Source: a virus
Lineage: Duplodnaviria; Caudoviricetes
DNA length: 64,000 bases
Virus record (IMG/VR): IMGVR_UViG_3300037067_003221
Span: 64,001-128,000 of that record
Direction: 5' to 3' (one strand)
The notes under the pieces were generated by a model that worked only from the letters and a program-made list of their open reading frames with translations, had not been told where the DNA came from and did no database searches. How positions within the stretch are numbered: the first letter of the stretch is position 1; every line of letters begins with the position of its first letter. Of the stretch, positions 1-64,000 are shown in pieces. A program made the position numbers and the translations under genes.

Positions 1-485
1 AATGTCGTTAAAGTCGAAAATCTTCATGTAATCACCACTACATCGACTAACCGCTCACCCTCTTCGAGTGGGATTTCGTCGTAATGCTCCGAGAGGATAC
101 CACGGGAATAAACGGAATCGGTCGATTCGATACGCCCGGCCAGCCGATATTCATGGTCAGGCGCAGGCAAAACGATAACCGGGTTGCCGGGGATGGACTG
201 CAAAGCTGCAATCAACTGATCTTTACGCATCGATTTCCACCTGTTCGAGAATGATAATGTCAAAATGCAAGTCACTAAGGAACTTATATTTGACAACCGC
301 TTCACCGTCTTGCAACCGAACTTCGATACTATCGTACTCTTCATACTGATAGTTCAAGCTGTTGCGGATAATCTGCTTGATGCCAGCCGAATTAACAGCA
401 TAGCCGTCAAGTATCTGATCGCTATTGTGGTCGCGTACAATGAAAATCATAATCAATTATACCTCATGTTTCCCGGTTTGTCAAA

Positions 486-567
486 TCGGCCTGCAAGGAA
501 TCGAACCTTGTGTGGGACTAGCCCAACAGATTTACAGTCTGCCGCCCGACCATCGAGCATCAAGCCG
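486..567 (-). tRNA. tRNA-Tyr(GTA), atypical (C1-G72, A8, long variable arm)
   Basis: RC cloverleaf: CGGCTTG/CAGGCCG acceptor, GCAGA-CTGTAAA-TCTGT anticodon arm, CAAGG-TTCGATT-CCTTG T arm; no encoded CCA. Confidence 0.85.
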
Positions 568-726
568 TCTTATTTTGTTCTTTCGCCTGCGCTTTGTAAT
601 AGGCCATGCGTTGCCGATAAGCCGACTTGCAACAATTACGCTTTCGATGTAGTGGGCGTAAGACACTGTTGCAAGTGGGGCAGCGCAGCACACCGCCAAC
701 AAATTTGCCCATCGGGTACTTGCCCA

Positions 727-981
727 TCATTTACTGTCCAGTTTGTTTTTGTATTCGTCGCGTTCGCGGCGGGTGGCTTCCAAGTCAAAGGCGATATACT
801 TCATATCGAGCCGCAATTGACCCAGAGCATCCTGTACAAGCGAAAGTATTCGCGTTCGGCGTTCGCTTGCTTCAATCAACTTTGCAACCAATGGGGTCAC
901 TTTCGCGGCGTATTGCGGCGGCAGTGTTTCGGCAACGGCGGCAAGTTCAATCAATGCTTCTTTCATGGTTTTCCCTTTCAT
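727..981 (-). CDS. Small conserved planctomycete-type coiled-coil protein (start may be the second Met at 966)
   Basis: RRTRILSLVQDALGQLRLDMKYIAFDLEATRRERD resembles a family I recall from Planctomycetota; directly behind a promoter. Confidence 0.7.
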   Translation of the reverse strand: MKGKTMKEALIELAAVAETLPPQYAAKVTPLVAKLIEASERRTRILSLVQDALGQLRLDMKYIAFDLEATRRERDEYKNKLDSK

Positions 982-985
982 TACA

Positions 986-1013
986 ATCTTACCACATTTT
1001 GCCCGGTTGTCAA
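986..1013 (-). promoter_or_regulatory. sigma70-type promoter
   Basis: RC TTGACA-16nt(ending TGTGG)-TAAGAT; same architecture as seven other minus-strand copies. Confidence 0.75.
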
Positions 1014-1287
1014 GTGGAATTTTCAGATTTCACTTTATCGGGGTCAATCGGCTGTGGGATAGTCTCGACCCCGACAGCTAGCACAATAATACTGCGCACG
1101 CGCGCCCGCGATAGCAACTTCTGTGCCAAACCTTATAGACCCCGACACATAGAATAATCATTTTAATCAATTCGACGGCCCAGAAAAATTGGAATAGTCG
1201 TTACAGATTGGCCGTTATAAATACACCCCACCCATCGAATCGATACAATCGGATATAGAAAAATTCAGAAAATTTTTAGAATAGCCC

Positions 1288-1315
1288 TTGACAAAAGCCG
1301 CAAGCATGGTATCCT
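1288..1315 (+). promoter_or_regulatory. sigma70-type promoter, plus strand, with no downstream ORF
   Basis: TTGACA-16nt(ending ATGG)-TATCCT. Confidence 0.55.
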
Positions 1316-1647
1316 TGTAATAGCTAGAATAGACGACGGCACAACCAGTAAAGACGGAAGTGCCGCCTGCCAATCATAAAAGTCTGTATAAAAGGCAGGA
1401 ACAGTCCTGACCCCGAATGTCAGATTCTACGAATCCGTTCGAGGTTTTTAGACCCTACATTGCGATTCAAAAAACTCCCCAGGTCAATTTTTCCGGGCGT
1501 TCCGCTACCAGCCGGTGGCGGCAGCATTTCCGCGACTTCGACCGTGGTTTCTGGACAGAAAAAATGCCGGTGTCGCATCGCTAACTCAACCATTTTAATT
1601 TGATGTGGCATCAATTTAATCATCATTTTCCCTTAGCGCAAAATTTA

Positions 1648-1670
1648 GGCCGGGCGATTAAGTCCCGGCC
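1648..1670 (-). terminator. GC-rich hairpin, possible terminator
   Basis: GGCCGGG..CCCGGCC inverted repeat in an intergenic gap. Confidence 0.4.
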
Positions 1671-1711
1671 AAGCATATCACAGGGTCAAGTCGAAATCGT
1701 AGCAATCCGAA

Positions 1712-2125
1712 TTAACAAGACCACGGTATAGCGTCATAAGTTAATGATTCTTTGACCGTAACACGTTCTAAGAATCCGGGTGCAGTGTCATAAAGCCGAC
1801 TATAATCAGGGTGAGCAACACCCCTAGCCGCTTGCACCGTGGCGGCAACGTCAGCATGAAGCAAATCTTCTTGCGACAAAATCACAACAGACCGATCTTC
1901 CACTTCCAAGTATTTATTGGCTCGGTGGCCTGTCGCCGGTCGAATCAAACATTTCACTTTGTTCTTGCCCGCGACCGCGCAAGCATGAAGCACTTGTTGA
2001 AACGAACCATTCCAAATCAAATACACATTCACATGCTCAGGAATTGGATACTGAACAACTTGCTTGATGGTGGTAATACCATGAGGCTCTTTCGACATTC
2101 TTCTACTTCTCGGCTTTCCGTTCAA
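1712..2125 (-). CDS. hypothetical protein
   Basis: ORF on the dominant coding strand, packed with neighbours. Confidence 0.55.
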   Translation of the reverse strand: MNGKPRSRRMSKEPHGITTIKQVVQYPIPEHVNVYLIWNGSFQQVLHACAVAGKNKVKCLIRPATGHRANKYLEVEDRSVVILSQEDLLHADVAATVQAARGVAHPDYSRLYDTAPGFLERVTVKESLTYDAIPWSC

Positions 2126-2447
2126 ATGATAAATGATGAATAAAACACACTTCCAAGCGCGTTAAGGTATGGGCATATTTAGTTCGGCCCGACTTTGGGC
2201 ACCCTAATAAAACCCTCCCCATGCCGCGAATATAATACGCCAGCATCGCGGCCTAGCGTAATGACTTGATCGAGGGCTTTTCCAAAAGCCATCTTTGCCT
2301 CTTGAACAAATTGCTCTTTAAGGTCGTTTTCACACACCCAAAATTGCACCGAATTATCTTCGTAGATTTTCGACCAACGCCATTTTGAAAGGCGCGGTTT
2401 GGGCATCGGTTTCGTACAAGCAATAGTTTGAATCCAGTGGAGCATGG

Positions 2448-2684
2448 TTAAATGTAAATATAATCCCGATGAATTTTTTGCGGGAAGCATTTTCGCGGGT
2501 CCAAGAATGCGTCTCGATAGTCCATAGCGTCACTCTCGGTATCGAACAACTTTACTTTGGGGTTGTTGATACCCGTAGGTTCAAGTTCGCCATTTTTCAA
2601 CAGCCACTTAACACCTAAACCGACTTCGCCATTTTCATCCACAGGGTTGTATTGCGTAGCAATAGCCCAATAAAATTCGTTCAT
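2448..2684 (-). CDS. hypothetical protein
   Basis: ATGA overlap with upstream ORF 2681..2998. Confidence 0.6.
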   Translation of the reverse strand: MNEFYWAIATQYNPVDENGEVGLGVKWLLKNGELEPTGINNPKVKLFDTESDAMDYRDAFLDPRKCFPQKIHRDYIYI

Positions 2685-2998
2685 GCTGGTACGTCCTTAA
2701 ACCAATATCTCCGTTTATCGTAAGTCAAATCAGCTAGGATGTACTCAATCCTAGCGTACACTGCATCGTTCGGCAAGTCGGCCCGTGCCCGACGTTCGGC
2801 TTCCAACATGGCATCCCTATTAGCCGCTTCGAGATTTACACACTCGCGGCTTTCGTAATTCCAAAACAGGAATCGTTTCATAACTCGTTCATACCGATAG
2901 TCCGGTATAACCTCAGTCATACGTTGAATGCAGCCAAAACGATGTTTGACATACACTTCAATCACTTGCAACAATTCTGTTCGTAGATGCTCATTCAT
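2681..2998 (-). CDS. hypothetical protein directly downstream of Ro60
   Basis: Starts 1 nt after the Ro60 stop. Confidence 0.65.
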   Translation of the reverse strand: MNEHLRTELLQVIEVYVKHRFGCIQRMTEVIPDYRYERVMKRFLFWNYESRECVNLEAANRDAMLEAERRARADLPNDAVYARIEYILADLTYDKRRYWFKDVPA

Positions 2999-2999
2999 G

Positions 3000-4595
3000 T
3001 TAGTTCCTTACAAAGTCTGCCATAACAGCCGGGCAGGCGGCATCAAAGCCGACAACATCCAACATCCCGGCATCATTCGGATCAGCAATAGTGAATCCAG
3101 TCGCCGTGGTCCCGGCCACGATCAACTTGGCGTTAATGCCCATTTTCTGACGGTATTGCGTCAAGGCTTGGCATGGGTGAATATCACCCGACCACGTTTC
3201 ATTATCGGTATAGATAATGAAAGCATCAACTTCAATTTTATTCTCCGCTGCGTACAGCATCGGAAGGGCACAATCAGTGCGGGACATTCTGATCGACTTA
3301 ATCAAGGCAATCACTTCGCTCAATCGAGAGCAACGGTTAATGTCCATCGGACTAATACCCCCGGAAAACGCCGTAACCAGCGTTTGCGGCTCAGTCTTAG
3401 TCGTAACCATCGACATGCAAGCCGACACATCCCTAGCAGAGAGATTCGTATTGGCTACACGCTGGCTACCCATCGAACCCGATACGTCAAGGGCAACCAT
3501 GTGCCGCTTGCCAGTCGGTTCAACTGCATCGAAAGACGCATAAAACGCATCTTCCAATGCCGCCGTAATTTGAGTTACAGGGGTCCAAGTCAATGCACCA
3601 CGGAAACCGTGGCCTTGACGATAGGTGTCTTGTGCAAGCAAGATCGACAACGGATGCACGCGCGCCCGCTTCAAATCTTCCATATTCATTAGGTGTCGGC
3701 ACACCAAATTGGTTGCAGCCGACAGCGGCTTCAATAGCCCGATGCTGGACAACTTGCCGAGATTGCGAATCAAGGCAGTGGGCGGCATGTGGGGCAGCAA
3801 TTCTTCCCAAATGACCGTGCTATTAAGCAACGTATTCGGAACATGCTCGAACGACATTTGATACTTGCGAATTAAATCCGCAGCCTTACGTTCGTCGCCG
3901 GGTCCGAGTTTTTGAATTGCTTCAAACCCTTCAACGATTGCCAAAGGCGAGTTAGCAGGGATGCAAGGAATACTGCCACCCTGAGTCAGATACTTGTATA
4001 GGGCGTTTCGCACATCGCTATTGGTCCGTGGGTGCGACAGCCGCAGCGCATCGCGGTGCGTATAACCTTCACGGTTACGATACTTCGTAACTTGATAGGC
4101 CAGCCGCTCTATTGGCATAACGTCATACCAAGTGGCAACTGCATTACGCAGACCACGGCCCCAACCACGCATTTCCTTACACGCTCCGATGAATTGGAAT
4201 AAGTGCGTCGGAATACGGCACACGGTCGATAGGTGGTGCAGAGCATGGCTACGGGCAACATTGTCGCCGTGACTTGCCACAAGGGCAAGAGCGAAGATTG
4301 CCGCATCGTTCTTAGGTGCCCGGCCAGCCGAACTAATACCGGCAATAGTCTTAACCGTGCGAGACGAATCGACGGCGGCACATTCCAACACGACCTTAGC
4401 ATTATCCACAGTCATCGGGCGTTCGCCAACATAATACGAACCGCCCTCGCATCCGAGAATCAAGAACCGTTCAAGACGGGTCCAAATATCCGTTGCGAAA
4501 ACAAATCCGCCAGCGTTATTTTTGACCTGTTCGCGGCCAAAGATAGCTTGCGATTGCGAAGTTTTGCGAGACGAAACATGCTGTGCGTAACTCAT
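3000..4595 (-). CDS. rsr: Ro60/Rsr RNA-binding protein (TROVE + vWA)
   Basis: QVKNNAGGFVF, RLERFLILGCEGGSYY, KYRNREGYTHRDALRLSHP, ALIRNLGK, vWA MIDAS DVSGSM, TDCALPM, YTDNETW, IADPNDAGMLDVVGFD; true start MSYAQH at 4595 with GGAGAA RBS. Confidence 0.97.
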   Translation of the reverse strand: MSYAQHVSSRKTSQSQAIFGREQVKNNAGGFVFATDIWTRLERFLILGCEGGSYYVGERPMTVDNAKVVLECAAVDSSRTVKTIAGISSAGRAPKNDAAIFALALVASHGDNVARSHALHHLSTVCRIPTHLFQFIGACKEMRGWGRGLRNAVATWYDVMPIERLAYQVTKYRNREGYTHRDALRLSHPRTNSDVRNALYKYLTQGGSIPCIPANSPLAIVEGFEAIQKLGPGDERKAADLIRKYQMSFEHVPNTLLNSTVIWEELLPHMPPTALIRNLGKLSSIGLLKPLSAATNLVCRHLMNMEDLKRARVHPLSILLAQDTYRQGHGFRGALTWTPVTQITAALEDAFYASFDAVEPTGKRHMVALDVSGSMGSQRVANTNLSARDVSACMSMVTTKTEPQTLVTAFSGGISPMDINRCSRLSEVIALIKSIRMSRTDCALPMLYAAENKIEVDAFIIYTDNETWSGDIHPCQALTQYRQKMGINAKLIVAGTTATGFTIADPNDAGMLDVVGFDAACPAVMADFVRN

Positions 4596-4615
4596 TCTTT
4601 TCTCCAAATTAAAAA

Positions 4616-4679
4616 TTAGGCAAGTTAGTGGAATGGGGTGCTTCAAAACCAAATTGATAACCCATCCCGTTCGGCCCAA
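4616..4679 (-). ncRNA. Mini Y RNA-like element immediately upstream of Ro60
   Basis: RC TTGGGC-C-GA pairs with TT-GCCTAA (bulged-C Ro-binding helix); GGGATGGG/CCCATTCC upper stem followed by TTATC; inner TCAA-TTTGGTT-TTGA hairpin. Confidence 0.8.
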
Positions 4680-4689
4680 ATCACACTCA

Positions 4690-5055
4690 CTACCAGTCCA
4701 TGCGGAACGAACCAAAATTGGTGTCGATCAGCATTTCTTTGAATTGATCTTCGGTCATTGCGGCATCTTCCGGTTCGTCATGGACGAAATTCAAGAAGAA
4801 TACCCAATCATACACTTGATACCGTTCGTAATCATACGGCAAGCAAGCATCAACCCACTCACCAATTTTACCATATTCGCCCTTATGGATAACCCAAGGG
4901 GCTTTCTTCTTATCGCAAAATTGTTTCCAAACTTCAAACCGTTCGGCTAACGGGAGCGACGTATCTGTTACATACTCCCGAAGTGCGGGCTGTACATACT
5001 TATGGTACTTCTCATTGTCTTGCAAGTGCGTAATAATCTCAGTAATTTGACTCAT
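4690..5055 (-). CDS. hypothetical protein inside the Ro60 ncRNA cluster
   Basis: 121-aa ORF with GGAGAA RBS. Confidence 0.7.
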   Translation of the reverse strand: MSQITEIITHLQDNEKYHKYVQPALREYVTDTSLPLAERFEVWKQFCDKKKAPWVIHKGEYGKIGEWVDACLPYDYERYQVYDWVFFLNFVHDEPEDAAMTEDQFKEMLIDTNFGSFRMDW

Positions 5056-5079
5056 ACGTTCTCCAAAAGGTAAATAAGT

Positions 5080-5153
5080 GACTTGGCAGTTGCGCGACGA
5101 CTGCGTTTCCCCGGTGCTACCAGGGCTTTCTTAACGTCATTGAAATACAAGTC
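5080..5153 (-). ncRNA. tRNA-sized multibranch structured RNA candidate
   Basis: RC GACTTG/CAAGTC closing stem with CCCTGGT/ACCGGGG and GCAGT/ACTGC hairpins. Confidence 0.4.
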
Positions 5154-5155
5154 TT

Positions 5156-5219
5156 TGCGGACTAGGTATGTCGATAGGGGGCATCATTAACAGTGATAAC
5201 CTATCAACCTCGGCCCGCA
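5156..5219 (-). ncRNA. Mini Y RNA-like element 2
   Basis: RC TGCGGGC-CGAG...CTA-GTCCGCA lower stem, GTTGATAGG/CCTATCGAC upper stem, then TTATC; inner ATCA-CTGTTAA-TGAT hairpin. Confidence 0.75.
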
Positions 5220-5225
5220 CAAACA

Positions 5226-5299
5226 GGGATACATTTGGGACTTGCACCCAATCCTACGTATTCTTCTCTACGTCGCTCTACTACTAAGCCAATATATCC
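5226..5299 (-). ncRNA. Degenerate tRNA-like RNA (no valid anticodon loop)
   Basis: RC GGATATAT/ATGTATCC acceptor, D arm, ACGTA-GAGAAGAA-TACGT (8-nt purine loop), TTGGG-TGCAAGT-CCCAA T arm. Confidence 0.65.
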
Positions 5300-5330
5300 G
5301 GGGACTCTATAGCGTCCCGCACAAAAGGGT

Positions 5331-5463
5331 TGGGCGTGAATGGGACTCGAACCCATACTGTTCCTTTGATAATGGATAACGCTTTACCGTCGGCCCGCGA
5401 TATACTCAGCCGGGCAAAAGGTGGCAAAACGGTTTAACGTGCTGCCATTACACTATCACGCCC
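5331..5463 (-). ncRNA. tRNA scaffold whose anticodon arm is replaced by a permuted Y-RNA (Ro-binding) stem
   Basis: RC GGGCGTGA/TCACGCCC acceptor, GTGT-AATGGC-AGCAC D arm, ATGGG-TTCGAGT-CCCAT T arm; insert AACCGTTTTGCC..TTGCCCG-loop-CGGGC-C-GA-CGGTAAAGCGTTATC. Confidence 0.8.
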
Positions 5464-5473
5464 ATAAATTCAA

Positions 5474-5773
5474 TTACTGTAACTGCTGTTTAGCTTGTGT
5501 TAACGCAGCAGCTTTCTGGTGATTCAATACCGCAAGCCGAATATCTTCATATTCAAACCCACTAATATACCCGTCGTCCATTGCAGTTTTTACTAGTTGC
5601 TGAACACAGGGATTATTGTCGCGTAATACTCGCACTTCATTGTAGCGATCGGATGAAATTTCTAGGCTCTGCTCGAATGAAATCAAACCAATAATCAACG
5701 CAACGATCCACAGACTGATTAAATTAAATACACTCTCTAAAATCGCGTCCAGAGACTTAAAAATTTTATTCAT
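5474..5773 (-). CDS. hypothetical membrane protein (start MNKIFK; the ORF-track extension runs into a tRNA)
   Basis: Hydrophobic segment; AAAGG RBS. Confidence 0.6.
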   Translation of the reverse strand: MNKIFKSLDAILESVFNLISLWIVALIIGLISFEQSLEISSDRYNEVRVLRDNNPCVQQLVKTAMDDGYISGFEYEDIRLAVLNHQKAAALTQAKQQLQ

Positions 5774-5800
5774 TTTTTGCTCAACCTTTCTTAAATTCAG

Positions 5801-5884
5801 TACCGAAGGTGGGAGTCGAACCCACACGGTCCTTCGACCACTGGTTTCTAAGACCAGCGCGGCTTCCAGTTACGCCACTTCGGC
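5801..5884 (-). tRNA. tRNA-Leu(TAG)
   Basis: RC GCCGAAG/CTTCGGT-A, CTGGT-CTTAGAA-ACCAG, long variable arm, GGTTCGACTCC. Confidence 0.95.
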
Positions 5885-5891
5885 TCATAAG

Positions 5892-5975
5892 TACCGGAAG
5901 AGGGACTCGAACCCACACGGCCTTTCGACCCCCTGCTCTTGAGGCAGGCGCGGCTCCCAATTACGCCATTCCGGC
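5892..5975 (-). tRNA. tRNA-Leu(CAA)
   Basis: RC GCCGGAA/TTCCGGT-A, CCTGC-CTCAAGA-GCAGG, long variable arm. Confidence 0.95.
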
Positions 5976-6131
5976 AAAATCTAAGTTCAACTAAATACCC
6001 AGTACAGGAATGCAACGCCTGCCATATCAAACAGAAACGTCTGCACAACAATGGCCGGAGCATTTACATCTTGGATAGCACTAATAAGGCCGCTCATTAA
6101 AAATGCTTCCAATAGTACAAATACTAACAAT

Positions 6132-6284
6132 CTAATCTTCTTTCTTGTCATCGCTGATACCCTTCTTAAACTCCGTGATACTCTGTCCCAATGACCGCAT
6201 CACAGTAGGTAGGCGGTTGCCGAACAACATGAAGGCAATCAGGGCCACAACCAACCAATGGAACATGCTAAAACCACCCATCAT
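6132..6284 (-). CDS. tatA: Twin-arginine translocase subunit TatA (50 aa; missing from the ORF track)
   Basis: MMGGFSMFHWLVVALIAFMLFGNRLPTVMRSLGQSITEFKKGISDDKKED: TM helix, FG hinge, amphipathic LP..MRSLG....FKKG; GGGAG RBS. Confidence 0.93.
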   Translation of the reverse strand: MMGGFSMFHWLVVALIAFMLFGNRLPTVMRSLGQSITEFKKGISDDKKED

Positions 6285-6305
6285 AAACTCCCGTTGTAAA
6301 TTTCC

Positions 6306-6446
6306 GTCAGTCCAACCCGCCTACTCACGACCGCTTCCTAACGACTAATTCAAGCCGCATCGTCACAAGTCGCCCTTAGCTCTTACAGCAAACCACCCAT
6401 GAGAGTTGCTCGTCGTAGCTGACTCTCCCCCTCGGCGGGTGCCGAC
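6306..6446 (-). ncRNA. GC-rich structured intergenic RNA candidate upstream of tatA
   Basis: ORF-free 140 nt closed by GTC..CCCGCC/GGCGGG..GAC, internal AGCAA/TTGCT hairpin. Confidence 0.35.
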
Positions 6447-6629
6447 TACTCCTCAGTGACCTTAACTGGCCCCCGCTCCTCCATGAGTGAGATTAACGCT
6501 TCCAATGAACTACCCGTACAACGGGCGGCAAAGTTTGGTGTTGCTTCCACCATCACCCCGTTTTCAACAGTGGCGTGAACATCCATACGTGCGTTTTCCA
6601 AGTGCCATTTCTGAATCATCTGGTTTCCT

Positions 6630-6956
6630 CTAAAAGGTTTCATCAAGGTATTCTTCGACTAGCGAATCGTAAACAGCTTCTCCACAGGCGAGGCTTTCAA
6701 TGGCAAGTCGCAAAGCGAATTTGTCCAGAGTAAAGCCGTGCGATACAATCCACTTACGGTCGATTCGGCTACCACTTCTATGCCAGAAGCACAGAACCTC
6801 GGCATCCGTAATATCCACTTCGGGCGGTACGGGTGCTTCCCACGAATTATCGCGGTAACGCTGTGCCTTTTGGCCGGGCCGCACTTTGAAGGTTAAGTCA
6901 ACTTCAAAGCAGTTGCCCGTGTCATAGTCGGTAAGTTTTGCGTAAGTGTGACTCAT
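6630..6956 (-). CDS. hypothetical protein (probably leaderless)
   Basis: ATG 6 nt downstream of TATAAT. Confidence 0.7.
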   Translation of the reverse strand: MSHTYAKLTDYDTGNCFEVDLTFKVRPGQKAQRYRDNSWEAPVPPEVDITDAEVLCFWHRSGSRIDRKWIVSHGFTLDKFALRLAIESLACGEAVYDSLVEEYLDETF

Positions 6957-6962
6957 ATCTTA

Positions 6963-6990
6963 ATTATACACTATTTTTCGGGGTTGTCAA
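6963..6990 (-). promoter_or_regulatory. sigma70-type promoter
   Basis: RC TTGACA-16nt-TATAAT. Confidence 0.85.
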
Positions 6991-7201
6991 ATGGATTTTT
7001 AATAATTCCGGCTTGTTGCCGCCAAAAGCCAATCTCACGCAGCAATTCTTGACCATGATCGGCCTGAATCTGAGGCCACATGGCTGTGCCGCCAGGGTCA
7101 CACTGCAAACAAATCATCACTTGGCGACCGACGTTTGTGATTGCTTCGTCGCTGGCAAGCGGAAGCGAATCATGTATCAGTCCATAGTCTTTAATGTCCA
7201 T
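6971..7201 (-). CDS. hypothetical protein (probably leaderless)
   Basis: ATG 5 nt downstream of TATAGT. Confidence 0.65.
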   Translation of the reverse strand: MDIKDYGLIHDSLPLASDEAITNVGRQVMICLQCDPGGTAMWPQIQADHGQELLREIGFWRQQAGIIKNPFDNPEK

Positions 7202-7206
7202 ATTAA

Positions 7207-7234
7207 ACTATACCACAGTTTTCTGACTTGTCAA
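7207..7234 (-). promoter_or_regulatory. sigma70-type promoter
   Basis: RC TTGACA-16nt(TGTGG)-TATAGT. Confidence 0.85.
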
Positions 7235-8023
7235 GTGGAATTGCCACAGATTGTCCAAATAATCCTATACCCCTACCATTGACGGTTGGGTAGTACCATG
7301 TATGATTACGATTCTGGTACTGTATAGTGCCCAGAGTATTCACGCCAATTTTCAACTCGCGTATAAGGAACAACCCCACAATCGAGGAACAAGTCAAAAA
7401 ACGAACCACTTCATCGTTGATGATGAATTTGAATATGTACCCGGCAGCCGGTCGCCCACGTATATCCACGCCAATATCCATAATAGAATGTTCGCCCAGA
7501 TAAGTCACCGTCAGGGTTTTACCCCACGATTCATGGAGATTGTTGCCATTGTGCATCAAGTAATCCCCGCGATGGGGATTGTCAATCACTGAGTTACCGA
7601 CTGATAAATAGCGCATATTAGTCCAGGTGAAAAATGGCTTTGAGAGCCATGCCAAGTCCCGTGGCTACCGACATTGCAAATGCAACGCCAACGATTCCAA
7701 GCAGCCACTTGAAAATAATTTTGTAGTTGTCAATTACCGCAGTAATCAACAATCCTAACAACCCAAGAAACCCGATCAGAAACACTAACGCCGGGAATCC
7801 AATCTGCATACATTGAAAATAGTATTGCATTACAATGTTCTCCAAATCCAATCAGGCCAGCCAAGCATAATGTGAAATAGTTGATTGGATGTAAGTGTGT
7901 CGTGCCACAGGACGTGATTAAGTATCCGCGCGACAAAGTATCCCGTACCAAGGTAAAAGGCCGCTACCAGCCCCAAGCCAAAGGCACCACTAGCAAGTGC
8001 CTTGGCTATTTCTTTCAACTGGT

Positions 8024-8917
8024 TCATTTCGCCGGAACCTCGCCCATGTGAATCAAGGGAAGCGGGTTCGGGGAACTACCGTCAAGGAAATAAATCTTGG
8101 CGGCGGGGTCTTTGCTCATAGATTGCAACGCCTTCAACGCTTCAAGTTGAATAAACGCAGGGCTACCAGCAATCGCCTTGTTAATCTTTTCAATCTCATA
8201 CGCCTGTGCATCAGCCATCGTTCGCTTACGGGAAGCATCAGCTTCGGCAGACTTCTTTTCAGCCTCGGCCTTTACAACAACTTGCTCCTGTGCAGATCGA
8301 TACCGTTCAAGTTCGGCCTTCTGAGTTTCAACCTCCTGTGACCGCACCTTCTTAGCTTCAATCGCCTTAGTGATGTAGTCGGGCAGTTTCATATCACGAA
8401 TCAAAACGGAAGTAACATCGAGACCCTTGCTATCAAGCCGCTTTTGCAGCCCAATCAACAGTGAATCCTGAATCAACTTTTGTGTAGTATCCAGATAAAA
8501 ATCCTCGCACTTCTTAATACTCTTGCCATTCTCGCGGGCAAGCGAACGTAAGTTAGGAATCAAATGAACGGCCACAAGTTGTTCTTCGTTGCCGGTTTCC
8601 GTCAAAATCTTTGTCGCCAAAGCCTTCTTGACTCGATAGTTGACCGATACATCGACGATAGTGATCTGTTGATCTTCGGTGGGAATGCCAATTGCTTCTT
8701 TCACCGTCTTTTCACGGGCATCGAAGGTAGTCCACGAAAGCAGTGGATTGACAGGGAAGTGCATACCTTCATCGTAAACATCTTGCACCTTGCCAAACAA
8801 GGTCGCAACGGATACTTGACCAACAGGTACAGACTTCATGGAGCAACAGCCGCCAATCAAAACGAACAGGCCCAGAAATCCAGCCAAACACACGCCAACA
8901 ATTTTCTTCACGCTCAT
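8024..8917 (-). CDS. SPFH/prohibitin (band 7) family membrane protein
   Basis: N-terminal TM, VPVGQVSVATLFGKV..EGMHF, VDVSVNYRV, VLIRDMKLPDYITKAIEAK, coiled-coil C-terminus. Confidence 0.92.
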   Translation of the reverse strand: MSVKKIVGVCLAGFLGLFVLIGGCCSMKSVPVGQVSVATLFGKVQDVYDEGMHFPVNPLLSWTTFDAREKTVKEAIGIPTEDQQITIVDVSVNYRVKKALATKILTETGNEEQLVAVHLIPNLRSLARENGKSIKKCEDFYLDTTQKLIQDSLLIGLQKRLDSKGLDVTSVLIRDMKLPDYITKAIEAKKVRSQEVETQKAELERYRSAQEQVVVKAEAEKKSAEADASRKRTMADAQAYEIEKINKAIAGSPAFIQLEALKALQSMSKDPAAKIYFLDGSSPNPLPLIHMGEVPAK

Positions 8918-9923
8918 TCTAACTCCTCTTGTTAATTTCCGGCCCGACCGTCGGGCCGCTTACCATCATTGTACTTGTAACACGCTAACTTTGCTTCCGC
9001 AATTTCTTCATGCGTTTTTAAGCGTCGGACTCGTACAAAGTCCATTCCGCCGAAAGACACAGATAATCGCGGCAACGCATTTAGTAGCAACCTAACATGC
9101 GGATAATTGCAATATATACGTATTGGTTGCCAGTTACTCGCAATCTTCGCTTCCAGTAGTAGTCTCGGTGTCCTGAACATTACGCAACTTCTCCGGGGCT
9201 TGCATTACAACATAGCCCCTTGTTTGTAAGGCAAGTGCCTCTTCTTCCGTGATTCGTTTCAAACGATAATCCCATTTCCACGTCTTATGCAATAACTCTA
9301 CGGCAACAAGGTGTTTTTGAATGTCACCTTGGAAAATTAGGTTAGTGTCTTGCCAGACACCACGTTTATGTTGCAGTAAGTATAGTAGTTGTGCTGTCAT
9401 TTTAACTCTACTCGATTGGGCATCCCGACTCTCGCAAGTTCCTCTTTCAGACGAAAATTCTCAATTTTCAAGAGTTCAATTTCTCGAACTTCGTTATTCA
9501 CCGATTGTTGCGCAATGGGTTCAAAATCCAACTTGCTTGCCAACCGGCCAGCGAGTTGCATTTCAAGATCGTCAAGTGGTCGTGTCAGCGAAATCTCAAA
9601 GAGATATTCGTACACGCGCTCACACTCTGCTCGCAATAATGTAATCATTGAAGTAGTTTCAATTTGTGCCTCAATTGTTCACACTCTTTATTTAATTCAT
9701 CGAGGCGTTTGTTGAGTTCTTTAATGGCATCCTGTTTCCATAATTCTAACAGACTTTGCACTTGTTCTTTGGTAATGTAGTAATAATTACTGGGTATATA
9801 AAACCAACAGCTTTGCCACTCAACATCACCTTTTGTGAACGATTCAGTCTTATTTTCGGAAATGCGGAGAATACAGCCGCCTGCATGATATAATTTATAT
9901 CCAATCATAAATCACCTTTCAAA

Positions 9924-10004
9924 ATGGGTAGCAAGGAATCGAACCTTGTCTGCAATAAAGCTGCTTGTTTACCACAAGCCGTGCGCACCATGCGCATCTA
10001 CCTA
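9924..10004 (-). pseudogene. Degenerate tRNA-Tyr(GTA)-like gene
   Basis: RC GCGC-ATGGT-GCGC D arm, GCTTG-TGGTAAA-CAAGC (G33), T arm identical to the 486-567 tRNA (CAAGGTTCGATTCCTTG), acceptor mismatch. Confidence 0.65.
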
Positions 10005-10084
10005 ACCCACGACATACGGGTATCCTGTCATGGCAGTAGCCGTTGTCAGCCTACTACGCATCAAGTTACAACAACTCTCCGAGT

Positions 10085-10477
10085 TTACTTAAAGAAGTTT
10101 TGAAACGCAATGGCGGAAATCAAACCAATAACCACGCCGATCATAATGTACACAGTTTGTTCCAAGGTTCTCGACTCTGGACTATTGGCCTTTTCAGGGG
10201 CAGCCGCTCCCACTGGCATAGGGCATACAGGAGCAACTTTGACAAGTCCAAGAGCAGATCGCCATTCAGGGGGCACATCCGTTGCCGCCACTTCCAGGCC
10301 CGTGCGTACAATGTCCACAACACTCAAAACACGGGCGGTGATCGAGCCAGGGTCATTGGCACGTTCTGGACCGCGACCGTAAGCCAGAATGTTCGTGGGG
10401 ACTCTACTACCATTCGCATTCACCTGCGTTTCTGTATCGATTGAAAAATAGCCGTTTTCGGTTTTGTAGTATTTCAT
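10085..10477 (-). CDS. hypothetical protein with C-terminal TM helix
   Basis: TAATG coupling with upstream ORF. Confidence 0.65.
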   Translation of the reverse strand: MKYYKTENGYFSIDTETQVNANGSRVPTNILAYGRGPERANDPGSITARVLSVVDIVRTGLEVAATDVPPEWRSALGLVKVAPVCPMPVGAAAPEKANSPESRTLEQTVYIMIGVVIGLISAIAFQNFFK

Positions 10478-10988
10478 TAGCAGTTGCTCTTAATTCGTTC
10501 GGACGGAACGTATTGTAAAGCATCCTCGAAAGCACCGATGTACGTGTTGTGTTTATCGGGTAAAAATACCCGAAACTTGTTGCTGCTCAAATAAAAATGC
10601 CGACCTTTCGGCCACCGAGAGATAGTGATAATCTCCGTATCGTAACGGTCGCCCCAGCGGATATTCTCAGATGTAACAGTATCGAGAATAATAGCGTCCT
10701 CCATGAACATCCAACCGCCGTTCATGTTAATAAGGACAGTCTTATTATCCTTCATTCGGTCGTGCATACTGCCCAACCATCGTTGGGCCTGTGTAATCGG
10801 ATTCCAAATCCGGCGAGTAGTTTCGTCTTTCTGCATGTGCGGGTCATGCTGGAAACGATGGAAATACATGGCCGTCACGCCTAAGTGAACCTCAAGCAAG
10901 GTGGCAATGTCATACGGAATCAATTGCAGATACCACCCCGTCAAGGTTGGTATCTTTTCGTGGCATTGAACTTTGTGGAAGGTATAGG

Positions 10989-11357
10989 TCATGCTACTCT
11001 CAGTCCCCATACGTCAGTAATCTCATTGACTACGTAATCTTCACCGTAAAGGTCCATAGCCTTTAACAGCCGGTCGGTTACAAAGCAAGCAAGAGTCGCA
11101 GTAAAGACGGACCTACCGCATAAGTCTGCACCCGGCCCGCCCTTGAATTTCACTAAAATCTGGCCGCATTTTTCTTCAACAAACTCGCTACAGTTGGCGA
11201 AGGTAGTAATGTTTTTCATGCCGGGTATTCCGACAACAATCATTCTATCCTCACCGAAACCTAACGCCTCCATCAATTCGGCGGCATCCCCGACGGACTT
11301 CCACCGGGACAAGGCTTCAAAGGCCAGCAGATAATTTTTGAGTTTATTGGTTTCCAT
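10989..11357 (-). CDS. hypothetical protein (probably leaderless)
   Basis: ATG 6 nt after TATAGT. Confidence 0.7.
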   Translation of the reverse strand: METNKLKNYLLAFEALSRWKSVGDAAELMEALGFGEDRMIVVGIPGMKNITTFANCSEFVEEKCGQILVKFKGGPGADLCGRSVFTATLACFVTDRLLKAMDLYGEDYVVNEITDVWGLRVA

Positions 11358-11363
11358 ATATAA

Positions 11364-11391
11364 ACTATACCACAGTTTTGTGTCTTGTCAA
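11364..11391 (-). promoter_or_regulatory. sigma70-type promoter
   Basis: RC TTGACA-16nt(TGTGG)-TATAGT. Confidence 0.85.
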
Positions 11392-11689
11392 GTAGAATTT
11401 CTCAGATTCTTTTAACGTGACCCCACAAAGGACTACCTCTGGCGAGGGTCCATTGGCATCTTCGATGAAAACCCTACGAATGTAAGTGTGCGGTTCCCCA
11501 CAATTAGGGGTCTTAGGGTCTAAGACCGTGTAGCCGACAATTCCTTTCACCTTCGGTTGCTTGTTTCGATTCTTGCACGGAAGAATCAATTCGCTGACCC
11601 CGGCAATCTCTCGAAGTCGTTTAAGCCATACAACCGATACTTCATACTCTAAACCGACTTGGGCCGGTCGAATGATAATGACATCTTCA

Positions 11690-11932
11690 TCACGCATTAG
11701 TTGAATCCTTTACTAAACCATATTTCGCAATGTATAGTACCCATTCGTCTAACTTGTGCCATGCGCCGCAAGCACACGGCCCAGAGATCATGTCGCAAGG
11801 TTCATTACAGGCATTATGGTACTTAGGCCAATGTTCAGGCCAGCCCATTAAATCATTCATATTAGCTCCAATTTGTCCAGGTCCATACTTCTCCGCATAC
11901 CGGGCATGTCCATGTTTCGTCCCAATGTTCAC
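11690..11932 (-). CDS. Small Cys/His protein (CDxxxGxCxCGxxH motif)
   Basis: CDMISGPCACGAWH; motif shared with 19407..19940. Confidence 0.65.
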   Translation of the reverse strand: MNIGTKHGHARYAEKYGPGQIGANMNDLMGWPEHWPKYHNACNEPCDMISGPCACGAWHKLDEWVLYIAKYGLVKDSTNA

Positions 11933-12291
11933 CGTATTCTAAATTTGCAACCGGCTCTGAATACGTGACCGGGGCATCATCCAAGCCATATAGATTTTCG
12001 CTATTCCAGCCGCAAGACGGACAGCACCAATCTGGTAAATCATTCATAGGGCCTCCAATGAATTAACCAATCCGGCCTTTCGATCTTTCAAAAGGCCAAC
12101 AAGAAACGCACTTAGTTGCGACTCTTCGCTTGCCGACATGCAGATCGACGTTTCATTAACTCCAACGCTCACATGAATGATGCTTCGCTGACAGTTAAAA
12201 ATCAAATCGTCGATGCGTTTAATATCCTCTCGCAATCCGGTTGCCTTTGAAACAAGCGTTTGCAATTCGAGGAACTTATCGTTTGTCATAA

Positions 12292-12684
12292 TTATGCTCC
12301 AATTGCGCTGGCAAATTTGTCAAGGTGGCATCGCACTAAAATATCCTCCGTAATTGCTTCCGCAACTAAGTGTACTAAACGTCTGAATAGTTTCACCTTA
12401 TCGGAGATTAGTTCACGTCGATCTGTGGTTAATTCAATCTCATACTTCTTGCCGTTCAACATGAACCCGACAAAAATTCTCTTCTCGCCGAAGGTGTCAT
12501 TGACTTCCACGATTACGCCGGTTATTACATTGTCTGCATCGACTTGAGAAATTACTAGACTTCTTAGCAGTTTCTCTCGCATTTCATCGGCTAAACGAAT
12601 TGAATCATCCGTCGGTGCCCGATGTTCATTGATGTTGATCGTTGAAGGGAACGATGCAGCTTTGTGAATGTACGTGTTAAACAT
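12292..12684 (-). CDS. hypothetical protein (start MFNTYI)
   Basis: GAGG RBS; the upstream extension in the ORF track overlaps tRNA-Met. Confidence 0.65.
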   Translation of the reverse strand: MFNTYIHKAASFPSTININEHRAPTDDSIRLADEMREKLLRSLVISQVDADNVITGVIVEVNDTFGEKRIFVGFMLNGKKYEIELTTDRRELISDKVKLFRRLVHLVAEAITEDILVRCHLDKFASAIGA

Positions 12685-12710
12685 TGTGCGTCCTCTTGTT
12701 AATTGTAAAG

Positions 12711-12783
12711 TGGCAGGGGCGGGAATCGAACCCGCGACCTCAAGGTTATGAGCCTTGCAAGCTACCGTCTGCTCCACCCTGCT
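12711..12783 (-). tRNA. tRNA-Met(CAT), initiator-like (1:72 mismatch)
   Basis: RC AGCAGGG/CCCTGCC-A, CAAGG-CTCATAA-CCTTG, GCGGG-TTCGATT-CCCGC. Confidence 0.9.
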
Positions 12784-13008
12784 ATATTCGCCTATCAATC
12801 ATTTTCATGTGCCATATTGAATATCGTCCACATAACTAATTTTTCTTGGGGTGTCATCGGATAAAGAACTTCATCAATTTTGTCTTGCCACTCGATGATC
12901 TTATCTATAAAAATAAAACCAATCACGCTACAAAAACAAACCCAAAATAAAATAGCATTTAGGATACTCAAGCATCTAAACCAAAATCTTTTCATCGTAA
13001 TCTCCTAG

Positions 13009-13082
13009 TGGGCCGGGTAGGAATTGAACCTACGCTAACGCGGATTTTCAGTCCGCTGCTCTACCTGCTGAGCTACCGGCCC
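13009..13082 (-). tRNA. tRNA-Phe(GAA)
   Basis: RC GGGCCGG/CCGGCCC-A, GCGGA-CTGAAAA-TCCGC. Confidence 0.95.
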
Positions 13083-13086
13083 GGAG

Positions 13087-13162
13087 TCGGAATAGAGGGA
13101 ATCGAACCCACGGCCTCATGGTCCCAAACCACGCGCTCTGAACCTAGCTGAGCTATATTCCG
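13087..13162 (-). tRNA. tRNA-Pro(TGG)
   Basis: RC CGGAATA/TATTCCG-A, GTGG-TTTGGGA-CCAT. Confidence 0.93.
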
Positions 13163-13169
13163 ATCTACA

Positions 13170-13721
13170 CTAATCTGCCGTGATAATAGCGGCATACCAA
13201 ACTCCGTTCGTACCCATTGCCATATCGGCACCGAAAAACTTATGCTTGACGCTTGCTACCGACCAGTGGCCGGGAGATTGTCGCCAACACACAAACATTT
13301 CTTTCCCTAATGCGTCCATAGCAAAATCCTTTTGCCACGGCCACGATTCGGCAGCAATCTCCGCAAACTGGAAATTGCCCATCGTCTGGCGCAATTCCTC
13401 GCAACGTGCTTGGAACATCTGGTGGCCTTGTGTGCGTCGGTCGGCCTGATACTTGGCGTGACGGGTTGCCATAGCCATAAGCGCAGGGTGCCGTTCGGAC
13501 AGACATACCTGCGCGCCAGGGAAAATCAACCCTGCGCTAATTAGGCCCTCAGCCGTCAAACCAACAGGCGTGACAATAGGCGACACCGGCCCGATAATAT
13601 CGTAGTCGGGCACTGTGGGTTTCACTGTCATCTTGCAGTATGGGCACGGCGTAATGCCTAAAAATGAAGGGTACGTCTTGCCACACACTCCGCATGTAAC
13701 TTGTTTCTTGAACCAGCCCAT
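13170..13721 (-). CDS. Zn-ribbon + CAP/SCP-like domain protein
   Basis: CGVC..CPYC; ATRHAKYQA..GH, EIAAESW, CWRQSPGHW, GVWYA. Confidence 0.65.
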   Translation of the reverse strand: MGWFKKQVTCGVCGKTYPSFLGITPCPYCKMTVKPTVPDYDIIGPVSPIVTPVGLTAEGLISAGLIFPGAQVCLSERHPALMAMATRHAKYQADRRTQGHQMFQARCEELRQTMGNFQFAEIAAESWPWQKDFAMDALGKEMFVCWRQSPGHWSVASVKHKFFGADMAMGTNGVWYAAIITAD

Positions 13722-14467
13722 TAGATTAAGTTGAACCTTTCCAAAACGTCTTGATACGATTCCTTCCAACGAATAAGCGGCTCGTTCCTAAGCTGCTTGT
13801 ACAAGTCGATGATCTTATCGTCGGTTTGTCCGCGATAGATTCGTTCCAATTCAGCCGGGTCAATGCCCGAACAACGATCTTCAATTCGATTCATTTTTCC
13901 AATCCAAAATGAATCGGAAATTAACGGCTTCAACGTGTGGAATAGTTGAACAACTTTCGACGTATCCAAACACGGTTCACAAGAAATACTTGTCTTGAAA
14001 CCGAGCATAAAGGAATGCGCTAACGAGTTATATCGTTCCTCGAAACAAGGCGCACCTGGTTCCCAGTAGCCAAGAATCCTATCGCTGTACGAACCAATAC
14101 TGAATCGAAACAGCATCTTGTCCTTGAACTTCTCGGTGACTTTGCAAATATCTTTGATGCAGTCAAAGTGAGGTTTGCTAACAACAAGTACCTCATTGCC
14201 AACTTCCAACAACCCCGTCAAGGTGCTAAGGCAGTGGTCCAAGTTCTCCGGCGTAATATCGTGTTGCGTCGGGAACATGACTACGCCATTGTACTTACGA
14301 ATGTTGGGCCGAATATCTACAGTATTCGTCCAAGTATCGAGAGTGGCAACACCACGTTGTACGGCGGTTGCCCTCGCATAGCAATATCGGCAATTATGTT
14401 TGCAGCCCCGCGAACAATTCACGGAACTATCGGACCACTCACGGGTTCCTGTTTTACGTTTAGCCAC
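13721..14467 (-). CDS. Radical SAM protein (DUF5131/gp37-gp68 or SPL-like)
   Basis: TREWSD..NCSRGCKHNCRYCYA (CxxxCxxC), SISCEP. Confidence 0.8.
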   Translation of the reverse strand: MAKRKTGTREWSDSSVNCSRGCKHNCRYCYARATAVQRGVATLDTWTNTVDIRPNIRKYNGVVMFPTQHDITPENLDHCLSTLTGLLEVGNEVLVVSKPHFDCIKDICKVTEKFKDKMLFRFSIGSYSDRILGYWEPGAPCFEERYNSLAHSFMLGFKTSISCEPCLDTSKVVQLFHTLKPLISDSFWIGKMNRIEDRCSGIDPAELERIYRGQTDDKIIDLYKQLRNEPLIRWKESYQDVLERFNLI

Positions 14468-14678
14468 GTTGCACCTTAATAGTTAAAGAAGATCGATTCT
14501 AACATGCTTCAAGTTTGCAGAAGCATCGTCGTTAGCAATGATAACCCAGGTATAATCCTTGATTTCATACGTTGTATAGTTGATCTGAACAAGATCACAT
14601 TCCCCAGGCAAATCCGGGGCTTCAAGTTCCGCTAGTAAAGTACCCTCAGCATAAAACAAAAGTAAAAACTTGTTCATC

Positions 14679-15131
14679 TTATAACCTTAATGGATTGAGT
14701 AGTTTTGCTTTGTGCAACCCATACAGCATTTGCTGGCAGCAAGTTCCAACTGTGTGGGCTAGTGTTTCGTTATCACCTTGATAACTGTCTCGTTTCGGTA
14801 AATTGCGGGGACACATTCGACGTACATAGTTTATTGCGGCATGGGTGGCTTCATGCGTCACTGTTTCTGAATCAAGTTGATTCATACTCAGGAAAATGTA
14901 GCCCATATCCGGCAATAAAATCCATTTACGTCCGTTCCATTGCGTCTTGTTGATTCCCATTTCACAGCCGCCGAAACGCGGTTTGATCTTCGTCAAACAA
15001 TTAGCTTTACGTATGCGGCTGAATCCACGCCACATGGCACTACGAGTTTTGTAAATACGAACTTCGTAGAACGATTCACATTCTGTCGCCATGTAATTGT
15101 TAAGGCCGGGATGTATGCGAAACGTAATCAT
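14679..15131 (-). CDS. hypothetical protein with HExxH motif
   Basis: VTHEATHAA..NETLAH. Confidence 0.6.
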   Translation of the reverse strand: MITFRIHPGLNNYMATECESFYEVRIYKTRSAMWRGFSRIRKANCLTKIKPRFGGCEMGINKTQWNGRKWILLPDMGYIFLSMNQLDSETVTHEATHAAINYVRRMCPRNLPKRDSYQGDNETLAHTVGTCCQQMLYGLHKAKLLNPLRL

Positions 15132-15284
15132 TGGTCCGACCTAATTTGTTTGTTCTCGGCCTCTTTCTCAGCGGCCTTCTCGTTGATTTTTTGCAACCTC
15201 TTGTTGAGTTTTCGCATCCTCTTCGAGTTGCGATAGTCTGGTTTATAGCCGTAGTCTGCGTTTTTCTTGAATGTCCTACCCATG

Positions 15285-15629
15285 CTACCACCTTACTGCA
15301 ACTTTCGGGCCAAACGCCTGTTTAATTAGTTCTTCGTGAGCTACGTGATACATTACTTTGTCAAGTGTAAAGGTAGTCATTGAACCTGTTGCCCATATCG
15401 CGTGTCCCGGTGGCCCGCCACTAAATTGGACTGGTCCAATATCGTCACACGCATCGAGTTGTCCGCAACCATCAAAAATATCCCGTGGATTCGTTCTATT
15501 GAACTTCTGTTCACGGGGGTTCCAAATCAACACAATATCGTCAAGTGCATCGAGGGAAGATAAAAACGCCCATGCCTCACCGACTTTTAGGTTCCGAAAA
15601 CTATGTAGATAAAATTCCAGGTTTTTCAT
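15285..15629 (-). CDS. GGPP-family paralogue 7
   Basis: VQFSGGPPGHAIWATGSMTTFTLD. Confidence 0.8.
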   Translation of the reverse strand: MKNLEFYLHSFRNLKVGEAWAFLSSLDALDDIVLIWNPREQKFNRTNPRDIFDGCGQLDACDDIGPVQFSGGPPGHAIWATGSMTTFTLDKVMYHVAHEELIKQAFGPKVAVRW

Positions 15630-15957
15630 TTTGAATCATCTTGATTACTGTCGTTACTTTCTTTCTTTCGCCAGCGTAATAAGCCGACAAAAATCGATCC
15701 ATCAACAGTTGTGTCAAACTTCCTTCGTACAAGCCGGGTTTACTCGGCGGGCCACCAGCAAATCGCACAGTGATTGAGTCAGCCGAGTCATAATAAATAT
15801 CGGCCATGTCATAAACATCAATTATAGGTGTCCAGAAACCAGCAATGCAAATCATTTGATGCGTTTCATTAAACACATTGCAAAGGGTATCTAGCACTTC
15901 GCCAGCAGTCCAATCCTTAAAAAGGGACACTACTAATTGAAAGTCGATCTTCTTCAT
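15601..15957 (-). CDS. GGPP-family paralogue 6
   Basis: VRFAGGPPSKPGLYEGSLTQLLMD. Confidence 0.8.
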   Translation of the reverse strand: MKKIDFQLVVSLFKDWTAGEVLDTLCNVFNETHQMICIAGFWTPIIDVYDMADIYYDSADSITVRFAGGPPSKPGLYEGSLTQLLMDRFLSAYYAGERKKVTTVIKMIQNEKPGILST

Positions 15958-16315
15958 CGTCTGTTCGCCCTTCCACCATTTCAACGTAATGGCCTTTTGT
16001 TGCCCAGTCGTATAGTACCGAGTCGCAAAGCATTGTCAACAAGGTTCCCGTAAAATGTGTTCTACGTGTCGGCGGGCCACCCCAAAATTCTATCGGGCCA
16101 AAATCCTCCGGGGATAATTGCTCCAAGTGAGTGGCCGTTAGCAATGATCTAACGTCACGCCGGGTGCCTGACTTGACGAACGTAATTGTTGACTGACCTT
16201 TACCAAACTCTTCGCAGAGTAGGTTGACAGTCTCAGCCGCCGTGATACCAGCCACATAATCTCTTATGCGGGCATCAATTGCTGGTGGTTTCGGTGATTT
16301 TATTCGGGGTGTCAT
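15917..16315 (-). CDS. GGPP-family paralogue 5
   Basis: IEFWGGPPTRRTHFTGTLLTMLCD. Confidence 0.8.
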   Translation of the reverse strand: MTPRIKSPKPPAIDARIRDYVAGITAAETVNLLCEEFGKGQSTITFVKSGTRRDVRSLLTATHLEQLSPEDFGPIEFWGGPPTRRTHFTGTLLTMLCDSVLYDWATKGHYVEMVEGRTDDEEDRLSISSVPF

Positions 16316-16619
16316 AAATTGAACGTGTCATTAAACGGTCGATTAACATGGTTATCAAGGTGCCTTTATACACTGCCTCATGTCGGGGCGGGCCACCAAA
16401 AAACTTCACATGAATGTACCTAGCCATCGACCGATGTACAGGTTGCGACAGTAACGCTTCTATTTCATACCATCGACCACCCAGAACCTCGACTGCACAG
16501 GTATTATGTTGGCATCCAATATCATCCAGTCTTTCGGCAACCTCGGCAACCGTTAAGCCGCCAAAGCTGCGATACATCTGATTGATCGAGTAATCCAGCC
16601 AAATGGGGTCAAGTTTCAT
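16275..16619 (-). CDS. GGPP-family paralogue 4
   Basis: VKFFGGPPRHEAVYKGTLITMLID. Confidence 0.8.
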   Translation of the reverse strand: MKLDPIWLDYSINQMYRSFGGLTVAEVAERLDDIGCQHNTCAVEVLGGRWYEIEALLSQPVHRSMARYIHVKFFGGPPRHEAVYKGTLITMLIDRLMTRSIYDTPNKITETTSN

Positions 16620-16993
16620 ACGGTAATCACCCCGCCCAACTTACGCTTCCGCACACCCAGAGCCATACGAGTTTTGGTAAACCCGTCTATCTGAATGCGA
16701 GAGGCAATACAATCCAGCAAATAGCTTATGAGTGTTCCTCGATACCACTTACCGTGGCCGACAGGTCCACCATAAAACGAAACCTTGACTCTTTCGGCAG
16801 GCATGTTCCAAGCCGTGGCCGCATAAATCGAATCGACAGTAGTTGGGATGCTGTACTCGTCGTTAATCAACGTGTCGCCGTGTTGCAACTTGCCAATTAG
16901 TTCGTGTACGCATTCCATATCGAGTGGCTTAAAATGGCCGAGCAGCGATTCAGCTTGTGCCAGAAAATTCTTCTTCATGTTCAAGGCTTTCAA
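16616..16993 (-). CDS. GGPP-family paralogue 3
   Basis: VSFYGGPVGHGKWYRGTLISYLLD. Confidence 0.8.
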   Translation of the reverse strand: MKALNMKKNFLAQAESLLGHFKPLDMECVHELIGKLQHGDTLINDEYSIPTTVDSIYAATAWNMPAERVKVSFYGGPVGHGKWYRGTLISYLLDCIASRIQIDGFTKTRMALGVRKRKLGGVITV

Positions 16994-17324
16994 GGTTCAA
17001 AAATCGGCTATAAATAGCCCAGTTATTATCGCAAGTTGTGTTCATAATCTTGTCACACAACGCAGTCAACAAAGTGCCGGGGAAGAATCCCTTATTGTCG
17101 GGAGGCCCGCCCCAAAACTTTACATAGCAATTCTTCGCGGGGGCATCGGACATGCCATCACATTCGGCCAACAATCGTCCAACTGTGGTTACAATCCCGG
17201 CAAAGACAATCAAATCTTCTCGCCCGCCGAAGGTATAAATCAAGAAGTTCACCGCCCGCCTACAATTTAGGTACGAGAGGCTTTCTTGAAGGCGAACGTG
17301 ATTGCTTTTAGGGCGTATTACCAT
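16950..17324 (-). CDS. GGPP-family paralogue 2 (frame stays open upstream to 17678)
   Basis: VKFWGGPPDNKGFFPGTLLTALCD; internal Met at 17324 overlaps the stop of paralogue 1. Confidence 0.75.
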   Translation of the reverse strand: MVIRPKSNHVRLQESLSYLNCRRAVNFLIYTFGGREDLIVFAGIVTTVGRLLAECDGMSDAPAKNCYVKFWGGPPDNKGFFPGTLLTALCDKIMNTTCDNNWAIYSRFLNLESLEHEEEFSGTS

Positions 17325-17656
17325 AGTGTCAGTTGTGGTGAGACTTGGATATAAGTCGCCAAACTCTCTAAGTTGTGCGTCAGTAAATAGTTCAATACTC
17401 TGTCCTCCACTAGCCGCGCTAGTGTACCCCTGTAGTATTTGCGTCGTGGCGGTGGGCCTCCCCAGAACAAAAATGTTCCCGTTTGGCTGCACGACAGTAT
17501 ATTCACTTCGTCCTGTTTCACCCAATCCTTCACGGATATTCGTCGCCCGTCCATTAGTACGCCCACATACTCGTCGCCCAACGCCCTTATAAGGGCGTAT
17601 GCGGCGGGGGCGGTTAGTGATTGGAGTTTCGTCGTTAGGAAGGGTGATAGTTTCAT
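17318..17656 (-). CDS. GGPP-family paralogue 1
   Basis: FLFWGGPPPRRKYYRGTLARLVED. Confidence 0.8.
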   Translation of the reverse strand: MKLSPFLTTKLQSLTAPAAYALIRALGDEYVGVLMDGRRISVKDWVKQDEVNILSCSQTGTFLFWGGPPPRRKYYRGTLARLVEDRVLNYLLTHNLESLATYIQVSPQLTLW

Positions 17657-17684
17657 GGCTAAGGAATAATCGGCTCATAATTAA

Positions 17685-17712
17685 ACTATACCATACCTTT
17701 CCAGGTTGTCAA
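17685..17712 (-). promoter_or_regulatory. sigma70-type promoter driving the GGPP array
   Basis: RC TTGACA-16nt(TATGG)-TATAGT-6nt-ATG. Confidence 0.85.
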
Positions 17713-17720
17713 GTAGAATT

Positions 17721-19112
17721 TTAATTATTTGGATAAATATAGGTTTCATCGGGTGTAACAGTCCATCCCTCAACAGTGGCATACTTGCTTGTGTAAGGCG
17801 GAATTACAGTGGCACCCGCATTAAACGAGTGACGCAATTCACCCACCCGATAGTGGGACCACTCTCGCCGACGTTCCACGCCGCAATAGCTGCAAACATC
17901 TTGCAACAGCATCCGGTCACGGGCACCACGATTATGACCCCAACGAATCAACGCTTTGGCAACATGCCGTCTTTCCTCCCACAGTAGAAGGATAGCTTGA
18001 TGGGATTTACGCAACCGCGCCCATTTAATCCATTCCGGCTTGTTATAAAGGCCGGGGACATATTTTGCCTTAAACACTTCTAAGGAAGCATCGGCAAATC
18101 CACGGCGGCGACATTCGGTGGCAATCGCCATACCATAATGCACCAACGCTTGTTCGTAGCCAATCCACAACTGGACGGCTTTGTTAGAATCCAAATCCGG
18201 TTCATTTAAGCGTTTCAAAGTGCGTAGTGCCGCAACCCGCATTAACTTCAAATCGCGGTCATGGAAACACTTGGCACACTTCTCGAAATTCATATACGGC
18301 ACAAGCGTCAGGAAATGCCGACGTTTGGGGCGGGATGCCCGCCGTGCTGAACGTGTGGGTCTAGGACTTCGGGCCTGTGACTGTGCGTTTCCTGCTAATG
18401 CCGCCGACAACTCGGACGAAGTTTGCCGGATACCGCCAGAGTTTCCGCCATATAAACTCGCAAACGAACGAGTACGTTCAATATCGCGGCGTGAATAACC
18501 ACTCGACCGTGGCTCGTTGCTTTCAACAGGCGCAGGGACTCCCAATTGTTGATTGCAAAACTCTTCGGCAATTTGCCGAGAATGTCGCTGAATCACTTCA
18601 TCAGGAATAACTCGCTGTGCATCGGGCGTATAGTCAGCCGTGAAAGACATTTCATAAGCATGATAGTCACTCGCGTATCGATCAGAAACTTCGGGGCCGG
18701 GGTCAACCCTCGGCGTTGGCTCTGAACCGGGTAGTCTAAAACTAACAATTGGCGCAGGGTTTACAGGCCGCTGGCTACGGCCAAGCGACTGGAAGGTTTC
18801 TGCATAGCTGCTTGGCACTTCCCGTATCTCCTCCCGGTTAGCATTGTCGTGTTGCGCACGGATATAATCCAATGTAGCCGCACGAATACGGTCCTCTGTG
18901 TCAACAGATATGGGGATGATCCCCAAATAAAAATTAAACCCTGCTCTCTGTGCGGTTTGTTGGACAACCACATAGCCGTTACTGTCGCAGTAGCAACACT
19001 CGTAACGAATCCGTTCACAGGATTCCCATGTAGGGACAACGTCAAGACTTGGCCGACGTAAAAGGTCTCGGTTCATCACCGACCATTCAACTTGAAAATG
19101 ATAGTAACTCAT
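17721..19112 (-). CDS. Protein with low-complexity N-terminus and C-terminal pyrimidine-dimer glycosylase-like (MSMEG_6728/DenV-like) domain
   Basis: TLVPYMNFEKCAKCF..KAVQLWIGYEQALVHYGMAIATECRRRGFAD..PEWI..SHQAILL. Confidence 0.65.
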   Translation of the reverse strand: MSYYHFQVEWSVMNRDLLRRPSLDVVPTWESCERIRYECCYCDSNGYVVVQQTAQRAGFNFYLGIIPISVDTEDRIRAATLDYIRAQHDNANREEIREVPSSYAETFQSLGRSQRPVNPAPIVSFRLPGSEPTPRVDPGPEVSDRYASDYHAYEMSFTADYTPDAQRVIPDEVIQRHSRQIAEEFCNQQLGVPAPVESNEPRSSGYSRRDIERTRSFASLYGGNSGGIRQTSSELSAALAGNAQSQARSPRPTRSARRASRPKRRHFLTLVPYMNFEKCAKCFHDRDLKLMRVAALRTLKRLNEPDLDSNKAVQLWIGYEQALVHYGMAIATECRRRGFADASLEVFKAKYVPGLYNKPEWIKWARLRKSHQAILLLWEERRHVAKALIRWGHNRGARDRMLLQDVCSYCGVERRREWSHYRVGELRHSFNAGATVIPPYTSKYATVEGWTVTPDETYIYPNN

Positions 19113-19406
19113 AGTCTTACCCAGGAAAATAGGGGATATTTTGTATCCCTGTCAAAGGATTGCATCCTATCATACCCTTCACCAAAACGGTGACGTTGAA
19201 TAATGCAAAAGGTTTTTCGATTCCGGCTCATTAGCACTTCAACAGTTGTTATGTCTGTATTAGCATCTGTATGAACCGTTTCCACATATACTCTACCATC
19301 CCGCAACTCCAAAACTTTGAACTCATGTTCAAAGTCGATCAACCGACTGTAGTAAAATGTAATCTGTCGGCCTTCATTGGCGGCAATGGCTTTCAAGCCG
19401 AAAGAA

Positions 19407-19940
19407 TCAACTGTTTTCGTAGTAATCGATTCTTCGTTGTCTGCAATTGTCACAGTTGCATCCCTCTTGCGCGCCATTTACGGCCTCCAATCTGGAAAGA
19501 AATTCTTCAAGGCTTTCGCGGGCAGGCTGCAAATCCATGTTCTTAAACCGCTCAGGCACTTCGTAACCAATCAAGTGTGCCCCATGTGCGGCCAGCAATT
19601 GATGCACCCATTCCTCTTCGATGGTATGAACCTCTCCACAAGCACAGCGGCCAATAAGCGTGTCGCAGTTACCGTGGTTGCGTATCTTCGTCCAATATTT
19701 TGGCATTGCGATACGGCCATTCTCTTCGGGGGCTAGTGCCAATTGGTCAATAGTTGCGCTGTGGGTGCGAAGAAGTCGCTGAACCCACCCATCATTTTCT
19801 TGATGGACACCCCCACATGAGCAGGGTCCAACCAGCATGTCACATTTCGTGCGATACCGGGCCGACCCATCGATAATACGTTTCGGAAAGGCTTTGGGAT
19901 ATTTAACAAAGCCGCTGGATGCTCGTCGTTTTAGTTGCAT
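19407..19940 (-). CDS. Protein with duplicated CDxLxGxCxCGxVH motif
   Basis: CDMLVGPCSCGGVH..WVQRLLRTHSA and CDTLIGRCACGEVH..WVHQLLAAHGA; GAGG RBS. Confidence 0.75.
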   Translation of the reverse strand: MQLKRRASSGFVKYPKAFPKRIIDGSARYRTKCDMLVGPCSCGGVHQENDGWVQRLLRTHSATIDQLALAPEENGRIAMPKYWTKIRNHGNCDTLIGRCACGEVHTIEEEWVHQLLAAHGAHLIGYEVPERFKNMDLQPARESLEEFLSRLEAVNGAQEGCNCDNCRQRRIDYYENS

Positions 19941-19959
19941 AGTTTTGTTCCTCTACACA

Positions 19960-19987
19960 ATCATAGCATACTTTTAGAGGTTGTCAA
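19960..19987 (-). promoter_or_regulatory. sigma70-type promoter
   Basis: RC TTGACA-16nt-TATGAT. Confidence 0.75.
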
Positions 19988-20491
19988 ATGAAAATCAAGA
20001 TTTTTTCAAAATAGGGCCAACTTCGTAGTAACTCCCTTTAGTTTTGGTAATACCGTCAAGGGGTAAAACATCCCCTTCTTTACGCACACACTTAAAGGGA
20101 GTATTCTTTAAGCCGCATCGGCAGCGTAACCCGCCATAAATATGGGTTGCCATTCTCATAAAGTTCGACAATGGTGCCCCGACGGCATTGCTGAATTGTT
20201 CCCACAAAGTCATTTGTAGCGGATTGTCCAGTTGTGGACACAGCATTTCTAGCAGTGCTGCCATTTCCATGCCAGTCAACTCGACAGTATATTTGCCGTT
20301 ACCAAACGCATTGCCATACACTTCCAAAACCAGCACCTTGCCGCCCTCTTCACGGGTGTCTCGGAAAGTGGAGGATTGGAACTTACCGTCTTGACAACTA
20401 TGGTCTAAGACGTAAAACAATTCGGGCTGTTTATCCTTGTCAATTCGGATGACAGTCTTTTCATCGATACGAGTGTCGTGCGACTTGATAA

Positions 20492-20821
20492 TCATTTTGT
20501 AACCCTCGGACGGAGTACCACAACCCGGTCGCCGGAGCGCAATTCAACTCGCTTACCATAACCCAGGCTTACACACCAAACACTGTTAAAGTGCCGTTTG
20601 GCGGGGTCAAGGTCAGTCTTAAACTTGAGCGGAACCCATGACTGAATCAAGTTCGGCACACCTTTATCGAGGCCGTCTTTGTGTGGTTGAAATTCGCCAA
20701 GCATCTTGTAGCCGTGGAATACAGTCGGGGTCTTGCCCGTGACCCAGTTATATAGGTCAGTCAGCCCACGGCCCAGGATAGTGCAGGCAACGCCAAATAC
20801 AATTAAAAGGTAGATGTTCAT
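20492..20821 (-). CDS. hypothetical protein with N-terminal TM (probably leaderless)
   Basis: ATG 6 nt after TATAAT. Confidence 0.65.
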   Translation of the reverse strand: MNIYLLIVFGVACTILGRGLTDLYNWVTGKTPTVFHGYKMLGEFQPHKDGLDKGVPNLIQSWVPLKFKTDLDPAKRHFNSVWCVSLGYGKRVELRSGDRVVVLRPRVTK

Positions 20822-20827
20822 ACTTCA

Positions 20828-20855
20828 ATTATACCATAGTTTCTTAGGTTGTCAA
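20828..20855 (-). promoter_or_regulatory. sigma70-type promoter
   Basis: RC TTGACA-16nt(TATGG)-TATAAT. Confidence 0.85.
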
Positions 20856-20864
20856 ATGAAAATA

Positions 20865-20893
20865 GCCAGGAAACAGAAAATTCTGTTCCTGGC
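20865..20893 (-). terminator. Rho-independent terminator after the deoC-NDT genes
   Basis: GCCAGGA..ACAGAA/TTCTGT..TCCTGGC hairpin followed by a T-rich run on the minus strand. Confidence 0.7.
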
Positions 20894-20899
20894 CTAATG

Positions 20900-21463
20900 C
20901 TAACAATTGGTTAATCCGTATAATCCGGCATAATCGAAAAATCTCCAACGACCCATACAATCAATTTCTTTGTCAAAAGCGATATGACGCATATAAGCCG
21001 TAAGGTCGGACCAAGTTTCAAACATCAACTCAGGTGGTAGTTCACCCCTCACCCAATCGGGGACTGCCCACAACCCCTGCTCCATGTGGAACAAGATAGG
21101 TGCCTTTCGCCGGTTGAGGGTTGTTAGTTCCTCATGCGTTCCGGTCGAATAACAATTCATATCCAGATGCACGATAGCAAAGTCGCAAATATCACATAGA
21201 CGCAAATCAATGCAGCGAATCTCTCGCATATCGTGGGCCAGCGTTTCCCAGTCACCAATCTCTTTCAAGTGTTTACGCCGTGCATGATCTTCCAAGTCGG
21301 GGCATTCATAACCGGGGAACATCGGTTTGTGGCACGGGTCCAACGAGATAACGTGCAGCTTATCAAGTTCCTTCTTCATTTCTGTGCGCCACCCAACGCC
21401 AAAATCAACGGCGTAATCAATCGGCCCTGCCAGATAACAACGGTTGTAAAATAATCTATTCAT
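20900..21463 (-). CDS. Nucleoside 2-deoxyribosyltransferase-like / dNMP N-glycosidase
   Basis: YLAGPID..WR..LDP..IDLRLCDICD..STGTHEE. Confidence 0.8.
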   Translation of the reverse strand: MNRLFYNRCYLAGPIDYAVDFGVGWRTEMKKELDKLHVISLDPCHKPMFPGYECPDLEDHARRKHLKEIGDWETLAHDMREIRCIDLRLCDICDFAIVHLDMNCYSTGTHEELTTLNRRKAPILFHMEQGLWAVPDWVRGELPPELMFETWSDLTAYMRHIAFDKEIDCMGRWRFFDYAGLYGLTNC

Positions 21464-22130
21464 TGACGTAGTATCCTTTCAAAATGCTGATTAACCCATT
21501 GACCCCGACACCAATCCTAGAACATCCCGCCGTTATAAACGCTTCCAACTCTTCTTTTGTCTTTATCCCACCAGAGGCTTTGATGCCCGTGTTGGGGAAA
21601 GTCAACAATCCTTGTTTCATATTTTCAACATCTTCGAGACTTGCGCCCCGCGAACCGAAGCCTGTGGAAGTTTTTACAAAATTCCACCCAAGAAACCCGG
21701 CGTACCAACTGAGTTGCTGAATATCTTGTGGACTGAGATAACACGTTTCCAAAATCAACTTGATGATTTCAGTCTTAAAGGCCCGTCTAAATCGACGTAA
21801 TCCGTCAATACATTCATCGCGGTTATCTTGCCACTCTCGTTGATTCAAAACAACGTCCAATTCCTTTGCGCCCGATACGACTGCCAATTGGGCTTCTCCC
21901 TCTTTAGCTCGCCACGGGATATTTCCATGCGGAAACCCAATAACTGAACATAAACGGTCGTGGGGAAGGAACGGAAGTGATCGAACGGCATCTAAATTGC
22001 CACTAGCAACGCACAGGGATGCGCAGTCGTATTTTACGACTAGATCAATACCACGTTTCAAGTCGGTAGCGGTAGCGTTTGGGGCTAACACCGCTAAATC
22101 GATGAATTTCATTACATCATAAAGTTGCAT
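21456..22130 (-). CDS. deoC: Deoxyribose-phosphate aldolase
   Basis: VIGFPHG, GAKELDVV, KLILETCYL, FVKTSTGF, IKASGGIK, GCSRIG. Confidence 0.93.
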   Translation of the reverse strand: MQLYDVMKFIDLAVLAPNATATDLKRGIDLVVKYDCASLCVASGNLDAVRSLPFLPHDRLCSVIGFPHGNIPWRAKEGEAQLAVVSGAKELDVVLNQREWQDNRDECIDGLRRFRRAFKTEIIKLILETCYLSPQDIQQLSWYAGFLGWNFVKTSTGFGSRGASLEDVENMKQGLLTFPNTGIKASGGIKTKEELEAFITAGCSRIGVGVNGLISILKGYYVNE

Positions 22131-23073
22131 GACATTACCTGTAAAAGAATGTATAGTTTCAAGCAGAGGTACATACAATAGGCACTGACCCCTACAAACG
22201 CTACCAACATCAACCCCTCAAGTTTTTCTTCCATTTTAATCCTGGCTGGGGCAAATAGGTAAATCCTCCCTACATTGCGACCCTGAAAATTCCCCAGGTT
22301 CAATTTTCCGACGAACCCGTTTCTTCCGCACTGGTAGCTGTTTTTCCCGGCAATCTTTCTCACATTCAGCAATTGCTTTGTTGAGAGTTTTGAATGGACG
22401 TTTGACAGTTGCAAACGTCCAGGTTTCTCCGTCCCACTTAAATGCAAAGAATCTTGGCGGAAGTTTTATGCCGAAGGCTTCACTTCGCCAGTAGATTCTA
22501 TACTGCTTATCCTTCGTCAGCCAATTCTTCACCTTCTTCGGGTCGTGCTTCCCAAACTTCACCGTGCGGGAAAACTTCAATTGTGGCTTCTGGGATATTC
22601 TTTTCTTCGATGCTTTTCTCACGTTCGATCTCAACTCGTTCGAGTAATTCACCGTTGCTGTCGAAATAGTATCCAACGTACCGATCAATTAGTCCTACAA
22701 GGACTCCGAAGTTTTCAGGCGTAACCTTAGTGATAAACGTGCCTGGATTCGGATAAATATTCAGGTTGCTTGGAAGTCGAACAAAATGTGCTTCTGTCAG
22801 TATCTTAATTGCATTCTGAAAGCCGGTTAATTTTACTTCTGGTTCGTCCATATTATCCCTTCATAATTACACAACGGTCTGGATGTTCCAGCTTTACTGT
22901 ACGCCCAGCGTCATTAGTTCCAAGCACATGAAATACGGGTTCTGCTGCTCTAATGGTTTCAATATGCGAAACGTGCATATAGCGCAACCACATTTCCGAG
23001 CCACGTCGCACAGGATAAGCGACCTTCATTCCCGGCATAATTTCCTGTCCAGAAAAGTCCAATGCTGGCATGA

Positions 23074-23883
23074 TTATTTCTCCTCAAATTGTTTTCTAAT
23101 GTCAAAAGGTGTCGCTATTCCAACTCCATGCTCACCCAGCCATCGGCCATTAGGCCAAAAATTACTGGTAGCTTTCTCCAAGCCCCATTCACGGGCAATA
23201 TTTTCACAGTATTGCCGATCAACGTCACTTGTGATACAATCCAAACCAAGCTGCTTGCACACTCGCAGGGTCGTGCCCGTGCCCGCAAACGGATCACAAA
23301 CAGTCTGCCCCGGAATGGCACTCATTCGTAGGCAGCGTTCCACCAACCCTTCATTAAGTTGTGTTGGGTGCCATGCCCTACGTTGCTTACTATTGCCCGT
23401 TACACGCGGGAAGTCAAATACGTCGCCAGGAACACGGCCTCTGGGGTCTCCTCTTGGGTCGCCGTGCTGCTGCCTCCAAGAGGGTATTCTAATGGCATCC
23501 GTGTACCAAGTCTCACCAACCCGATTTATACGTATAAGTGGCCGATGATTATTGCCAAGGTCATGCTGATTATGTTGTCCGAACGTGAAAATTTGAACAC
23601 AATTCTTTGCTTCCAAAGTTCGGTCTGAATCGAGTAAATTTGCTACAAGCCTACCAACTTGAAACGTGTGTTTCGCGTTGTAAGAAAACCACACTACGTT
23701 GCATTTTTGCACCATCAATTTGATGATCTGGTCCAACCAAAAGATGTAGTCGAATCCACGCAATTTATCGGAGTATGTTGCATACTTTAAGCCGATATTA
23801 TCGGGTGGGTCGGCAAAGCCTACTCGTACTTCCGAGAGGCTTTCCAACAATTCCATCGCATCTGTGCAGATTACTTGTAGCAT
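23074..23883 (-). CDS. DNA N4-C/N6-A methyltransferase (beta class)
   Basis: FADPPDN motif IV, HPTQ, DPFAGTGTT motif I. Confidence 0.9.
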   Translation of the reverse strand: MLQVICTDAMELLESLSEVRVGFADPPDNIGLKYATYSDKLRGFDYIFWLDQIIKLMVQKCNVVWFSYNAKHTFQVGRLVANLLDSDRTLEAKNCVQIFTFGQHNQHDLGNNHRPLIRINRVGETWYTDAIRIPSWRQQHGDPRGDPRGRVPGDVFDFPRVTGNSKQRRAWHPTQLNEGLVERCLRMSAIPGQTVCDPFAGTGTTLRVCKQLGLDCITSDVDRQYCENIAREWGLEKATSNFWPNGRWLGEHGVGIATPFDIRKQFEEK

Positions 23884-23902
23884 TATGCAAATCCTGTGCC
23901 AA

Positions 23903-25174
23903 TCAAAAACTGGATACGTCCGCAGCCAGGGCTGTTTCTGCATCATCTTTGTGTTTTAACAATACGCCTTGTAACTGGGCCATCGATATATTATTTTCCG
24001 CAGCTTTTGCTCCAAAAGCATCAGCAAGGAATGGATGGTTAGGAAAGAAGCGAAGGAATAAATCAGCCGCTTGTTTCTTATTTGCATTCCCTATCACAAC
24101 ATCCACGTCAACTCGTCCGGGGCGTGTTAATGCTGAATCTAATACGTCTCGGCAATTGGTCGTCATAAATAATATGCGGCCTTCACTTGCCATAACACCG
24201 TCAATCGCATTCAACAAGCCAGAGAACGTAATGTTGTCTCGGTCATCCGTTTTCTTGCGTTCTTTGAACACACAATCCACGTCCTCTACTAGCACGATGC
24301 TATGCAGTGGTACATTTGCCATAAGTTCTGACAAGCGTTCGTCAGTTAAACTTGTTGTACTTAAATTGAGTGTGCAAATATCCAAATGTAATTCCGAAGC
24401 TACAGCGGTTACTATAGACGTTTTACCATTGCCAGGAGGGCCTGACAATAAATATCCACGTCGATAGGGAATACCTCGATCATTATACCACGCTTCTGCT
24501 TCGATGAAATTTTTCACATCTTCCAACAGTCGGTCGCCAAGTCTGTCAGCAAGTAAAACTGACTCGAATGGCCGTGGTAGCCGCCGTGCAAGTTCAACCC
24601 ATTCATTATATTCAGGCCGTAAAATCTTAATACGGTTGCTGTCGATTGGGTTCGCTAAGTCTCTTGCTTCCGTAATTAAGTCAAGCGCGATCTGTCGATT
24701 GCGGCTGAATAATTTAATGGTAAAGGTTTCACGATACCCCAATGCTGTCGCTGAGGAGGCACCCACACTTTTACCGCCGCTGGCATTATCTTTCCGTTCT
24801 CTGTATAAGATCATTAACCGTTTCTTGTATAACAGAAAATGTATCCCAGGAGCGGGCGATAAAATAATCTTTGCAGTTTTAGGGCGGTGGCTATATGGCT
24901 CAGTATCATCGTCATCACGTTGACGTTTTGTACTTACTGTCCACCAGCGGCAGCGTTTTTTATATGGATGTTGGGATAGCCAATAGTTCATCCATTTGAA
25001 GGCTTCGTCGCGGTCAGGAATATCTATTTCCGTCACAATACGTCGCTTAAACCATCCATAGATAGCACCCGGCAACGATTTCAAATATACTAGCAGGCTT
25101 CCAGCTATGCCTAAAATTAAACCACCGGATAGGAAGGCATTAGACGTTAGCTGCGCCATTAAGGTATCCCACAT
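23903..25174 (-). CDS. Bcs1-like AAA+ ATPase
   Basis: N-terminal TM, LSPAPGIHF, WYNDRGIPYRRGYLLSGPPGNGKTS, LVEDVD, TFSGLLNAIDG, RPGRVD, SMAQLQG. Confidence 0.92.
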   Translation of the reverse strand: MWDTLMAQLTSNAFLSGGLILGIAGSLLVYLKSLPGAIYGWFKRRIVTEIDIPDRDEAFKWMNYWLSQHPYKKRCRWWTVSTKRQRDDDDTEPYSHRPKTAKIILSPAPGIHFLLYKKRLMILYRERKDNASGGKSVGASSATALGYRETFTIKLFSRNRQIALDLITEARDLANPIDSNRIKILRPEYNEWVELARRLPRPFESVLLADRLGDRLLEDVKNFIEAEAWYNDRGIPYRRGYLLSGPPGNGKTSIVTAVASELHLDICTLNLSTTSLTDERLSELMANVPLHSIVLVEDVDCVFKERKKTDDRDNITFSGLLNAIDGVMASEGRILFMTTNCRDVLDSALTRPGRVDVDVVIGNANKKQAADLFLRFFPNHPFLADAFGAKAAENNISMAQLQGVLLKHKDDAETALAADVSSF

Positions 25175-25739
25175 GCTTGAATCTCCTATTCCAGTATTTA
25201 GTCTGTCTTAATTTCCGTCTGAAAACGGGTTAAAGTAAACGTAATGGTCGGAAGCAACTCACCAACTTTCACGTTGTCAGGGTCTTTAACAAACCCCAAC
25301 GTAATGGCAGCTTGCTCAGACCCAGAGGCAATCAATGTTTGCTCCATCGCCTTAAAGATTTCAATAATCTTATTGTTTTCAAGAGTACAGATTGCCAACT
25401 TATCAGCTAGTTGTTCGTTCATGCTTTTGCCTTTTCAATCTTGACTTCGATTGGCAGCCGTTCATCGCGGCTAATGCCGAGGATGTTTTTAATAGCTTTA
25501 CGAGCATCTGACCGGCAGTGACCTTCTACTTGGCCCCCGACCTTTTCATTCAAACTCCAATTCCAAGTCGCTGGAATCTTAGGTCCAATTAAACCCTTCC
25601 CGCGAAGATATTTCTTCGCAAGGCGATCCCAAATAACACGACGTTCGGCTTTTGTTAGTGGTTTTCGTTTTTCTTGAAAAACTTCTGAATAGGAATGTCG
25701 ATCAACACGCCCCGCAACACTCTTTGGAGTTCCCATTAT

Positions 25740-26735
25740 TTACCTCTTAAACATTCGTTGTTCTCTGGTGATTGAAGTTATATACTGCGTCATAGGATCG
25801 TCAATCTGCATGTTGATTGCTTGTTGTTCAAGTAATCGGCAGCGTTCTTGACTTTCCTCAATTGGCAAGTCCGTGAAAATATGGTCATTGACAATCGCAG
25901 TCCAACATTCTTGGATTCGCCGAAGAAGATTCTCTTGATGTACTTTCGAGATTCTTGCCCGGTGGTTAGCAATACGGAGTAGTGGGTATGGATCATGTGG
26001 TTTAGCAACGATCTGATCGATACAAACCACGACGTTTTCATCCCCAACTTGTTCGCCAAGCATCCACGAATAAATCGCTAATTGGTCTGCCCAGTCCGAG
26101 TTCGATTCTTCGAGCCAGCCGGAGTGGATTTCGACCCCTTTCCAAATAATTGGGTTGTAGTTTTTGTGCGGGCCATTGCCGCCGCGAGTTGGTTTCGCCG
26201 TCTCAGCATCCCAGGAGTCTCGAATAAGCCGATAGTTTTTGCAAGGACTCGTAGGGCTTCTTGAGCAGTACCCATTGCACTTCCAGTCCAAGATAACGTG
26301 CGCCCCAGACGGGTGGACGAATCGTAAATCTGGTTTACCAAGCAACGGCACATTTTCAATCGTTCCGGTGATCTTAAATTCAAATTGGGGAGCATATTCA
26401 CTTTGTTTAAGCAAGGTAAGTAGGTCATCGTAGGCTCCACATTTTCGGTAACAATCGTACACGTACTTGCCGTGTTCCAACGCCCAGTCTCGGTTGTGTT
26501 CTTCAACTTGTTCCTCGAACAGAGTTGTGAACTCAAACCGTGGGTCTGTTTTCCCAAACAGCGTTTCAAACATTTCCGCCTTGACAAACGCATCGAAAGC
26601 TGACCCCAGGCTCATGTAATTGATTTGAGGAAGTTTAGGGGCACGTACTTCACTTAAATGTTGAAGATAATATTCCTCACGATTCGCCTCCCACAAACCT
26701 ATTTGTGATGGGCTGAGGTATTCTGGTTTACGCAT
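25740..26735 (-). CDS. PD-(D/E)XK Cas4/RecB-like nuclease
   Basis: YLSPSQ, GSAFD, E..GKPD..ILDWK, QLAIY. Confidence 0.8.
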   Translation of the reverse strand: MRKPEYLSPSQIGLWEANREEYYLQHLSEVRAPKLPQINYMSLGSAFDAFVKAEMFETLFGKTDPRFEFTTLFEEQVEEHNRDWALEHGKYVYDCYRKCGAYDDLLTLLKQSEYAPQFEFKITGTIENVPLLGKPDLRFVHPSGAHVILDWKCNGYCSRSPTSPCKNYRLIRDSWDAETAKPTRGGNGPHKNYNPIIWKGVEIHSGWLEESNSDWADQLAIYSWMLGEQVGDENVVVCIDQIVAKPHDPYPLLRIANHRARISKVHQENLLRRIQECWTAIVNDHIFTDLPIEESQERCRLLEQQAINMQIDDPMTQYITSITREQRMFKR

Positions 26736-27045
26736 TAGTTTTGTCCTCGCAACGTGGTTCGGGGCCGGGTGGAACAATCACAGGTTCCGGTGGAACAATC
26801 ACAGGTTCCGGTGGAACAATCACAGGTTCCGGTGGAACAATCATAGGTTCCGGTAGTGGTGGCACAGGATTATCTGGCACTACGATTACTGGATTATCTG
26901 GCACAAGAACCGGCACTGGTTTAAGTGCATAATACCATCCTGTACAGATAATACCGAGTATCAATCCGGGCATCAAGATCGTCCAAAATAACAAGTCCTC
27001 GGTGCATTTTCTATTACGCGGGTTCATAGTTAGTTCCTTAAACAA
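26728..27045 (-). CDS. Membrane-anchored Pro-rich protein
   Basis: TM segment followed by (VIVPPEP)n. Confidence 0.65.
   Translation of the reverse strand: MFKELTMNPRNRKCTEDLLFWTILMPGLILGIICTGWYYALKPVPVLVPDNPVIVVPDNPVPPLPEPMIVPPEPVIVPPEPVIVPPEPVIVPPGPEPRCEDKTNA
26768..26851. repeat. 21-bp tandem repeat x4
   Basis: GGTGGAACAATCACAGGTTCC; the fourth copy has one substitution. Confidence 0.95.
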
Positions 27046-27862
27046 AAGTGCATGATTTGCACGGTTCAGAAGTTCGTACCTTCATTTGTCTCATTGCTTT
27101 AGCTTGTGGACTATTGAACACATCTAAAATGTGGTCAGTAGTTACGTCCCCAAGTTGGTATTCACACAGCCCATCCATGCAACATAAGGCTACCTTACCG
27201 TCACAGCAGATCGAAAGTTCTTGCGTCCGTCGGCATGGCCCTATTTGAGCAGCAACAGATGGGGCATCAATATTATTGCACCACCTTCCGCGATACATCA
27301 ACGCTACAATAGCTGGCTCTGGAAACATTTTTCGCCCCCAGTCTGACCATTTTCTATCCTCTTCACTATAAGAGGCCACGCGACCAATTACAAGTTGATG
27401 CTTTATACCAGCCTCAATTAGTTGTCTGATATTTTTGAGTGTCTTATCAAAATCTAAACCAGTTTCATCTTTATAGAGGCGACTGGTTCGTTGGTTAAGC
27501 GAAATCCAGATGTGTGTCATACGTTTGATAGCCAACAAAGTCGGAATCAAGTCGTTTGGCATGTGATTCAAATTCGTATGAAGTTCAATCCATGCCTTGG
27601 GCACTTGTTCATCAATTTGCACCAGCCGTTGTGAAAACAATGGGTCAAGCATCGGCTCACCCAGTTTGAAAGGCGATATAATAAACGGTTGTGGAATCTC
27701 TCTCGCCTCTGTAAGAATCTTCGTGAATAGTTCCGGTGACATATCGCTAGTGCGTCTAGGCGACCTGTCATGGGGACAGAACCGGCACCTTGAATTGCAC
27801 CGGCCTGTCGTTTCAATGTGAATACTAGTCGGATATTCCTTCGTCGTCAAGCTCTCCATCAT
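27038..27862 (-). CDS. Radical SAM protein with SPASM/twitch domain
   Basis: IETTGRCNSRCRFCP, GEPMLD, C..DGKVALCCMD..LGD..PCKSC. Confidence 0.9.
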   Translation of the reverse strand: MMESLTTKEYPTSIHIETTGRCNSRCRFCPHDRSPRRTSDMSPELFTKILTEAREIPQPFIISPFKLGEPMLDPLFSQRLVQIDEQVPKAWIELHTNLNHMPNDLIPTLLAIKRMTHIWISLNQRTSRLYKDETGLDFDKTLKNIRQLIEAGIKHQLVIGRVASYSEEDRKWSDWGRKMFPEPAIVALMYRGRWCNNIDAPSVAAQIGPCRRTQELSICCDGKVALCCMDGLCEYQLGDVTTDHILDVFNSPQAKAMRQMKVRTSEPCKSCTFV

Positions 27863-28931
27863 CTTTCGCACCCTTTCTATCCAAGTAATCGGCGGATACA
27901 CTTTTCAAAATCATCCGGCCAATGTGACAAGTTTGCTCAACCAACGGAGTCACAACACAGCCTTCGCGGCCTTTGAACTTACAGGCGGGGTCAAACGTAG
28001 TTGGACCGTAAGTAAGTTCTTTCAAAATATCCAATGAGAATGGGCCAACATACAATACTGGCACCAATTCTACGCCATAAACATTGCACCAAGTTTCCAG
28101 AACGTCCCAATTGACGTACTGACCGTTAATCATCATGTCAAAGACACGGTAGCCCAATTGGCCGCTCGGAACACCATAGTCCAAGTCTTGTACGCCAGGG
28201 CCGAACAACTCACCATATACGACAACCTCATTGGTTTCGTCGCAAATGTCGGTCAGCATGTGCAGGATATTTTCATACTGCAACGGCTCCCAGTAAACAT
28301 TGACTTTCAATTCGTCGGCCAAGTCCGAGTAGTAACACTCATGGGTGAATTGTTTCTTCACACAATGATGCGAACCGCCAACAAACTGCCATTCACCATC
28401 GATCTTGATAAGACCAATGCGGCTATTAGTTCCGTGAATCTTTTCGGTGATTCGTACTGGCAAACCCTCCTCGATAACACTGTGATTTTTCCAGTGGTGC
28501 TGGATGCTGGTGTATTCAGGGAAATTCAACAGCTTGTGGCTTGTCTTAGCTTGGCCCTGGCGCAGTTGTGCCCGCGTGATAGGCGGCTCATACTTTACTG
28601 CACCGTAGTAGTCGGATACATCCGTACCCTCAGCCTTACCAACCAGCGGCTCCGGTACAACTTGAATGAAGCCGTAAGACGGAGTACCCCGCAAACGGGT
28701 GGCCGCAATACGGTTGCCATGTTTCAAGTACGCCTTGACTCCAAGGCCAATTGCTACCGGCTCTGGCAAAATCATGTCAGGCGGGAAGAATACAGCCAAG
28801 TCACCGGCCTTAAATTGGCCAATAGGTGCAAGAGTCTGAGTGCCAAGGATGGTGACAATCTCAAGCCGATCCGCATTAGGATGTGGCGAGATTCCAATTA
28901 CCCGTTCAATACTTACGTTAATTTCCGACAT
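27825..28931 (-). CDS. RNA ligase, DRB0094/Rnl5 family
   Basis: PHPNADRLE, TEKIHGTN, YGELFGPGVQ, VFD, EGCVV, LKSVSADYL. Confidence 0.92.
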   Translation of the reverse strand: MSEINVSIERVIGISPHPNADRLEIVTILGTQTLAPIGQFKAGDLAVFFPPDMILPEPVAIGLGVKAYLKHGNRIAATRLRGTPSYGFIQVVPEPLVGKAEGTDVSDYYGAVKYEPPITRAQLRQGQAKTSHKLLNFPEYTSIQHHWKNHSVIEEGLPVRITEKIHGTNSRIGLIKIDGEWQFVGGSHHCVKKQFTHECYYSDLADELKVNVYWEPLQYENILHMLTDICDETNEVVVYGELFGPGVQDLDYGVPSGQLGYRVFDMMINGQYVNWDVLETWCNVYGVELVPVLYVGPFSLDILKELTYGPTTFDPACKFKGREGCVVTPLVEQTCHIGRMILKSVSADYLDRKGAKDDGELDDEGISD

Positions 28932-29422
28932 GCTGAGTTCCTTGTTAATCGTTTTCTGCGTTTGTTGTTCCGCAATTTAACGTGTGTTTCTCTATGACAG
29001 TTAGCGCACAACAAATCACATTTGTCTAGTTCGTGTTTTGTTTTATTCCAACTGTTGCGTAAATGTATCGTGTGATCTTTACATTTAGGATTCCTGTGAT
29101 GAAATTCCAAAGCGGCTAAGTATTTATCGTAACCGCAAAGTTTACATTTCCCACCCTTGTAATCTACAGCACGTTGCTTAAATACATCATTATGTTGCAC
29201 TATACAAGCATAATTACTGCACTTATAATTACAATAGACATGATCTTTTCTTACTGGCAAAAACCAATGCCCACAAACTTTACAACGTCGTTTTGATCGT
29301 GCAGGTTGTTTATTCCGCCATTTTAAGTTCCTCGCTAGGCGTTGACAATTATCCGTACAATACTGAGAATTATAATGCTTCGGATAAAACCAGTGTCCAC
29401 AACCAATACAGCGTCGTTTCAT
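28913..29422 (-). CDS. HNH endonuclease
   Basis: YKGGKCKLCGY..ALEFHH..ELDKCDLLCANCHRETH; two N-terminal Cys repeats; AT-rich. Confidence 0.9.
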   Translation of the reverse strand: MKRRCIGCGHWFYPKHYNSQYCTDNCQRLARNLKWRNKQPARSKRRCKVCGHWFLPVRKDHVYCNYKCSNYACIVQHNDVFKQRAVDYKGGKCKLCGYDKYLAALEFHHRNPKCKDHTIHLRNSWNKTKHELDKCDLLCANCHRETHVKLRNNKRRKRLTRNSACRKLT

Positions 29423-29453
29423 AATCTATACTCTGCAAATCCTGTGCCAAAAG

Positions 29454-29525
29454 TCGCTCCGGTAGGATTCGGACCTACTTCACCACTTTCGTAGAGTGGT
29501 ATGCTGTCCACTGCACCACGGAGCG
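29454..29525 (-). tRNA. tRNA-Arg(ACG)
   Basis: RC CGCTCCG/CGGAGCG-A, CCACT-CTACGAA-AGTGG, T loop TCCGAAT. Confidence 0.88.
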
Positions 29526-30040
29526 AAATGCCCTCGGAGCGTCCCACGTCTGGGCCATTCCGGGGCCGGTAAATCACATCCCGATTGCAAACTTTGCCAC
29601 ATAGTATGGCCAACTGGCAATCCATCCGGCTTCATACCACCCGACTGGAACTCCGTAAGCTACTAAATGAGCAGTCAAAACAGTACAACCACCAGCCCAA
29701 TAGGACACAGCCGCAATAAGCAATTTCTTCATTTTTTCCTCAAATTAAACCTTGTTCTTTTAGTAGTGCATGGGAAAATACGCTCGGCTCCCATTCCACA
29801 CTTACATCTATTTTGGAGTTGGCCGACTTCAACTCCTCTGTCATAACATCTAATGATTTGCGATAACCTAACCCTTCTCGCCATAGGGAAACAAAGTGGG
29901 CTGCTGCTTTACGGGCGGTACTCCCGTCACACCCGGCTATGGTAACTATACCATGATTCCAGATGAACCGCCAAGCAGCCATAGTTTTACATCCAGCCCT
30001 TACACCCGCCGTGACTTCGCTTACTTTTACATTATCATTT

Positions 30041-31147
30041 CTATTCAATATCTCTCTGTCTAAAATACCTCGCGTCTTTCGGGATACCATCGTCGCTCAA
30101 CTCCCTGTATTTGAAAGTAACTAATTGTCCAATCTTAAAATACTTTCCTTGAAATCCACTCGGCATATCCTCGCCCGGCTGCTTCGCGGCTTCCCGCGAC
30201 ATAGCTTCCGTTTGAAATGCTCGTTCTGGATTAGTTAGACCAGATAATTCTAATCTCTGTCCTTTATAATCCAAAATCAAGGCTCCAATAAGGCCAAGCA
30301 ATTTGCTTCCCTTATCAGTCTCGCGGCCAGATGTAAAGCCGACTAATGTGCCCTCAGCATCATCATACGGTTTATACTTTAATACATCGTGCGACCGTTT
30401 AGGAATCCACAGTCCTTTTGGATTCCTGAATACCAAGCCCTCGCCGCCTAATTCCAACACCCTGTTCAGTAACCCCTCTACTTCCTCTCTACGTATATTC
30501 TTGGACAATAGAGTATGCCGGTGTAAATAGGCCACACTGCCTTCCGATGGTATAGCGGCGTTAAGCAACTCCATTTCATCTTTGAAGCACGTTCCCGCTG
30601 GAATAAATCGTACATCAACTAAACGACCGTCATCTACTCGATCTAACCACGCTTTAACTTCGTCGTAAAATATCTTACGTTTGAAGTTACTGTCTTTAAT
30701 CTCACCATTTCTAAATACACTCTCAAATGGTGGACTCCCAAAAATTGGATATTCAATCTGTTCCCACTCTTTATCAATTGGAACATCCTTCGATACAACC
30801 GACCGACAGAATTGGAATCTGCCACGACCAGCCCAAAGTTCGCCGTCAAGCGGCATACAAGGTAGTTGATTGAGCCACCAATCAGGGGCTACAATGGGAT
30901 TTCCATACCGACTCCATAGGCCGGTAGCAAACTCTCGCACCTTGGTCTTGATCTTCCCCGTCTTAGGGTTATGGATTCCTGCCCAAGGCACTTCCATTGT
31001 CGGTAATCCTCGACTCAGCCCACCGTCCCAAAAACAGCGGGTGCCGTCCAGTTTTTCCGAGTATAACCAGCCGCCAACATTCGTGCGGTCATTATACTTG
31101 TGTGCCTGTTGCAAAAATTCACGTCGTTCGAGATCGGATTTTAACAT
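30041..31147 (-). CDS. ATP-dependent DNA ligase
   Basis: SEKLDGTR, DGELW, EGLVFR, KRSHDVLKYK, VTFKYREL..GIP. Confidence 0.93.
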   Translation of the reverse strand: MLKSDLERREFLQQAHKYNDRTNVGGWLYSEKLDGTRCFWDGGLSRGLPTMEVPWAGIHNPKTGKIKTKVREFATGLWSRYGNPIVAPDWWLNQLPCMPLDGELWAGRGRFQFCRSVVSKDVPIDKEWEQIEYPIFGSPPFESVFRNGEIKDSNFKRKIFYDEVKAWLDRVDDGRLVDVRFIPAGTCFKDEMELLNAAIPSEGSVAYLHRHTLLSKNIRREEVEGLLNRVLELGGEGLVFRNPKGLWIPKRSHDVLKYKPYDDAEGTLVGFTSGRETDKGSKLLGLIGALILDYKGQRLELSGLTNPERAFQTEAMSREAAKQPGEDMPSGFQGKYFKIGQLVTFKYRELSDDGIPKDARYFRQRDIE

Positions 31148-31408
31148 GGGTTAATGTGCGGCTTGGCCGGTGTTGGAGTGGGTGCTTGTTTTTTCAACAA
31201 CTCAAAATCAATCCGAAGGTGGTCATTGTCCTTCTGCAAAGCGTCAACACGAATTTGCAATTTGGTGGCTTTCGCCCGCATATAAATTGCTCGTTGATAG
31301 TTTAATTGTCGATCAACTTCGGCCCGTTGGTACATGAAAAATCCACCGTAGCAGATAATCGCACCAACGATTGTTCCGAAAAGCGTCCCTAGAATTGCTG
31401 TTTTCATA

Positions 31409-32011
31409 TTAACTGCCTTTCTTTGTAACGAGTTGTGCCTGCAACGCTTTAATCATATTCTTATTTGATTCAGCGTTATCAATCAGACATTTAACATCGT
31501 TAGCAGACGCATCCAGTTTCTTTTGCAACTCTTCAATGATAACCTCATTCTTTGCGATGGTTGCTTTAAGTTCCTCAATCTGCTTCTTTGCAGAGAAATA
31601 ATCGCATTTAGATTGATCTAGCAACTCCAAACTAACATCCAAACGCGCACCCAACTTGGCATTTTCGTCGGTTAGTTCCTTAATGGTGGTGGCACTTTCT
31701 TCCAAAACACCTTGTAACCGACCATTCTCTTCTCGCAACTGCTTCACCCCGGCAGCAAATTTTGAAAGCATATCGTCCTGCTTTTCAATTCGCCGTGCTT
31801 GGATGGTTGCAATCTCTTGGCATTTTTCAGCATACTGAATGGTGCCTGTTGCTCTGCACAAATCGACAAACTGTTCATAGTTCATCTTATTGGCTTCATC
31901 GAACTCAGTCAATACCTTGTGGGTTGTGTAGTGGTCAACAGCAACAACCGACACGGCCAAAATCGCCAATACCATATAAAGGTACTTAGTCAATTTGCTC
32001 ACGATCATCAT
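31409..32011 (-). CDS. Membrane-anchored coiled-coil protein
   Basis: N-terminal TM, long heptad region. Confidence 0.6.
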   Translation of the reverse strand: MMIVSKLTKYLYMVLAILAVSVVAVDHYTTHKVLTEFDEANKMNYEQFVDLCRATGTIQYAEKCQEIATIQARRIEKQDDMLSKFAAGVKQLREENGRLQGVLEESATTIKELTDENAKLGARLDVSLELLDQSKCDYFSAKKQIEELKATIAKNEVIIEELQKKLDASANDVKCLIDNAESNKNMIKALQAQLVTKKGS

Positions 32012-32618
32012 AACGTCTCCTCAATGTTTGTTTAATTTGCGAACATAATTGTGTACTGATTTGTAACTTTTGAGCAATCTCTACACCAGTAAATCCTTGT
32101 ACACTCATTTGTAAGATAATCTTTTCACGGTCATTTTTAGCAAGGCTCTCAATATCAATTAAGGCTTCAAATTCTTCTAATGTATTGAGACTCACCATAT
32201 CTTCATTAAGTGCTTCTCTAACAGGTATAGGTACATCGGCGACAACTTGCATTCTAACCGTATTTCCTTTTAATATGAGGCTTTCGGCTGCATAGTCACT
32301 AACTGTAAATTTTACCATTTGCCAGTAATAGGACAGTGGATTTTCAATCTCAGATGTTACAGTATTATGAACCCATTCGCATGTTTTCAATGTTAGAATA
32401 CTAACTAATTCTTCATATAAAATTTTCAATTTAGGATTCTTATAGATCATACGATCTAAAATAATCTGACACGATGCCAGTAATTGTAAAATTAGTTCGT
32501 CTCTAACTTCTAAATTTCCATCCGTATATTGTTTCCAGGTTTTTAATACTTTCTCACGATTAAAAACAGGTAATTCATCAGGAAACTGGTTGCATCCGTG
32601 CCATGAAGTTGTTTTCAT
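31986..32618 (-). CDS. Sigma-70-like factor (divergent)
   Basis: GNLEVRDELI region-2-like; REKIILQM..GFTGVEIAQKLQIS region-4 HTH. Confidence 0.65.
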   Translation of the reverse strand: MKTTSWHGCNQFPDELPVFNREKVLKTWKQYTDGNLEVRDELILQLLASCQIILDRMIYKNPKLKILYEELVSILTLKTCEWVHNTVTSEIENPLSYYWQMVKFTVSDYAAESLILKGNTVRMQVVADVPIPVREALNEDMVSLNTLEEFEALIDIESLAKNDREKIILQMSVQGFTGVEIAQKLQISTQLCSQIKQTLRRRYDDREQID

Positions 32619-33114
32619 ATTGCGGCTCCATTTTTGTAAAAATCCATAAAGTCTGTGGGAGGAAATTCTTTCTCGGTGCGTCGTTAAACTCGTAAGACAA
32701 TCCTCGCGGATCATATATCAATTGTCCGTCCCAGGCGGCAGCATGATTGCTGATTGATTTGTCTGGGTGTCTAACTAAGCCGCTAAAAATTCCACGCTGG
32801 CATTTTGCAATATAGTAGTGGAATCGTTTAATTGCCTCTTCCAATGGCATCGTAGGTGCCTGTTCAGTTGACTCTGGATTGGGCCGCGAACCAAAATACG
32901 CCAATATCTCGGTTACGGAAAATCCGTGCATCATTGCAACATCAATACACTCTTGGATATGGAAACCTTTTCTAGTCGTCTTGCTTTCAGGGTATGGAAA
33001 CTCGTCGCCAGAATGTCCTAACTCTCGAATCACTTCTTCAAACGGCATATCCAAGACCATCGCCAATGAAGCTGGTAAACAGGCCCAGGGCATTATATTT
33101 GTTGGAATATTCAT
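32578..33114 (-). CDS. Papain-like (C39-like) peptidase-fold protein
   Basis: CLPASLAM..NHAAAWDG..IYDP (Cys-His-Asp). Confidence 0.55.
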   Translation of the reverse strand: MNIPTNIMPWACLPASLAMVLDMPFEEVIRELGHSGDEFPYPESKTTRKGFHIQECIDVAMMHGFSVTEILAYFGSRPNPESTEQAPTMPLEEAIKRFHYYIAKCQRGIFSGLVRHPDKSISNHAAAWDGQLIYDPRGLSYEFNDAPRKNFLPQTLWIFTKMEPQYENNFMARMQPVS

Positions 33115-33284
33115 AGTTCTGGTTTGGTTCCTTCTCGTCGGGCAACTGCTAAACCTTGGTTGATTGCCTTCTTCTTGGCCTTCTCGCGGCTAACTTTGTT
33201 ACCGGCAGTGTATGTGTATTTTGCTCCATGTTGGCCCCACTGATACGCAGGTTTGCCATTTTTAGTCGTAGTATGAACAGGCAT
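33111..33284 (-). CDS. Small basic protein (57 aa, not in the ORF track)
   Basis: MPVHTTTKNGKPAYQWGQHGAKY..KAKKKAINQGLA; AAGGA RBS; ATGA coupling. Confidence 0.65.
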   Translation of the reverse strand: MPVHTTTKNGKPAYQWGQHGAKYTYTAGNKVSREKAKKKAINQGLAVARREGTKPEL

Positions 33285-33295
33285 GTTATCCTTTC

Positions 33296-33724
33296 TTATA
33301 AAATAGTGTTTCGTTCATCTTCTTCTCGATTGAGTTCATCAAGCAAGTCATCGATACCATCTTCAACTTTGTCTGGGTCGCCCCATTCAGGCTTCCAATA
33401 ATCTTTCCAGTTAGGTGCATGAAACAGTCTATCATACTGTTTTTTATTGGCCTCTGTCATAATCCAGATGCCGGTGCCATACCTATCAAGTATTGGGAAT
33501 TTACGCCGTTGATGTTTTGTAAATGTGTAGTGATCTTCTTGCTTAACTTCTAGCCACCGTTGACCAAATTGTGGGTGCGTGATATATAAATCTGGAAGGC
33601 CATACTGCCATCCAATACCGACAATACGTTCAACATGCCACCCTCGCTCGAAAAGATACTGTACAATTCGTGATTGTATTCCGTATTCAGGGCCGTGTTT
33701 GGCTCTGGCTTTCTTCGGGTCCAT
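33296..33724 (-). CDS. VRR-NUC-like nuclease/resolvase
   Basis: E..IQ..GLPDL..WLEVK..T..Q. Confidence 0.8.
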   Translation of the reverse strand: MDPKKARAKHGPEYGIQSRIVQYLFERGWHVERIVGIGWQYGLPDLYITHPQFGQRWLEVKQEDHYTFTKHQRRKFPILDRYGTGIWIMTEANKKQYDRLFHAPNWKDYWKPEWGDPDKVEDGIDDLLDELNREEDERNTIL

Positions 33725-34086
33725 GTGTCACCATTTAGGGTCAAGTTCAATGCTCTCGGCCATGATCGCAACATACTTCAAAGGCATCCAATATTGCGTA
33801 TCCGGGTCGTCTGCTTTCTCAAGCACATGCACAATTCCGCCCCGCATAATATCGTCTGCATGAATCCCAGGTAACGCCATCAATACACCATGCTCAACCC
33901 GATAAGGGTCAAGTAAAGTGATGGTAATCTTGTCGCCAGCTTTAGCATCGTCCCAATCTCCGATCAATTTATCGGGTAGGATGGTGAATGTGTCCAAAAT
34001 AGGGTCGCACATTAAGGCCAGCAGTTTTGTCAGCCTATTGTTCATTGCAATAAACTCAAGTACCCGTATGCCTAATCCATTTTCAC

Positions 34087-34812
34087 TCATTGGGGTCTCC
34101 GATGCTGTTTTAGCGATGAATCAATTGCTAATACCGGATCATACGCCGCCTGACATGGCACAGTGAACAACTTCTCTTCTTTCTTCTTTGCAGTAAATGC
34201 GATAAGAAGAAAATCCTCTGGGCAATTATTCAAAAACTGCGTTGGTGTAAAATCGGCATCATATACAACCGTTTCGCCACCTTGCGACCAATTCTTTGGG
34301 AATTTAACAATCCAGAATTTGAAATCCTCGAAGCCATTATTACGGTAAACATCGAAGAACAAAGTCATGGAAAAGTTGTAAAATCCGTGGTTAATCCAAG
34401 TCAATGGCGAACAATGAAATACTGTTCCACCGACTTTGCATAGGTTAATCACATTCTCGAATACTTGTCGTATATCAAAAATATGTTCCATCGTTCCACA
34501 TTCAAACACAAAGTCAAATTGACCTTGTGTATTCCCGATAGGAAGATTCATATCGTGAACGATAGTCACCCCTTCATCATCATTGAAATCAATGTCCTCA
34601 TACCGTTTGAATCCAAGGTCTGTAAAGAGATTCTTACTGGTATAAGCAACTTCATCCGGCGTAGCCGGATGCCCAATTTGAGCCATATAATTGACAAAAT
34701 TAGGCACATTGACAACAAGTTGTTGGCGAGCTAAACTCACCATCGAATCATGGTTCACTGACGGAAGAACCTCTTCCGCCAGCAAACGAACTAAACCTAA
34801 CGATATACTCAT
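34087..34812 (-). CDS. SAM-dependent methyltransferase-like protein
   Basis: HDMNLPI..FDFVFECGTMEHIFD..KVGG..NHGFYNFS. Confidence 0.75.
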   Translation of the reverse strand: MSISLGLVRLLAEEVLPSVNHDSMVSLARQQLVVNVPNFVNYMAQIGHPATPDEVAYTSKNLFTDLGFKRYEDIDFNDDEGVTIVHDMNLPIGNTQGQFDFVFECGTMEHIFDIRQVFENVINLCKVGGTVFHCSPLTWINHGFYNFSMTLFFDVYRNNGFEDFKFWIVKFPKNWSQGGETVVYDADFTPTQFLNNCPEDFLLIAFTAKKKEEKLFTVPCQAAYDPVLAIDSSLKQHRRPQ

Positions 34813-37223
34813 GCTGCAACCTTTTGTAAGGCGATGTTTTCAGGATAAGTGATGTGGCGCGTTTTTGCACCACCTTTCTTTTCAGCCCAATTATCCATAG
34901 CAAGGTTCCATTTCAGCCCGATCAACGGTACTTTCTTACGGAACGATTCAACGGACTCTGCCACGGCATCCGACACGGCATCCACCATAGTTGGGTGGGT
35001 GACGCACAAAATTTCGTCGTGGATATTCATTGGAGCAACTAGCCAATCGTGTACGCCGTATGGTTGTAAATCCCAAATCTTGCGTTGAACGTGCTTGGTG
35101 ATAGTAGCACCGGCTGATTGAATCAAATGGTTATTCGCAGCCCGCATATTTGCGGCCTGAATCTGGAAAGCCGCCCCGTACAGGGCCGAAGCCAACGCTC
35201 CGGGAGCAAGTTGCTCTCGATCACGCCGAACCACTTTGACTTTGCATTCTTTCCATGCTTTGGGCAGGTTATTGGCCAAGTCAAACAAGGCTTTACAAAT
35301 CATATTTTCCAGTGTAAAGTAACGCCGGAAACCTAAAAATGTCTCGACATAAGCCTTTGGCTCATGCCACACAACTTGCGTTCCAATACCGCCCGGTTGG
35401 CGCATCGAACAAAAATCATCTTTGATTCTTTCGCGCGATAGACCAATGCCAGGGTATTTGGAACACCATTTATCAAACGCTTTCTTAGCTTGATCTTCTG
35501 GAATGCCCAATCGTTTATTCCAGGTAGTATGATCGCCACCGTAAAGGAAACCAAACATACCAGACTTAGACGGACTATACCAATCAGGTGTCTTACCGTC
35601 TGAGGCTACTATTTCGTCATACGTCTTGCCAGGGTATAATTCCATACCTAGCAAGGCGTGAATCTTTTTACCTTCAAGCAATGTTTGATGCAAAATTGCA
35701 TCGTCGAACACTGCGTCCGCGATAGTCACTTCAAATCCGTCAAAGTCACCGCCGCATAGAACCATGCCTTCCCAATTCAATGGGAACATCTTACGCACGT
35801 CCTTAGTTTTCTTAATACCTTGGGCATTTAATCCATCACTACCAGACATACGAGACGACAACGCACCGATTACGTTGAAACTAGCATGAAGTCGTTCAGC
35901 TTTGAGCAACTTCGTATAAAGTTCAACTTCTTTCGCTGCAAATTTAACATCTAATATTTTCTGGGCACGGACGGCTGCTGGATGTTCTCCCGGCAATAAT
36001 TTACCGAGGCCACCACAGCGTTTGCACGGTTCGCCATCTTCTATACCCGTGCCCCAACATCGGAGGCATTCTTCTTCGGCTTCAACCTTCCAATGGCTGA
36101 CAACCTCTACATTTTGCTTCTTTGTGCTATCGTCAAGGTTCGACCCAACTACTTCGGTTTCGTCCATTACTTCCGTTAAATAACGTCGAACGGCAGGTGG
36201 TTTATTGATATTGACAGGTGACTGAGCAATGACCGCGACGGCCTTTTGCAGCAATTCTGTGATACCTTCTTTATCAATCTCATAGCCGTGCCAACGCACA
36301 GCAGCAACCATACAAGCCAACTCGCTATCATCATCACCCGGCTCTGGACGGCCAAAATGATCGTACAAATCTCGCGTATAAACAATATCATCCGTGGCAT
36401 ACTCCCTGGCATTGGCATTCTCATTCCAATGTCGGATATGCTCATGGATTAACGCAGGCCACGCCATTCCGATTAGTTTACCGTTATCGTCATAGCATTC
36501 CCAGTTGCTTGCGTCCGCTACAGCCATCGCTGTCGGTGCATATCCTAGTTCATACGGCCTCCAACTTGAATCTAATTCAATATCAGAGAAATGAAACTTA
36601 GGTTGACGCTTTAGGGCGTGTTCTGCTAAATACTTCAAACCACCGGCTGGGTGGAACTTTAACACAACGTCTTTGAAGTCTTTGTTTACGATACCTCTCT
36701 TAGAGACAATATCATAAACCTTCCAACGTGGTGCTTCCTTATCCGCCGTCTTGGCAAAGTAAATACCATCAATGTTAATCGTGCTTTCCAGTTGTTGTGC
36801 TAAAGCATACGCCAAAGCCGTTGGCACCTTGCGGATACGAATATCTTCGCGGGCCATCAATGCTTGATACGGTCCCTTACGAGAGAACAGCATCAAGTCG
36901 CAACAACTTCGCGGCTTCAAACACGGGCCGCTCATTCCTTCGGACTCTTTCAAAGCAATCTCTTGGATATGCTGTTCAGGAATCCATTCTGGGTCTAACA
37001 AACGCCAGATCGTAAACATCTTTACCAACATAAACCAGTCAAACGAGCAATTGAAACCGACAAATGTATTTAATGAAAAATACTCAATCAGGTCAAGTGT
37101 CCGTTGGACAGGTTCCTTCCAAGGCTCCCAAAGATGAATTAAACCATCTTCTTCGGCCCACTGAATCAGGACGGGCATACCATACAACCCGCAAGTTTCA
37201 GTATCGATATAAATTTTAGCCAT
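34809..37223 (-). CDS. polA: DNA polymerase family A with 3'-5' exonuclease
   Basis: IDTETCG, GFNCSFD, SSRMSG..LNAQ, motif A DFDGFE, motif B KSGMFGFLYGG, NHLIQS, motif C IHDE. Confidence 0.92.
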   Translation of the reverse strand: MAKIYIDTETCGLYGMPVLIQWAEEDGLIHLWEPWKEPVQRTLDLIEYFSLNTFVGFNCSFDWFMLVKMFTIWRLLDPEWIPEQHIQEIALKESEGMSGPCLKPRSCCDLMLFSRKGPYQALMAREDIRIRKVPTALAYALAQQLESTINIDGIYFAKTADKEAPRWKVYDIVSKRGIVNKDFKDVVLKFHPAGGLKYLAEHALKRQPKFHFSDIELDSSWRPYELGYAPTAMAVADASNWECYDDNGKLIGMAWPALIHEHIRHWNENANAREYATDDIVYTRDLYDHFGRPEPGDDDSELACMVAAVRWHGYEIDKEGITELLQKAVAVIAQSPVNINKPPAVRRYLTEVMDETEVVGSNLDDSTKKQNVEVVSHWKVEAEEECLRCWGTGIEDGEPCKRCGGLGKLLPGEHPAAVRAQKILDVKFAAKEVELYTKLLKAERLHASFNVIGALSSRMSGSDGLNAQGIKKTKDVRKMFPLNWEGMVLCGGDFDGFEVTIADAVFDDAILHQTLLEGKKIHALLGMELYPGKTYDEIVASDGKTPDWYSPSKSGMFGFLYGGDHTTWNKRLGIPEDQAKKAFDKWCSKYPGIGLSRERIKDDFCSMRQPGGIGTQVVWHEPKAYVETFLGFRRYFTLENMICKALFDLANNLPKAWKECKVKVVRRDREQLAPGALASALYGAAFQIQAANMRAANNHLIQSAGATITKHVQRKIWDLQPYGVHDWLVAPMNIHDEILCVTHPTMVDAVSDAVAESVESFRKKVPLIGLKWNLAMDNWAEKKGGAKTRHITYPENIALQKVAA

Positions 37224-37804
37224 ACAAGCAAACCTCCCTAGTATTAGGATAAAAATTATGGCTTAACGACACACAAAATTAAATAGGAGAGTTTGAGGCC
37301 GTGGTATAAACTCTTCGGCTTGTCCTTATCTCCTGTTATTTCTTTTCTCCTCTTGCCACAAATCATAATGCCATTTGTCTTTAGTCACGCTCGCGCCTTT
37401 AATTAGGCCAGTTGTGAATCGTTGTTTTGGTAATGACAATATAAGATGATGATCGCGTAATATCTTGCCTGCAATTATCACGCCTGTCCGTGTGCTACCA
37501 ATTATCGTGCAGGGTACTTTCTGTTTTTTTCGTTTGCTGCTACTAAGCATGGCTCGGCCATCTTTTAGAACGTCTAATTCATAAACAGTTGAATTTGTTT
37601 CTAAATAAATGGTTGTTCCTGATTGTAGTTTAGCCGGTTCAATAAATTCATTCGAGTGGATTTTGTCCTTCGGCTTCTGTTCCATGTTTCAAATCCTTTA
37701 CATACTCAGCGACTTCGTGATAGTATTCTTCATCCGGCACCCGTCCGAGACACCATGCGAGGCTTCTGGTAACTAAACCATCTGCCCCGTTACGTAGTAA
37801 ATAC

Positions 37805-38473
37805 TCAATCACCTTGTTGATCTGGAATTTCAATGGTCTCGGCATCTGTCTCTCCCATAGTTTCCAGCACGTTGGCGGCTTTATAAAGTGTCTGAGCAGC
37901 GTCAATCAAAGATTGTGCCGTATCGTGGCATTCCTTTGCTCTGCTAACAAATATGGCCGTTAATATATCTGGTCGAATCTGTGTCAACGGGTGAAAATGT
38001 CTAGTTTTAATTGACCCGATAATTAAATTGCCTTCGACACGTTCTGGATTAAATGTATAGTAGGCACTGAACACGCCTAGTATTCGGATTAAAAACCGTG
38101 TCTCTCCCCACGTAATTTCTGTGCGTATTTCAAAAGAACTTGTTTGTTTATCATATACGCCGTACCATGTAGGAGCAGCGAAAGCAAAGGCCAACAATAT
38201 TCGCAGGGATTCAGCACACTCGCCTTCATAGAGATTATAGATAATCTCAGGCATGTCGGCTCTTGTTTTAGCGGCTTTAACAGTGTTAAAGCACGGAAAA
38301 TCTTTTGGCAATCGTTTCGATAACAGCATATAAAAATCAATATCGTCCAGACAGCGTTTTGCCTTGACTAAAAGCCTTTTATATGTCGTATTGAGGGTGT
38401 TGATTGCATTCATTGCGTAAATCCTCGATTTCCCACTCTTCGTCAAATTCTTCGCCATCAATTTCTCGGCCAA
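37805..38473 (-). CDS. hypothetical protein (start uncertain)
   Basis: Long ORF on the coding strand. Confidence 0.55.
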   Translation of the reverse strand: MAEKLMAKNLTKSGKSRIYAMNAINTLNTTYKRLLVKAKRCLDDIDFYMLLSKRLPKDFPCFNTVKAAKTRADMPEIIYNLYEGECAESLRILLAFAFAAPTWYGVYDKQTSSFEIRTEITWGETRFLIRILGVFSAYYTFNPERVEGNLIIGSIKTRHFHPLTQIRPDILTAIFVSRAKECHDTAQSLIDAAQTLYKAANVLETMGETDAETIEIPDQQGD

Positions 38474-38550
38474 GAATATCTTCGGCAGTTGTTAGGTCGT
38501 CTAAAGTCATATATGTTTCCCTTTTGCAACGTCGTGTTTATAAAAGAGAA

Positions 38551-38587
38551 CCTAGTAGGGAAGGTATGTTTCATACCCCCTACTAGG
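38551..38587. other. Strong hairpin in the leader downstream of the 38644-38672 promoter
   Basis: CCTAGTAGGG..GGTATG/CATACC..CCCTACTAGG. Confidence 0.6.
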
Positions 38588-38643
38588 ATGGCAAGAGGGC
38601 TGTCGCTTATATGGGACTCGCTCCATAAACTTGCCATATATCA

Positions 38644-38672
38644 ATTATACCACACTAATTGCTGTTTGTCAA
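38644..38672 (-). promoter_or_regulatory. sigma70-type promoter
   Basis: RC TTGACA-17nt(TGTGG)-TATAAT-6nt-ATG. Confidence 0.85.
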
Positions 38673-38678
38673 GCGAAT

Positions 38679-39980
38679 TTAATCACCGATTTGGTTCATC
38701 ATGTCAATTTTGTACCGCTTCGGACCTTTGAGTTCGCCGTCGGTTTTCAACTTGACTGGCAACCGCCATGTTACTCCATACTTTTCATGTACGCCGTGGA
38801 TGATCTGGGTGGGTTCTGTATAACCCGAAAAACTGTTGTAAACGTAGGCATCCGATGCTATCCATGTTCCGTTAATCAACAACTCACCATCCAACTCACT
38901 AGTCGTTCCAGGCCGGTGGAAGTGCCCACACGCATAATAACGGACCCGTGTGCCCTTCTGGATGCCCGCCAGGGCAGACAATCGTGACTGCTTGCGGCTC
39001 AAACCATACCACGGAATGCCCATGCTGGTTTTAATATCGTCGCCGTGGAACACCGAGAATCCAACACCGTTAATGTCAAGATTCACCGTATAAGTATCGG
39101 GGATAATAAAGTTGGTATTGGGAATATCTCGGCAATGTAGCCGAGCAACTTCCGCAACCATATAATCCCAATTATCTTTAGCTCCGTGATAATCTTTCTT
39201 AATCGACCGGCGACCGTGGTTTCCAGGCACGTACAGCACATTGACTGTCTCAAAGTACGGGGCTAAGTCCCGAATCATCAGTGCATGTAGCTGGCCAATT
39301 GCAAATGAGTTCTTAAACGCATTGCGGAAATATGATCGTTGTGTGTTCCCATGAATTTCGCCACTCGTATGATCGCCGTAGGCTAGGATAGTCAACGTGG
39401 GGAAATAAAATTGCGGAGCTAATGTCTGTTGGGTCCATTTCAAAACCGTATCAACATAATGTTCAGCCCGCCGCATACTCACGGGGAATGTGTGGTTTTC
39501 CAACCCGCCACATTCAGACGGCTTGACGACTTGATCGTGGTGTCCGTCCGACAGGTGCATAACCAAATCCTCTTCGATTTGGCCAGCTTCTACAAGCCCA
39601 CGTTCGACCGGCAAGGCACTTGGCAGCGCATCATACGGCTTAACTACATCTTGGATTTCCTCGACAATTGCCTGGAAGATGCCGTGGTCTTTAAGCATCG
39701 CTCTGTTCTGTTTTTGCAGCGCACTCCGCTCCTCCCTCAGAAGATTTACTTCGGCTTGTAGGTCGAGGACTCGCCCATCAGTGGGGTCGTATCCCGCAAC
39801 TCCACGGCCACCACGGACCCGCGTTGGCACGTCGATCTTTACTTCGCGCCATGCGCGACCAGTCGAAATATCAGAGATCAGAGAACGGCTAACACCGAAC
39901 TTTGTGGCTAGTGCCGGTTGGGTAGCTCCACCCGCCAACTCCATCTTAATTTCGGCAACTTTGTCTTTGTCCAACTTCAT
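38679..39980 (-). CDS. HTH + coiled coil + calcineurin-like metallophosphoesterase
   Basis: TQPALATKFGVSRSLIS; HLSDGH, GDHTSG, VPGNHGR, FHGD, CGHFH. Confidence 0.85.
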   Translation of the reverse strand: MKLDKDKVAEIKMELAGGATQPALATKFGVSRSLISDISTGRAWREVKIDVPTRVRGGRGVAGYDPTDGRVLDLQAEVNLLREERSALQKQNRAMLKDHGIFQAIVEEIQDVVKPYDALPSALPVERGLVEAGQIEEDLVMHLSDGHHDQVVKPSECGGLENHTFPVSMRRAEHYVDTVLKWTQQTLAPQFYFPTLTILAYGDHTSGEIHGNTQRSYFRNAFKNSFAIGQLHALMIRDLAPYFETVNVLYVPGNHGRRSIKKDYHGAKDNWDYMVAEVARLHCRDIPNTNFIIPDTYTVNLDINGVGFSVFHGDDIKTSMGIPWYGLSRKQSRLSALAGIQKGTRVRYYACGHFHRPGTTSELDGELLINGTWIASDAYVYNSFSGYTEPTQIIHGVHEKYGVTWRLPVKLKTDGELKGPKRYKIDMMNQIGD

Positions 39981-40035
39981 ATAAAACTCCTATAAAGGTT
40001 GCAAAAATGCAACAATACGTGTAAATTCACAACCA

Positions 40036-41772
40036 TTACTTGCCTGTGCAAATGGTGTGCCTTTTGATGATAGATTTCACAGCGTCCACGAAATATTTGG
40101 GTTCATCATTATCGACTAAAATTGTTTTTAGGTCTAATGCGTCAACCCGCTTTTTCATATCATCGACCCCACAATCGGGTAGGATATTGTCGATCAGCAT
40201 TAAAGCCTTGTCAATATATTCCTGTCGATTTGTTGCAATCAGATTAGTTATACCAACCTTCCGCATTACAGCCGACGATGCTCGGTTGTAAAAATAATTC
40301 CCCTCCCATGTCACAACCGGGCAGCCAACAAACAGCGAATCAACGATTGTGTTATAGCCACCAAATGGGTAGGAATCTAGGGTAAACTGTGCGGCCTCCA
40401 TCTTTTCCAAGTAATCTTGGTAGGGCATATTGCCATAGGCAATCGCGTTCTTTCCAAATAGGTCGGCCAAACCTCGCATGAACGGGATGGCATTTTGATA
40501 CCGGCCAACTGTCCATGACGGGAAAAATTGGAATACAATAGGCTTACTTGCACGTTGCTGTATTTCCTGTAGCACTTGCAGCATAGGATAGTTAATCTTA
40601 GCAGAAGTCCAACAGCAATTTATCAAAAACATATCCGATTTCGGGTGTTTTCGAGTATAGTTAGGAAATACCGGATGCGCCCCGATTCCTGGGATAAGTA
40701 CAAGTTTTTCACTATAATTTTCTTGGGCAGTTTTTGATTCCGAATCTTCGCCACCGATGAAATAATCAATTAGTGAACCATACGTACTTACAGGATGGCC
40801 ATATCCAGTCACCATAATTGGAGCAAAACGTAAGTTTGCCAAGGCGACTGATTCATAGTTCATTCCAATATCAGGAAAATAGGCTAGTTGAAAATCATTT
40901 GATTTTAATGCCGTGGCATCTAAAGTTTTGAAATCCGGTGATAAGTCAACTTGTATCACTTTCTTAAACAATGACTTGTCGAGTGTTTCCAATTTTCCGC
41001 CAGAATGAACCAGCGTCAATTCATATTCTTTTGCCAAGGCTTCAATTTGATGGTAACAACTTTTATATACCGCCGTACTCGGTTGCCAACGAGCGGTGAC
41101 AATCGCAATGCTCTTTGGATTAGGATTATTTGAAATCCTAATCTTTGAAACTTGGTCACGCACTTGTTTATTCATTGCAACTTTTATATCCCTGTCAGCT
41201 TCCATGTAGGTGCTTTGGAAATATAAAGGTGCTGTTCGGAAATCAGTTAAACGCAATTTTGCAGGTATATTTTTTAACTGCTTCACACATCGATCATGCA
41301 CTTCTCTTGTCAATGTTCCGGGTGGTGCAGTCTGGTAATTTAGCCAGCAAATTGTACTCAAAGCCGGATTCGCATTGAACAATATATCCCAGTCAATAAG
41401 TTCTTTATTGTAGCAAGTATTAAGGGCCAGGATTTTAACAAAGTTATTTTCTTGAATAAGGACTCTTCGCAGATAACTATCTGTAGTTCCGATACAAGAA
41501 ACAGCAGTCACATTAGCTACAAGGTGTCCGAGGTTGGCGTAGATTTGAGCGTCCGCCGCTGGAATCTCAAAATCTTGCTGAGTAAAAATATAAAGAAACG
41601 TAGCAACATACGTGTCTAAATCTTTCTGATCTTCTTTGCCAATCGAACCGAAGGTTGTTTCATTGAAGTACCTAAGTTTCTCAATGAATAGTCGGCTCAG
41701 AGCCGCGTATTCTTTTCTTTGGTACATCTTCAACAAGGTATCAGTCGTCGGTAATGGTAGGCTCATAGTCAA
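40036..41772 (-). CDS. HMW1C/GT41-like protein glycosyltransferase
   Basis: HMW1C-like helical N-terminus; YFPDIGM..LANLRFAPIMVTGYGHPVST..IDYF, KIN, LDSYPFGGYNTIVDSLFVGCPVVTWEG. Confidence 0.85.
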   Translation of the reverse strand: MTMSLPLPTTDTLLKMYQRKEYAALSRLFIEKLRYFNETTFGSIGKEDQKDLDTYVATFLYIFTQQDFEIPAADAQIYANLGHLVANVTAVSCIGTTDSYLRRVLIQENNFVKILALNTCYNKELIDWDILFNANPALSTICWLNYQTAPPGTLTREVHDRCVKQLKNIPAKLRLTDFRTAPLYFQSTYMEADRDIKVAMNKQVRDQVSKIRISNNPNPKSIAIVTARWQPSTAVYKSCYHQIEALAKEYELTLVHSGGKLETLDKSLFKKVIQVDLSPDFKTLDATALKSNDFQLAYFPDIGMNYESVALANLRFAPIMVTGYGHPVSTYGSLIDYFIGGEDSESKTAQENYSEKLVLIPGIGAHPVFPNYTRKHPKSDMFLINCCWTSAKINYPMLQVLQEIQQRASKPIVFQFFPSWTVGRYQNAIPFMRGLADLFGKNAIAYGNMPYQDYLEKMEAAQFTLDSYPFGGYNTIVDSLFVGCPVVTWEGNYFYNRASSAVMRKVGITNLIATNRQEYIDKALMLIDNILPDCGVDDMKKRVDALDLKTILVDNDEPKYFVDAVKSIIKRHTICTGK

Positions 41773-42922
41773 CTAATTCTCCATCTTGCAAAGTCAACAG
41801 TCGTTGATATTTTAATCCACGACTCTGGATATCACGATAAATATCGTTGGCCCGCCACGGGGTCGTAATGACAACAGTAGGCGATTCCATACCACGAATA
41901 ATCTCTGGGTCACGAATCTTTTGTCCCGTCCCTGGCACGTATTTATTCCATTTACCGCTATCGGAATCCACCACCCAAGTAAACTTAGTGGCATCAAGTT
42001 TGTGGTTGTTGATGAAGGCCGCGCTCTTACCAGTGCCGCCCCACAGGATTACATTTCTCAGGGCTTCAAGTTGTTCTTTAACAGTGGCTACTGACTTTCT
42101 TACCTTCGCGGTAAAATTGTCGGCCAACACTTTATTATATCGCAACGCTTGCGACTTTGGCTTAAAAATGCCAACTAACACTTCGTCACCATAGCAGCGT
42201 GAAATTTCTAACAACTCAAATCCAGACCCCATAAACAAAGCAGCCAAACTACTCATAGTAAAGTTTGATACATGCTCATATAGGAAATCTGATAACCGTC
42301 CTAGTTCGAGTGAGTTATCCAAACATGGAACTTCCGCCACAAAAATTGGCTCAATTCCATAGATTCCTGACCAATAAGAAATCTGTGAAACAAACTCTCG
42401 CGGATTTTCCAAATGCTCGATCACATGGCGGCAAATTAACAGCGAGGGGTTATGCCGTCGTAAATCCCGTTCTGGAATAAAGTAATCTTGTACGATAGTA
42501 AAATCACGTTGCTTACGTGCGTCAATTCCAGGTTCATAGCCTACACACCGGGCTTCTGGATAGGCTTCGCTCAACATCTGCAAAAACTGAGAGTCTCCAC
42601 AGCCAATATCTATTACTTGTCCATCCTTCCATGTTGGGGCGTTCTCCACTAGATGCTCCGCCAACCCCTTCATGTGTTCTTGCCACAATGGACCATTATT
42701 ATACATCCGATTACTGTCGCCTTCATACGGCACTTGAGCGTATTGGAAGTCAACATTAAACACATGGCCGCAGACTGCGCACATCTTAAAAGACATAGGC
42801 AATCTAATAGCGGAAGTTGCATCCTCTGCCGACTTCGGTAGATTCAAAGCTACCAGTGGAGAGGGTTCAGGATTATAGATGGGAAGTAAAATGTTATTTC
42901 CACAAACAATACAAGTATTCAT
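41741..42922 (-). CDS. NDP-sugar C-methyltransferase family (Zn-binding + class I MTase + C-terminal domain)
   Basis: CIVC..CAVCGHV, IDIGCGD, RHVIEH, YEHVSNF, WGGTGK, VDSD..K..YVPGTG. Confidence 0.85.
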   Translation of the reverse strand: MNTCIVCGNNILLPIYNPEPSPLVALNLPKSAEDATSAIRLPMSFKMCAVCGHVFNVDFQYAQVPYEGDSNRMYNNGPLWQEHMKGLAEHLVENAPTWKDGQVIDIGCGDSQFLQMLSEAYPEARCVGYEPGIDARKQRDFTIVQDYFIPERDLRRHNPSLLICRHVIEHLENPREFVSQISYWSGIYGIEPIFVAEVPCLDNSLELGRLSDFLYEHVSNFTMSSLAALFMGSGFELLEISRCYGDEVLVGIFKPKSQALRYNKVLADNFTAKVRKSVATVKEQLEALRNVILWGGTGKSAAFINNHKLDATKFTWVVDSDSGKWNKYVPGTGQKIRDPEIIRGMESPTVVITTPWRANDIYRDIQSRGLKYQRLLTLQDGELVDYEPTITDD

Positions 42923-43056
42923 TTTGTTATCCTTTAATGGTGAGTACAAGTTGGCCCGTGATAAGACTCGCACCAACAATAGTTGCACAAACTAAACCGC
43001 CAACAACCAGTATTGCCGGGACTAAACTAGAGTCTCCGAGATACCCACCAGCCGCT

Positions 43057-43644
43057 TCAACCATCGACACTACCAGCGATAGGGCCAACGTACACACTAC
43101 CGTCACTAAGAGGCAGGTCAACATTATTCTTCTCCGTTAAAATTTCTAAAACTTCTTCAAGTGAAAATGGACGTAATACACCAAAATGTGCGAAGGCTGA
43201 ATCCAGCCCAACATCCAGGCGACCGATTTCCTTGGGTAGCCGGTTGTGGCAGTGCCCGTGTAGGTTCAAGCCACCATAGGCCCAACTCGACCATGAAGCC
43301 AGTGGATAGTGGCAAAGTGAAATTACTCGCCCACCAATCTTCTTAACAGCCAACATTTCAAATGTTGAGACATGCCGTGCCAATGAACTTGCATCATGGT
43401 TGCCGCGAGTACAATGAATCTTACGGCAATTGATGCGGGACCGATAGTGGCCAGCCTTACTAGCCGTCCAACAAAAGTCGCCCAAGTGCCATAGTTCATC
43501 GTCACGCTTAACAAATTGATTGAGCGTACTAATAATCTCGTCGTCGTGATCTTTAATATTAAAAAATGCTCGACTTGTATGTTGCAGTATAGCAGCATGA
43601 TTAAAGTGCGTATCGGCTGTAAACCAAATCATTATGAGTCCCAA
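43057..43644 (-). CDS. Calcineurin-like phosphoesterase
   Basis: ADTHFNH, LGDF, GNHD, CHYP, HGHCH, DVGLD. Confidence 0.9.
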   Translation of the reverse strand: MGLIMIWFTADTHFNHAAILQHTSRAFFNIKDHDDEIISTLNQFVKRDDELWHLGDFCWTASKAGHYRSRINCRKIHCTRGNHDASSLARHVSTFEMLAVKKIGGRVISLCHYPLASWSSWAYGGLNLHGHCHNRLPKEIGRLDVGLDSAFAHFGVLRPFSLEEVLEILTEKNNVDLPLSDGSVYVGPIAGSVDG

Positions 43645-44090
43645 TATCTATGAAATTCTTCTTCGTACTCGGCATCTTGGATTGCACTAATATGGAAATG
43701 TAACCTGTCCATAATCATCTGCATACCAATTTTAACACCGGCGTTATTTGTCATGTGCTGTAGTCTATCACATCTGTCCCAAGCCAAATGAAGTTCCCGC
43801 GTTGCCATTTTAACATGTGCTTCTGCTTGCACGATCAAAGCTGCTTGCTCACCTTTCATAGTGACTCCTGCTCTAAAGGCTTGGTTACTTTCCGAATCGT
43901 CTCCACCAGTTTATTCAAGGACGGGTCGCGGCTGATCTTTTGAAATGCTTCCGCTAAAAGTTCCGGCTGATTCAGTATAAGACCCGTTAATGGCATAGCT
44001 CCACTAAAGGTATCTGTCCTATAGATCATGTGAACTCCGTCAGTTTGTAATTGGAAAACTATTTCCCGGTTCATAATTTAATCTCCTAAG

Positions 44091-44162
44091 CTGCATGGGC
44101 AGGACTTGAACCTGCAACCTTGCGGTTAACAGCCGCTTGCTCCACCATTGAGCTACCATGCA
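44091..44162 (-). tRNA. tRNA-Asn(GTT)
   Basis: RC TGCATGG/CCATGCA-G, GCGG-CTGTTAA-CCGC. Confidence 0.93.
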
Positions 44163-44454
44163 GTAATGCTACTTATCATTGAAAACAAGTTTTCGCATAT
44201 CTTCCAGATGGAACTTCGTAGCGGCCAATTCGCCCTCTGCCTTGACAGTTTTGGAGGGCCTCAATCCGGCATTGAACAGTGCATCACATAATCGTTGTGC
44301 ATCGTCAACATGCAGCCGCAATGAAGGTTCACATATTTCAAACTCTTTCTTCTCAACAAACTCTGGTTTTAAGACAATCAATTTTCTGTCTAGTGTATCC
44401 CACCAGATATGTAGTTGATTCCAGCCATAGTTGACTTGGGCCGTACAACGTAAA

Positions 44455-44481
44455 TCTCTAAGGTCTCTAAGGTCTCTAAGG
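44455..44481. repeat. 9-bp tandem repeat x3 at the 5' end of ORF 44169..44489
   Basis: TCTCTAAGG x3, encoding (DLR)n. Confidence 0.9.
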
Positions 44482-45029
44482 TCGCTCATGGTTTATTCCT
44501 ATGTTAAATCTTTGCAATTAACAATGTCCCTAAAGTTGGGACGTGCGCTTCAACTTCAATTATAGTCCCTTGTTTTGCAATCGAATATCCCAAGGTAACT
44601 GAAATTTCAAAATATTTTTTAGCGTTTAGGCGCGCATTTGAAATCCGCTCCAATACTCGATCACATATAGCATAAATTTTATTTAACATTACTGTGTCGT
44701 CACCTTGGTTATATTCCATGTCGGTGCATACACCTTGCTCCATAATACTAGTATGCCCGGTCTTAAAATCAACTTTATTTAAGCTGTATTTTTCAACCCC
44801 TAGTAAAAGATACTGTTCTACTTGTGCATTAACTCTATCATTCATTTCTTTGGCTCCGGTTCAGTTGTCCAGTAGGACCAATTATCCCAGTTAGCAAATG
44901 TCTCAGCCAGAGCCTTACGATGCTCTTCGGCCTCTTCTCTTGATGGATATGGGCCACACTCGCCACATTCAGGCACGCGCGTGACCCACCATTCTTTATC
45001 AATCTTCTTACTCACCATGTTAGGTTTGC

Positions 45030-45476
45030 TCATAATGATAAGATAGCCTTAACTACATTCAAACCTTCTTCCAAAGTCTCAACCCGGAACCCTACAGCTT
45101 CACGAATCATTGCATGGTCGTGAACATTCCCTTCTTTCTCGATGCACAAGACAATAGGGATGCGGCATTCAAATGCCCAAGCAATCTCCATAACCGTTCC
45201 AATACTGACATTTGTAGCTCCGATTAAGTTCACAAGTAGCACATCACAACGAGTGCAGTCCCAGTGGTCGCGGGTCATAATGCCACGGGAACAACTTAGC
45301 ACCGTATCATAATCACTACCGATACAATCTTCTCGGGCCAAATAACCTTTGGCCCGCATAGGGTCAAGCCCATCGTGGCCCGCGTTATACAATTCCTTAA
45401 ACGCCCAATCCCGCCAGGAAGTGCAGCCTTCATACGATAGTCCGGTGATCGGGCCAGCCAAATAAACTTTATACAT
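45030..45476 (-). CDS. Second nucleoside 2-deoxyribosyltransferase-like protein
   Basis: VYLAGPI..WR..LDPMR..RD..CDVLLVN..SIGTVMEIAWA. Confidence 0.85.
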   Translation of the reverse strand: MYKVYLAGPITGLSYEGCTSWRDWAFKELYNAGHDGLDPMRAKGYLAREDCIGSDYDTVLSCSRGIMTRDHWDCTRCDVLLVNLIGATNVSIGTVMEIAWAFECRIPIVLCIEKEGNVHDHAMIREAVGFRVETLEEGLNVVKAILSL

Positions 45477-45478
45477 AA

Positions 45479-45691
45479 TTATTCCTCAACTTTACCCCAT
45501 GTGATACTATTCCAAATACATTCGTGCTGGAAATAGAACAAAATCTTTACCAACAGACATGCAACAGCCAGTGCTGCACTAGAGCAAACGCTGCCCGTGA
45601 ATGGGTAGCTGATTGCTGCTGTTAATACTGTTGAAAAGGACTCCCATGTAATCGCTTTTGTCAGCGTTCGTTTTCTCGTACTTTTAAGCAT
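45479..45691 (-). CDS. DUF2061-like membrane protein
   Basis: RKRTLTKAITW..KILFYFQHECIW..ITWG. Confidence 0.75.
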   Translation of the reverse strand: MLKSTRKRTLTKAITWESFSTVLTAAISYPFTGSVCSSAALAVACLLVKILFYFQHECIWNSITWGKVEE

Positions 45692-46023
45692 GGGTAGATT
45701 CCTTTCATTTCAGTCCGTCTCGGAGGATACAAATTTCTGAATCGCCTAAAAGTTTCTTGACTTCTTCAAGTCGCGTTTTAGGCACGATAATTGGCACATA
45801 ACTATCCGGGTAAGTGATAACACAGCCGCCTGGATACTTATCCATATCCAACCATTGTACTCCATCAATATTTCCGTGGTATTTAAGGAGTACAAAATCT
45901 ACCGAGACATTGGCCGGTAGTTTAGGATTCGTTTCGGTGGCAGCATTTACCACCCACAACCCGCCAAAAAATGTACCCCAGAGAATAGCAATACTCCCCA
46001 GAAACATCGTAATAAATCTAGTT

Positions 46024-47982
46024 TTAGTCGGATACATTCTCAACATCCTCTACGTTTAAGACTTCTTTGAACGTGCCCATAGACATAAGTTCAAGTCGTC
46101 GGTTATCTCTTAAAACTTCCAGCACTTTCATATCTGTTGGCAGATGAATTAGGTCAACAATAGTTGCTCCCTTATTCACATCCATCCCAATACGATGGAT
46201 ACGATCTTCCGATTGGGTTCGTGATTCCGGGTTGAAATCATTCGACCAATAGACAATCATCCGGGCTTCAACTAAAGTTAAAGCCATACCACCAGATTTA
46301 GGGTGCGCTACAAACACGACTCTTGGATGATTTTCCAAATCAGCCCAGTAATCCAACGGGGCTTCATCTGTACTTGTTCCATCAACACGTTTAACGCTCC
46401 ATCCACGGCCATCAACTTGGACAACATCCCAACCTTGTTTCAAACAAAGTTTAGTGACCTTATCCACACTGCCCGTGAATCCAGAGAATACGACCAATCG
46501 GCCACACTCTTCATTTTCATCGAGCAATTCAATAAGTGCCTGTTCCTTGGGGCATGGCACTTCTTTTACAATCCGTTCAACTTTATCAACTTCCCCCGTT
46601 CCATTGCATGACGCACACGGTAGTTCTTTCTGAATCAAAGTCTTGACATACTCAGGATCGAGCATATCGACCATTGTGAAAGCGCGTTCGTCATCCTCTG
46701 GATCAACCCAATAGGTTGTGGTTGTCTTGCCTTCACAAACCGGGCACGTTTCTTTTCCGACAACTTTATCCCGGTATTGGAACCCGTCACTTAATTCACG
46801 TAGCCATGTTAGGCCGGTGATAGTATTCGGAGCGGATTTTACCAATGACTGCGCCACACGCAGTATTGACGGGTTGGGCTTGCATTCAACAATACGGTAT
46901 CGTTTATCAGGTAGGTCTAAACAATCTTTCTTATGTTTAACAACAACCAGACCTTTCAAACGCTCGTATAAATACGCGACTTCATTTTTGCACGGCTCAA
47001 AATTGTGTACTACTTCCCCTGGGCATGGAATCATGCCTGGGTACGTATGTTGTCCTTCTTCCAACAATTCGCCACAGACATTGCAGCGTTCTTCGGAATC
47101 TCGCCAGCCAACTAACTTCCAGAAAGTATTTCCAATCAGTCCTTCTTCTTTTCGATGGATACCCAATCGGAACTTAAAGGAATCTGCCGTGCCCTCTCGC
47201 AAGAAACCCGGCCAAGCAATTTCCGCTTGTGCCCACCAGTCCACTGGACTCTTGGGGCTGGGTGTTCCTGACATTAGGATAACATAACCTTCATATCCAT
47301 ATTCTGCTCTTACGGCATCGGCCAAGGCTTGAGCAGCTTGCGTTCGTTGAGTCTTAGCAGTTTTTAATCTGCTAGATTCATCGAAGATAACGCCCTCTGG
47401 TGCCGGGTCGCCAGACTTCCAGAATCCCATTCGTTTGACAAGACCTTCATAGGTCATCAATTCAACTTCAATATCGTCTCGAAGATTCCATCGCTTGAAC
47501 TCACGTTCCACCGCATATAAACCTGAACGAGGCGCAACCCACCACCATTTCTTCTTTCCAGACTTCTCCATAACCTCAATGGCTGAGAGGGTCTTTCCGG
47601 TGCCCATTTCAGCACCCCAGATTTGATAGTGATATGTCAACCCTGCATCAGACATATCTTTCTGATGCTGCATCAACGGTCGTGTATATTCAAAATTGAT
47701 TAGGTCACGGTCAAAATGTTCAAATGGATTTAAGCCCATCATTGCTTGTAACTGGAACCAGTTTCGTGTGCAATTTTCAACGGACCAAATCTTACGTGGT
47801 GGGTCGTCGAACCCGTGCCACTTACTGCCCTTCATTGCTTTAATCTCGTCTTTCGATTCAAACGGAGATTTGCGAAATTCGATGCGAGCAGGCGTAATGA
47901 AAATTTGTGCTGGTACTTTGATTCGGGAACCTGCCTTGGTTTCCTTAATCAATTTAATATCAAGTAGTGTATTCAATTCCAT
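46024..47982 (-). CDS. SNF2-like SF2 helicase with Zn-finger insertions
   Basis: EMGTGKT, DESS, SGTP, SGGMALTL, QSEDRIHRIG. Confidence 0.9.
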   Translation of the reverse strand: MELNTLLDIKLIKETKAGSRIKVPAQIFITPARIEFRKSPFESKDEIKAMKGSKWHGFDDPPRKIWSVENCTRNWFQLQAMMGLNPFEHFDRDLINFEYTRPLMQHQKDMSDAGLTYHYQIWGAEMGTGKTLSAIEVMEKSGKKKWWWVAPRSGLYAVEREFKRWNLRDDIEVELMTYEGLVKRMGFWKSGDPAPEGVIFDESSRLKTAKTQRTQAAQALADAVRAEYGYEGYVILMSGTPSPKSPVDWWAQAEIAWPGFLREGTADSFKFRLGIHRKEEGLIGNTFWKLVGWRDSEERCNVCGELLEEGQHTYPGMIPCPGEVVHNFEPCKNEVAYLYERLKGLVVVKHKKDCLDLPDKRYRIVECKPNPSILRVAQSLVKSAPNTITGLTWLRELSDGFQYRDKVVGKETCPVCEGKTTTTYWVDPEDDERAFTMVDMLDPEYVKTLIQKELPCASCNGTGEVDKVERIVKEVPCPKEQALIELLDENEECGRLVVFSGFTGSVDKVTKLCLKQGWDVVQVDGRGWSVKRVDGTSTDEAPLDYWADLENHPRVVFVAHPKSGGMALTLVEARMIVYWSNDFNPESRTQSEDRIHRIGMDVNKGATIVDLIHLPTDMKVLEVLRDNRRLELMSMGTFKEVLNVEDVENVSD

Positions 47983-48118
47983 TAGTCGTCCCTCTCTCCC
48001 ATTGCATCGTCGATTAACGCATCCAACTCTCCATCGAGATCGTCGTCATAGTCATCCCAATCTTCTTCTCCCCAAGCGTCTCGGTCGTCCATATCGTCAT
48101 ACGGAAATGCTGGCATGG

Positions 48119-48643
48119 TTATTTCCTCTCGTCTGTAATTAAAAGAAATGTGTGATCTGGGGCTTGTTTTTTGCTTGCCCCGAAAAGTTCCGTTAAACCT
48201 AAATTACCAAATGCTGTGTATAGGCTATCAAAAGCACACCTAGTTTGGGTGGTCTGATCTGCCCTACAACCTCTTAATATTGCTCGCCGCCATTGTCTCA
48301 ATGACCCAGATACGATAATGGCTTGAATACCACGCACCACCGTCTCTGCCAGTGCAAATGGCATACCGGAGGTAATTTCCAGTATGGGAATCATATCTCG
48401 TTCATCTGAGGCGAAAAGACAACAAAAGTGTAGTAAATCGTAAACATCTGTTGCGCCTCTAACTCCGGGCGGCACATTCTCGTTTCGGAAGCCAGCCAGA
48501 ATAGTCATCAAGTGAGGTATCTCTTTGAGATTTGCCCCATCGGCTTTTCGGGCTGGTGAATATCCAAGCATTTCTCTGCATAAAGGCAGAAAGATGTTTT
48601 TATCCAAATCCGGTTTCGTGATTATAATTGCTACTGGATTCAT
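48119..48643 (-). CDS. hypothetical protein with weak ThyX-like motif
   Basis: IIVSGSLRQWR; no RHRxxSxxxxS motif. Confidence 0.4.
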   Translation of the reverse strand: MNPVAIIITKPDLDKNIFLPLCREMLGYSPARKADGANLKEIPHLMTILAGFRNENVPPGVRGATDVYDLLHFCCLFASDERDMIPILEITSGMPFALAETVVRGIQAIIVSGSLRQWRRAILRGCRADQTTQTRCAFDSLYTAFGNLGLTELFGASKKQAPDHTFLLITDERK

Positions 48644-48832
48644 GGTATCGTTCCCAGAGTTTATCCATCGCTTCATCTAACGTATGGATTGAGTAAATCA
48701 AAATATGTTTCTTTCCGTAGGCGAACAATCTTCGATACTCTAACGAAGAATCCCTCACCTTAATCGTTTGTACGTCAAGGCGAAGGATGCGTTCTTGTCC
48801 ATCAAGCGGTCCACCTATAAAGTAGGCCGTTA

Positions 48833-49042
48833 TCATTGCTTTCTCCATTTCCAGTAGTTGACGATGGCAAGTCCAACGGCAATGGCATCTACTGCAAACA
48901 TATCCCACATTTGTAATTGTGTGGCATAAATACACCACAACACGTTTCCAATGAAGGAAAGTACCCAGCCAGACTTCTTCTTACAGCCAATCAAATACAT
49001 GGCTCCAAAGATCAGTATATTTGCAATCCAGCCGAGTGTCAT
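48833..49042 (-). CDS. Short PnuC-like membrane protein
   Basis: LGWIANI..YLIGCKKKSGW..GNVLW..YWKW. Confidence 0.55.
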   Translation of the reverse strand: MTLGWIANILIFGAMYLIGCKKKSGWVLSFIGNVLWCIYATQLQMWDMFAVDAIAVGLAIVNYWKWRKQ

Positions 49043-49879
49043 GGTTTATTCCTCTGGGAAAGGATAAATTGCCTCTGGTGGCGGCGATTTAATATCCAGT
49101 TTCTTTTCAGCCCGTTCCATACGTAATTGCAATTTTATAATTGCAAATTCAATCTTTGACATTGGTTGCGGCCCAAGAACTTCGCGGTTATTATTATATT
49201 CAAACCATAAGAAATTACCCAGGAATGCACCCAACAAGCAACATAGAATATATGCTATGTGTCTCATTTGTCGTCCTTAAATCTACAATAAGGGTTAATA
49301 ACTGTTAAAGGTCCGGGGCCAGTATATAATGGATTCCGATATAGTGTAGGCCGATCTTCAACAGTCGTCTCTCGCCAGTGCCGATCTACAATCGTATTGA
49401 CGCGAACAATATTTCCAGGCCAATATTCTTGGTCTAGTTTTGACTTGGCTTCCGAAGCCGCTTTAGCGGTCGCATTCTGTTCCGTGGCCCATGTGAAAAA
49501 TTCTGCATCAGACATTGCCTTCACTTCTTGCGAGTAGGTAATGGGTGGTGGAAGATTTTCACTGATTGTGATTTTCAAATCAGCCGCGCTCACAAAACTG
49601 GTACAAGCGACCAGCAGCATACTAAACAGTAGGCGGTACATTATTCCCTCCGAATAGACTCTTGATTTTTAGCACAATGTCCTTAATCTTGATGGCGGCG
49701 ACCGTGCCTAACTTAACCAATGCAACCGACACAGGAATTGGATACGCTACGGCCTTAATAATAACCTCAGTATTCAAGCCCTCGGCTGAGTCAGAATCTT
49801 CCGTCAACTTGACGATCAATCCCGCAATGTACGCAACTAAAATATAACTCATATAAACTCCAATTTGTAAAAGAAATAT

Positions 49880-49901
49880 GGGGCCTAGTTGTCTAGGCCC
49901 C
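49880..49901 (-). terminator. Hairpin terminator downstream of the SSB-like gene
   Basis: GGGGCCTAG/CTAGGCCCC. Confidence 0.65.
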
Positions 49902-49955
49902 GAAAAATATACCTGTCGTTAAGCCGCATTACATGGCCAACAGGTAGGGCTATAA

Positions 49956-50702
49956 TTAACGTGCGCGTTTCTTCGTGGTCGTTTCCTCAACTTTTTCGAT
50001 CTCGGTATTTTTCAACGCCATGAAATTTTCAATCTCAGTTTTCAACGCCTCAATAGGAGGTAGGTTGCTGAATGGCTCTGAACAGCCTGAACAAACAGGA
50101 ACGTGCCAGCCCCAATCACCCTTTGTCACGTACTTGGCTTTTAACGTGCAGGGTAGTGGTCCATGTGCCTTACATGGTTTGCCAGTCTTGGTTTCCAGGG
50201 CTTCCGCCGTGGCCTCTGACATTGGCAAGAAGGCTCCAATCTTACCACATTCATTTCGCATTGACTTCGTGCCGCAGAAAAGTTCATAGAACTTTCCAGT
50301 TGACCGTTCAAAAATCAAGAACGTCAGGCCGAACATGCAACCTGAATTAGCCGTTTTTCCGGTTGTTTCAATTTCACGAAACTGTTCCGAAGTGGGGTCG
50401 TAGTTCGTGACGATGGCATCCTTGTCTCGCATATCCAACGCCTTTGGGCGGCAGCAAAGCGGAAGAATGTCAATCTCCGTGCCCAAATCTTCAATGTTGT
50501 CGTCGCTGTGCGGAACACCATAACGACCTGGGCCAATCAGTCCTTGATCGATGGCTTTACCTTTCGTGTAAAGCTGTAGGCGTTCAAGGTACTCACTCGA
50601 CTTAGACAGGCCGAGGAACACTTCGGATGCCATGTCGATGCCTAGTGCCGGTACGCCAGCCACGTCTTTAACTGCCAATTCTGTACTCTTCGCCATAATC
50701 AA
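49956..50702 (-). CDS. Probable ssDNA-binding/annealing protein
   Basis: Position in the replication module, beta-rich pattern, charged tail; strong GGAGA RBS. Confidence 0.45.
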   Translation of the reverse strand: MIMAKSTELAVKDVAGVPALGIDMASEVFLGLSKSSEYLERLQLYTKGKAIDQGLIGPGRYGVPHSDDNIEDLGTEIDILPLCCRPKALDMRDKDAIVTNYDPTSEQFREIETTGKTANSGCMFGLTFLIFERSTGKFYELFCGTKSMRNECGKIGAFLPMSEATAEALETKTGKPCKAHGPLPCTLKAKYVTKGDWGWHVPVCSGCSEPFSNLPPIEALKTEIENFMALKNTEIEKVEETTTKKRAR

Positions 50703-50766
50703 ATCTCCAAAAACTAAAGGTAAAACCAGCCGCCGAAGTAGCGACTAAATAGGTTACACAATAAAG

Positions 50767-50849
50767 CGGAAGGTGTGGGACTCGAACCCACAACCCCTTT
50801 CGAGGCACCACGTTAGCACCGTGGCTGCTTGCCAATTCGCTTACCTTCC
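50767..50849 (-). tRNA. tRNA-Ser(GCT), overlapping the last 9 nt of the ParB-like gene
   Basis: RC GGAAGGT/ACCTTCC-G, CCACG-GTGCTAA-CGTGG, long variable arm. Confidence 0.9.
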
Positions 50850-51764
50850 TTGTGGCTTAGGCTTCATCAAATCAGGACGCGCCGCGAACTTCCGTGCTTT
50901 TCTTTGTTGTCGTTTAATTGCCGTGTCTTTCTTCTTCTGGACCGAAATTGGGTCTAAATGCAACGTCCATGCAAGAGCCATTTTCCAGATTTGTAGTGGG
51001 TCTAAATTTTCAAGTCCAGCTAAAATCTTAGGTGCGTCCTGCAAATTATTGTATTCAGTTTTAATCTGATTCAGTGTACGTAAATGATCGTACACAACTC
51101 CCATATCAACTTGGCTCAGATATTTTACCATCTTGCCTTGTTTCATAGATTCACGAAATGACTTTAGAAATTCCCTAATATATTGGATGAATATTTTGAC
51201 TGGCATTTCTGCTGCTTTTGGCAACAAATCATCTTGAACTCGGTAAGGTAACTTTGCTAATAAATGTGCGGACCCAAGCGGTATCTTATCCATATCAAGT
51301 TGCTTCTTTGCCTCATTAGACAAATAATTCAACTTGAGCATTTGCTTAATCCATTTTGGTCCTTTATGCAAACGAGTAGAGAGTTCCTCCATTGTTAATT
51401 CTGGATTATCCACAAAAAACATCTTTAAGCGCGCAGCATATTCCGCTGGGCGAGTTTCATGGTGGATTGCGTTTTCTTCTACTTGACACTCTAATAACTC
51501 TCGGTCGTCAGCCCCTTCTTTTATAATACAGGGGACTTCTTTGAGTTCAAGGTCAAGAGCGCAACAGAATCTATGTAGGCCAGCAATAACTTCAAACTTA
51601 CCGGGCTGCCGGTAAGAGGGCCTCACACACAACGAACATAAGAATCCATGTGCCTGTATAGAGTCCCGCATTTCCAAGTAGTCTAGGCTGGTCTTATCGA
51701 TCAACCTTAACAAGGCATACGGGGGCACAATTTGTTCGACAGGGATATTTGCTAATTTTTCCAT
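50841..51764 (-). CDS. ParB-like protein
   Basis: SIQAHG..VRP..EVIAGLHR..VPC..EEN..HTH region. Confidence 0.88.
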   Translation of the reverse strand: MEKLANIPVEQIVPPYALLRLIDKTSLDYLEMRDSIQAHGFLCSLCVRPSYRQPGKFEVIAGLHRFCCALDLELKEVPCIIKEGADDRELLECQVEENAIHHETRPAEYAARLKMFFVDNPELTMEELSTRLHKGPKWIKQMLKLNYLSNEAKKQLDMDKIPLGSAHLLAKLPYRVQDDLLPKAAEMPVKIFIQYIREFLKSFRESMKQGKMVKYLSQVDMGVVYDHLRTLNQIKTEYNNLQDAPKILAGLENLDPLQIWKMALAWTLHLDPISVQKKKDTAIKRQQRKARKFAARPDLMKPKPQGR

Positions 51765-52051
51765 AATTTACAAGCAGAACATAAATTCACAGAAACTAAA
51801 GGTCTAATGTCATCAATGTTATTAACTGGGTGGCCGCAGAAGAAGTCAGCACGGTTGCACTGGCAATCTTTGTCCTTATATACTTGGTACGTCCTAAATG
51901 GGCAGAAGGTCCACTCAGGAACCAATATCCATTTTGAGCTACCAACCTTGTACCCCTGTGGTGGGGTGGGCGGTTTTCCCTTTGGAGGATAAACTAATGT
52001 ACCATCGGGTAATACTCTCGGCGCACTCATAGTTTTATTTCCTCGCTACTA

Positions 52052-52428
52052 TATTAGACGCAATTCAGTGGTAATTATCCAGTGATTTTCAGAAATTTTC
52101 CAAAAATAAATCGGCGCAACACTTCACTCCCGGTCAAAACACACCTAAGTCCTTATTTGGTAAGGGTTTAAGTATGTAGGCTGTTTTTTGCAAATTCAAA
52201 ACAAACTGTTTCCCTATAGAATTTTTTATGCCTCTCAGAAAATCGTTCTCGTTGGGAACTTTGTTTTTTTAAGTTTGCAAAAAACAGCCTACATACCTAA
52301 GTCCTTGTATATCAACAACTTAGATACGATTTAACCGGGGATGAAGTGTGAGGTTTTCAATGTTGAAAAAATACAACACGGTATTTTTCAAAATCTTCTG
52401 GATAATTACCACTGAATTGCGTCTAATA
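52052..52428. repeat. Nested long inverted repeat at the strand switch (origin/divergent-promoter candidate)
   Basis: Perfect 31-bp IR 52052-52082/52398-52428, perfect 23-bp IR 52172-52194/52274-52296, plus imperfect arms. Confidence 0.9.
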
Positions 52429-52457
52429 CTATATACGAACCTTGGTACGGAGATAAT

Positions 52458-55190
52458 ATGATGCTGTTGACTGAACAATTAACTCGATTCTTTCAAGTTG
52501 TACCGCACAACAATAGTCGAGTAGCCGGTTGGTATAACCCCTCTATGGAAGTACAAGTTCTCGTTGCGGCAGGCGACGGAGAAGCTGTTGCCGGTAAGAA
52601 TGGGGTATTCTGTGGCAACCAATATGCCTACGACTGGTATAATGTGCGTATGCCAAAGAACGCAAACTCAGACCCTATCAATAATGACCATGAGTTGCGG
52701 TATCCATTAGATATACACGCCGACAGCATTGGATTAACAGGTTGGAATTGGGCAGATAAGAAATCCGTGCGCATAGGTTTTGATTATGACTCAATTACTG
52801 GACATGCCGAAGGTGTTGGTGTAACCGATGAAGATTTACAACGTGTCACTGAGAAATTAAACGAGATTCCAGAAGCGTTGGTTCTTCGCAGCACCGGCGG
52901 TTCTGGCCTTCACGTCTATTTCGAGTTTGACCCAGACAATCTACCTACAACAAACAACCACACAGAACATGCTGCGCTCGCGCTTGCCTGTCTTAAAGAG
53001 ATTTCCTTGAAGGTTGGATTTGACTTTCAAGCCTCAATGGATGTTGGTGGCGGAAATATGTGGGTATGGGCACGACGCACCACATCTGAAAATCAAGGTC
53101 TGACGACTTTGAAAGATAATGTCAATGCAGACGGTAGCCCAGCCTATCTAGTCCCACCAGCAAATTGGGAAATGTATATTGACGTGGCAAATCGCCGCCG
53201 TACTAAAGTACGGATTGCGGGCCTGACTGATGCAGACCAACAGGAATTAGAAGATAAGTCTGCCGGACAAAAGATCACATTTGACGATAGACACCGTAAA
53301 ATTATTTCTGAACTAACGTCGTACACTAATTATACGACTGTTCTAGTTTCAGAATATAAACTTGTTCAGACACACACTCGACTACTAAAAGAACTCTTTG
53401 ATAGTAAGGTGGACTCTGATGACCCAATTTTAGGCTCGTTTGAAACAAATTCAACTGGCCGAGAGCCAAGTAAACCAAACTGTTTTATGTTCCCGTTGGA
53501 AGATGGGGCGTTTCGAGTATTGCGCTTTGGTAAAGGTGCCTCAGAGCATCCTTCATGGAAGTGCGATAAAAGTGGTTGGACTTACTGTTTCTACAATAAA
53601 CCTTTAACATTAGATGGAGCGGCCTCGGCCTTTGACGCATTACAAGATGACGTTAAAGGTGGTGGCTATAACTTTCCTGATGGAAGTAGTGCAGTTGCAG
53701 CAATCCGATCAATGGGTCACAGGATTGAAATTCCTGATGAAATCATAGATCGAAAAGTACGCCTATCACCAGTTAAGGGTGGAAAACTATTAGTTGAAGT
53801 TGTTAAATTGGAAGAAGAGAAAGATGAACCAATCGGTTGGTTAAAGAAGAAAGATAAGTTTTATAAAATCTTTTCTATCGATGTTCGTTCAACAACTGCC
53901 GTGCCTCTTGAAATAGAGGATATGGATAAAAAAATTCGAGCGTTGATTTCGACCGATAAGAAAGCGGCTGGCTGGATGGTTTCCCATACCTCTGGAAGCT
54001 GGATTCAAACAAATAAGGATGATGGTCGCTCACGGTTAAAAGCGGCTGGGTATGGTGATGCAACGGAAGCAGCGTTAGGAGAGGCATTTATGAATGCCTG
54101 GACTGTTGTGAATATTCCTTTTCAAGATGAATTTCCTGGCAATCGTCAGTGGAATCTTAATGCACCTTCATTACGATTCAAATCTGAACCTTATGAACCT
54201 GGGGATTCGCCCCACCCGCACTGGGATATGATCTTAGAGCATGTGGGCGCAGATTTAACGCCTAATTTGAAACAATTGAGTTGGGCACAGAAGAATGGAA
54301 TTGTGACTGGAAAGGATTATTTGCTGCGATGGATTGCATATATGATTCGTGAACCTTTTACAAAGTTACCCTATATTTATTTATGGGGTAATCAATGTAC
54401 TGGAAAATCGATGTTGCATGAAGCAATCCGACGACTAATGAATGGCGGATACATGTCGGCTGATTCAGCTTTGACAAATACTAGTGACTTCAATGGTGAA
54501 TTAGCAGGTGCCGTATTGTGTGTGGTGGAAGAAAAGAACATCACTAAGAATGCAGCACAAGTTTATAACAAGATCAAGGAACTTGTAACATCAGAAATCA
54601 TTTCCATTCATGCAAAGTATAAACAGCCCGTACTTCAAAAGAATGCAACGCACTGGATTCAGTGTGCAAATAAGCGAGATAGTTGTCCTATTTTTTCAGG
54701 CGATACCCGTGTAACAATGATCTATGTGGATACGTTGCTAAATGAAGAAATCCCGACACATAAGATGTTTGAATTTCTTGACGCAGAAGCCCCGTATTTT
54801 ATGTACACGTTAATGAACACGCCGCTACCTGATATTGACCACCGACTGAAACTACCAGTAGTCGATACGGCAAGTAAGGAACAACTTATTTTGGCAAATA
54901 TGAACGCACTTGAAAGCTATCTGGATGAACATTGTTTCTTGATTTCAGGGTATTCAATTCCGTTCGACGATTTTGTAGATAAGTTCTTAGAGAAATTAAC
55001 TCCAAGAGACAGAGATTTATGGGATAGACAGACTATCATCAACAATCTACCTGTCAACTGTGTTGTGGGAAAAGCCAATGGTACGATGTATATTGGGAAT
55101 CTTTCCTACAATGACCAAACGGCTCCAAGACAAAAACTAATTTGTGAAAATGGAATGCTAGTACCTGACTTACAAGGGAGGTCTGAATAA
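52458..55190 (+). CDS. Primase-helicase (AEP-like N-terminus + SF3/D5-like NTPase)
   Basis: FDYD, RSTGGSGLHVY; WGNQCTGKS, FNGEL, VVEE, IKELVT, DTR. Confidence 0.85.
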   Translation: MMLLTEQLTRFFQVVPHNNSRVAGWYNPSMEVQVLVAAGDGEAVAGKNGVFCGNQYAYDWYNVRMPKNANSDPINNDHELRYPLDIHADSIGLTGWNWADKKSVRIGFDYDSITGHAEGVGVTDEDLQRVTEKLNEIPEALVLRSTGGSGLHVYFEFDPDNLPTTNNHTEHAALALACLKEISLKVGFDFQASMDVGGGNMWVWARRTTSENQGLTTLKDNVNADGSPAYLVPPANWEMYIDVANRRRTKVRIAGLTDADQQELEDKSAGQKITFDDRHRKIISELTSYTNYTTVLVSEYKLVQTHTRLLKELFDSKVDSDDPILGSFETNSTGREPSKPNCFMFPLEDGAFRVLRFGKGASEHPSWKCDKSGWTYCFYNKPLTLDGAASAFDALQDDVKGGGYNFPDGSSAVAAIRSMGHRIEIPDEIIDRKVRLSPVKGGKLLVEVVKLEEEKDEPIGWLKKKDKFYKIFSIDVRSTTAVPLEIEDMDKKIRALISTDKKAAGWMVSHTSGSWIQTNKDDGRSRLKAAGYGDATEAALGEAFMNAWTVVNIPFQDEFPGNRQWNLNAPSLRFKSEPYEPGDSPHPHWDMILEHVGADLTPNLKQLSWAQKNGIVTGKDYLLRWIAYMIREPFTKLPYIYLWGNQCTGKSMLHEAIRRLMNGGYMSADSALTNTSDFNGELAGAVLCVVEEKNITKNAAQVYNKIKELVTSEIISIHAKYKQPVLQKNATHWIQCANKRDSCPIFSGDTRVTMIYVDTLLNEEIPTHKMFEFLDAEAPYFMYTLMNTPLPDIDHRLKLPVVDTASKEQLILANMNALESYLDEHCFLISGYSIPFDDFVDKFLEKLTPRDRDLWDRQTIINNLPVNCVVGKANGTMYIGNLSYNDQTAPRQKLICENGMLVPDLQGRSE

Positions 55191-55398
55191 TGGATTATAT
55201 AATTAAGGTCTATCGAAAGTTTGGTGGAGATCGTATCCGCTTAGTTGCTGAGATACGTTGGTCTGGTGAATTTACTAAGAATCCAACCCGCTTTGCTCGT
55301 AAACATGGCGGCGATATTGTCGAGATTGTCCCAGCTATGACGGGGCGTTTTGGCGATGATGATTTTGGCGATACTAACTTTTAATTGGAGATTTTGAT

Positions 55399-55854
55399 AT
55401 GGCGAAGTATGGTATGCAAGATGGTGGAAAGAAACAATCTTTCGGTAAAGGCATGGCTATTCGGGACACGGCTGATGATAAACCGCGTCCAGATTTAATC
55501 TCGCCATTTGCAAAAGAACGTCAAGGCCACTGGCTCGCTATGGGCGCGCGCAAGTACGCGGAGCGGAATTGGGAGCGAGGAATGCCCTTCTCCCGGTGTG
55601 TAGCTTCACTTGAGCGGCATACAATGAAGTTTGAGCAAGGATTGAAAGACGAAGATCATCTTGCAGCAATCATGTTTAACGCAATGGCTCTAATCCATTA
55701 TGAAGAAATGATTGAGCGAGGAGTATTGCCCGCCACTTTGAACGATATGCCTAACTACCGTGCTGCAATTAAGCGAGCAAAGCGTGTGGTAAAGAAAGTT
55801 AAACGCAAGACTGCAAAGAAATCTACAGTCCCGCGTAAACGGAGTAAGAAATGA
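55399..55854 (+). CDS. dATP/dGTP diphosphohydrolase (DUF5664)
   Basis: KPRPDLISP, GARKYAERNWERG, SLERH, EDHLAAIMFNA. Confidence 0.88.
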   Translation: MAKYGMQDGGKKQSFGKGMAIRDTADDKPRPDLISPFAKERQGHWLAMGARKYAERNWERGMPFSRCVASLERHTMKFEQGLKDEDHLAAIMFNAMALIHYEEMIERGVLPATLNDMPNYRAAIKRAKRVVKKVKRKTAKKSTVPRKRSKK

Positions 55855-56426
55855 AGTATATAAGTATTGATCTTGAAACAACCGGCCTCGACGATAGTTA
55901 CTGCCAGATTCTTGAGTTCGGGGCTGCGTATGATGATGAAACCTCACACATCAGCCAACTTAAAACATTCAGACGAATTGTACTTCATAAGAAGATAGTC
56001 GGAGAGCCTTATGCTCTCTGGCTCAATGCCGAACTTTTGAAAGAGATTGCCGAATATAATCCAATTACTAGTCCACGAAATCTGTTCTGTCAGGAAGATC
56101 AACTTCTACCAGAATTTGCAGATTGGCTTTCTAGTATCGGTTTGAATCCGTTAAGTGTGGTTGTAGCAGGAAAGAATTTTGCAAACTTTGATTTGCAATT
56201 TATCAACCGTTTGCCCGGTTATGGGTGTCGAGTTAATTTTCATCGTAGAATTGCCGACCCGGCCACATATTACCTGCTGCCCACGGACAAGGAATTACCT
56301 AACACGCAGACTTGCTTGAAACGAGCAGGGCTGCCAGAGTTCGTCGCTCATAAAGCTGTGGACGATGCTATTGATGTAATCAGATTGCAACGGCATGGAC
56401 AAGAGCGGCTTTGGGAGAAACTATAA
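55851..56426 (+). CDS. DEDDh 3'-5' exonuclease
   Basis: IDLETTG, GKNFANFD, HKAVDDA. Confidence 0.88.
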   Translation: MKYISIDLETTGLDDSYCQILEFGAAYDDETSHISQLKTFRRIVLHKKIVGEPYALWLNAELLKEIAEYNPITSPRNLFCQEDQLLPEFADWLSSIGLNPLSVVVAGKNFANFDLQFINRLPGYGCRVNFHRRIADPATYYLLPTDKELPNTQTCLKRAGLPEFVAHKAVDDAIDVIRLQRHGQERLWEKL

Positions 56427-56661
56427 TGGTTCCAAATGAAAATACACAAGCAGCCCGACGTTTAATTGCGGGCGGTATTGCTGATTTTATTATGTATCTT
56501 GCGGCTTTAGAAAGTCCAATTATTGTGGGGAAACAATACCCACGTAATCGACTAGTTAAGGCATACAATGAATGGGCGACTTCTCGCCGGTTTAGCACAG
56601 ATGACGCAGATGTAAATCTGTGGCTCAATGCCTGCCAGAAAGGTTTTATGAGGAAGTAACA

Positions 56662-57282
56662 ATGACCAAAGTATATAAAGGGCTATTGAGTCTGAACTAC
56701 AATTTGCTAGCATCCGTGGATGTTGAGACGACCGGAAGAATGCCCGGTTACCATGAGATTATTCAGATTGCCGTACAACCTCTTGACAGCGATTTTGAAC
56801 CGCTGGCTGGGGTCACGCCCTTCTATATGAATATTGCACCAGAGTTCCCAGAACGGGCTGAGAAAGAGGCTACAGTGGTCCACGGCCTTAACCTCAAGGA
56901 ACTTCAAGAGACAGCGATGCCCGCAAGTAAAGTCATTGATATTTTTGGAGAGTGGTTCCATGCTCTGGATTTGCCATTCCGAAAAAACATTGTTATGTTA
57001 GCTCATAACCATTCATTTGAAGTCGGCTTCCTAAAAGCGTGGCTCGGTGTCAATCTATATGATGAATATTTTAATCCACTTATTCGTGATAGCATGGGGC
57101 TGGCGATTGGATTAAATGACCGAGCATATTGCCGAAGTGAAGAACCGCTATTCACTTCCTACGGTCTTACAGCTTTGTGTAAACAATTTGGGATCGAGAA
57201 TCTACATTCCCACGATGCACTGGCAGACGCGCTAGCCGAGGCAAAGATATACAAAATCTTAATGCAATTACCCGTCGTCTAA
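56662..57282 (+). CDS. Second DEDDh (DnaQ-like) exonuclease
   Basis: VDVETTG, AHNHSFE, HDALADA. Confidence 0.88.
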   Translation: MTKVYKGLLSLNYNLLASVDVETTGRMPGYHEIIQIAVQPLDSDFEPLAGVTPFYMNIAPEFPERAEKEATVVHGLNLKELQETAMPASKVIDIFGEWFHALDLPFRKNIVMLAHNHSFEVGFLKAWLGVNLYDEYFNPLIRDSMGLAIGLNDRAYCRSEEPLFTSYGLTALCKQFGIENLHSHDALADALAEAKIYKILMQLPVV

Positions 57283-57286
57283 ATAA

Positions 57287-57322
57287 AAATAGCCCACCAT
57301 AGAAATCTATGGTGGGCTATTT
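57287..57322. terminator. Bidirectional terminator between convergent modules
   Basis: AAATAGCCCACCATAGA/TCTATGGTGGGCTATTT. Confidence 0.9.
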
Positions 57323-57325
57323 GTT

Positions 57326-58060
57326 TTACCAAAACTCTCTTGGGCAGTGTTCTGTTGCCATCTTAATTTTGTTCAGCATTGCTGCTCCTGCTGCTTTAAC
57401 TTTGCAGCCACACCCTTTGCAGCGTTTGGACTCGGCATCATACCAGTCACACTTGGAACAAAAGTTTTTATGTATATCGGCTACCTGTGCGTCTGTTCTT
57501 TCTGGGCGACCAGCCGCAATCCATTTCTTCAAAGCTACCCAGTAGTTACTTAATTGTTTTCCTATGCTAGGTATTTCTGGCACAGTGCTGTCTGGGTCTC
57601 CACCCAGATTTTCAATATCTATCAAACAAGCATTGCAATCTGCAAAGCAAATCTTTTTATTGAGAACCACACATCTGGTATCTAAGACTAATGCTCCATC
57701 TTGTCCAAGTCTATTAAGATAGGCTCGATAGGGACATACTTTCCAATGTGATTTATACACCCATGCGGATTCTCGTTCAAAACCATCTGGAATCTCAGGT
57801 TCGGGTGCGTCGATTTGTTCGTAAATTAACTCGCCTTCTGGACCCCAGACAGGTTGTTTATAAATAGGGTTGGTGGGTTTAGAGGTTGCACAACTACTTA
57901 GTTGATATAAGATTGGTACTCGTAGAACACACAAGCCACAATCTACCTCTTCAACAGTCTTTCCATACGTACACGCTTGACCGTGGGCGCACTTCCACTT
58001 CTGATCGCGGGAGCCATCCTTGGATACAACAACTACATTTCTACGCCGTTCGCAATCCAT
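57326..58060 (-). CDS. Cys-rich protein with C-terminal CxxC..CxxCGC..CP..W module
   Basis: CSKC..RCKGCGC..KIKMATEHCPREFW. Confidence 0.7.
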   Translation of the reverse strand: MDCERRRNVVVVSKDGSRDQKWKCAHGQACTYGKTVEEVDCGLCVLRVPILYQLSSCATSKPTNPIYKQPVWGPEGELIYEQIDAPEPEIPDGFERESAWVYKSHWKVCPYRAYLNRLGQDGALVLDTRCVVLNKKICFADCNACLIDIENLGGDPDSTVPEIPSIGKQLSNYWVALKKWIAAGRPERTDAQVADIHKNFCSKCDWYDAESKRCKGCGCKVKAAGAAMLNKIKMATEHCPREFW

Positions 58061-58063
58061 AGA

Positions 58064-58444
58064 TCACCATAATTTAAGCGGACAATGAAAATGTTCTAAT
58101 CTCATTCGTTCTCGAACAGGTATATTACTGCCGGGGCAGTCACATACCGCACAGAGTTTTTCCTTCTCATTATACTTTGCACATTTGGCACAGTACGTTT
58201 TGAAGAAATAGTCTATTTCGGCTTGTGTCCGCTCCGGGCCTTCGGACTCGGAGCCGTTGAAGTGAAGTAGCCAATCGGCTATCTGTGCTTCATCAGGCAA
58301 GACCCGGAGTGGACAAGTCTCACAAAGTTCGGGAGCAAGAACCTGTACAAAGAGGCGACAATTATCGTTGCCGCATCTTGATACTTTTATTCCAAGGTTA
58401 CTAGCAAAAACAGTCTCTTGAAATTTACAAAGCATTGTTTTCAT
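58064..58444 (-). CDS. Cys-rich paralogue of the 57326..58060 protein
   Basis: ERT.A..CAKC..CAVCDC..HCPLKLW. Confidence 0.65.
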   Translation of the reverse strand: MKTMLCKFQETVFASNLGIKVSRCGNDNCRLFVQVLAPELCETCPLRVLPDEAQIADWLLHFNGSESEGPERTQAEIDYFFKTYCAKCAKYNEKEKLCAVCDCPGSNIPVRERMRLEHFHCPLKLW

Positions 58445-58452
58445 TTGTCACC

Positions 58453-61404
58453 TTAGTATGCCTTTGGCTCGTATGTCTCCCCGGAGCCTGCTAATTTCTT
58501 AGTTGGATCGCCAGGGGGATTAGATTCACAAGCACCACCTAATGGATCAGTAGGGTCTGCGAATCCTTTTGGTTCGGAAACCGTATAAGGATCACTTTTA
58601 CCAGGGGTATAATTACAATGTAACCCCGCGATAGTTGCTTTCATAGAAGAATAAAATGACCATGCTGCAAATAATGCTCCAAATATATGGCAGAAATTAT
58701 TCATACTGCCATCACAAGGTTGCCCTGTGCCTGTATGGGCGCATGGACCACTATCACAACCAGCCCCAGATTTACCAGTAGTTACTATAGTAGGTGTAAT
58801 ATAAGTTACATTTACTTCATAACTACAACCCAATCGATAATTTGGTTCGCCGCAGGCTGTAGGTTTTTCTTTCTTCTTATCCTTTTGACCACCACCACCA
58901 GTTTGATTTTTGTTCATTTGGTTGTCTGTATTTTTGTAATCTGAACTTACAGCACGTTTCCATGCTTCAAATACAGGGTCGGGTTCTTCAATATCCATAA
59001 CGTCAGAAATCTGACAGACCACCACTGGATATGTATCTCCATAATCTGATGGAAATTGATCGCCAGATGAAAGAATAATTCTTCTTTCATCTTGCAACAC
59101 AACGTCGCCACCACGTAGGATATGCCCAGCAGGTGGAGTCACTGTAAACGCATAACCAGCACCAGCATTTGCTTCTTCTGCTGTCAGCGGAAAGATCATA
59201 GCGGGATCGATAGCTGCTGGCCAGAAGAATGGATAAGGTGCCGTTTCACCAGAACGTATTGGAGTCAAGCACTCAAAATGTATTGTATTATTTTCATTAT
59301 TATATTGGGCACTAGTGATAATCACCTTTACAGGTGTTGCTGACAAGTGAGAAATATTTAATGTAATACAATCGAATACATCTAAATCCAACATGCTTAG
59401 TGGTGTATCAAACTCTACTGTTTTCCAAGTATTTGCCGTTCTTATAAGCCAGAACGTAGCAGATTTCAAAATTGTATCAAATGTATTTTGTGTATAATAG
59501 TTATGGTCCTCCGTATAAATACCATACTTTGACACATTATGTTTTAGAACAATTTTTTGATCCGGGTCGGTTTCCCTTAATATTGGAGCGTCTGTTTGTC
59601 TCCAAGAGATAACTTGTTTGGTCCCTAGATTCTCAGTCTCAGTGTACTGAATCTTAAAGGAACTTACTACAATATCATCGGTCGTTAAAGTGCGAACGGA
59701 TGTTGGTTCTAATGCAAGGTACTTAATGTACAATGTATCGCCACGAATATAAACAGCACATCTTGATTGATATGCAATATCCTGAATAGTTTGAAAAACA
59801 CTTTGTTTGGTTTTTACATAAAAATTAGTAGGATAGTTTGTTAGACTAGTTTTTACTGCCGCAAAAGATGTTGCATCGATGCTCATTGCAGGCAGATATT
59901 TGTCAACTAACCACTCTATAATATCGCAGGGATTTGGTCCAACGTCGGATGTGAATGAAACATAAATTTCATCGCTCCATTTTTCATCCGTGCTACTTAG
60001 TTTTTCTGCAAAACCAATTTCAACTACTGTATAACCATCGTAGTCAGTTTCATAAACAGTGTAAAGAGAAGTCGGGACAGTCATCAATAGTTCTCTATTG
60101 GACTTTTCACCTTGTTTCTTATACGCTGCGACGTTGTTAATAGTGCCTGGAATCAAACTCACAATATGTAAAATCTCAGCCTCAGCCTCCAAGAATACTT
60201 CTGTACCAGCCGGGAGCCAACAAAAGTTGGACGTGGCCATGTCATCGTAGGCTTTCTGAGAAGCAGTCGGACCACCTTCATTAGTGATATTTAGACCGCC
60301 AACAGTGTCACAAGTCTCTTCTTCGGCATTCCGTGGATACTTCCAAGTTAAAGACGTTGTATCAAAGGTCCAAGCGTCTGTCCAAGCTGTTCGTTGTAAA
60401 CTATAACCTCTGTCGCCTGGATCGTGACAGTCTAGGTCAGCAGGGTCGGTTTTAGCAAAGTCTGGGTGCCAGCGAGATTGTACATGGAAAGTATTCCCAG
60501 TAAAATATCCTCTAAATTTAGCACCTTCAATATTTAATGTTACGACAGTTGTTTGAGGAAACTTGTCTCCTCCGATAACAGTAAAAGATGAATGTTCATA
60601 AGCTACCTGTTGATCGTACAGTGTTAGTAATGCACAGATTGTATCAAATCTATTTGCAATACAAGTAGGATCAGGTTGTGTTCGAGCCACAGTTACAGTG
60701 CCCAAAGCACCCGTGCCGCTACCGAGAGTTGGTATTGTTGTTTCCCCATCTGGAACGTCAGGACAACTGATATAACGAGCCTGACAAATTCTAGGCTCTA
60801 AAGTAAAGTCATGTACGCCTTCGCCCGCATAGAGATACCCTTTGCGAGGGGATCGAACTTGTACTGCTTCCATATTACAAACAGTACCAAAAACTAATGG
60901 CCATACTTTTCCTAACGCATCGCTAGGAACATTTGGGAAGTCTCCTTCTTCCATTGAGAAAGCAACTTCATTATCTTGATTGGTTGTAGCAATATCAAAA
61001 CTAAGGGTACGTGCGCCTTCGTCCCAAACAATTGGGCTTGAAATTTCGCCCTTGAAAATCAGGAACTTTTGTCCATCGGCGAGTCCTTTGAAAGTTTGAT
61101 ATAGCCAACATGGGCGTTTATGAATATCTTGAGTATCAAGAATTGCCTTGATACCACCATCAATATCATCCAATACAACGGAGATTGCCTGAGAATCACT
61201 TGCTCCTGTTAATTTTAGAGCAGTATCAAAGTTGCTGACAGAAACAATAGCGGGGGACGGATAATCACTGCCGTTAATTTTTTGGTCGGCATAAGCCACT
61301 TTCACACTGTCGCTAGTGGACCATGCTACTTCAAGAATAAAGATAGGTTCTGTCCCGTAGTGTGTCTGTAGTTTTAATAAAGCCTCTGGCGATATAACTC
61401 TCAT
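58453..61404 (-). CDS. Tail tip/hub-like structural protein
   Basis: 983 aa; GKVWPLVFG, NPCDIIEWL, DVFDCITL; follows Dit-like genes. Confidence 0.7.
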   Translation of the reverse strand: MRVISPEALLKLQTHYGTEPIFILEVAWSTSDSVKVAYADQKINGSDYPSPAIVSVSNFDTALKLTGASDSQAISVVLDDIDGGIKAILDTQDIHKRPCWLYQTFKGLADGQKFLIFKGEISSPIVWDEGARTLSFDIATTNQDNEVAFSMEEGDFPNVPSDALGKVWPLVFGTVCNMEAVQVRSPRKGYLYAGEGVHDFTLEPRICQARYISCPDVPDGETTIPTLGSGTGALGTVTVARTQPDPTCIANRFDTICALLTLYDQQVAYEHSSFTVIGGDKFPQTTVVTLNIEGAKFRGYFTGNTFHVQSRWHPDFAKTDPADLDCHDPGDRGYSLQRTAWTDAWTFDTTSLTWKYPRNAEEETCDTVGGLNITNEGGPTASQKAYDDMATSNFCWLPAGTEVFLEAEAEILHIVSLIPGTINNVAAYKKQGEKSNRELLMTVPTSLYTVYETDYDGYTVVEIGFAEKLSSTDEKWSDEIYVSFTSDVGPNPCDIIEWLVDKYLPAMSIDATSFAAVKTSLTNYPTNFYVKTKQSVFQTIQDIAYQSRCAVYIRGDTLYIKYLALEPTSVRTLTTDDIVVSSFKIQYTETENLGTKQVISWRQTDAPILRETDPDQKIVLKHNVSKYGIYTEDHNYYTQNTFDTILKSATFWLIRTANTWKTVEFDTPLSMLDLDVFDCITLNISHLSATPVKVIITSAQYNNENNTIHFECLTPIRSGETAPYPFFWPAAIDPAMIFPLTAEEANAGAGYAFTVTPPAGHILRGGDVVLQDERRIILSSGDQFPSDYGDTYPVVVCQISDVMDIEEPDPVFEAWKRAVSSDYKNTDNQMNKNQTGGGGQKDKKKEKPTACGEPNYRLGCSYEVNVTYITPTIVTTGKSGAGCDSGPCAHTGTGQPCDGSMNNFCHIFGALFAAWSFYSSMKATIAGLHCNYTPGKSDPYTVSEPKGFADPTDPLGGACESNPPGDPTKKLAGSGETYEPKAY

Positions 61405-61787
61405 TATTCAGCCTCCTCAAAGTCAAATGCGACATCCATAATCTCTCGCCCCGGGAAATTTAAGGCTCGACCAGTGCCACTCAATTCAAATGGATTGGTT
61501 TGAAAATATCCTATCCATACATTTGCTTCGTGATCTGTAATACGGACAATAGAACCAAAGTATGATTGAAAGAATGCTTCCAATTCTAAGGCTTTATTAC
61601 GTGATAATTGGAATGCCCAATGTAATTTTTTACGATCACCCTTGGCATGTCTATATGTATAGAGTTTCCCTGTCATCGTTCTCATGGTTTTAACCGTCGC
61701 CACAACAGCACTCGAATCTCCCCAGTTTGGACTGGGGAGGATGACGGTGGTTTGCATCGAAGGATATGGTGCTTCTATACGGAACAT
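61404..61787 (-). CDS. Distal-tail-like protein
   Basis: RTMTGKL..L.W.F.LS..L..F..ITDHE..W.G..FDFE; homologous to the C-terminal domain of 61790..63274. Confidence 0.6.
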   Translation of the reverse strand: MFRIEAPYPSMQTTVILPSPNWGDSSAVVATVKTMRTMTGKLYTYRHAKGDRKKLHWAFQLSRNKALELEAFFQSYFGSIVRITDHEANVWIGYFQTNPFELSGTGRALNFPGREIMDVAFDFEEAE

Positions 61788-61789
61788 AA

Positions 61790-63274
61790 TTAAACTACCA
61801 CGTATGATACTGTTTCATTGAGAGTAAGATTATTTCCTGGCACTATGTATTCAACAATAACGCCTTCAAACTCAAAACCAACACTCCATTTATTTTTACC
61901 ATCGTGAGTGGCCGGTTCGTTAGGAGTTGTTATAACTCCAATCCATTCTCGACCTTCCCAATCAGTGATATTTATTTCTTCACCTAGATGTGTTTCAATA
62001 AATGTTTGTAAGACATATACTTCGTTAGAAGTTAAACCAGTAAAGTTACAAACAACCGTATTTATCTTAGGCCAATTAGGATCGGCGAATACACTTAGTT
62101 TACCGCCTCTTGTTTCACGGCTTATTCTTGTAAAATTAAGTCTATCCCTATTTTCAAATTCAGGGGCGGGGAGTGTAACTGTGTCAGTAAATTCGCCTGT
62201 GGCTGGGAAAGACATTTGAAATCTTTCCGTTGAATTACTATTCACTGCGACAGGTAGGGTAATACTTGGAGCATCCGGGATTCCTGATACAGTTGATTCT
62301 CCGACAAAAGGTGTGTATTGTTTATTTGTACACGGCCGTATTAAATAGTAGGCCAAAGAATGTCCTATTGCAAGCGACTCAACAACTGATCTTAAAAAAT
62401 CTGCATGGTATTCTACGACACCATATAGTGTCATCGAATCAACTAAGGCTTGATAACGGCCAAATGCTACAGTCTCATTGAAGGTCAAAGAGTCTGTGAC
62501 CGAAATAATAAGGTGTGAAGCCGACCCAGTAAATGTTAGCGTATCAGAAATCGTATAGGTACGAGTTCTTGATATTAAATCAACTAGCGTTAAAACGTCG
62601 TTGATTGTTTGTCGGATATTGGGATTATATCCTGTCGCCGTGCCATTGAAAAATAAATTCTGGGCAACAACACCCCAACGAGTCGCATTGTATCCCGTGG
62701 CAACTTCTGTAAATGAGAAGCTGTCATATACATATCTGGCTGTCGGTTTTTCCGCAACCACGACTTCGTTAAATGTTAAAGAGTCCCCTGTTGGATTAAA
62801 ATCATTTGGTACGTGTAAATGGATGACTGTTTCATCAAAAGTTAAATCCTCAGTAACGTCTCCTAATTTAACAATTGAAACGCCATCAGTTAGACTCATT
62901 GAATCATTAACTGAACGATTCCACACCATATTTGCTGTGGCGACAGTATCATTAAATGCTAATGAATCTGTAACTGTTCGTGGATGCCATAATTCTGATG
63001 TTGCTACTCCGTTCAAAGAGAACGAATCATTTACTACTTTTGTACTCCCTGAAACTAGTTCATAAACAACTGTTTCATTGCATGAGAGTGAATCAGTAAC
63101 AACGCGAGGACCAGCTAATAATGTGAAGGTTGCTACATCATTAACTGAGAAAGAATCAAAGACTGTCGGAGAAGTCAATGATAATAGCACGTAGGCATAT
63201 TGGCGTGTAACTCGCAACTTTCCGCTGCCGGGTCCAAGCACAGAAACGTATTGTCGAGTTACTCGTTGGGTCAT
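61790..63274 (-). CDS. Tail protein with (V.DSL.FNE.V) repeats and a C-terminal Dit-like domain
   Basis: About 12 degenerate repeats; C-terminal domain similar to 61404..61787. Confidence 0.7.
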   Translation of the reverse strand: MTQRVTRQYVSVLGPGSGKLRVTRQYAYVLLSLTSPTVFDSFSVNDVATFTLLAGPRVVTDSLSCNETVVYELVSGSTKVVNDSFSLNGVATSELWHPRTVTDSLAFNDTVATANMVWNRSVNDSMSLTDGVSIVKLGDVTEDLTFDETVIHLHVPNDFNPTGDSLTFNEVVVAEKPTARYVYDSFSFTEVATGYNATRWGVVAQNLFFNGTATGYNPNIRQTINDVLTLVDLISRTRTYTISDTLTFTGSASHLIISVTDSLTFNETVAFGRYQALVDSMTLYGVVEYHADFLRSVVESLAIGHSLAYYLIRPCTNKQYTPFVGESTVSGIPDAPSITLPVAVNSNSTERFQMSFPATGEFTDTVTLPAPEFENRDRLNFTRISRETRGGKLSVFADPNWPKINTVVCNFTGLTSNEVYVLQTFIETHLGEEINITDWEGREWIGVITTPNEPATHDGKNKWSVGFEFEGVIVEYIVPGNNLTLNETVSYVVV

Positions 63275-64000
63275 GGCACCATTACTCCAAATTGAGCAGC
63301 ATTAAAATTGCTCACGGACCAAGCACTATTTGTGTTAGGATCAGTTTCTAAAATATTACTGACAGTTGTGTAACTGGTTATTACAGTTAAATTTGCACTA
63401 TTTACAGTAGTCGCACCTGATACACATTGAACCTGTAATGTACTATTAGCAGAAGTATCCTCACAGTCAACACAAACCATTGCACCTTTAATTGAATTTA
63501 ATACACTTAGATTTGCAAAATCATATAGATCAATATGGCCACTTGTAGAATCCTCTACATAGGTTGTATTGTCGTCAACAGGATTTTCATCTACCAGCGT
63601 ATAATGAGTACCATTTGCCGAAGGTGTCCATTGAACAGTCCCAGAGTCTCCACTGGGGTATATGGTTTCAACTCTTACATTGCCTAAAAATCCAGTAGCT
63701 CCGTTCGTGGCATATACATCATCAACTGTTAGAGTACCTTTCCAGTTATACCCATAAATCCAAAAACCATCAATATATGTATGGGCACCAAGTTTATGGG
63801 TGTCACTTCCACTGAATACAGTAGTACCACCTAAACGCAACTCATAGTTAAAATTAGTCGCACTAGTACAAACTATTTGTATTTCAAAATAGTACCAAAC
63901 ATTGGCATTTAATATAAATGTTGAAGTAGCAATTGTTTGCCAAGCACTTGAATAATAGGTTTTTAATTTTAACTTACCATCCATCGTCATACAGATTTGA
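63271..64000 (-). CDS. Virion structural protein, beta-rich (likely 5'-truncated by the window edge)
   Basis: WYYFEI, IDDVY-like motif, TDPNT..W..N..QFG C-terminus. Confidence 0.6.
   Translation of the reverse strand, partial: QICMTMDGKLKLKTYYSSAWQTIATSTFILNANVWYYFEIQIVCTSATNFNYELRLGGTTVFSGSDTHKLGAHTYIDGFWIYGYNWKGTLTVDDVYATNGATGFLGNVRVETIYPSGDSGTVQWTPSANGTHYTLVDENPVDDNTTYVEDSTSGHIDLYDFANLSVLNSIKGAMVCVDCEDTSANSTLQVQCVSGATTVNSANLTVITSYTTVSNILETDPNTNSAWSVSNFNAAQFGVMVP

What the first reader, a model, noticed from the sequence alone, without database searches (positions are those of the whole stretch)
4616..5219. Mini Y RNAs display 7-nt anticodon-like loops (possible decoys for anticodon nucleases)
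Seen: the two 64-nt Y-like RNAs lack a tRNA domain, but each has a 4-bp stem with a 7-nt loop. One is ATCA-CTGTTAA-TGAT, the same loop as the phage tRNA-Asn at 44091; the other is TCAA-TTTGGTT-TTGA (U33, TGG). Inference: Ro-bound anticodon mimics could titrate or sense host anticodon nucleases or tRNA-modifying enzymes.
Basis: inference. Interest (0 to 1): 0.7.

Follow-up and report, generated by a model that had tools for sequence, protein, structure and literature searches.

The report
Short Y RNAs displaying anticodon-like loops
Two ~65-base partner RNAs of a phage's Ro60 protein end in small hairpins shaped like a tRNA anticodon arm; about a third of 221 related RNAs do the same, which suggests these particles bait or sense factors that read or cut tRNA anticodons.

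Summary
Window 4614-4683 and 5155-5222 (minus strand) are two short Y RNAs just upstream of a phage Ro60 gene (3000-4595). Each folds into the bulged Ro-binding helix capped by a 4-5 bp stem and a 7-nt loop: UUUGGUU and CUGUUAA. The second loop is identical to that of the phage tRNA-Asn.

I collected 215 Ro60 loci and 360 unique Y RNAs, all on the Ro60 strand; 221 are short. In the short ones, 7 nt is the commonest apical loop length (77, against 14.8±3.5 in shuffles). These loops follow the anticodon-loop consensus: Y32 87%, U33 84%, R37 83%, no G38, variable middle. YUNNNRN occurs 49 times against 1.6±1.4 in shuffles. Twenty-eight loops equal a real anticodon loop; none does when reversed.

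The mimicry is therefore a real family habit, in bacteria as well as phages, and I found no paper describing it. This scan's notes report it on other phage DNA.

Caveats:
- Two thirds of the homologues have other loops.
- miniY_a has U at position 37 and belongs to a separate UGG-loop class.
- The nearest orthologues carry different loops.
- Loops do not track neighbouring tRNA genes.

The decoy or sensor function remains untested.

The parts
3000..4595 (-). Ro60 (Rsr) orthologue, 531 aa
   Evidence: Pfam TROVE 3e-44 and vWA_Ro60 2.6e-65. It is 45-59% identical to Ro-like proteins of phages and bacteria.
4614..4683 (-). miniY_a: short Y RNA (YrlB/Yrn2 type), ending 19 nt before the Ro60 start codon
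   Evidence: Rfam Y_RNA 27.9 bits and sbRNA 25.5 bits, both sub-threshold. Fold. Scores 59 bits with the family model R2. Carries the motif GCCGAACG, which fits GNCGAAN0-1G of PMC4201824.
4643..4657 (-). Apical hairpin of miniY_a: UCAA-UUUGGUU-UUGA (loop 4647-4653)
   Evidence: MFE and centroid fold. Loop has U32, U33, UGG, U37, U38. It belongs to the UGG-loop class, enriched 42 against 5.4±2.5 in shuffles.
4690..5055 (-). 121-aa ORF (DUF7020) lying between the two short Y RNAs
   Evidence: ORF list. Pfam DUF7020 4e-06. No PHROG match.
5155..5222 (-). miniY_b: short Y RNA (YrlB/Yrn2 type)
   Evidence: Rfam sbRNA ceN72-3 28.2 bits, sub-threshold. Fold -25.9 kcal/mol, z -3.56. Scores 60.5 bits with R2. 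Four base pairs differ from miniY_a by compensatory or G-U changes.
5182..5198 (-). Apical hairpin of miniY_b: UAUCA-CUGUUAA-UGAUG (loop 5187-5193), anticodon-loop-like (C32 U33 GUU A37 A38)
   Evidence: Fold. The loop is identical to the phage tRNA-Asn loop. The same loop sits on different stems in L004, L069 and L039, and in Microbacterium phage FuzzBuster.
5332..5462 (-). Third Y-type RNA of the cluster: a tRNA-shaped RNA with a loop-capped Ro-binding helix in the anticodon position
   Evidence: Rfam tRNA 41 bits with a 73-nt insert. The insert reads CGUUUUGCC..UUGCCCG-[loop]-CGGGC-C-GA..GGUAAAGCG-UUAUC. The same layout recurs in 15 or more loci.
44090..44162 (-). Phage tRNA-Asn(GUU), the comparison for miniY_b
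   Evidence: ARAGORN and Rfam. Anticodon arm AGCGG-CUGUUAA-CCGCA: same loop as miniY_b, unrelated stem.
13086..13162 (-). Phage tRNA-Pro(UGG), the comparison for miniY_a
   Evidence: ARAGORN. Loop UUUGGGA against miniY_a UUUGGUU.

Best explanation
The two elements are genuine short Y RNAs of the YrlB/Yrn2 kind. They are co-oriented with, and probably co-transcribed with, the phage Ro60 gene.

Shown:
- The 5' and 3' ends form the conserved bulged helix that carries the Ro60-binding signature.
- The helix is capped, directly after the conserved UUAUC, by a small hairpin.
- In this RNA family that cap is often built like a tRNA anticodon arm: a 3-5 bp stem and a 7-nt loop with Y32, U33, three free positions, R37 and A/C/U38.
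- miniY_b (CUGUUAA) is a clear case.
- miniY_a (UUUGGUU) is a borderline case. It fits a second recurrent class of UGG loops better.

Inferred:
- Ro60 holds the basal helix and the apical arm projects as a ligand for something that recognises tRNA anticodon loops. That could be a nuclease, a modification enzyme or a repair enzyme.
- The partner would thereby be brought to, or kept away by, the Ro60 particle.
- This phage also carries RtcB, a second RNA ligase and 14 tRNAs, several with odd anticodon loops. The most likely setting is therefore tRNA damage and repair during infection, with the arm acting as bait, competitor or sensor.

Which partner, and whether the arm is cut, modified or only bound, is unknown.
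For: Identity as Y RNAs:
- The Ro60 gene is adjacent.
- Rfam Y_RNA and sbRNA give the only hits.
- Models R1 and R2 find 424 matches in 215 Ro60 loci, all on the Ro60 strand.
- The helices are 94.5% paired, against 50% or less when slid. The covariation score is 0.81 against 0.06-0.13.

Anticodon-arm likeness in 221 unique short members:
- 7 nt is the commonest loop length: 77 members, with 8 nt next at 24. Shuffles give 14.8±3.5.
- In the 77 loops, position 1 is C/U in 87%, position 2 is U in 84%, position 6 is A/G in 83%, and position 7 is never G.
- The real tRNA profile from the same DNA is C/U 93%, U 85%, A/G 99%, G 6%.
- Entropy is lowest at U33 (0.79 bit) and highest at positions 35 and 36 (1.83 and 1.93 bits).
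- YUNNNRN loops: 49 observed against 1.6±1.4 in shuffles.
- A count that does not depend on the fold gives 76 against 14.7±3.7, and 6 for reversed sequences.
- After clustering at 70% identity, 16 of 54 representatives keep the pattern.
- 28 of 77 loops equal a real anticodon loop, against 0 of 77 when reversed.
- The same loop sits on unrelated, compensated stems: CUGCUAA on 6 stems, CUGUCAC on 4, CUGUUAA on 3.

Context in this phage: RtcB, an RNA ligase, and 14 tRNAs that include loops with C33 and G33.

Literature:
- YrlA 'lacks the anticodon loop' (10.1101/312249).
- YrlA has been proposed as a competitive inhibitor of an anticodon nuclease (PMC7790460).
Against: - Only about a third of short members show the pattern (half of the loci have at least one). 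Other loops are 3-12 nt, and there are separate UGG and pyrimidine-rich classes.
- miniY_a has U at position 37.
- The orthologues in the nearest phages (L001/L002, Ro60 59% identical) have AUUUGGA and an 8-nt loop instead. In Sorangium species the apical part is hypervariable on a nearly invariant backbone.
- There is no excess of matches between loop 'anticodons' and tRNA genes in the same locus (5 of 28 against 4.0 expected, P=0.36).
- There is no link with an adjacent RtcB gene.
- Wobble C is rare in these loops (6%, against 37% in real tRNAs), so they are not a plain copy of the tRNA pool.
- All structures are predicted. No expression, Ro60 binding, modification or cleavage data could be obtained.
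Confidence: 0.6

Rival explanations
1. The apical loops are RNA-pairing loops rather than protein baits. The exposed loop would base-pair with a target RNA and guide Ro60, and any attached exonuclease, to it. For miniY_a and the UGG class specifically, UGGU could pair with the ACCA 3' end of tRNAs or of CCA-tailed tRNA-like Y RNAs. This is how the T-box UGGN bulge and the RNase P L15 GGU pair with that end (established knowledge).
For: - UGG-containing loops are enriched: 42 against 5.4±2.5 in shuffles. UGGU loops are 16 against 1.4.
- The motif recurs in distant taxa: this phage, Sorangium and metagenome loci.
- Variable triplets flanked by fixed positions would also suit a set of guide loops.
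Against: - The classic fast-pairing YUNR loop needs a purine two positions after the U. Here that position is a purine in only 27% of loops.
- The R37 and A38 preferences are explained by anticodon-loop architecture, not by pairing.
- No complementary target was identified.
- Three to five pairing bases is little for specificity.
Confidence: 0.15
2. The hairpin is only a structural cap. Its anticodon-like look would be inheritance from tRNA-derived ancestors or from recombination with the tRNA genes that crowd Ro60 loci, with no present function of its own.
For: - Y RNAs of the YrlA type are thought to derive from tRNA (PMC4201824).
- tRNA genes are extremely dense next to Ro60 on the same strand: 550 against 13 on the other strand.
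- Apical parts turn over fast between close relatives.
- Two thirds of members lack the pattern.
Against: - Fast turnover without constraint should erase a 7-nt loop with U33 and R37. Instead the pattern is 30-fold above shuffles and absent from reversed controls.
- Identical loops sit on different, compensated stems.
- The stems do not resemble those of the matching tRNAs: miniY_b UAUCA/UGAUG against tRNA-Asn AGCGG/CCGCA.
Confidence: 0.12
3. The elements act in cis. miniY_a lies 19 nt before the Ro60 start codon and could be an operator through which Ro60 represses its own translation, in the way ThrRS binds an anticodon-arm mimic in the thrS leader (established knowledge). The loop would then be incidental. 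This reading does not exclude the others.
For: - Position of miniY_a.
- In many loci the last short Y RNA ends 15-100 nt before the Ro60 start (coordinates).
- In M. smegmatis, Y RNAs and rsr come from one precursor (PMC4201824).
Against: - miniY_b and most array members are far from any start codon.
- Some short Y RNAs lie downstream of Ro60 (L011, L053, Sorangium).
- This reading does not explain the loop signature.
Confidence: 0.08
4. It is chance: two unrelated hairpins that happen to have 7-nt loops.
For: Only two copies are in the window. The miniY_a fold is not better than shuffles (z -0.94).
Against: - Homologues lie in 215 loci, all on the Ro60 strand, with covariation.
- The loop statistics are far above the controls.
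Confidence: 0.01

Closest known systems
Short bacterial Y RNAs: Salmonella and M. smegmatis YrlB, D. radiodurans Yrn2 (Chen et al. 2013/2014, PMC4201824)
   Same: They are encoded within 2 kb of rsr/Ro60 on the same strand. They have a Ro-binding bulged helix with the GNCGAA-type motif. They form one long hairpin with a small loop and have no full tRNA-like domain. They coexist with a tRNA-like Y RNA.
   Different: The published description is 'small pyrimidine-rich loop'. No anticodon-arm likeness is reported, and M. smegmatis YrlB is said to carry a possible T arm. Here the RNAs are phage-encoded, and the family loops follow the anticodon-loop consensus with variable triplets. I did not compare sequences with the published YrlB or Yrn2, which are not held.
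YrlA tRNA-like Y RNAs (PMC4201824; structure preprint 10.1101/312249)
   Same: Same Ro-binding helix and UUAUC junction, and the same loci. They mimic part of a tRNA. Some long family members carry the same anticodon-like hairpin between the Ro helix and the T arm (L007:2661, L048:1869, L095:2760, FuzzBuster).
   Different: YrlA mimics the acceptor, T and D arms and 'lacks the anticodon loop'. The short RNAs do the opposite: they have no elbow and only an anticodon-arm-like cap. There is no Rfam YrlA hit in the window.
Metazoan Y RNAs and nematode stem-bulge RNAs (Rfam RF00019, RF01656)
   Same: They are the best Rfam matches. The aligned features are the GGNCCGA 5' strand, the bulged C, the UUAUC junction and the CUUG 3' strand.
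   Different: Scores are 25-28 bits, below the gathering score of 38. The metazoan loops are large, pyrimidine-rich and not anticodon-like.
Anticodon-arm mimics in other RNAs: thrS leader operator, TYMV tRNA-like structure (established knowledge; the TYMV TLS is mentioned in 10.1101/312249)
   Same: A 7-nt anticodon-like loop on a short stem is used to engage a protein that normally reads tRNA.
   Different: Those mimics copy one specific tRNA for one known partner. Here the 'anticodon' varies widely (30 triplets in 77 loops) and the partner is unknown.
Phage counter-measures to anticodon nucleases: phage tRNAs with altered loops, RNA repair by ligases, and RNA decoys such as anti-CRISPR RNAs (my own knowledge, not checked here)
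   Same: This phage has tRNAs with non-canonical loops, RtcB and an RNA ligase. An RNA bait would fit that toolbox.
   Different: No decoy of an anticodon nuclease made of a Y RNA has been shown. I found none in the papers searched.

Membership tests
Y RNA (Ro60-associated ncRNA), short YrlB/Yrn2 type | Encoded close to (within 2 kb of) a Ro60/rsr gene, on the same strand | tested here: met
   The Ro60 orthologue is at 3000-4595(-). The RNAs lie 19 nt and 560 nt upstream on the minus strand.
Y RNA (Ro60-associated ncRNA), short YrlB/Yrn2 type | 5' and 3' ends form a bulged helix with the GGUCCGA-like / GNCGAAN0-1G motif | tested here: met
   miniY_a has UGGGC-C-GA with GCCGAACG. miniY_b has GCGGGC-C-GA with GCCGAGG, one departure from the motif.
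Y RNA (Ro60-associated ncRNA), short YrlB/Yrn2 type | Helices kept by compensatory change in homologues | tested here: met
   All 17 of 17 pairs show changes on both sides. Cells are 94.5% paired, against 50% or less when slid (the alignment is fitted to the model). Four pairs differ between miniY_a and miniY_b while staying paired.
Y RNA (Ro60-associated ncRNA), short YrlB/Yrn2 type | Reaches the Rfam Y_RNA (RF00019) gathering score | tested here: not met
   27.9 bits against a gathering score of 38. The Rfam hits were to the Y_RNA family (RF00019) and the nematode stem-bulge RNA family (RF01656), so this speaks against membership of that Rfam family, not against being a bacterial-type Y RNA.
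Y RNA (Ro60-associated ncRNA), short YrlB/Yrn2 type | Physically bound and stabilised by Ro60 | not testable with these tools
   This needs immunoprecipitation.
YrlA (tRNA-like Y RNA) | T arm, D arm and acceptor-like stem between the strands of the Ro helix | tested here: not met
   Only about 20 nt lie between the helix strands. There are no tRNA or YrlA hits on these two elements. The neighbouring element 5332-5462 has these arms, in a permuted order.
tRNA anticodon arm (as a mimic, not a tRNA) | 7-nt loop with pyrimidine 32 and U33 | tested here: met
   miniY_a UUUGGUU and miniY_b CUGUUAA. In the family, Y32 is 87% and U33 is 84% of 77 loops.
tRNA anticodon arm (as a mimic, not a tRNA) | Purine at position 37, and no G at position 38 | tested here: inconclusive
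   miniY_b has A37 and A38, so it meets the feature. miniY_a has U37, so it does not. In the family R37 is 83% and G38 is 0%. The absence of G38 is partly forced by how loops are defined.
tRNA anticodon arm (as a mimic, not a tRNA) | 5-bp stem under the loop | tested here: inconclusive
   miniY_b has 4 Watson-Crick pairs plus one U-G. miniY_a has 4 bp. In the family the stems are 2-6 bp: 5 bp in 24, 4 bp in 23 and 3 bp in 20 of the 77.
tRNA anticodon arm (as a mimic, not a tRNA) | Feature kept across homologues with a variable triplet | tested here: met
   49 of 221 members have YUNNNRN loops, against 1.6±1.4 in shuffles. The pattern holds in 16 of 54 clusters. There are 30 different triplets. 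28 loops equal real anticodon loops, against 0 when reversed. It is not kept in the nearest orthologues L001/L002.
Decoy or sensor of anticodon nucleases / tRNA-modifying enzymes | Is bound, cut or modified by such an enzyme, or competes with tRNA for it | not testable with these tools
   No data. Context only: RtcB, an RNA ligase and odd tRNA loops in the phage. The phage has no TGT.
Decoy or sensor of anticodon nucleases / tRNA-modifying enzymes | Loop identity tracks the tRNAs that the same element carries or protects | tested here: not met
   The same-locus anticodon match is 5 of 28 against 4.0 expected (P=0.36). Exact loop matches are 2 against 1.0 expected. Only 3-kb flanks were compared, so this is a weak test.

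The most novel reading that the evidence does not exclude
Short Y RNAs may be a widespread class of 'anticodon-arm display' RNAs. The Ro60 ring would hold a fixed handle and present an exchangeable, fast-evolving copy of a tRNA anticodon arm. YrlA-type RNAs would present the other half of a tRNA, the elbow and acceptor. Arrays with different 'anticodons' would let phages and bacteria bait, titrate or sense anticodon-specific nucleases or modification enzymes, or recruit repair (RtcB, ligases) to cut anticodon loops. That would make Ro60 particles part of the conflict over tRNA integrity.
Probability: 0.25. Interest if true: 0.85.

Novelty: new variant of a known kind. Interest (0 to 1): 0.7.

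Why it matters
What bacterial and phage Ro60 and its Y RNAs do is still an open question. The published clue is that YrlA copies the tRNA elbow but 'lacks the anticodon loop'. The short Y RNAs have been treated as plain hairpins.

If a large share of them display the missing anticodon arm, with interchangeable triplets, the question becomes directly testable. One can ask which anticodon-reading protein binds or cuts these arms, and whether that protects tRNAs during infection or stress.

Named, culturable systems are at hand:
- Mycobacterium phage Catera has an Asp-like CUGUCAC arm in the unannotated gap before its Ro-like gene.
- Microbacterium phage FuzzBuster has an Asn-like CUGUUAA arm.

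It would also add an RNA-based bait to the known phage answers to tRNA-cleaving defences.

Tried and rejected
- DNA similarity of the cluster to GenBank phages: no match.
- T-loop reading of the 7-nt loops: rejected. C at loop position 3, invariant in T loops, occurs in only 5 of 77, and UUCRA is absent apart from a few shifted cases. T loops do satisfy YUNNNRN, so that filter alone is not specific. The G/U at position 34 and the exact matches to anticodon loops separate the two.
- Antisense-type YUNR loop: rejected. The fourth position is a purine in only 27%.
- Terminator reading: no terminator-like site at either element. A weak promoter-like site at 5503-5476(-) is no better than shuffles.
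- Link to the phage's own tRNAs: the identity of miniY_b with the tRNA-Asn loop is real, but the locus-level test shows no general association.
- Link to an adjacent RtcB gene: only 11 of 215 loci have RtcB within 3 kb, and none of the 43 loci with anticodon-like short Y RNAs does.
- Queuine-insertion idea for the UGU loops: the phage has no TGT.
- A fourth GGGCCGA...GTTATC match (G000:C1:57898-57923) lies in coding-looking sequence without a 3' strand partner, so it is chance.
- Fetching whole relatives to compare full tRNA sets: handles were obtained, but the test would have had little power, so I did not pursue it.

Full report
**What is there.** The window is bases 64001-128000 of a 147-kb virus record that CheckV rates complete. 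On the minus strand, 3000-4595 encodes a 531-aa Ro60 orthologue (TROVE 3e-44, vWA_Ro60 2.6e-65). Reading upstream on the same strand, the order is:
- miniY_a (4614-4683)
- a 121-aa DUF7020 ORF (4690-5055)
- miniY_b (5155-5222)
- a structured spacer
- a tRNA-shaped RNA with a 73-nt insert (5332-5462; Rfam tRNA 41 bits)
- two tRNA-Leu genes

The only Rfam matches to the two short elements are sub-threshold hits to Y_RNA (27.9 bits) and to nematode stem-bulge RNAs (28.2 and 25.5 bits). These align the GGNCCGA strand, the bulged C, UUAUC and the CUUG 3' strand.

**The observation.** Both RNAs fold into a basal helix, an upper helix and an apical hairpin. miniY_a gives UCAA-UUUGGUU-UUGA and miniY_b gives UAUCA-CUGUUAA-UGAUG. 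The two copies differ at four upper- and lower-helix pairs while staying paired. The phage has 14 tRNAs. The anticodon loop of tRNA-Asn is CUGUUAA, identical to miniY_b but on an unrelated stem. The tRNA-Pro loop is UUUGGGA, which shares five of seven letters with miniY_a.

**Homologues.** I fetched 55 viral, 80 metagenomic and 80 genomic loci that encode relatives of the Ro60 protein. A covariance model of the two RNAs (R1) found 75 further matches in the viral loci, all on the Ro60 strand and mostly just upstream of the gene.

To avoid biasing the search towards hairpins like those of the window, I rebuilt the model with pairs only in the Ro-binding helices (R2). R2 gave 424 matches at E≤0.01, all on the Ro60 strand. 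That is 360 unique sequences. The helices are 94.5% paired, against 50% or less when the partner is slid, and all 17 pairs show double changes (the alignment is model-fitted). Of the 360, 221 have an apical part of 34 nt or less. So short Y RNAs are the commonest form, often in arrays of two to eight.

**The loop test.** I folded the 221 short RNAs with the family helices fixed. The apical loop is 7 nt in 77 of them; the next most common length is 8 nt, in 24. Composition of those 77 loops:

| Loop position | Short Y RNAs |
|---|---|
| 1 | C 48, U 19, A 9, G 1 |
| 2 | U 65 |
| 3 | G 34, U 31, A 7, C 5 |
| 6 | A 49, G 15 |
| 7 | A 41, U 18, C 18, G 0 |

Real tRNAs predicted in the same DNA (577 genes) have C/U32 93%, U33 85%, A/G37 99% and A38 66%. 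Entropy is lowest at position 2 (0.79 bit) and highest at positions 4 and 5 (1.83 and 1.93 bits). That is the shape of an anticodon loop.

Controls:
- Shuffling the apical part gives 14.8±3.5 seven-nt loops and 1.6±1.4 YUNNNRN loops, against 77 and 49 observed.
- A fold-independent count (a stem of 3 bp or more plus a YUNNNRN loop) gives 76, against 14.7±3.7 in shuffles and 6 for reversed sequences.
- After single-linkage clustering at 70% identity, 16 of 54 representatives keep the pattern.
- 28 of the 77 loops are letter-identical to a real anticodon loop of the comparison set. None is when reversed.
- The same loop recurs on different, compensated stems: CUGCUAA on six, CUGUCAC on four, CUGUUAA on three.
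- The loops are not T loops, because C at position 3 is rare. They are not YUNR pairing loops, because position 4 is a purine in only 27%.

**Limits.**
- The pattern holds in about a third of short members, and in 43-61 of 126 loci depending on the count.
- There are other loop classes. UGG-containing loops number 42, against 5.4±2.5 in shuffles. miniY_a, with U at position 37, belongs there. Sorangium also has pyrimidine-rich UUACCC loops.
- Apical parts turn over fast. In the nearest phages (L001/L002), the orthologue of miniY_b has AUUUGGA and that of miniY_a has an 8-nt loop. In Sorangium species the backbone is nearly invariant while the cap changes in sequence and length.
- Loop 'anticodons' do not match tRNA genes of the same locus more than chance (5 of 28 against 4.0 expected). 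The identity with the phage tRNA-Asn loop should therefore not be over-read.
- The habit is as frequent in bacterial genomes (13 of 57) as in viral contigs (22 of 79). It is a property of Ro60/Y RNA systems in general, not a phage invention.
- Wobble C is rare (6%, against 37% in tRNAs), so the loops are a biased sample of anticodons: G34 and U34.

**Context and mechanism.** The phage also encodes RtcB (G000:C1:48157-49131) and an RNA ligase (window 27825-28931). Several of its tRNAs have non-canonical anticodon loops: Glu with C33, a second Tyr with G33, and Ser with G32.

In the literature, rsr and Y RNAs share an operon with rtcBA in Salmonella. That operon is switched on by tRNA halves cut in the anticodon loop, and YrlA has been suggested to inhibit the responsible nuclease competitively (PMC7790460). 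YrlA itself 'lacks the anticodon loop' (10.1101/312249). [quoted passage not shown]

My best reading is that Ro60 holds the handle and the cap is an anticodon-arm mimic offered to a factor that reads anticodon loops. Whether that factor is a nuclease, a modifying enzyme or a repair enzyme, and whether the RNA is bait, competitor or sensor, is inference only.

Rival readings are RNA pairing (for the UGG class, possibly with the ACCA 3' end), a functionless tRNA relic, and a cis operator for Ro60 translation. They are weighed in the report sections.

**Novelty.** Four literature searches found no description of anticodon-arm likeness in short Y RNAs, and none of a Y RNA decoy for anticodon nucleases. 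Notes from this scan report the same habit beside Ro60-like genes of other phages. They are unchecked AI notes and I did not count them as evidence, but my family statistics agree with them. I file the two RNAs as new members of a known kind (short Y RNAs). I file the anticodon-arm display as a new variant of that kind.

**Named systems for testing**.
- Mycobacterium phage Catera (NC_008207.1) has three unannotated Y RNAs in the gap before its Ro-like gene gp223. One is a short one with UCAA-CUGUCAC-UUGA.
- Microbacterium phage FuzzBuster has a YrlA-type RNA with CAC-CUGUUAA-GUG right after UUAUC.

Noticed in passing
window 5332-5462 (-); also L067:767 and 1017, L084:1765, L095:2125, L101:4870, L165:2777, L170:6113, L171:5731 and 5862, L181:4804: A tRNA-shaped Y RNA with open acceptor ends. 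The order is acceptor 5' strand, D arm, then a Ro-binding helix closed by a loop in the anticodon position, UUAUC plus a small hairpin, T arm, acceptor 3' strand. This is a circular permutation of YrlA. It recurs in at least 15 loci, including Sorangium, Kofleriaceae and Gemmatimonadota. I found no description of it in the papers read.
   Followed up: partly
window 5222-5335 (-): The spacer between the tRNA-shaped Y RNA and miniY_b folds into several hairpins, one of them T-arm-like (UUGGG-UGCAAGU-CCCAA). The fold is only mildly better than shuffles (z -1.65). It has no Rfam hit.
   Followed up: no
G000 tRNA set: window 486-567, 9924-10004, 50766-50849; G000:C1:54766-54838: Several phage tRNAs have non-canonical anticodon loops: tRNA-Glu CCUUCAA (C33), a second tRNA-Tyr UGGUAAA (G33), tRNA-Ser(GCU) GUGCUAA (G32) and tRNA-Ser(CGA) UUCGACU (C37). 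This may be relevant to escape from anticodon nucleases.
   Followed up: no
G000:C1:48157-49131 (-); window 27825-28931 (-) and 27038-27901 (-): The phage encodes RtcB (158.9 bits) and an RNA ligase (PF09414 1.5e-19, phrog_968). The ligase sits next to a radical SAM/SPASM protein and tRNA-Arg.
   Followed up: partly
L152, L159 and other Sorangium/Minicystis loci: tRNA genes are very dense next to Ro60 and almost always on its strand: 550 against 13 across all loci. L152 has 28 different anticodons and L159 has 24 within 7.6 kb.
   Followed up: no
Sorangium loci L154-L196, downstream short Y RNA (about 5050-5570): The backbone is nearly invariant between species while the 18-25-nt apical part changes in sequence and length: CUGUUCC, CCUUACC, CUUUCAA, CUUUUAC, UUACCCAU and others. 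This is a hypervariable module on a fixed handle.
   Followed up: partly
family-wide; window 4647-4653: A second recurrent loop class contains UGG or UGGU: 42 and 16 loops, against 5.4 and 1.4 in shuffles. UGGU is complementary to the tRNA 3' end ACCA.
   Followed up: partly
L007:2661-2796, L048:1869-1998, L095:2760-2855, L224:2180-2311: Some full-length YrlA-type RNAs carry an anticodon-like hairpin directly after UUAUC, in the variable-arm position: UCCA-CUUGUAA-UGGA, CAUCC-CUGUAAC-GGAUG and CAC-CUGUUAA-GUG.
   Followed up: partly
L222 (Mycobacterium phage Catera NC_008207.1, 126,894-127,379): The unannotated gap before the Ro-like gene gp223 holds three Y RNAs: short, YrlA-type, short. The record annotates none of them.
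   Followed up: partly
window 5503-5476 (-): A promoter-like site (TTAACA-16-TACAGT) lies just upstream of the tRNA-shaped Y RNA. It would fit one transcript covering the Y RNA cluster and Ro60. The number of such sites in the region is no higher than in shuffles.
   Followed up: no

What the first reader, a model, noticed from the sequence alone, without database searches (positions are those of the whole stretch)
5331..5463. Circularly permuted tRNA-Y RNA chimera
Seen: a normal tRNA acceptor stem, D arm and TTCGA T arm, but the anticodon arm is replaced by a ~75-nt insert. In that insert the Y-RNA 3' strand (AACCGTTTTGCC..TTGCCCG) comes before the 5' strand (CGGGC-C-GA..GGTAAAGCGTTATC), and a loop joins them. 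Known: canonical YrlA has the opposite topology, with free ends at the Ro stem and a loop-closed acceptor stem. Inference: this RNA would have a free acceptor end (with an extra G:C pair resembling the His G-1:C73 identity element) that RNase P, CCA-adding enzyme or a synthetase could act on while it is bound to Ro60. It could be an evolutionary intermediate or an aminoacylatable Ro tether. I do not recall this topology being described.
Basis: partly seen in the sequence, partly recalled or inferred. Interest (0 to 1): 0.92.

Follow-up and report, generated by a model that had tools for sequence, protein, structure and literature searches.

The report
tRNA-shaped Y RNA beside phage Ro60
Next to the Ro60 gene of a 147-kb phage lies a small RNA gene built like a complete tRNA, except that the anticodon arm is a hairpin carrying the Ro60 docking helix of Y RNAs; this rewired form of the known YrlA RNAs is widespread in phages and bacteria and I found no description of it.

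Summary
On the minus strand, 5463..5331 encodes a 133-nt RNA with an 8-bp acceptor stem, D arm and T arm (Rfam tRNA, 41 bits). A 73-nt insert replaces the anticodon arm. It is a loop-closed hairpin with the Y RNA features: bulged C, GGGCCGA strand and UUAUC. The phage Ro60 gene lies 740 nt downstream on the same strand.

It is not a one-off. I found 78 copies, in 16 viral loci and 45 bacterial Ro60 loci, including Sorangium cellulosum and Minicystis rosea. They share the fold: 95% of pair cells are standard pairs, 32 of 36 pairs show compensatory changes, and the tRNA tertiary nucleotides are invariant. The Y helix is usually capped by a 3-8 nt loop, often a tetraloop. A model built from bacterial copies alone finds the window RNA at 78.7 bits.

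It has the same modules as YrlA but joined in tRNA order, and the Rfam YrlA model does not detect it. The papers I could read describe only the closed-acceptor form.

The His-identity idea is weak: the -1:73 pair covaries and is G:C in only 27 of 78 copies.

This scan had already found the same design on other DNA (cyanobacteria, giant viruses, other phages).

Verdict: a new variant of a known kind.

The parts
5331..5463 (-). Whole tRNA-shaped Y RNA (G-1 at 5463, C73 at 5332, A74 at 5331)
   Evidence: Rfam tRNA 41 bits with a 73-nt insert. Family model R1 90.5 bits. Bacteria-only model R2 78.7 bits.
5456..5463 (-). Acceptor stem 5' strand, G-1 plus positions 1-7 (GGGCGUGA)
   Evidence: Pairs 8/8 with 5339-5332. 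All 8 pairs covary in the family and 97.6% of cells are paired.
5439..5453 (-). D arm (GUGU AAUGGCA GCAC)
   Evidence: Rfam alignment. In the family A14 and the G18-G19 pair are kept, and A15 pairs with U48 (Levitt pair covaries, GC 52 / AU 16).
5423..5431 (-). Y upper stem, 3' strand (CGUUUUGCC)
   Evidence: Pairs 9/9 with 5388-5380. All 8 model pairs of this helix covary.
5411..5422 (-). Y 3' strand: internal loop ACCUU, then UU, then lower-stem strand GCCCG
   Evidence: Matches the ...A-CC-AACUU-GACCG consensus of the Rfam sbRNA/Y model seen in the neighbouring Y2 alignment. The UU-GCCC block is conserved in the family.
5398..5410 (-). 13-nt loop that closes the Ro60-type helix
   Evidence: Sequence. 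In 63 of 78 relatives this loop is 3-8 nt, often GNRA, UUCG or CUYG tetraloops.
5376..5397 (-). Y 5' strand: CGGGC, bulged C, GA, C, GGUAAAGCG, then UUAU(C)
   Evidence: GGGCCGA is the commonest family word and is followed by UUAU or UUAC in 56 of 78. It corresponds to the GNCGAAN0-1G motif of Chen 2014, with C at the sixth position.
5361..5375 (-). Small V hairpin (CC AUUAUCAAA GG) and AA, which pairs with U27-U28 (5437-5436)
   Evidence: Family helices 3 and 6 covary. This is the same place as the V region of YrlA.
5340..5356 (-). T arm (AUGGG UUCGAGU CCCAU)
   Evidence: Rfam alignment. U55 and A58 are kept in 78/78 and C56 in 76/78.
5332..5339 (-). Acceptor stem 3' strand plus C73 (UCACGCC C); no CCA encoded (AAC follows)
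   Evidence: None of the phage's 14 tRNA genes encodes CCA either.
3000..4595 (-). Ro60 (TROVE plus Ro60 vWA) gene, 531 aa from the ATG at 4595
   Evidence: Pfam PF05731 4e-44 and PF25045 3e-65. It is the only neighbour shared by the loci that carry this RNA.
5154..5222 (-). Mini Y RNA (Y2) of ordinary connectivity, without a tRNA domain
   Evidence: Rfam RF01656 (nematode sbRNA, a Y RNA homologue) 28.2 bits, E 1e-3, below the gathering score of 38. Fold z-score -4.37.
4616..4680 (-). Mini Y RNA (Y1) in the leader of the Ro60 gene
   Evidence: GGGCCGAACGGGAUGGGUUAUC ... CCCCAUUCCACUAACUUGCC folds into the same bulged helix.

Best explanation
This is a non-coding partner RNA of the phage Ro60 protein. 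It belongs to the tRNA-like (YrlA) class of Y RNA, but its modules are joined in tRNA order.

Shown here: the gene order is 5' acceptor strand, D arm, Y 3' strand, loop, Y 5' strand, V hairpin, T arm, 3' acceptor strand. The fold is conserved with covariation in phages and bacteria. The tRNA tertiary nucleotides are kept. The RNA lies next to Ro60.

Inferred:
- The RNA folds into a tRNA L-shape whose anticodon arm is the bulged helix that Ro60 binds on its outer surface.
- Its 5' end is cut by RNase P, leaving the 8-bp stem. Its 3' end is trimmed and probably receives CCA from the host enzyme, as must happen for the phage's own tRNAs, which do not encode CCA.
- The exposed tRNA elbow and acceptor end then recruit a tRNA-binding factor to Ro60, or gate Ro60, as proposed for YrlA.

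It cannot decode, because it has no anticodon stem-loop.
For: - Structure in the window.
- Family: 78 copies, in 16 viral loci and 45 bacterial Ro60 loci. 95.0% of pair cells are standard pairs and 32/36 pairs have compensatory changes; 0/500 shuffles reach this, and slid controls give 32-47%. The 26 viral copies alone give 94.4% and 29/36. RNAalifold recovers the acceptor, D, T and both Y stems on its own.
- Connectivity: the 7-nt partner of the strand after the T arm, followed by a D arm, lies about 100-150 nt upstream in these loci. In canonical YrlA loci it lies 2-18 nt downstream.
- Closed Y helix: the capping loop is 3-8 nt in 63/78 copies, with GNRA, UUCG and CUYG tetraloops.
- tRNA core: U8, A14, U55 and A58 are kept in 78/78; the Levitt pair is G15:C48 in 52 and A15:U48 in 16.
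- Ro60 link: the Ro60 ORF is 740 nt downstream and is the only shared neighbour. A pattern scan blind to Ro60 brought in 18 new loci, 9 of which had Ro60 inside the fetched stretch.
- Independent model: built from bacterial copies only, it scores the window RNA at 78.7 bits and true tRNAs at 49 or less.
- Homology to YrlA: canonical loci carry near-identical Y5'-UUAUCC-V-T blocks. Published YrlA is T arm, closed acceptor loop, D arm.
Against: - There are no expression, end-mapping or binding data for any member.
- The window copy has a longer loop (13 nt) than most relatives, and C at the sixth motif position (GCCGAC against GNCGAA).
- Below the bulged C the helix has only 5 bp, shorter than in metazoan Y RNAs, so Ro60 binding is assumed by homology.
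- The single-sequence fold is only modestly better than shuffles (z -2.55) and mispairs the D arm.
- Promoter-like and terminator-like sites are no more frequent than in shuffles.
- The alignments used for pair counts were fitted to the model's structure, which favours that structure.
- Three viral fragments with this RNA show no Ro60 in the sequence available. They are 4-42% complete, so this says little.
Confidence: 0.85

Rival explanations
1. It is the precursor of a two-piece or canonical-type YrlA. The transcript is cut in the loop of the Y hairpin, and perhaps the acceptor ends are joined. The mature particle would then have free ends at the Ro60 stem, like described Y RNAs.
For: The window copy and a few others have long loops (13 nt here by hand, 15 in the model-based count; 53 in L015 and 27 in L109). 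M. smegmatis YrlA exists mainly as two base-paired halves. Tandem arrays exist in which both connectivities can be drawn (L069, L022/L049, L052, L112).
Against: In 63/78 copies the loop has 3-8 nt and is often a stable GNRA, UUCG or CUYG tetraloop. That argues for a closed hairpin as the selected state. The window holds no flanking T arm or D arm that would complete a canonical unit.
Confidence: 0.07
2. It is a tRNA-like element that works without Ro60. Examples would be a processing signal that punctuates the RNA cluster, or a decoy for host tRNA-targeting enzymes. The Y-like hairpin would be incidental.
For: It lies in a run of tRNA-like and Y-like elements that must be cut apart. Some viral fragments with the RNA show no Ro60 in the sequence available.
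Against: The hairpin keeps the specific Y RNA features (bulged C, GGGCCGA, UU opposite GA, UUAUC), with covariation in both of its stems. Ro60 is the only shared neighbour. A bare processing signal would not need them.
Confidence: 0.06
3. It is a decoding tRNA gene interrupted by an intron or a mobile insertion, or a decayed tRNA pseudogene.
For: The Rfam tRNA model scores above its gathering threshold. G-1:C73 resembles tRNA-His.
Against: Removing the insert leaves only 2 bp of anticodon stem and no anticodon loop. 73 nt is far shorter than the 200-nt-plus group I introns known in tRNA genes (my knowledge), and no Rfam intron family matched. The insert itself is conserved with covariation across phyla. 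The phage has its own tRNA-His(gtg) elsewhere.
Confidence: 0.02

Closest known systems
YrlA (Y RNA-like A; Rfam RF02553; Chen et al. 2014 PMC4201824; structure in Wang et al. 2018, bioRxiv 10.1101/312249)
   Same: Encoded next to Ro60. Same modules and near-identical blocks: bulged Ro60-type helix with a GNCGA-type 5' strand, UUAUC, V hairpin, T arm, 7-8 bp acceptor-type stem and D arm. Same tRNA tertiary nucleotides, including the covarying 15:48 pair.
   Different: Connectivity. YrlA runs Y5'-V-T-(closed acceptor loop)-D-Y3', with its ends at the Ro60 stem. This RNA runs acceptor5'-D-Y3'-(loop)-Y5'-V-T-acceptor3', with its ends at the acceptor stem. RF02553 gives no hit at this RNA at E up to 10.
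[quoted passage not shown] 2014)
   Same: A Ro60-bound tRNA mimic with a free, tRNA-like acceptor end.
   Different: There the open acceptor end is made after transcription and the RNA becomes two base-paired halves with an open Ro60 stem. Here a single chain with an open acceptor end and a closed Ro60 helix is encoded as such.
D. radiodurans Yrn1
   Same: A Ro60-bound Y RNA with T-arm and D-like elements. Chen 2014 states that the orientation of its T and D arms relative to the RNA 5' end differs from that in YrlA.
   Different: In Yrn1 the stem-loop between the two arms is modelled as an anticodon arm. By my inference the Ro60 stem then stands where the acceptor stem would be, so there is no free acceptor end.
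Metazoan Y RNAs and nematode sbRNAs (RF00019, RF01656)
   Same: Helix with a bulged C, a G.U/A:U step, an asymmetric internal loop and the UUAUC motif.
   Different: They have no tRNA body, and their ends are at the base of the Ro60 helix.
tmRNA and plant-virus tRNA-like structures
   Same: A tRNA-like acceptor/T domain with a free end, and the anticodon arm replaced by another module.
   Different: They are aminoacylated and act in translation or replication. No such activity is shown here, and there is no sequence relationship.
b7a-tRNA (Burroughs and Aravind 2016, known to me only through Wang 2018)
   Same: A predicted tRNA-like ncRNA of RNA-repair loci, said to lie occasionally next to Rsr. 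The window also has a Band_7 gene (8024-8917) and a pseudo-tRNA (5224-5299).
   Different: It is described as closely resembling an authentic tRNA and as a partner of Band-7, not as carrying a Ro60 helix. I could not read the paper, so some overlap cannot be excluded.

Membership tests
YrlA (RF02553 / Chen 2014 definition) | Encoded within about 4 kb of a Ro60 (TROVE) gene | tested here: met
   The Ro60 ORF is at 4595..3000, 740 nt downstream on the same strand.
YrlA (RF02553 / Chen 2014 definition) | Ro60-binding module: bulged helix with GNCGAAN0-1G in the 5' strand | tested here: met
   The strand is CGGGC-C-GA-C-GG, that is GCCGAC-G, one deviation at the sixth position, which is variable in the family. 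The helix has a bulged C and covaries.
YrlA (RF02553 / Chen 2014 definition) | tRNA-like domain with T arm, D arm, acceptor-type stem, V region and tRNA tertiary nucleotides | tested here: met
   Rfam tRNA 41 bits. U8, A14, U55 and A58 are invariant and 15:48 covaries.
YrlA (RF02553 / Chen 2014 definition) | Order T arm, closed acceptor stem-loop, D arm, with 5' and 3' ends at the Ro60 stem | tested here: not met
   The order here is D arm, Y hairpin, T arm, with the ends at the acceptor stem. RF02553 does not hit it; its best hit in the genome is 24.7 bits at a tRNA-Pro/tRNA-Phe junction.
YrlA (RF02553 / Chen 2014 definition) | Bound by Ro60 in vivo | not testable with these tools
   This needs immunoprecipitation or EMSA.
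tRNA-topology Y RNA family defined here (models R1, R2) | Full-length match to a model built without the window, with an acceptor stem formed by the two ends | tested here: met
   R2, built from 47 bacterial copies, gives 78.7 bits and E 1e-18. The acceptor stem pairs 8/8.
Decoding tRNA (RF00005) | 5-bp anticodon stem with a 7-nt loop carrying an anticodon | tested here: not met
   Only 2 bp of the stem remain, and 73 nt replace the rest. ARAGORN makes no call.
tRNA-His-type acceptor identity | G-1:C73 conserved | tested here: inconclusive
   The window copy has G-1:C73. The family shows GC 27, UA 21, UG 12, CG 3, AU 2 and 13 unpaired, so the pair is conserved but not its identity. Charging is not testable here.

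The most novel reading that the evidence does not exclude
[quoted passage not shown] In copies with G-1:C73, such as this one, the enzyme would be HisRS. The particle would then be a chargeable tRNA mimic. It could bring Ro60 to EF-Tu, ribosomes or aminoacyl-tRNA-using enzymes, or serve the phage as a decoy or sensor for host tRNA-targeting defences.

A related reading: this tRNA-order form is the ancestor of YrlA, and the canonical form arose from it by tandem duplication and loss of the outer halves.
Probability: 0.1. Interest if true: 0.9.

Novelty: new variant of a known kind. Interest (0 to 1): 0.7.

Why it matters
1. It may account for Y RNAs that were missed. Chen et al. found few YrlA RNAs in delta-proteobacteria and cyanobacteria. 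In the bacterial Ro60 loci I fetched, which include many Myxococcota, Gemmatimonadota and Planctomycetota, 39 had the tRNA-order form and 9 the canonical form. Earlier reports of this scan say the tRNA-order form is the norm in cyanobacteria.

2. It bears on the origin of tRNA-like Y RNAs. The published model derives YrlA from a dimeric tRNA transcript. A complete tRNA with a Ro60 helix as its anticodon arm, together with tandem arrays in which either connectivity can be drawn, offers another route: duplication followed by permutation from a single tRNA.

3. It gives a natural single-chain Ro60 ligand with a true tRNA end. This makes it directly testable whether Ro60 particles use RNase P, the CCA-adding enzyme, synthetases or other tRNA-binding proteins.

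4. A practical point: the Rfam tRNA model scores these RNAs above its threshold, so pipelines may annotate them as odd tRNAs or miss them.

Tried and rejected
- Intron-containing tRNA: rejected. No anticodon arm is left after removing the insert, and no intron family matched.
- Canonical YrlA array misparsed: rejected for the window. The acceptor partner lies upstream, and no flanking T or D arm would complete a canonical unit. The risk is real elsewhere: Gordonia phage Cashline scored 56 bits with R1 but is two canonical YrlAs in tandem, and L069 and L061 were reclassified as canonical arrays. I therefore relied on the acceptor-partner test and on hits of about 60 bits or more.
- His identity as a family trait: rejected.
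- Megablast and blastn of the locus and of the RNA against GenBank phages: no match.
- Five named phages with Ro60 (Cashline, Forza, Limpid, Sollertia, BONAISHI): none has the tRNA-order form.
- Conserved protein neighbours other than Ro60: none found.
- Promoter and terminator scan: nothing above shuffles. A 9/12 sigma-70-like site ends 13 nt upstream of G-1.
- Papers I could not obtain: Burroughs and Aravind 2016, Sim and Wolin 2018, Sim et al. 2020 and the supplements of Chen 2014. 'Not described' therefore holds only for what I could read.
- Ro60 in the records of L070, L074 and L079: none found, but these are fragments 4-42% complete.

Full report
**What is there**

The feature lies on the minus strand, from 5463 to 5331.
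- The Rfam tRNA model matches 5462..5332 over its full length at 41.0 bits (gathering score 29). It has to skip 73 nt where the central 13 positions of the anticodon arm should be.
- ARAGORN finds ten ordinary tRNAs in the window but not this one.

Read by hand, the RNA has these parts:
- An 8-bp acceptor stem: G-1:C73 plus seven pairs.
- U8 and A9, then a D arm GUGU/AAUGGCA/GCAC.
- Two pairs that remain of the anticodon stem (U27-U28 with two A's).
- A T arm AUGGG/UUCGAGU/CCCAU.
- No encoded CCA.

The insert starts with the strand that is the 3' strand in Y RNAs: CGUUUUGCC, ACCUU, UU, GCCCG. A 13-nt loop follows. Then comes the 5' strand: CGGGC, a bulged C, GA, C, GGUAAAGCG, followed by UUAUC and a tiny hairpin. 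So the helix has a 9-bp upper stem, an asymmetric internal loop, a G.U/A:U step, a bulged C and a 5-bp lower stem. This layout is that of the Rfam nematode sbRNA (Y RNA homologue) consensus. That model weakly matches an ordinary-order mini Y RNA 110 nt further down at 5222..5154 (28 bits, E 1e-3, below gathering).

**Surroundings**

- The window is the middle of a 147,030-bp IMG/VR virus record rated complete. It carries 14 tRNA genes.
- All genes near the RNA are on the minus strand. In order they are: two tRNA-Leu genes, a 117-aa ORF, this RNA, a cloverleaf pseudo-tRNA (5299..5224), mini Y RNA Y2, a DUF7020 ORF, mini Y RNA Y1 (4680..4616) and Ro60 (ATG at 4595; TROVE 4e-44, Ro60 vWA 3e-65).

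**Is it more than chance?**

1. I fetched 55 viral Ro60 loci. The Rfam tRNA model found similar 118-126-nt 'long tRNAs' beside Ro60 in several of them.
2. A hand-checked alignment of five gave covariance model R1.
3. R1, plus a pattern scan of IMG/VR that did not use Ro60, gave 26 strong viral copies.
4. 80 bacterial Ro60 loci added more than 50 further copies.
5. On 78 copies, 95.0% of pair cells are standard pairs and 32 of 36 pairs show compensatory changes. No shuffle in 500 reaches this, and sliding the partners by 1-3 columns drops pairing to 32-47%. These alignments are fitted to the model, which favours it. However, RNAalifold by itself recovers the acceptor, D, T and both Y stems.
6. 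The tRNA tertiary nucleotides are kept: U8, A14, U55 and A58 in 78/78. The Levitt pair covaries, G15:C48 in 52 copies and A15:U48 in 16, the window among the latter.
7. Model R2, built only from 47 bacterial copies, finds the window RNA at 78.7 bits (E 1e-18). The window's true tRNAs reach at most 49 bits.

**Connectivity**

A script took the seven bases after each Y-linked T arm and looked for their partner followed by a D arm.
- In the window and in L001/2, L005, L006, L011/13/43, L015, L029, L046, L054, L064, L066, L070, L075 and L077, the partner lies about 100-150 nt upstream. This is tRNA order.
- In L003, L004, L007-9, L016, L017, L026, L032, L034-36, L039 and others, it lies 2-18 nt downstream. 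This is the published YrlA order.
- Among the bacterial loci, 39 are tRNA order, 9 canonical and 1 both. The tRNA-order set includes Sorangium cellulosum So ce26 and So0157-2, Minicystis rosea DSM 24000, Kofleriaceae, Gemmatimonadota, Isosphaeraceae and a Brocadia MAG.
- The loop that closes the Y helix has 3-8 nt in 63 of 78 copies. It is often GCAA, GAAA, UUCG, CUUG or CUCG. The closed hairpin is therefore the selected state. The window's 13-nt loop is at the long end.

A caution: tandem canonical YrlAs can imitate the tRNA order. Gordonia phage Cashline scores 56 bits with R1 across the junction of two canonical units whose acceptor stems are capped by GCGA and UUCG. L069 and L061 were reclassified for the same reason.

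**Link to Ro60**

- Ro60 is the only protein shared by the neighbourhoods of the viral copies: it was found in 14 of the 19 loci compared, which still included L061 and L069.
- Of 18 new loci from the Ro60-blind pattern scan, 9 had Ro60 inside the fetched stretch.
- In a quick Ro60 tree, all tRNA-order loci fall in one of the two main viral clades, mixed with canonical ones. Well-supported branches force at least three switches. This is a quick tree and the root is unknown.
- Arrays in which either connectivity can be drawn (L069, L022/49, L052, L112) suggest how the switch happens: tandem duplication followed by loss of the outer halves. This is inference.

**Comparison with what is known**

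- Chen et al. [quoted passage not shown] They note that dimeric tRNAs are false positives of their model. They report few YrlAs in delta-proteobacteria and cyanobacteria, and they expect structural variants.
- They show that M. smegmatis YrlA is cut by RNase P in the acceptor loop and receives CCA.
- Wang et al. 2018 call YrlA a circularly permuted tRNA with a closed acceptor stem. They favour an origin from dimeric tRNA transcripts, and they speculate that some YrlAs might be processed to look more like tRNAs.
- The phiLo phage Ro60 paper describes only ordinary stem-bulge-stem Y-like RNAs.
- None of these describes a gene in tRNA order with a capped Ro60 helix.
- RF02553 finds nothing at this RNA. 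Its best hit in the phage is 24.7 bits at the tRNA-Pro/tRNA-Phe junction.
- I could not read Burroughs and Aravind 2016 (b7a-tRNA), Sim and Wolin 2018 or Sim et al. 2020.
- Earlier reports of this scan found the same design in cyanobacteria, giant viruses and other phages, and also found no description. They agree with this report but are not independent evidence.

**The His idea**

- The window copy has G-1:C73.
- The eighth pair is kept in 65 of 78 copies but covaries: GC 27, UA 21, UG 12, CG 3, AU 2. What is selected is an 8-bp stem.
- CCA is encoded in 9 of 78 copies. In this phage none of the 14 tRNA genes encodes it, so its absence here says nothing.
- The phage has its own tRNA-His(gtg).

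**Mechanism, with status**

- Shown: gene architecture, conservation, tRNA core and Ro60 linkage.
- Inferred from homology: Ro60 binds the capped bulged helix. RNase P and 3' trimming plus CCA addition mature the ends, with M. smegmatis YrlA as precedent. The tRNA elbow and acceptor end engage a tRNA-binding factor.
- Speculative: aminoacylation.

**Verdict**

This is a real, widespread variant of the YrlA class that I did not find described in what I could read.

Noticed in passing
window 5224-5299 (-): A cloverleaf pseudo-tRNA lies between the tRNA-shaped Y RNA and mini Y RNA Y2. It has a 7-bp acceptor stem, D and T arms (T loop UGCAAGU), and a 5-bp anticodon stem with an 8-nt purine loop GAGAAGAA. 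ARAGORN and Rfam at the gathering score do not call it. It scores 29-31 bits with R1 and R2. It could be a processing signal or a b7a-tRNA-like mimic.
   Followed up: partly
window 4616-4680 (-) and 5154-5222 (-): There are two mini Y RNAs of ordinary connectivity, without a tRNA domain. One sits in the leader about 20 nt upstream of the Ro60 ATG. The locus thus carries three Ro60-type helices with different upper-stem sequences.
   Followed up: partly
window 8024-8917 (-): A Band_7/SPFH gene (PF01145, 8.5e-24) lies 2.6 kb upstream of the Ro60/Y RNA cluster. Burroughs and Aravind, as cited by Wang 2018, link Band-7 proteins to a tRNA-like RNA in RNA-repair loci.
   Followed up: no
own genome G000:C1:46799-46872 (-), outside the window: The phage tRNA-His(gtg) has U at -1 opposite C73, so it has no encoded G-1. 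None of the 14 phage tRNA genes encodes CCA.
   Followed up: partly
window 5439-5463 (-) compared with G000:C1:46874-46946 (-): The acceptor 5' strand and D arm of the window's Y RNA (GGGCGUGAUAGUGUAAUGGCAGCAC) resemble the phage's tRNA-Trp (GGGCGAAUGGUGUAAUGGCUAGCAU). Most relatives instead carry a UAGCUCAGNNGGNAGAGC D arm.
   Followed up: no
G000:C1:77032-77139 (-) = window 13032-13139: The best RF02553 (YrlA) hit in the phage (24.7 bits) spans the junction of tRNA-Pro and tRNA-Phe. This is the dimeric-tRNA false positive that Chen et al. warned about.
   Followed up: yes
L176 (Gordonia phage Cashline MW534378.1) 2173-2450: Two canonical YrlA RNAs lie in tandem in the unannotated gap upstream of gp37 (Ro-like protein). 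Their acceptor stems are capped by GCGA and UUCG tetraloops.
   Followed up: partly
L069, L022/L049, L052, L112: These are tandem arrays in which both the canonical and the tRNA-order pairing of acceptor strands can be drawn. They may be intermediates of a duplication-permutation switch.
   Followed up: partly
L138, L073, L079, L096, L142: Three to four tandem copies of the tRNA-order Y RNA lie in one locus, with different acceptor and upper-stem sequences.
   Followed up: no
window 4690-5055 (-): A 121-aa ORF with a weak DUF7020 match (4e-06, 27.6 bits) lies inside the Y RNA cluster. It is not conserved in the related loci.
   Followed up: no

What the first reader, a model, noticed from the sequence alone, without database searches (positions are those of the whole stretch)
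15285..17712. Tandem array of seven divergent paralogues with an F-x-GGPP-x6-G(T/S)L-x5-D signature
Seen: seven consecutive, overlapping ~110-130 aa ORFs behind one strong promoter. All share (V/I)xF(W/F/Y/S/A)GGP(P/V)..G(T/S)(L/M)..D and a similar N-terminal helix (L/W-T-x-x-E/A..L), yet are otherwise very divergent, with no visible DNA repeats. I recognise no named family. Inference: an old, diversified early-gene expansion, such as a panel of anti-defence or host-takeover binders on one scaffold, or subunits of a hetero-oligomer.
Basis: partly seen in the sequence, partly recalled or inferred. Interest (0 to 1): 0.85.

Follow-up and report, generated by a model that had tools for sequence, protein, structure and literature searches.

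The report
Fixed eight-paralogue early phage operon
An uncultured 147-kb groundwater phage carries a promoter-driven row of seven, plus one outlying, anciently diverged copies of a small undescribed protein with no recognisable fold; every related phage found keeps the same copies in the same order, so each copy probably has its own job, which is still unknown.

Summary
Seven overlapping genes of 112-132 aa lie on the minus strand (15285-17678) behind a near-consensus sigma-70 promoter. All are homologous, with invariant F, GG, P, G and D. The spacing is GGPP-x7-G(T/S), not x6. I add three things.

- An eighth, divergent copy with its own promoter lies at 10989-11357.
- A conserved 51-aa basic gene follows copy 7.
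- The frame of copy 2 is open right across copy 1, giving a 242-aa ORF. This holds in all seven phage lineages examined (P about 1e-4 each).

The family has 336 metagenomic cluster representatives. It has no match in Pfam, PHROGs, NCBIfam, PADLOC or GenBank phages, and none by PDB sequence profile. Two confident AlphaFold models (domain pLDDT 87 and 94-97) share one alpha/beta topology and match no solved or predicted fold.

A tree of 51 copies shows that position in the array equals clade. The duplications are therefore old and each copy is retained, unlike a fast-turnover repertoire. One lineage fuses copies 5 and 6; another lacks copy 4.

Function is not shown. My best guess (0.4) is a fixed set of non-redundant early binder proteins. 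The main rival (0.3) is a hetero-oligomer. This scan has found comparable arrays of other families in other phages.

The parts
17685..17712 (-). Sigma-70-type promoter of the array: TTGACA, 16-nt spacer, TG-extended TATAGT
   Evidence: The scan gives an 11 of 12 match. It has the same architecture as 12 other promoters in this genome. Homologous promoters stand before the array in L019, L021, L027, L028 and L030.
16950..17678 (-). Long ORF of 242 aa ('g2L'). Its ATG lies 6 nt after the -10, the leaderless spacing. Its first ~118 codons overlap g1 in the -1 frame, and its C-terminal half is paralogue 2.
   Evidence: ORF list. The -1 frame across copy 1 has 0 stops, against 5-22 in all other copies. 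Synonymous-codon resampling gives P(open) of 5e-5 to 2e-4 per lineage. In the AlphaFold model residues 1-120 are disordered and the domain at 125-239 has pLDDT 94-97. Expression of this long form is inferred, not shown.
17318..17656 (-). Paralogue 1 (g1, 112 aa, pI 9.4), orthogroup 1
   Evidence: clade support 100/97.
16950..17324 (-). Paralogue 2, short form (g2, 124 aa). Its ATG overlaps the g1 stop (ATGGTAA).
   Evidence: An in-frame Met at the g1 stop is seen in the four lineages checked.
16616..16978 (-). Paralogue 3 (g3, 120 aa from the ATG; an upstream TTG at 16993 is possible; pI 9.2)
16275..16619 (-). Paralogue 4 (g4, 114 aa), with an ATGA overlap with g3
   Evidence: AlphaFold model pLDDT 86.6. 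Clade support 95/100.
15917..16315 (-). Paralogue 5 (g5, 132 aa)
   Evidence: clade support 100/99. Its orthologue is fused in frame to copy 6 in L021 and L029.
15601..15957 (-). Paralogue 6 (g6, 118 aa from the ATG; an upstream TTG at 15984 is possible)
   Evidence: clade support 100/98.
15285..15629 (-). Paralogue 7 (g7, 114 aa)
   Evidence: clade support 100/99.
15128..15283 (-). Conserved 51-aa, very basic (pI 10.2) ORF. It starts 2 nt after the g7 stop, behind an AAGGTGG ribosome-binding site, and belongs to the same operon.
   Evidence: Orthologues at the same place in L021 (57% identity) and L019 (44%).
10989..11357 (-). Eighth, divergent paralogue (g8, 122 aa, motif F-K-GGPG), about 4 kb downstream of the array
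   Evidence: Family HMM E 3e-7 over the full length. Orthologues lie 5-7 kb downstream of the array in L019, L021, L027 and L028. Clade support 100/99, sister to copy 3.
11364..11391 (-). Promoter of g8 itself: TTGACA-16 nt-TG-extended TATAGT, with the ATG 6 nt after the -10 (leaderless spacing)
   Evidence: The same arrangement stands before the g8 orthologues of L019 and L021.

Best explanation
The array is one early operon, translationally coupled and driven by a host-type promoter. It encodes seven anciently diverged paralogues of a previously undescribed alpha/beta domain of about 110 residues. An eighth paralogue is transcribed separately.

Predicted topology is a1-a2-b1-b2-a3-b3-[GGPP hairpin loop]-b4-a4. 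The invariant F, GG, P, G and D residues hold the scaffold together. The rest of the surface differs between paralogues but is conserved within each orthogroup.

Most likely the products are small cytoplasmic binding proteins made at the start of infection. Each would be directed at its own conserved partner in the host cell or in the phage's own machinery. That makes a fixed, non-redundant repertoire on one scaffold rather than a fast-evolving arms-race panel.

**Shown:** anatomy, homology, orthology, collinearity and the predicted fold.
**Inferred:** early timing (from the promoter), binding as the activity, and separate targets.
For: - **Homology.** All copies are homologous.
- **Operon anatomy.** A near-consensus promoter sits directly upstream and the genes overlap by 4-41 nt.
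- **Retention.** All eight positions form separate clades in seven phage lineages. The tree needs 8 label changes, the minimum, against a shuffled mean of 36.5. Best BLAST hits follow position. Every copy is therefore retained and non-redundant. More distant arrays keep the order 1-2-3 and 5-6.
- **Rate.** Orthologue identity is 25-51%, against 32-72% for flanking syntenic genes, so there is no hypervariability.
- **No catalytic signature.** The only invariant polar residue is one Asp. The other invariants are Gly, Pro and Phe at a beta-hairpin. There is no match to any enzyme or other family.
- **Size and architecture.** The proteins are small, single-domain and never found fused to another domain type.
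- **Precedent (established knowledge).** Multigene families of small binders on one scaffold, each with its own target and 1:1 orthologues between related viruses, are typical of large DNA viruses. Poxvirus Bcl-2-like proteins are one example.
Against: - No target or activity is known, and the host is unknown.
- A loop that is conserved in all eight paralogues and probably exposed (GGPP) would also fit a common partner or a subunit interface.
- Copies 5 and 6 are fused in frame in one lineage, seen in three independent assemblies (L021, L022, L029). This hints at physical proximity.
- Strict retention of nearly the whole set fits a complex at least as well.
- One invariant Asp and a Gly-rich loop could be a ligand site.
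Confidence: 0.4

Rival explanations
1. The paralogues are subunits of one hetero-oligomeric assembly. It would have arisen by duplication of a self-associating ancestor, as in Sm/Lsm rings, proteasome rings or CCT. The conserved beta-hairpin/GGPP face would form the contacts between subunits, and coupled translation would set the stoichiometry.
For: - The same 7+1 set occurs in the six phage lineages whose contig spans the whole array, with position equal to clade; the seventh, L008, is cut at the fifth copy.
- The reading frames overlap tightly.
- There is a natural in-frame fusion of neighbouring copies 5 and 6.
- Net charges are mixed: g1 and g3 have pI 9.2-9.4, the others 4.8-6.4.
- One motif is conserved in all copies.
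- Solitary family members in other phages could represent the homo-oligomeric ancestor state.
Against: - L008 lacks copy 4: its fourth gene groups with copy 5.
- More distant lineages appear to have fewer copies.
- g8 is transcribed on its own.
- The whole region is collinear between these phages, so conserved order is not specific to the array.
- Hetero-oligomers of paralogues are rare among known phage early proteins (general knowledge).
Confidence: 0.3
2. The domain is a small enzyme or small-molecule/nucleotide-binding module. The Gly-rich GGPP loop and the invariant Asp would form the ligand site, and the paralogues would differ in substrate. This would fit the nucleotide- and DNA-modification genes around the array.
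For: - The invariant GG-P loop and Asp.
- Neighbours include a Pyr_excise-like glycosylase, DeoC, a deoxyribosyltransferase-like gene, methyltransferases and, in relatives, a phosphoribosyltransferase and an IMPDH-like gene.
Against: - Only one invariant polar residue.
- No sequence or fold match to any enzyme or ligand-binding family.
- The invariant Gly, Pro and Phe are explained by a tight beta-hairpin.
- The adjacent genes differ between lineages, apart from the upstream glycosylase-like gene.
Confidence: 0.12
3. The proteins are helix-turn-helix-like nucleic-acid-binding regulators of phage or host transcription.
For: The language-model look-alikes of g5 among named clusters are all HTH families (HTH_3, CII, HTH_Tnp_1) at 0.86-0.88. 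The conserved L-T-x-x-E-A-x-x-L helix resembles helix 2 of HTH domains (my own knowledge, a lead only).
Against: - Scores under 0.9 with few shared features are at chance level by the tool's own calibration.
- No HTH profile hit.
- Six of the eight copies are acidic.
- The predicted region after helix 2 is a beta-hairpin, not a recognition helix.
Confidence: 0.05

Closest known systems
Tandem arrays of small diverged paralogues in large and jumbo phages, and multigene families of large DNA viruses (poxvirus Bcl-2-like proteins, ASFV MGF families)
   Same: Same-strand, back-to-back small genes of one orphan family in the early region of a large phage. They share a scaffold with diverged surfaces, and their function is unknown or is host interaction. 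This scan has met several such arrays of other families in other phages.
   Different: - The copy number is small and fixed (7+1). Each position is an old orthogroup kept in order in all relatives, rather than 25-48 copies that vary between strains.
- The family is unrelated in sequence to those arrays.
- The head of the array carries a conserved second reading frame.
Rings of paralogous subunits (Sm/Lsm heteroheptamers, proteasome alpha/beta rings, CCT)
   Same: A set of seven to eight anciently diverged paralogues. One motif is conserved in all of them, and all are retained together. This is a 'works like' analogy for the hetero-oligomer rival.
   Different: No sequence or fold similarity was found. 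The predicted topology a-a-b-b-a-b-b-a is not the Sm fold. No assembly has been shown.
Overprinted (dual-frame) phage genes and two-product starts, for example phiX174 overlapping genes, lambda Rz/Rz1 and T7 gene 10A/10B (my own knowledge)
   Same: About 340 nt encode a conserved protein (g1) while a second frame is kept free of stops. The second-frame peptide is predicted to be disordered, as is usual for overprinted sequence.
   Different: - The second frame runs on into the next paralogue, so the product would be a long isoform of g2.
- Its sequence is barely conserved beyond what g1 imposes: 21.5% identity against 19.0% simulated.
- The position of its start codon relative to the promoter differs between lineages.
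- Expression is untested.
Pfam DUF7710 (PF24819) and PHROG 9460 ('methyltransferase')
   Same: These are the only profile hits that touch the GGPP region: E 0.07 on g5 and E 0.0019 on g6.
   Different: Each hits a single paralogue, over 30-48 residues, far below the cut-off (13.7 against 27 bits). The DUF7710 model gives hits at that level in 7 of 14 control genomes. I treat both as chance.

Membership tests
Phage tandem small-paralogue array (descriptive kind) | Several adjacent same-strand genes that are demonstrably homologous to one another | tested here: met
   Seven adjacent minus-strand genes, each scoring E 1e-23 to 1e-30 against the family profile.
Phage tandem small-paralogue array (descriptive kind) | Copy number and content vary between related phages (a fast-turnover repertoire) | tested here: not met
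   7+1 copies with position equal to clade in seven lineages. The only loss seen is copy 4 in L008.
Pfam DUF7710 (PF24819) | Score at or above the curated gathering cut-off of 27 bits | tested here: not met
   Best score 13.5-13.7 bits on one paralogue only. The same model reaches that level in 7 of 14 control genomes.
Any Pfam / PHROG / NCBIfam / PADLOC family | A significant profile match for the window's copies or for family members | tested here: not met
   No family hit more than one of 131 members at E <= 0.1 in Pfam. Nothing significant in PHROGs, NCBIfam or PADLOC.
Sm/Lsm-like ring subunits | Sm fold (N-terminal helix plus a five-stranded bent sheet) and the Sm1/Sm2 motifs | tested here: inconclusive
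   No Sm protein appears among the fold-search rows for either model. The predicted topology differs.
Death-domain superfamily (DD/CARD/DED) | Six-helix bundle fold with a structural match well above background | tested here: inconclusive
   These are the top rows for both models, but only at Z 4.0 (rmsd 2.8, 59 residues aligned) and Z 4.8 (rmsd 4.5, 85 aligned). That is below the usual background of Z 7-8. The models also contain a four-stranded sheet.
Helix-turn-helix regulators | A match to an HTH profile or fold | tested here: inconclusive
   No profile hit. The only support is language-model look-alikes at 0.86-0.88, which is chance level.
Hetero-oligomer of paralogues | Physical association of the subunits | not testable with these tools
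   It needs co-purification or a solved complex. See Tried and rejected for the one prediction run.

The most novel reading that the evidence does not exclude
The eight paralogues assemble into one defined hetero-oligomeric machine built from a fold not seen before. This would be a virus-encoded counterpart of the cellular rings of paralogous subunits. The conserved second reading frame at the head of the operon would supply a long, tail-bearing isoform of subunit 2, which would set or regulate the assembly.
Probability: 0.25. Interest if true: 0.85.

Novelty: new variant of a known kind. Interest (0 to 1): 0.6.

Why it matters
- **An unnamed family.** It has at least 336 clusters at 50% identity and is restricted, as far as searched, to one clade of large uncultured phages. 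It has no name, no solved relative and apparently no known fold. Two high-confidence models make it a good target for structure determination.
- **A different kind of array.** Unlike most phage paralogue arrays, this one is a fixed set of old orthogroups. That points to eight distinct conserved functions or to one multi-subunit assembly. Either would show how a whole clade of 120-150-kb phages (with Ro60, RtcB, Thg1 and amidoligases) starts infection.
- **A clean case of frame conservation.** The open second frame across copy 1 is conserved and statistically strong. It allows study of how overlapping coding and leaderless starts are used to make two products from one transcript.

Tried and rejected
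- **Complex prediction.** g5 (alignment A4) was run with g6 (A5), chosen because their orthologues are fused in L021. The result was no verdict (runs 0.53, 0.01, 0.01). It is not evidence either way.
- **RNA evidence.** No listed run is on record as RNA. One wastewater library labelled 'metagenomic RNA-Seq' holds two 150-nt contigs on g5/g6 and g4. It may be DNA, and contigs cannot show expression.
- **DNA-pattern scans for FWGGPP-x7-G(T/S)L.** IMG/VR gave nothing. JGI metagenome contigs gave 8 hits, and none carries the family.
- **The search for related loci.** It failed with g4 alone and with the broad alignments. It worked only with a six-sequence alignment of copy 5. The same pattern found nothing in GTDB species genomes.
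- **GenBank phages.** blastn of 13000-20000 hit only the tRNAs. tblastn with g2, g4 and g5 found nothing.
- **Fused forms.** A search for forms over 250 aa found none, which is weak evidence. The 200-260-aa 'long forms' among the representatives are the copy-2 ORF read across copy 1. They are not fusions to another domain.
- **Fold searches with both models.** Foldseek on PDB and BFVD, VIA-align against 48,161 PDB chains and the ESM Atlas gave a best Z of 4.0 and 4.8 and TM of at most 0.42. The PDB sequence profile gave nothing below E 0.079.
- **Weak profile hits.** DUF7710 and PHROG 9460 were rejected as chance.
- **Non-coding or gene-calling artefact.** Rejected: every copy has conserved orthologues.
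Full report
**What is there.** The window is bases 64001-128000 of a 147,030-bp IMG/VR virus record that CheckV rates complete. The best-matching public run is a groundwater metagenome, which may be the source sample. A landfill run holds near-identical contigs, and two wetland runs hold relatives mostly 90-99% identical.

The seven ORFs lie on the minus strand between 15285 and 17678, as described. They share only 18-24% pairwise identity but align over their whole length. F, GG, P, G and D are invariant, and a conserved L-T/S-x-x-E/A-A-x-x-L helix lies near the N-terminus. Each copy scores E 1e-23 to 1e-30 against a profile of 131 family members, among them the seven copies themselves.

The spacing between GGPP and G(T/S)(L/M) is seven residues, not six. 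At DNA level only the ~11 nt that encode GGPP recur, so the duplications are old.

**Operon anatomy.** A near-consensus promoter (TTGACA, 16 nt, TG-extended TATAGT) lies at 17712-17685. Successive genes overlap by 4-41 nt.

A 51-aa, very basic ORF (15128-15283) follows g7 after 1 nt, behind a good ribosome-binding site. It is conserved at the same place in related phages. No terminator follows. The next genes run on without gaps: a 150-aa HExxH protein, a 64-aa ORF, a radical-SAM protein and a 199-aa protein.

The profile also finds an eighth, divergent copy at 10989-11357 with the motif F-K-GGPG. It has a promoter of its own.

**The family.** A profile of the seven copies finds 336 cluster representatives at E <= 1e-3, and 93 at <= 1e-10, among 1.84 billion proteins. 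Those with a source label are 'hypothetical protein' from metagenomes. The searches that found nothing significant are these:

| search | result |
|---|---|
| Pfam, on the window's copies and on 131 members | no family hit more than one member |
| PHROGs, NCBIfam, PADLOC | nothing significant |
| PDB sequences | nothing below E 0.079 |
| GenBank phages | no match |
| GTDB species genomes, by pattern | no match |
| fused forms over 250 aa | none |

**Fold.** AlphaFold2 models were made for g4 (131-row alignment, pLDDT 86.6, pTM 0.76) and for the 242-aa g2 ORF (domain pLDDT 94-97). Both give the same topology: two helices, a beta-hairpin, a short helix, a second hairpin carrying GGPP in its loop, then a long helix carrying the invariant Asp.

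Neither model matches anything. Foldseek against PDB and BFVD gave no E <= 0.001. VIA-align against 48,161 chains gave a best Z of 4.0 and 4.8, to death-domain bundles, which is below the stated background. The ESM Atlas gave TM of at most 0.42.

**Related phages.** Contigs from six other lineages carry the same array: L008, L019 (also on a 118.8-kb contig), L021/L022/L029, L027, L028 and L030. Every lineage whose contig reaches far enough has seven tandem domains plus an eighth copy 5-7 kb downstream. The array follows a Pyr_excise-like gene inside a collinear region (BCS1-like AAA, M28 peptidase, DeoC, methyltransferases).

An IQ-TREE of the 51 copies places each array position in its own clade.

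| position | support (UFBoot/SH-aLRT) |
|---|---|
| 1 | 100/97 |
| 2 | unresolved, next to 4 |
| 3 | 85/51 |
| 4 | 95/100 |
| 5 | 100/99 |
| 6 | 100/98 |
| 7 | 100/99 |
| 8 | 100/99 |

The positional label needs 8 changes on the tree, the minimum possible, against 36.5 when shuffled. Orthologue identity (25-51%) is close to that of flanking genes (32-72%).

There are exceptions. L008 lacks copy 4. In L021, L022 and L029 copies 5 and 6 are one 216-aa in-frame fusion. More distant lineages (L023, L024, L020) keep the orders 1-2-3 and 5-6 but appear to have fewer copies. L025 and L026 have a solitary 158-aa member next to an amidoligase.

**The head of the array.** The frame of copy 2 stays open across the whole of copy 1. 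It has 0, 0, 0, 1, 0, 0 and 0 stops in the seven lineages, against 5-22 in every other copy. Resampling synonymous codons of g1 gives P(open) of 5e-5 to 2e-4 per lineage. At least a dozen further cluster representatives of 160-260 aa are this long ORF.

The second-frame peptide is predicted to be disordered. It is hardly more conserved than g1 imposes: 21.5% identity against 19.0 +/- 0.8% simulated. Selection therefore seems to act on openness rather than on sequence.

In this genome 13 promoters place an ATG 4-6 nt after the -10, which suggests leaderless mRNAs. The array's promoter does this with the long ORF's ATG (17678). The g1 ATG lies 22 nt further on and has no Shine-Dalgarno sequence. 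In five relatives it is the g1 ATG that sits 7-8 nt after the -10, and the long ORF's ATG sits 1-4 nt after it, probably upstream of the transcription start. A Met codon in the g2 frame at the g1 stop is present in the four lineages checked.

How the second frame is entered is therefore unexplained, and its translation is inferred only.

**Interpretation.** Three things are shown: a real, old, fixed set of eight paralogues; an undescribed family; and an unmatched predicted fold. Function is not shown.

I favour a fixed repertoire of non-redundant early binder proteins on one scaffold (0.4). The proteins are small, single-domain and promoter-proximal, lack catalytic signatures, and are each conserved. 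An arms-race anti-defence panel is less likely because the set does not vary.

The hetero-oligomer reading (0.3) is supported by retention of the whole set, the coupling, the 5-6 fusion and mixed charges. It is weakened by the loss of copy 4 in L008 and by smaller arrays elsewhere. An enzyme or ligand-binding role (0.12) and an HTH-like role (0.05) remain possible.

**Relation to earlier notes.** Two other first-stage notes describe this same stretch. One flags the double reading frame, which I tested and confirm as a conserved feature. The scan has reported comparable arrays of unrelated families in other phages. This one differs in being a small, fixed, collinear set.

Noticed in passing
whole genome G000 (window 481-38637 and beyond); e.g. 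window 17678, 11357, 20821: Thirteen promoters of the form TTGACA-N15-17-(TG)GTATA(A/G)T are followed after 4-6 nt by ATG, which suggests leaderless mRNAs. All are on the minus strand, and 12 open ORFs of 59-321 aa. This looks like a systematic leaderless early-gene design.
   Followed up: partly
window 15128-15283 (-): A conserved 51-aa Lys/Arg-rich ORF (pI 10.2) lies directly after the seventh paralogue. Orthologues stand at the same place in L019 and L021 (44-57% identity). No family match.
   Followed up: partly
window 17721-19112 (-): A 463-aa protein matches Pyr_excise (T4 endonuclease V-like glycosylase, E 4e-6) only at residues 274-341. It is conserved directly upstream of the array in related phages as a 380-413-aa gene. 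In L019 and L021 an extra 130-aa gene lies in between, and its 3' end contains the array promoter.
   Followed up: partly
L021 9354-10001, L022 7326-7973, L029 8995-9642: In one lineage, seen in three independent assemblies, paralogues 5 and 6 are a single 216-aa two-domain protein.
   Followed up: partly
L025 123-599 and L026 2441-2917: A solitary 158-aa family member with a long acidic tail lies next to an Amidoligase_2 gene (L025) or near a GGACT gene (L026). It may represent a single-copy state of the family in another phage group.
   Followed up: no
window 14679-15131, 13721-14467, 13170-13769 (-): Downstream genes of the operon are a 150-aa HExxH protein with no Pfam hit, a 248-aa protein with a CxxxCxxC radical-SAM start (E 0.003), and a 199-aa protein conserved at 54-57% identity in relatives. 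Three tRNA genes follow: Pro and Phe adjacent, Met a little further on.
   Followed up: no
window 20900-21463 and 21456-22178 (-): A 187-aa protein weakly resembles nucleoside 2-deoxyribosyltransferase and is 72% identical to its counterpart in L021. It overlaps a DeoC-family aldolase gene. Relatives add phosphoribosyltransferase and IMPDH-like genes here. This looks like a nucleotide-salvage or DNA-modification module.
   Followed up: no
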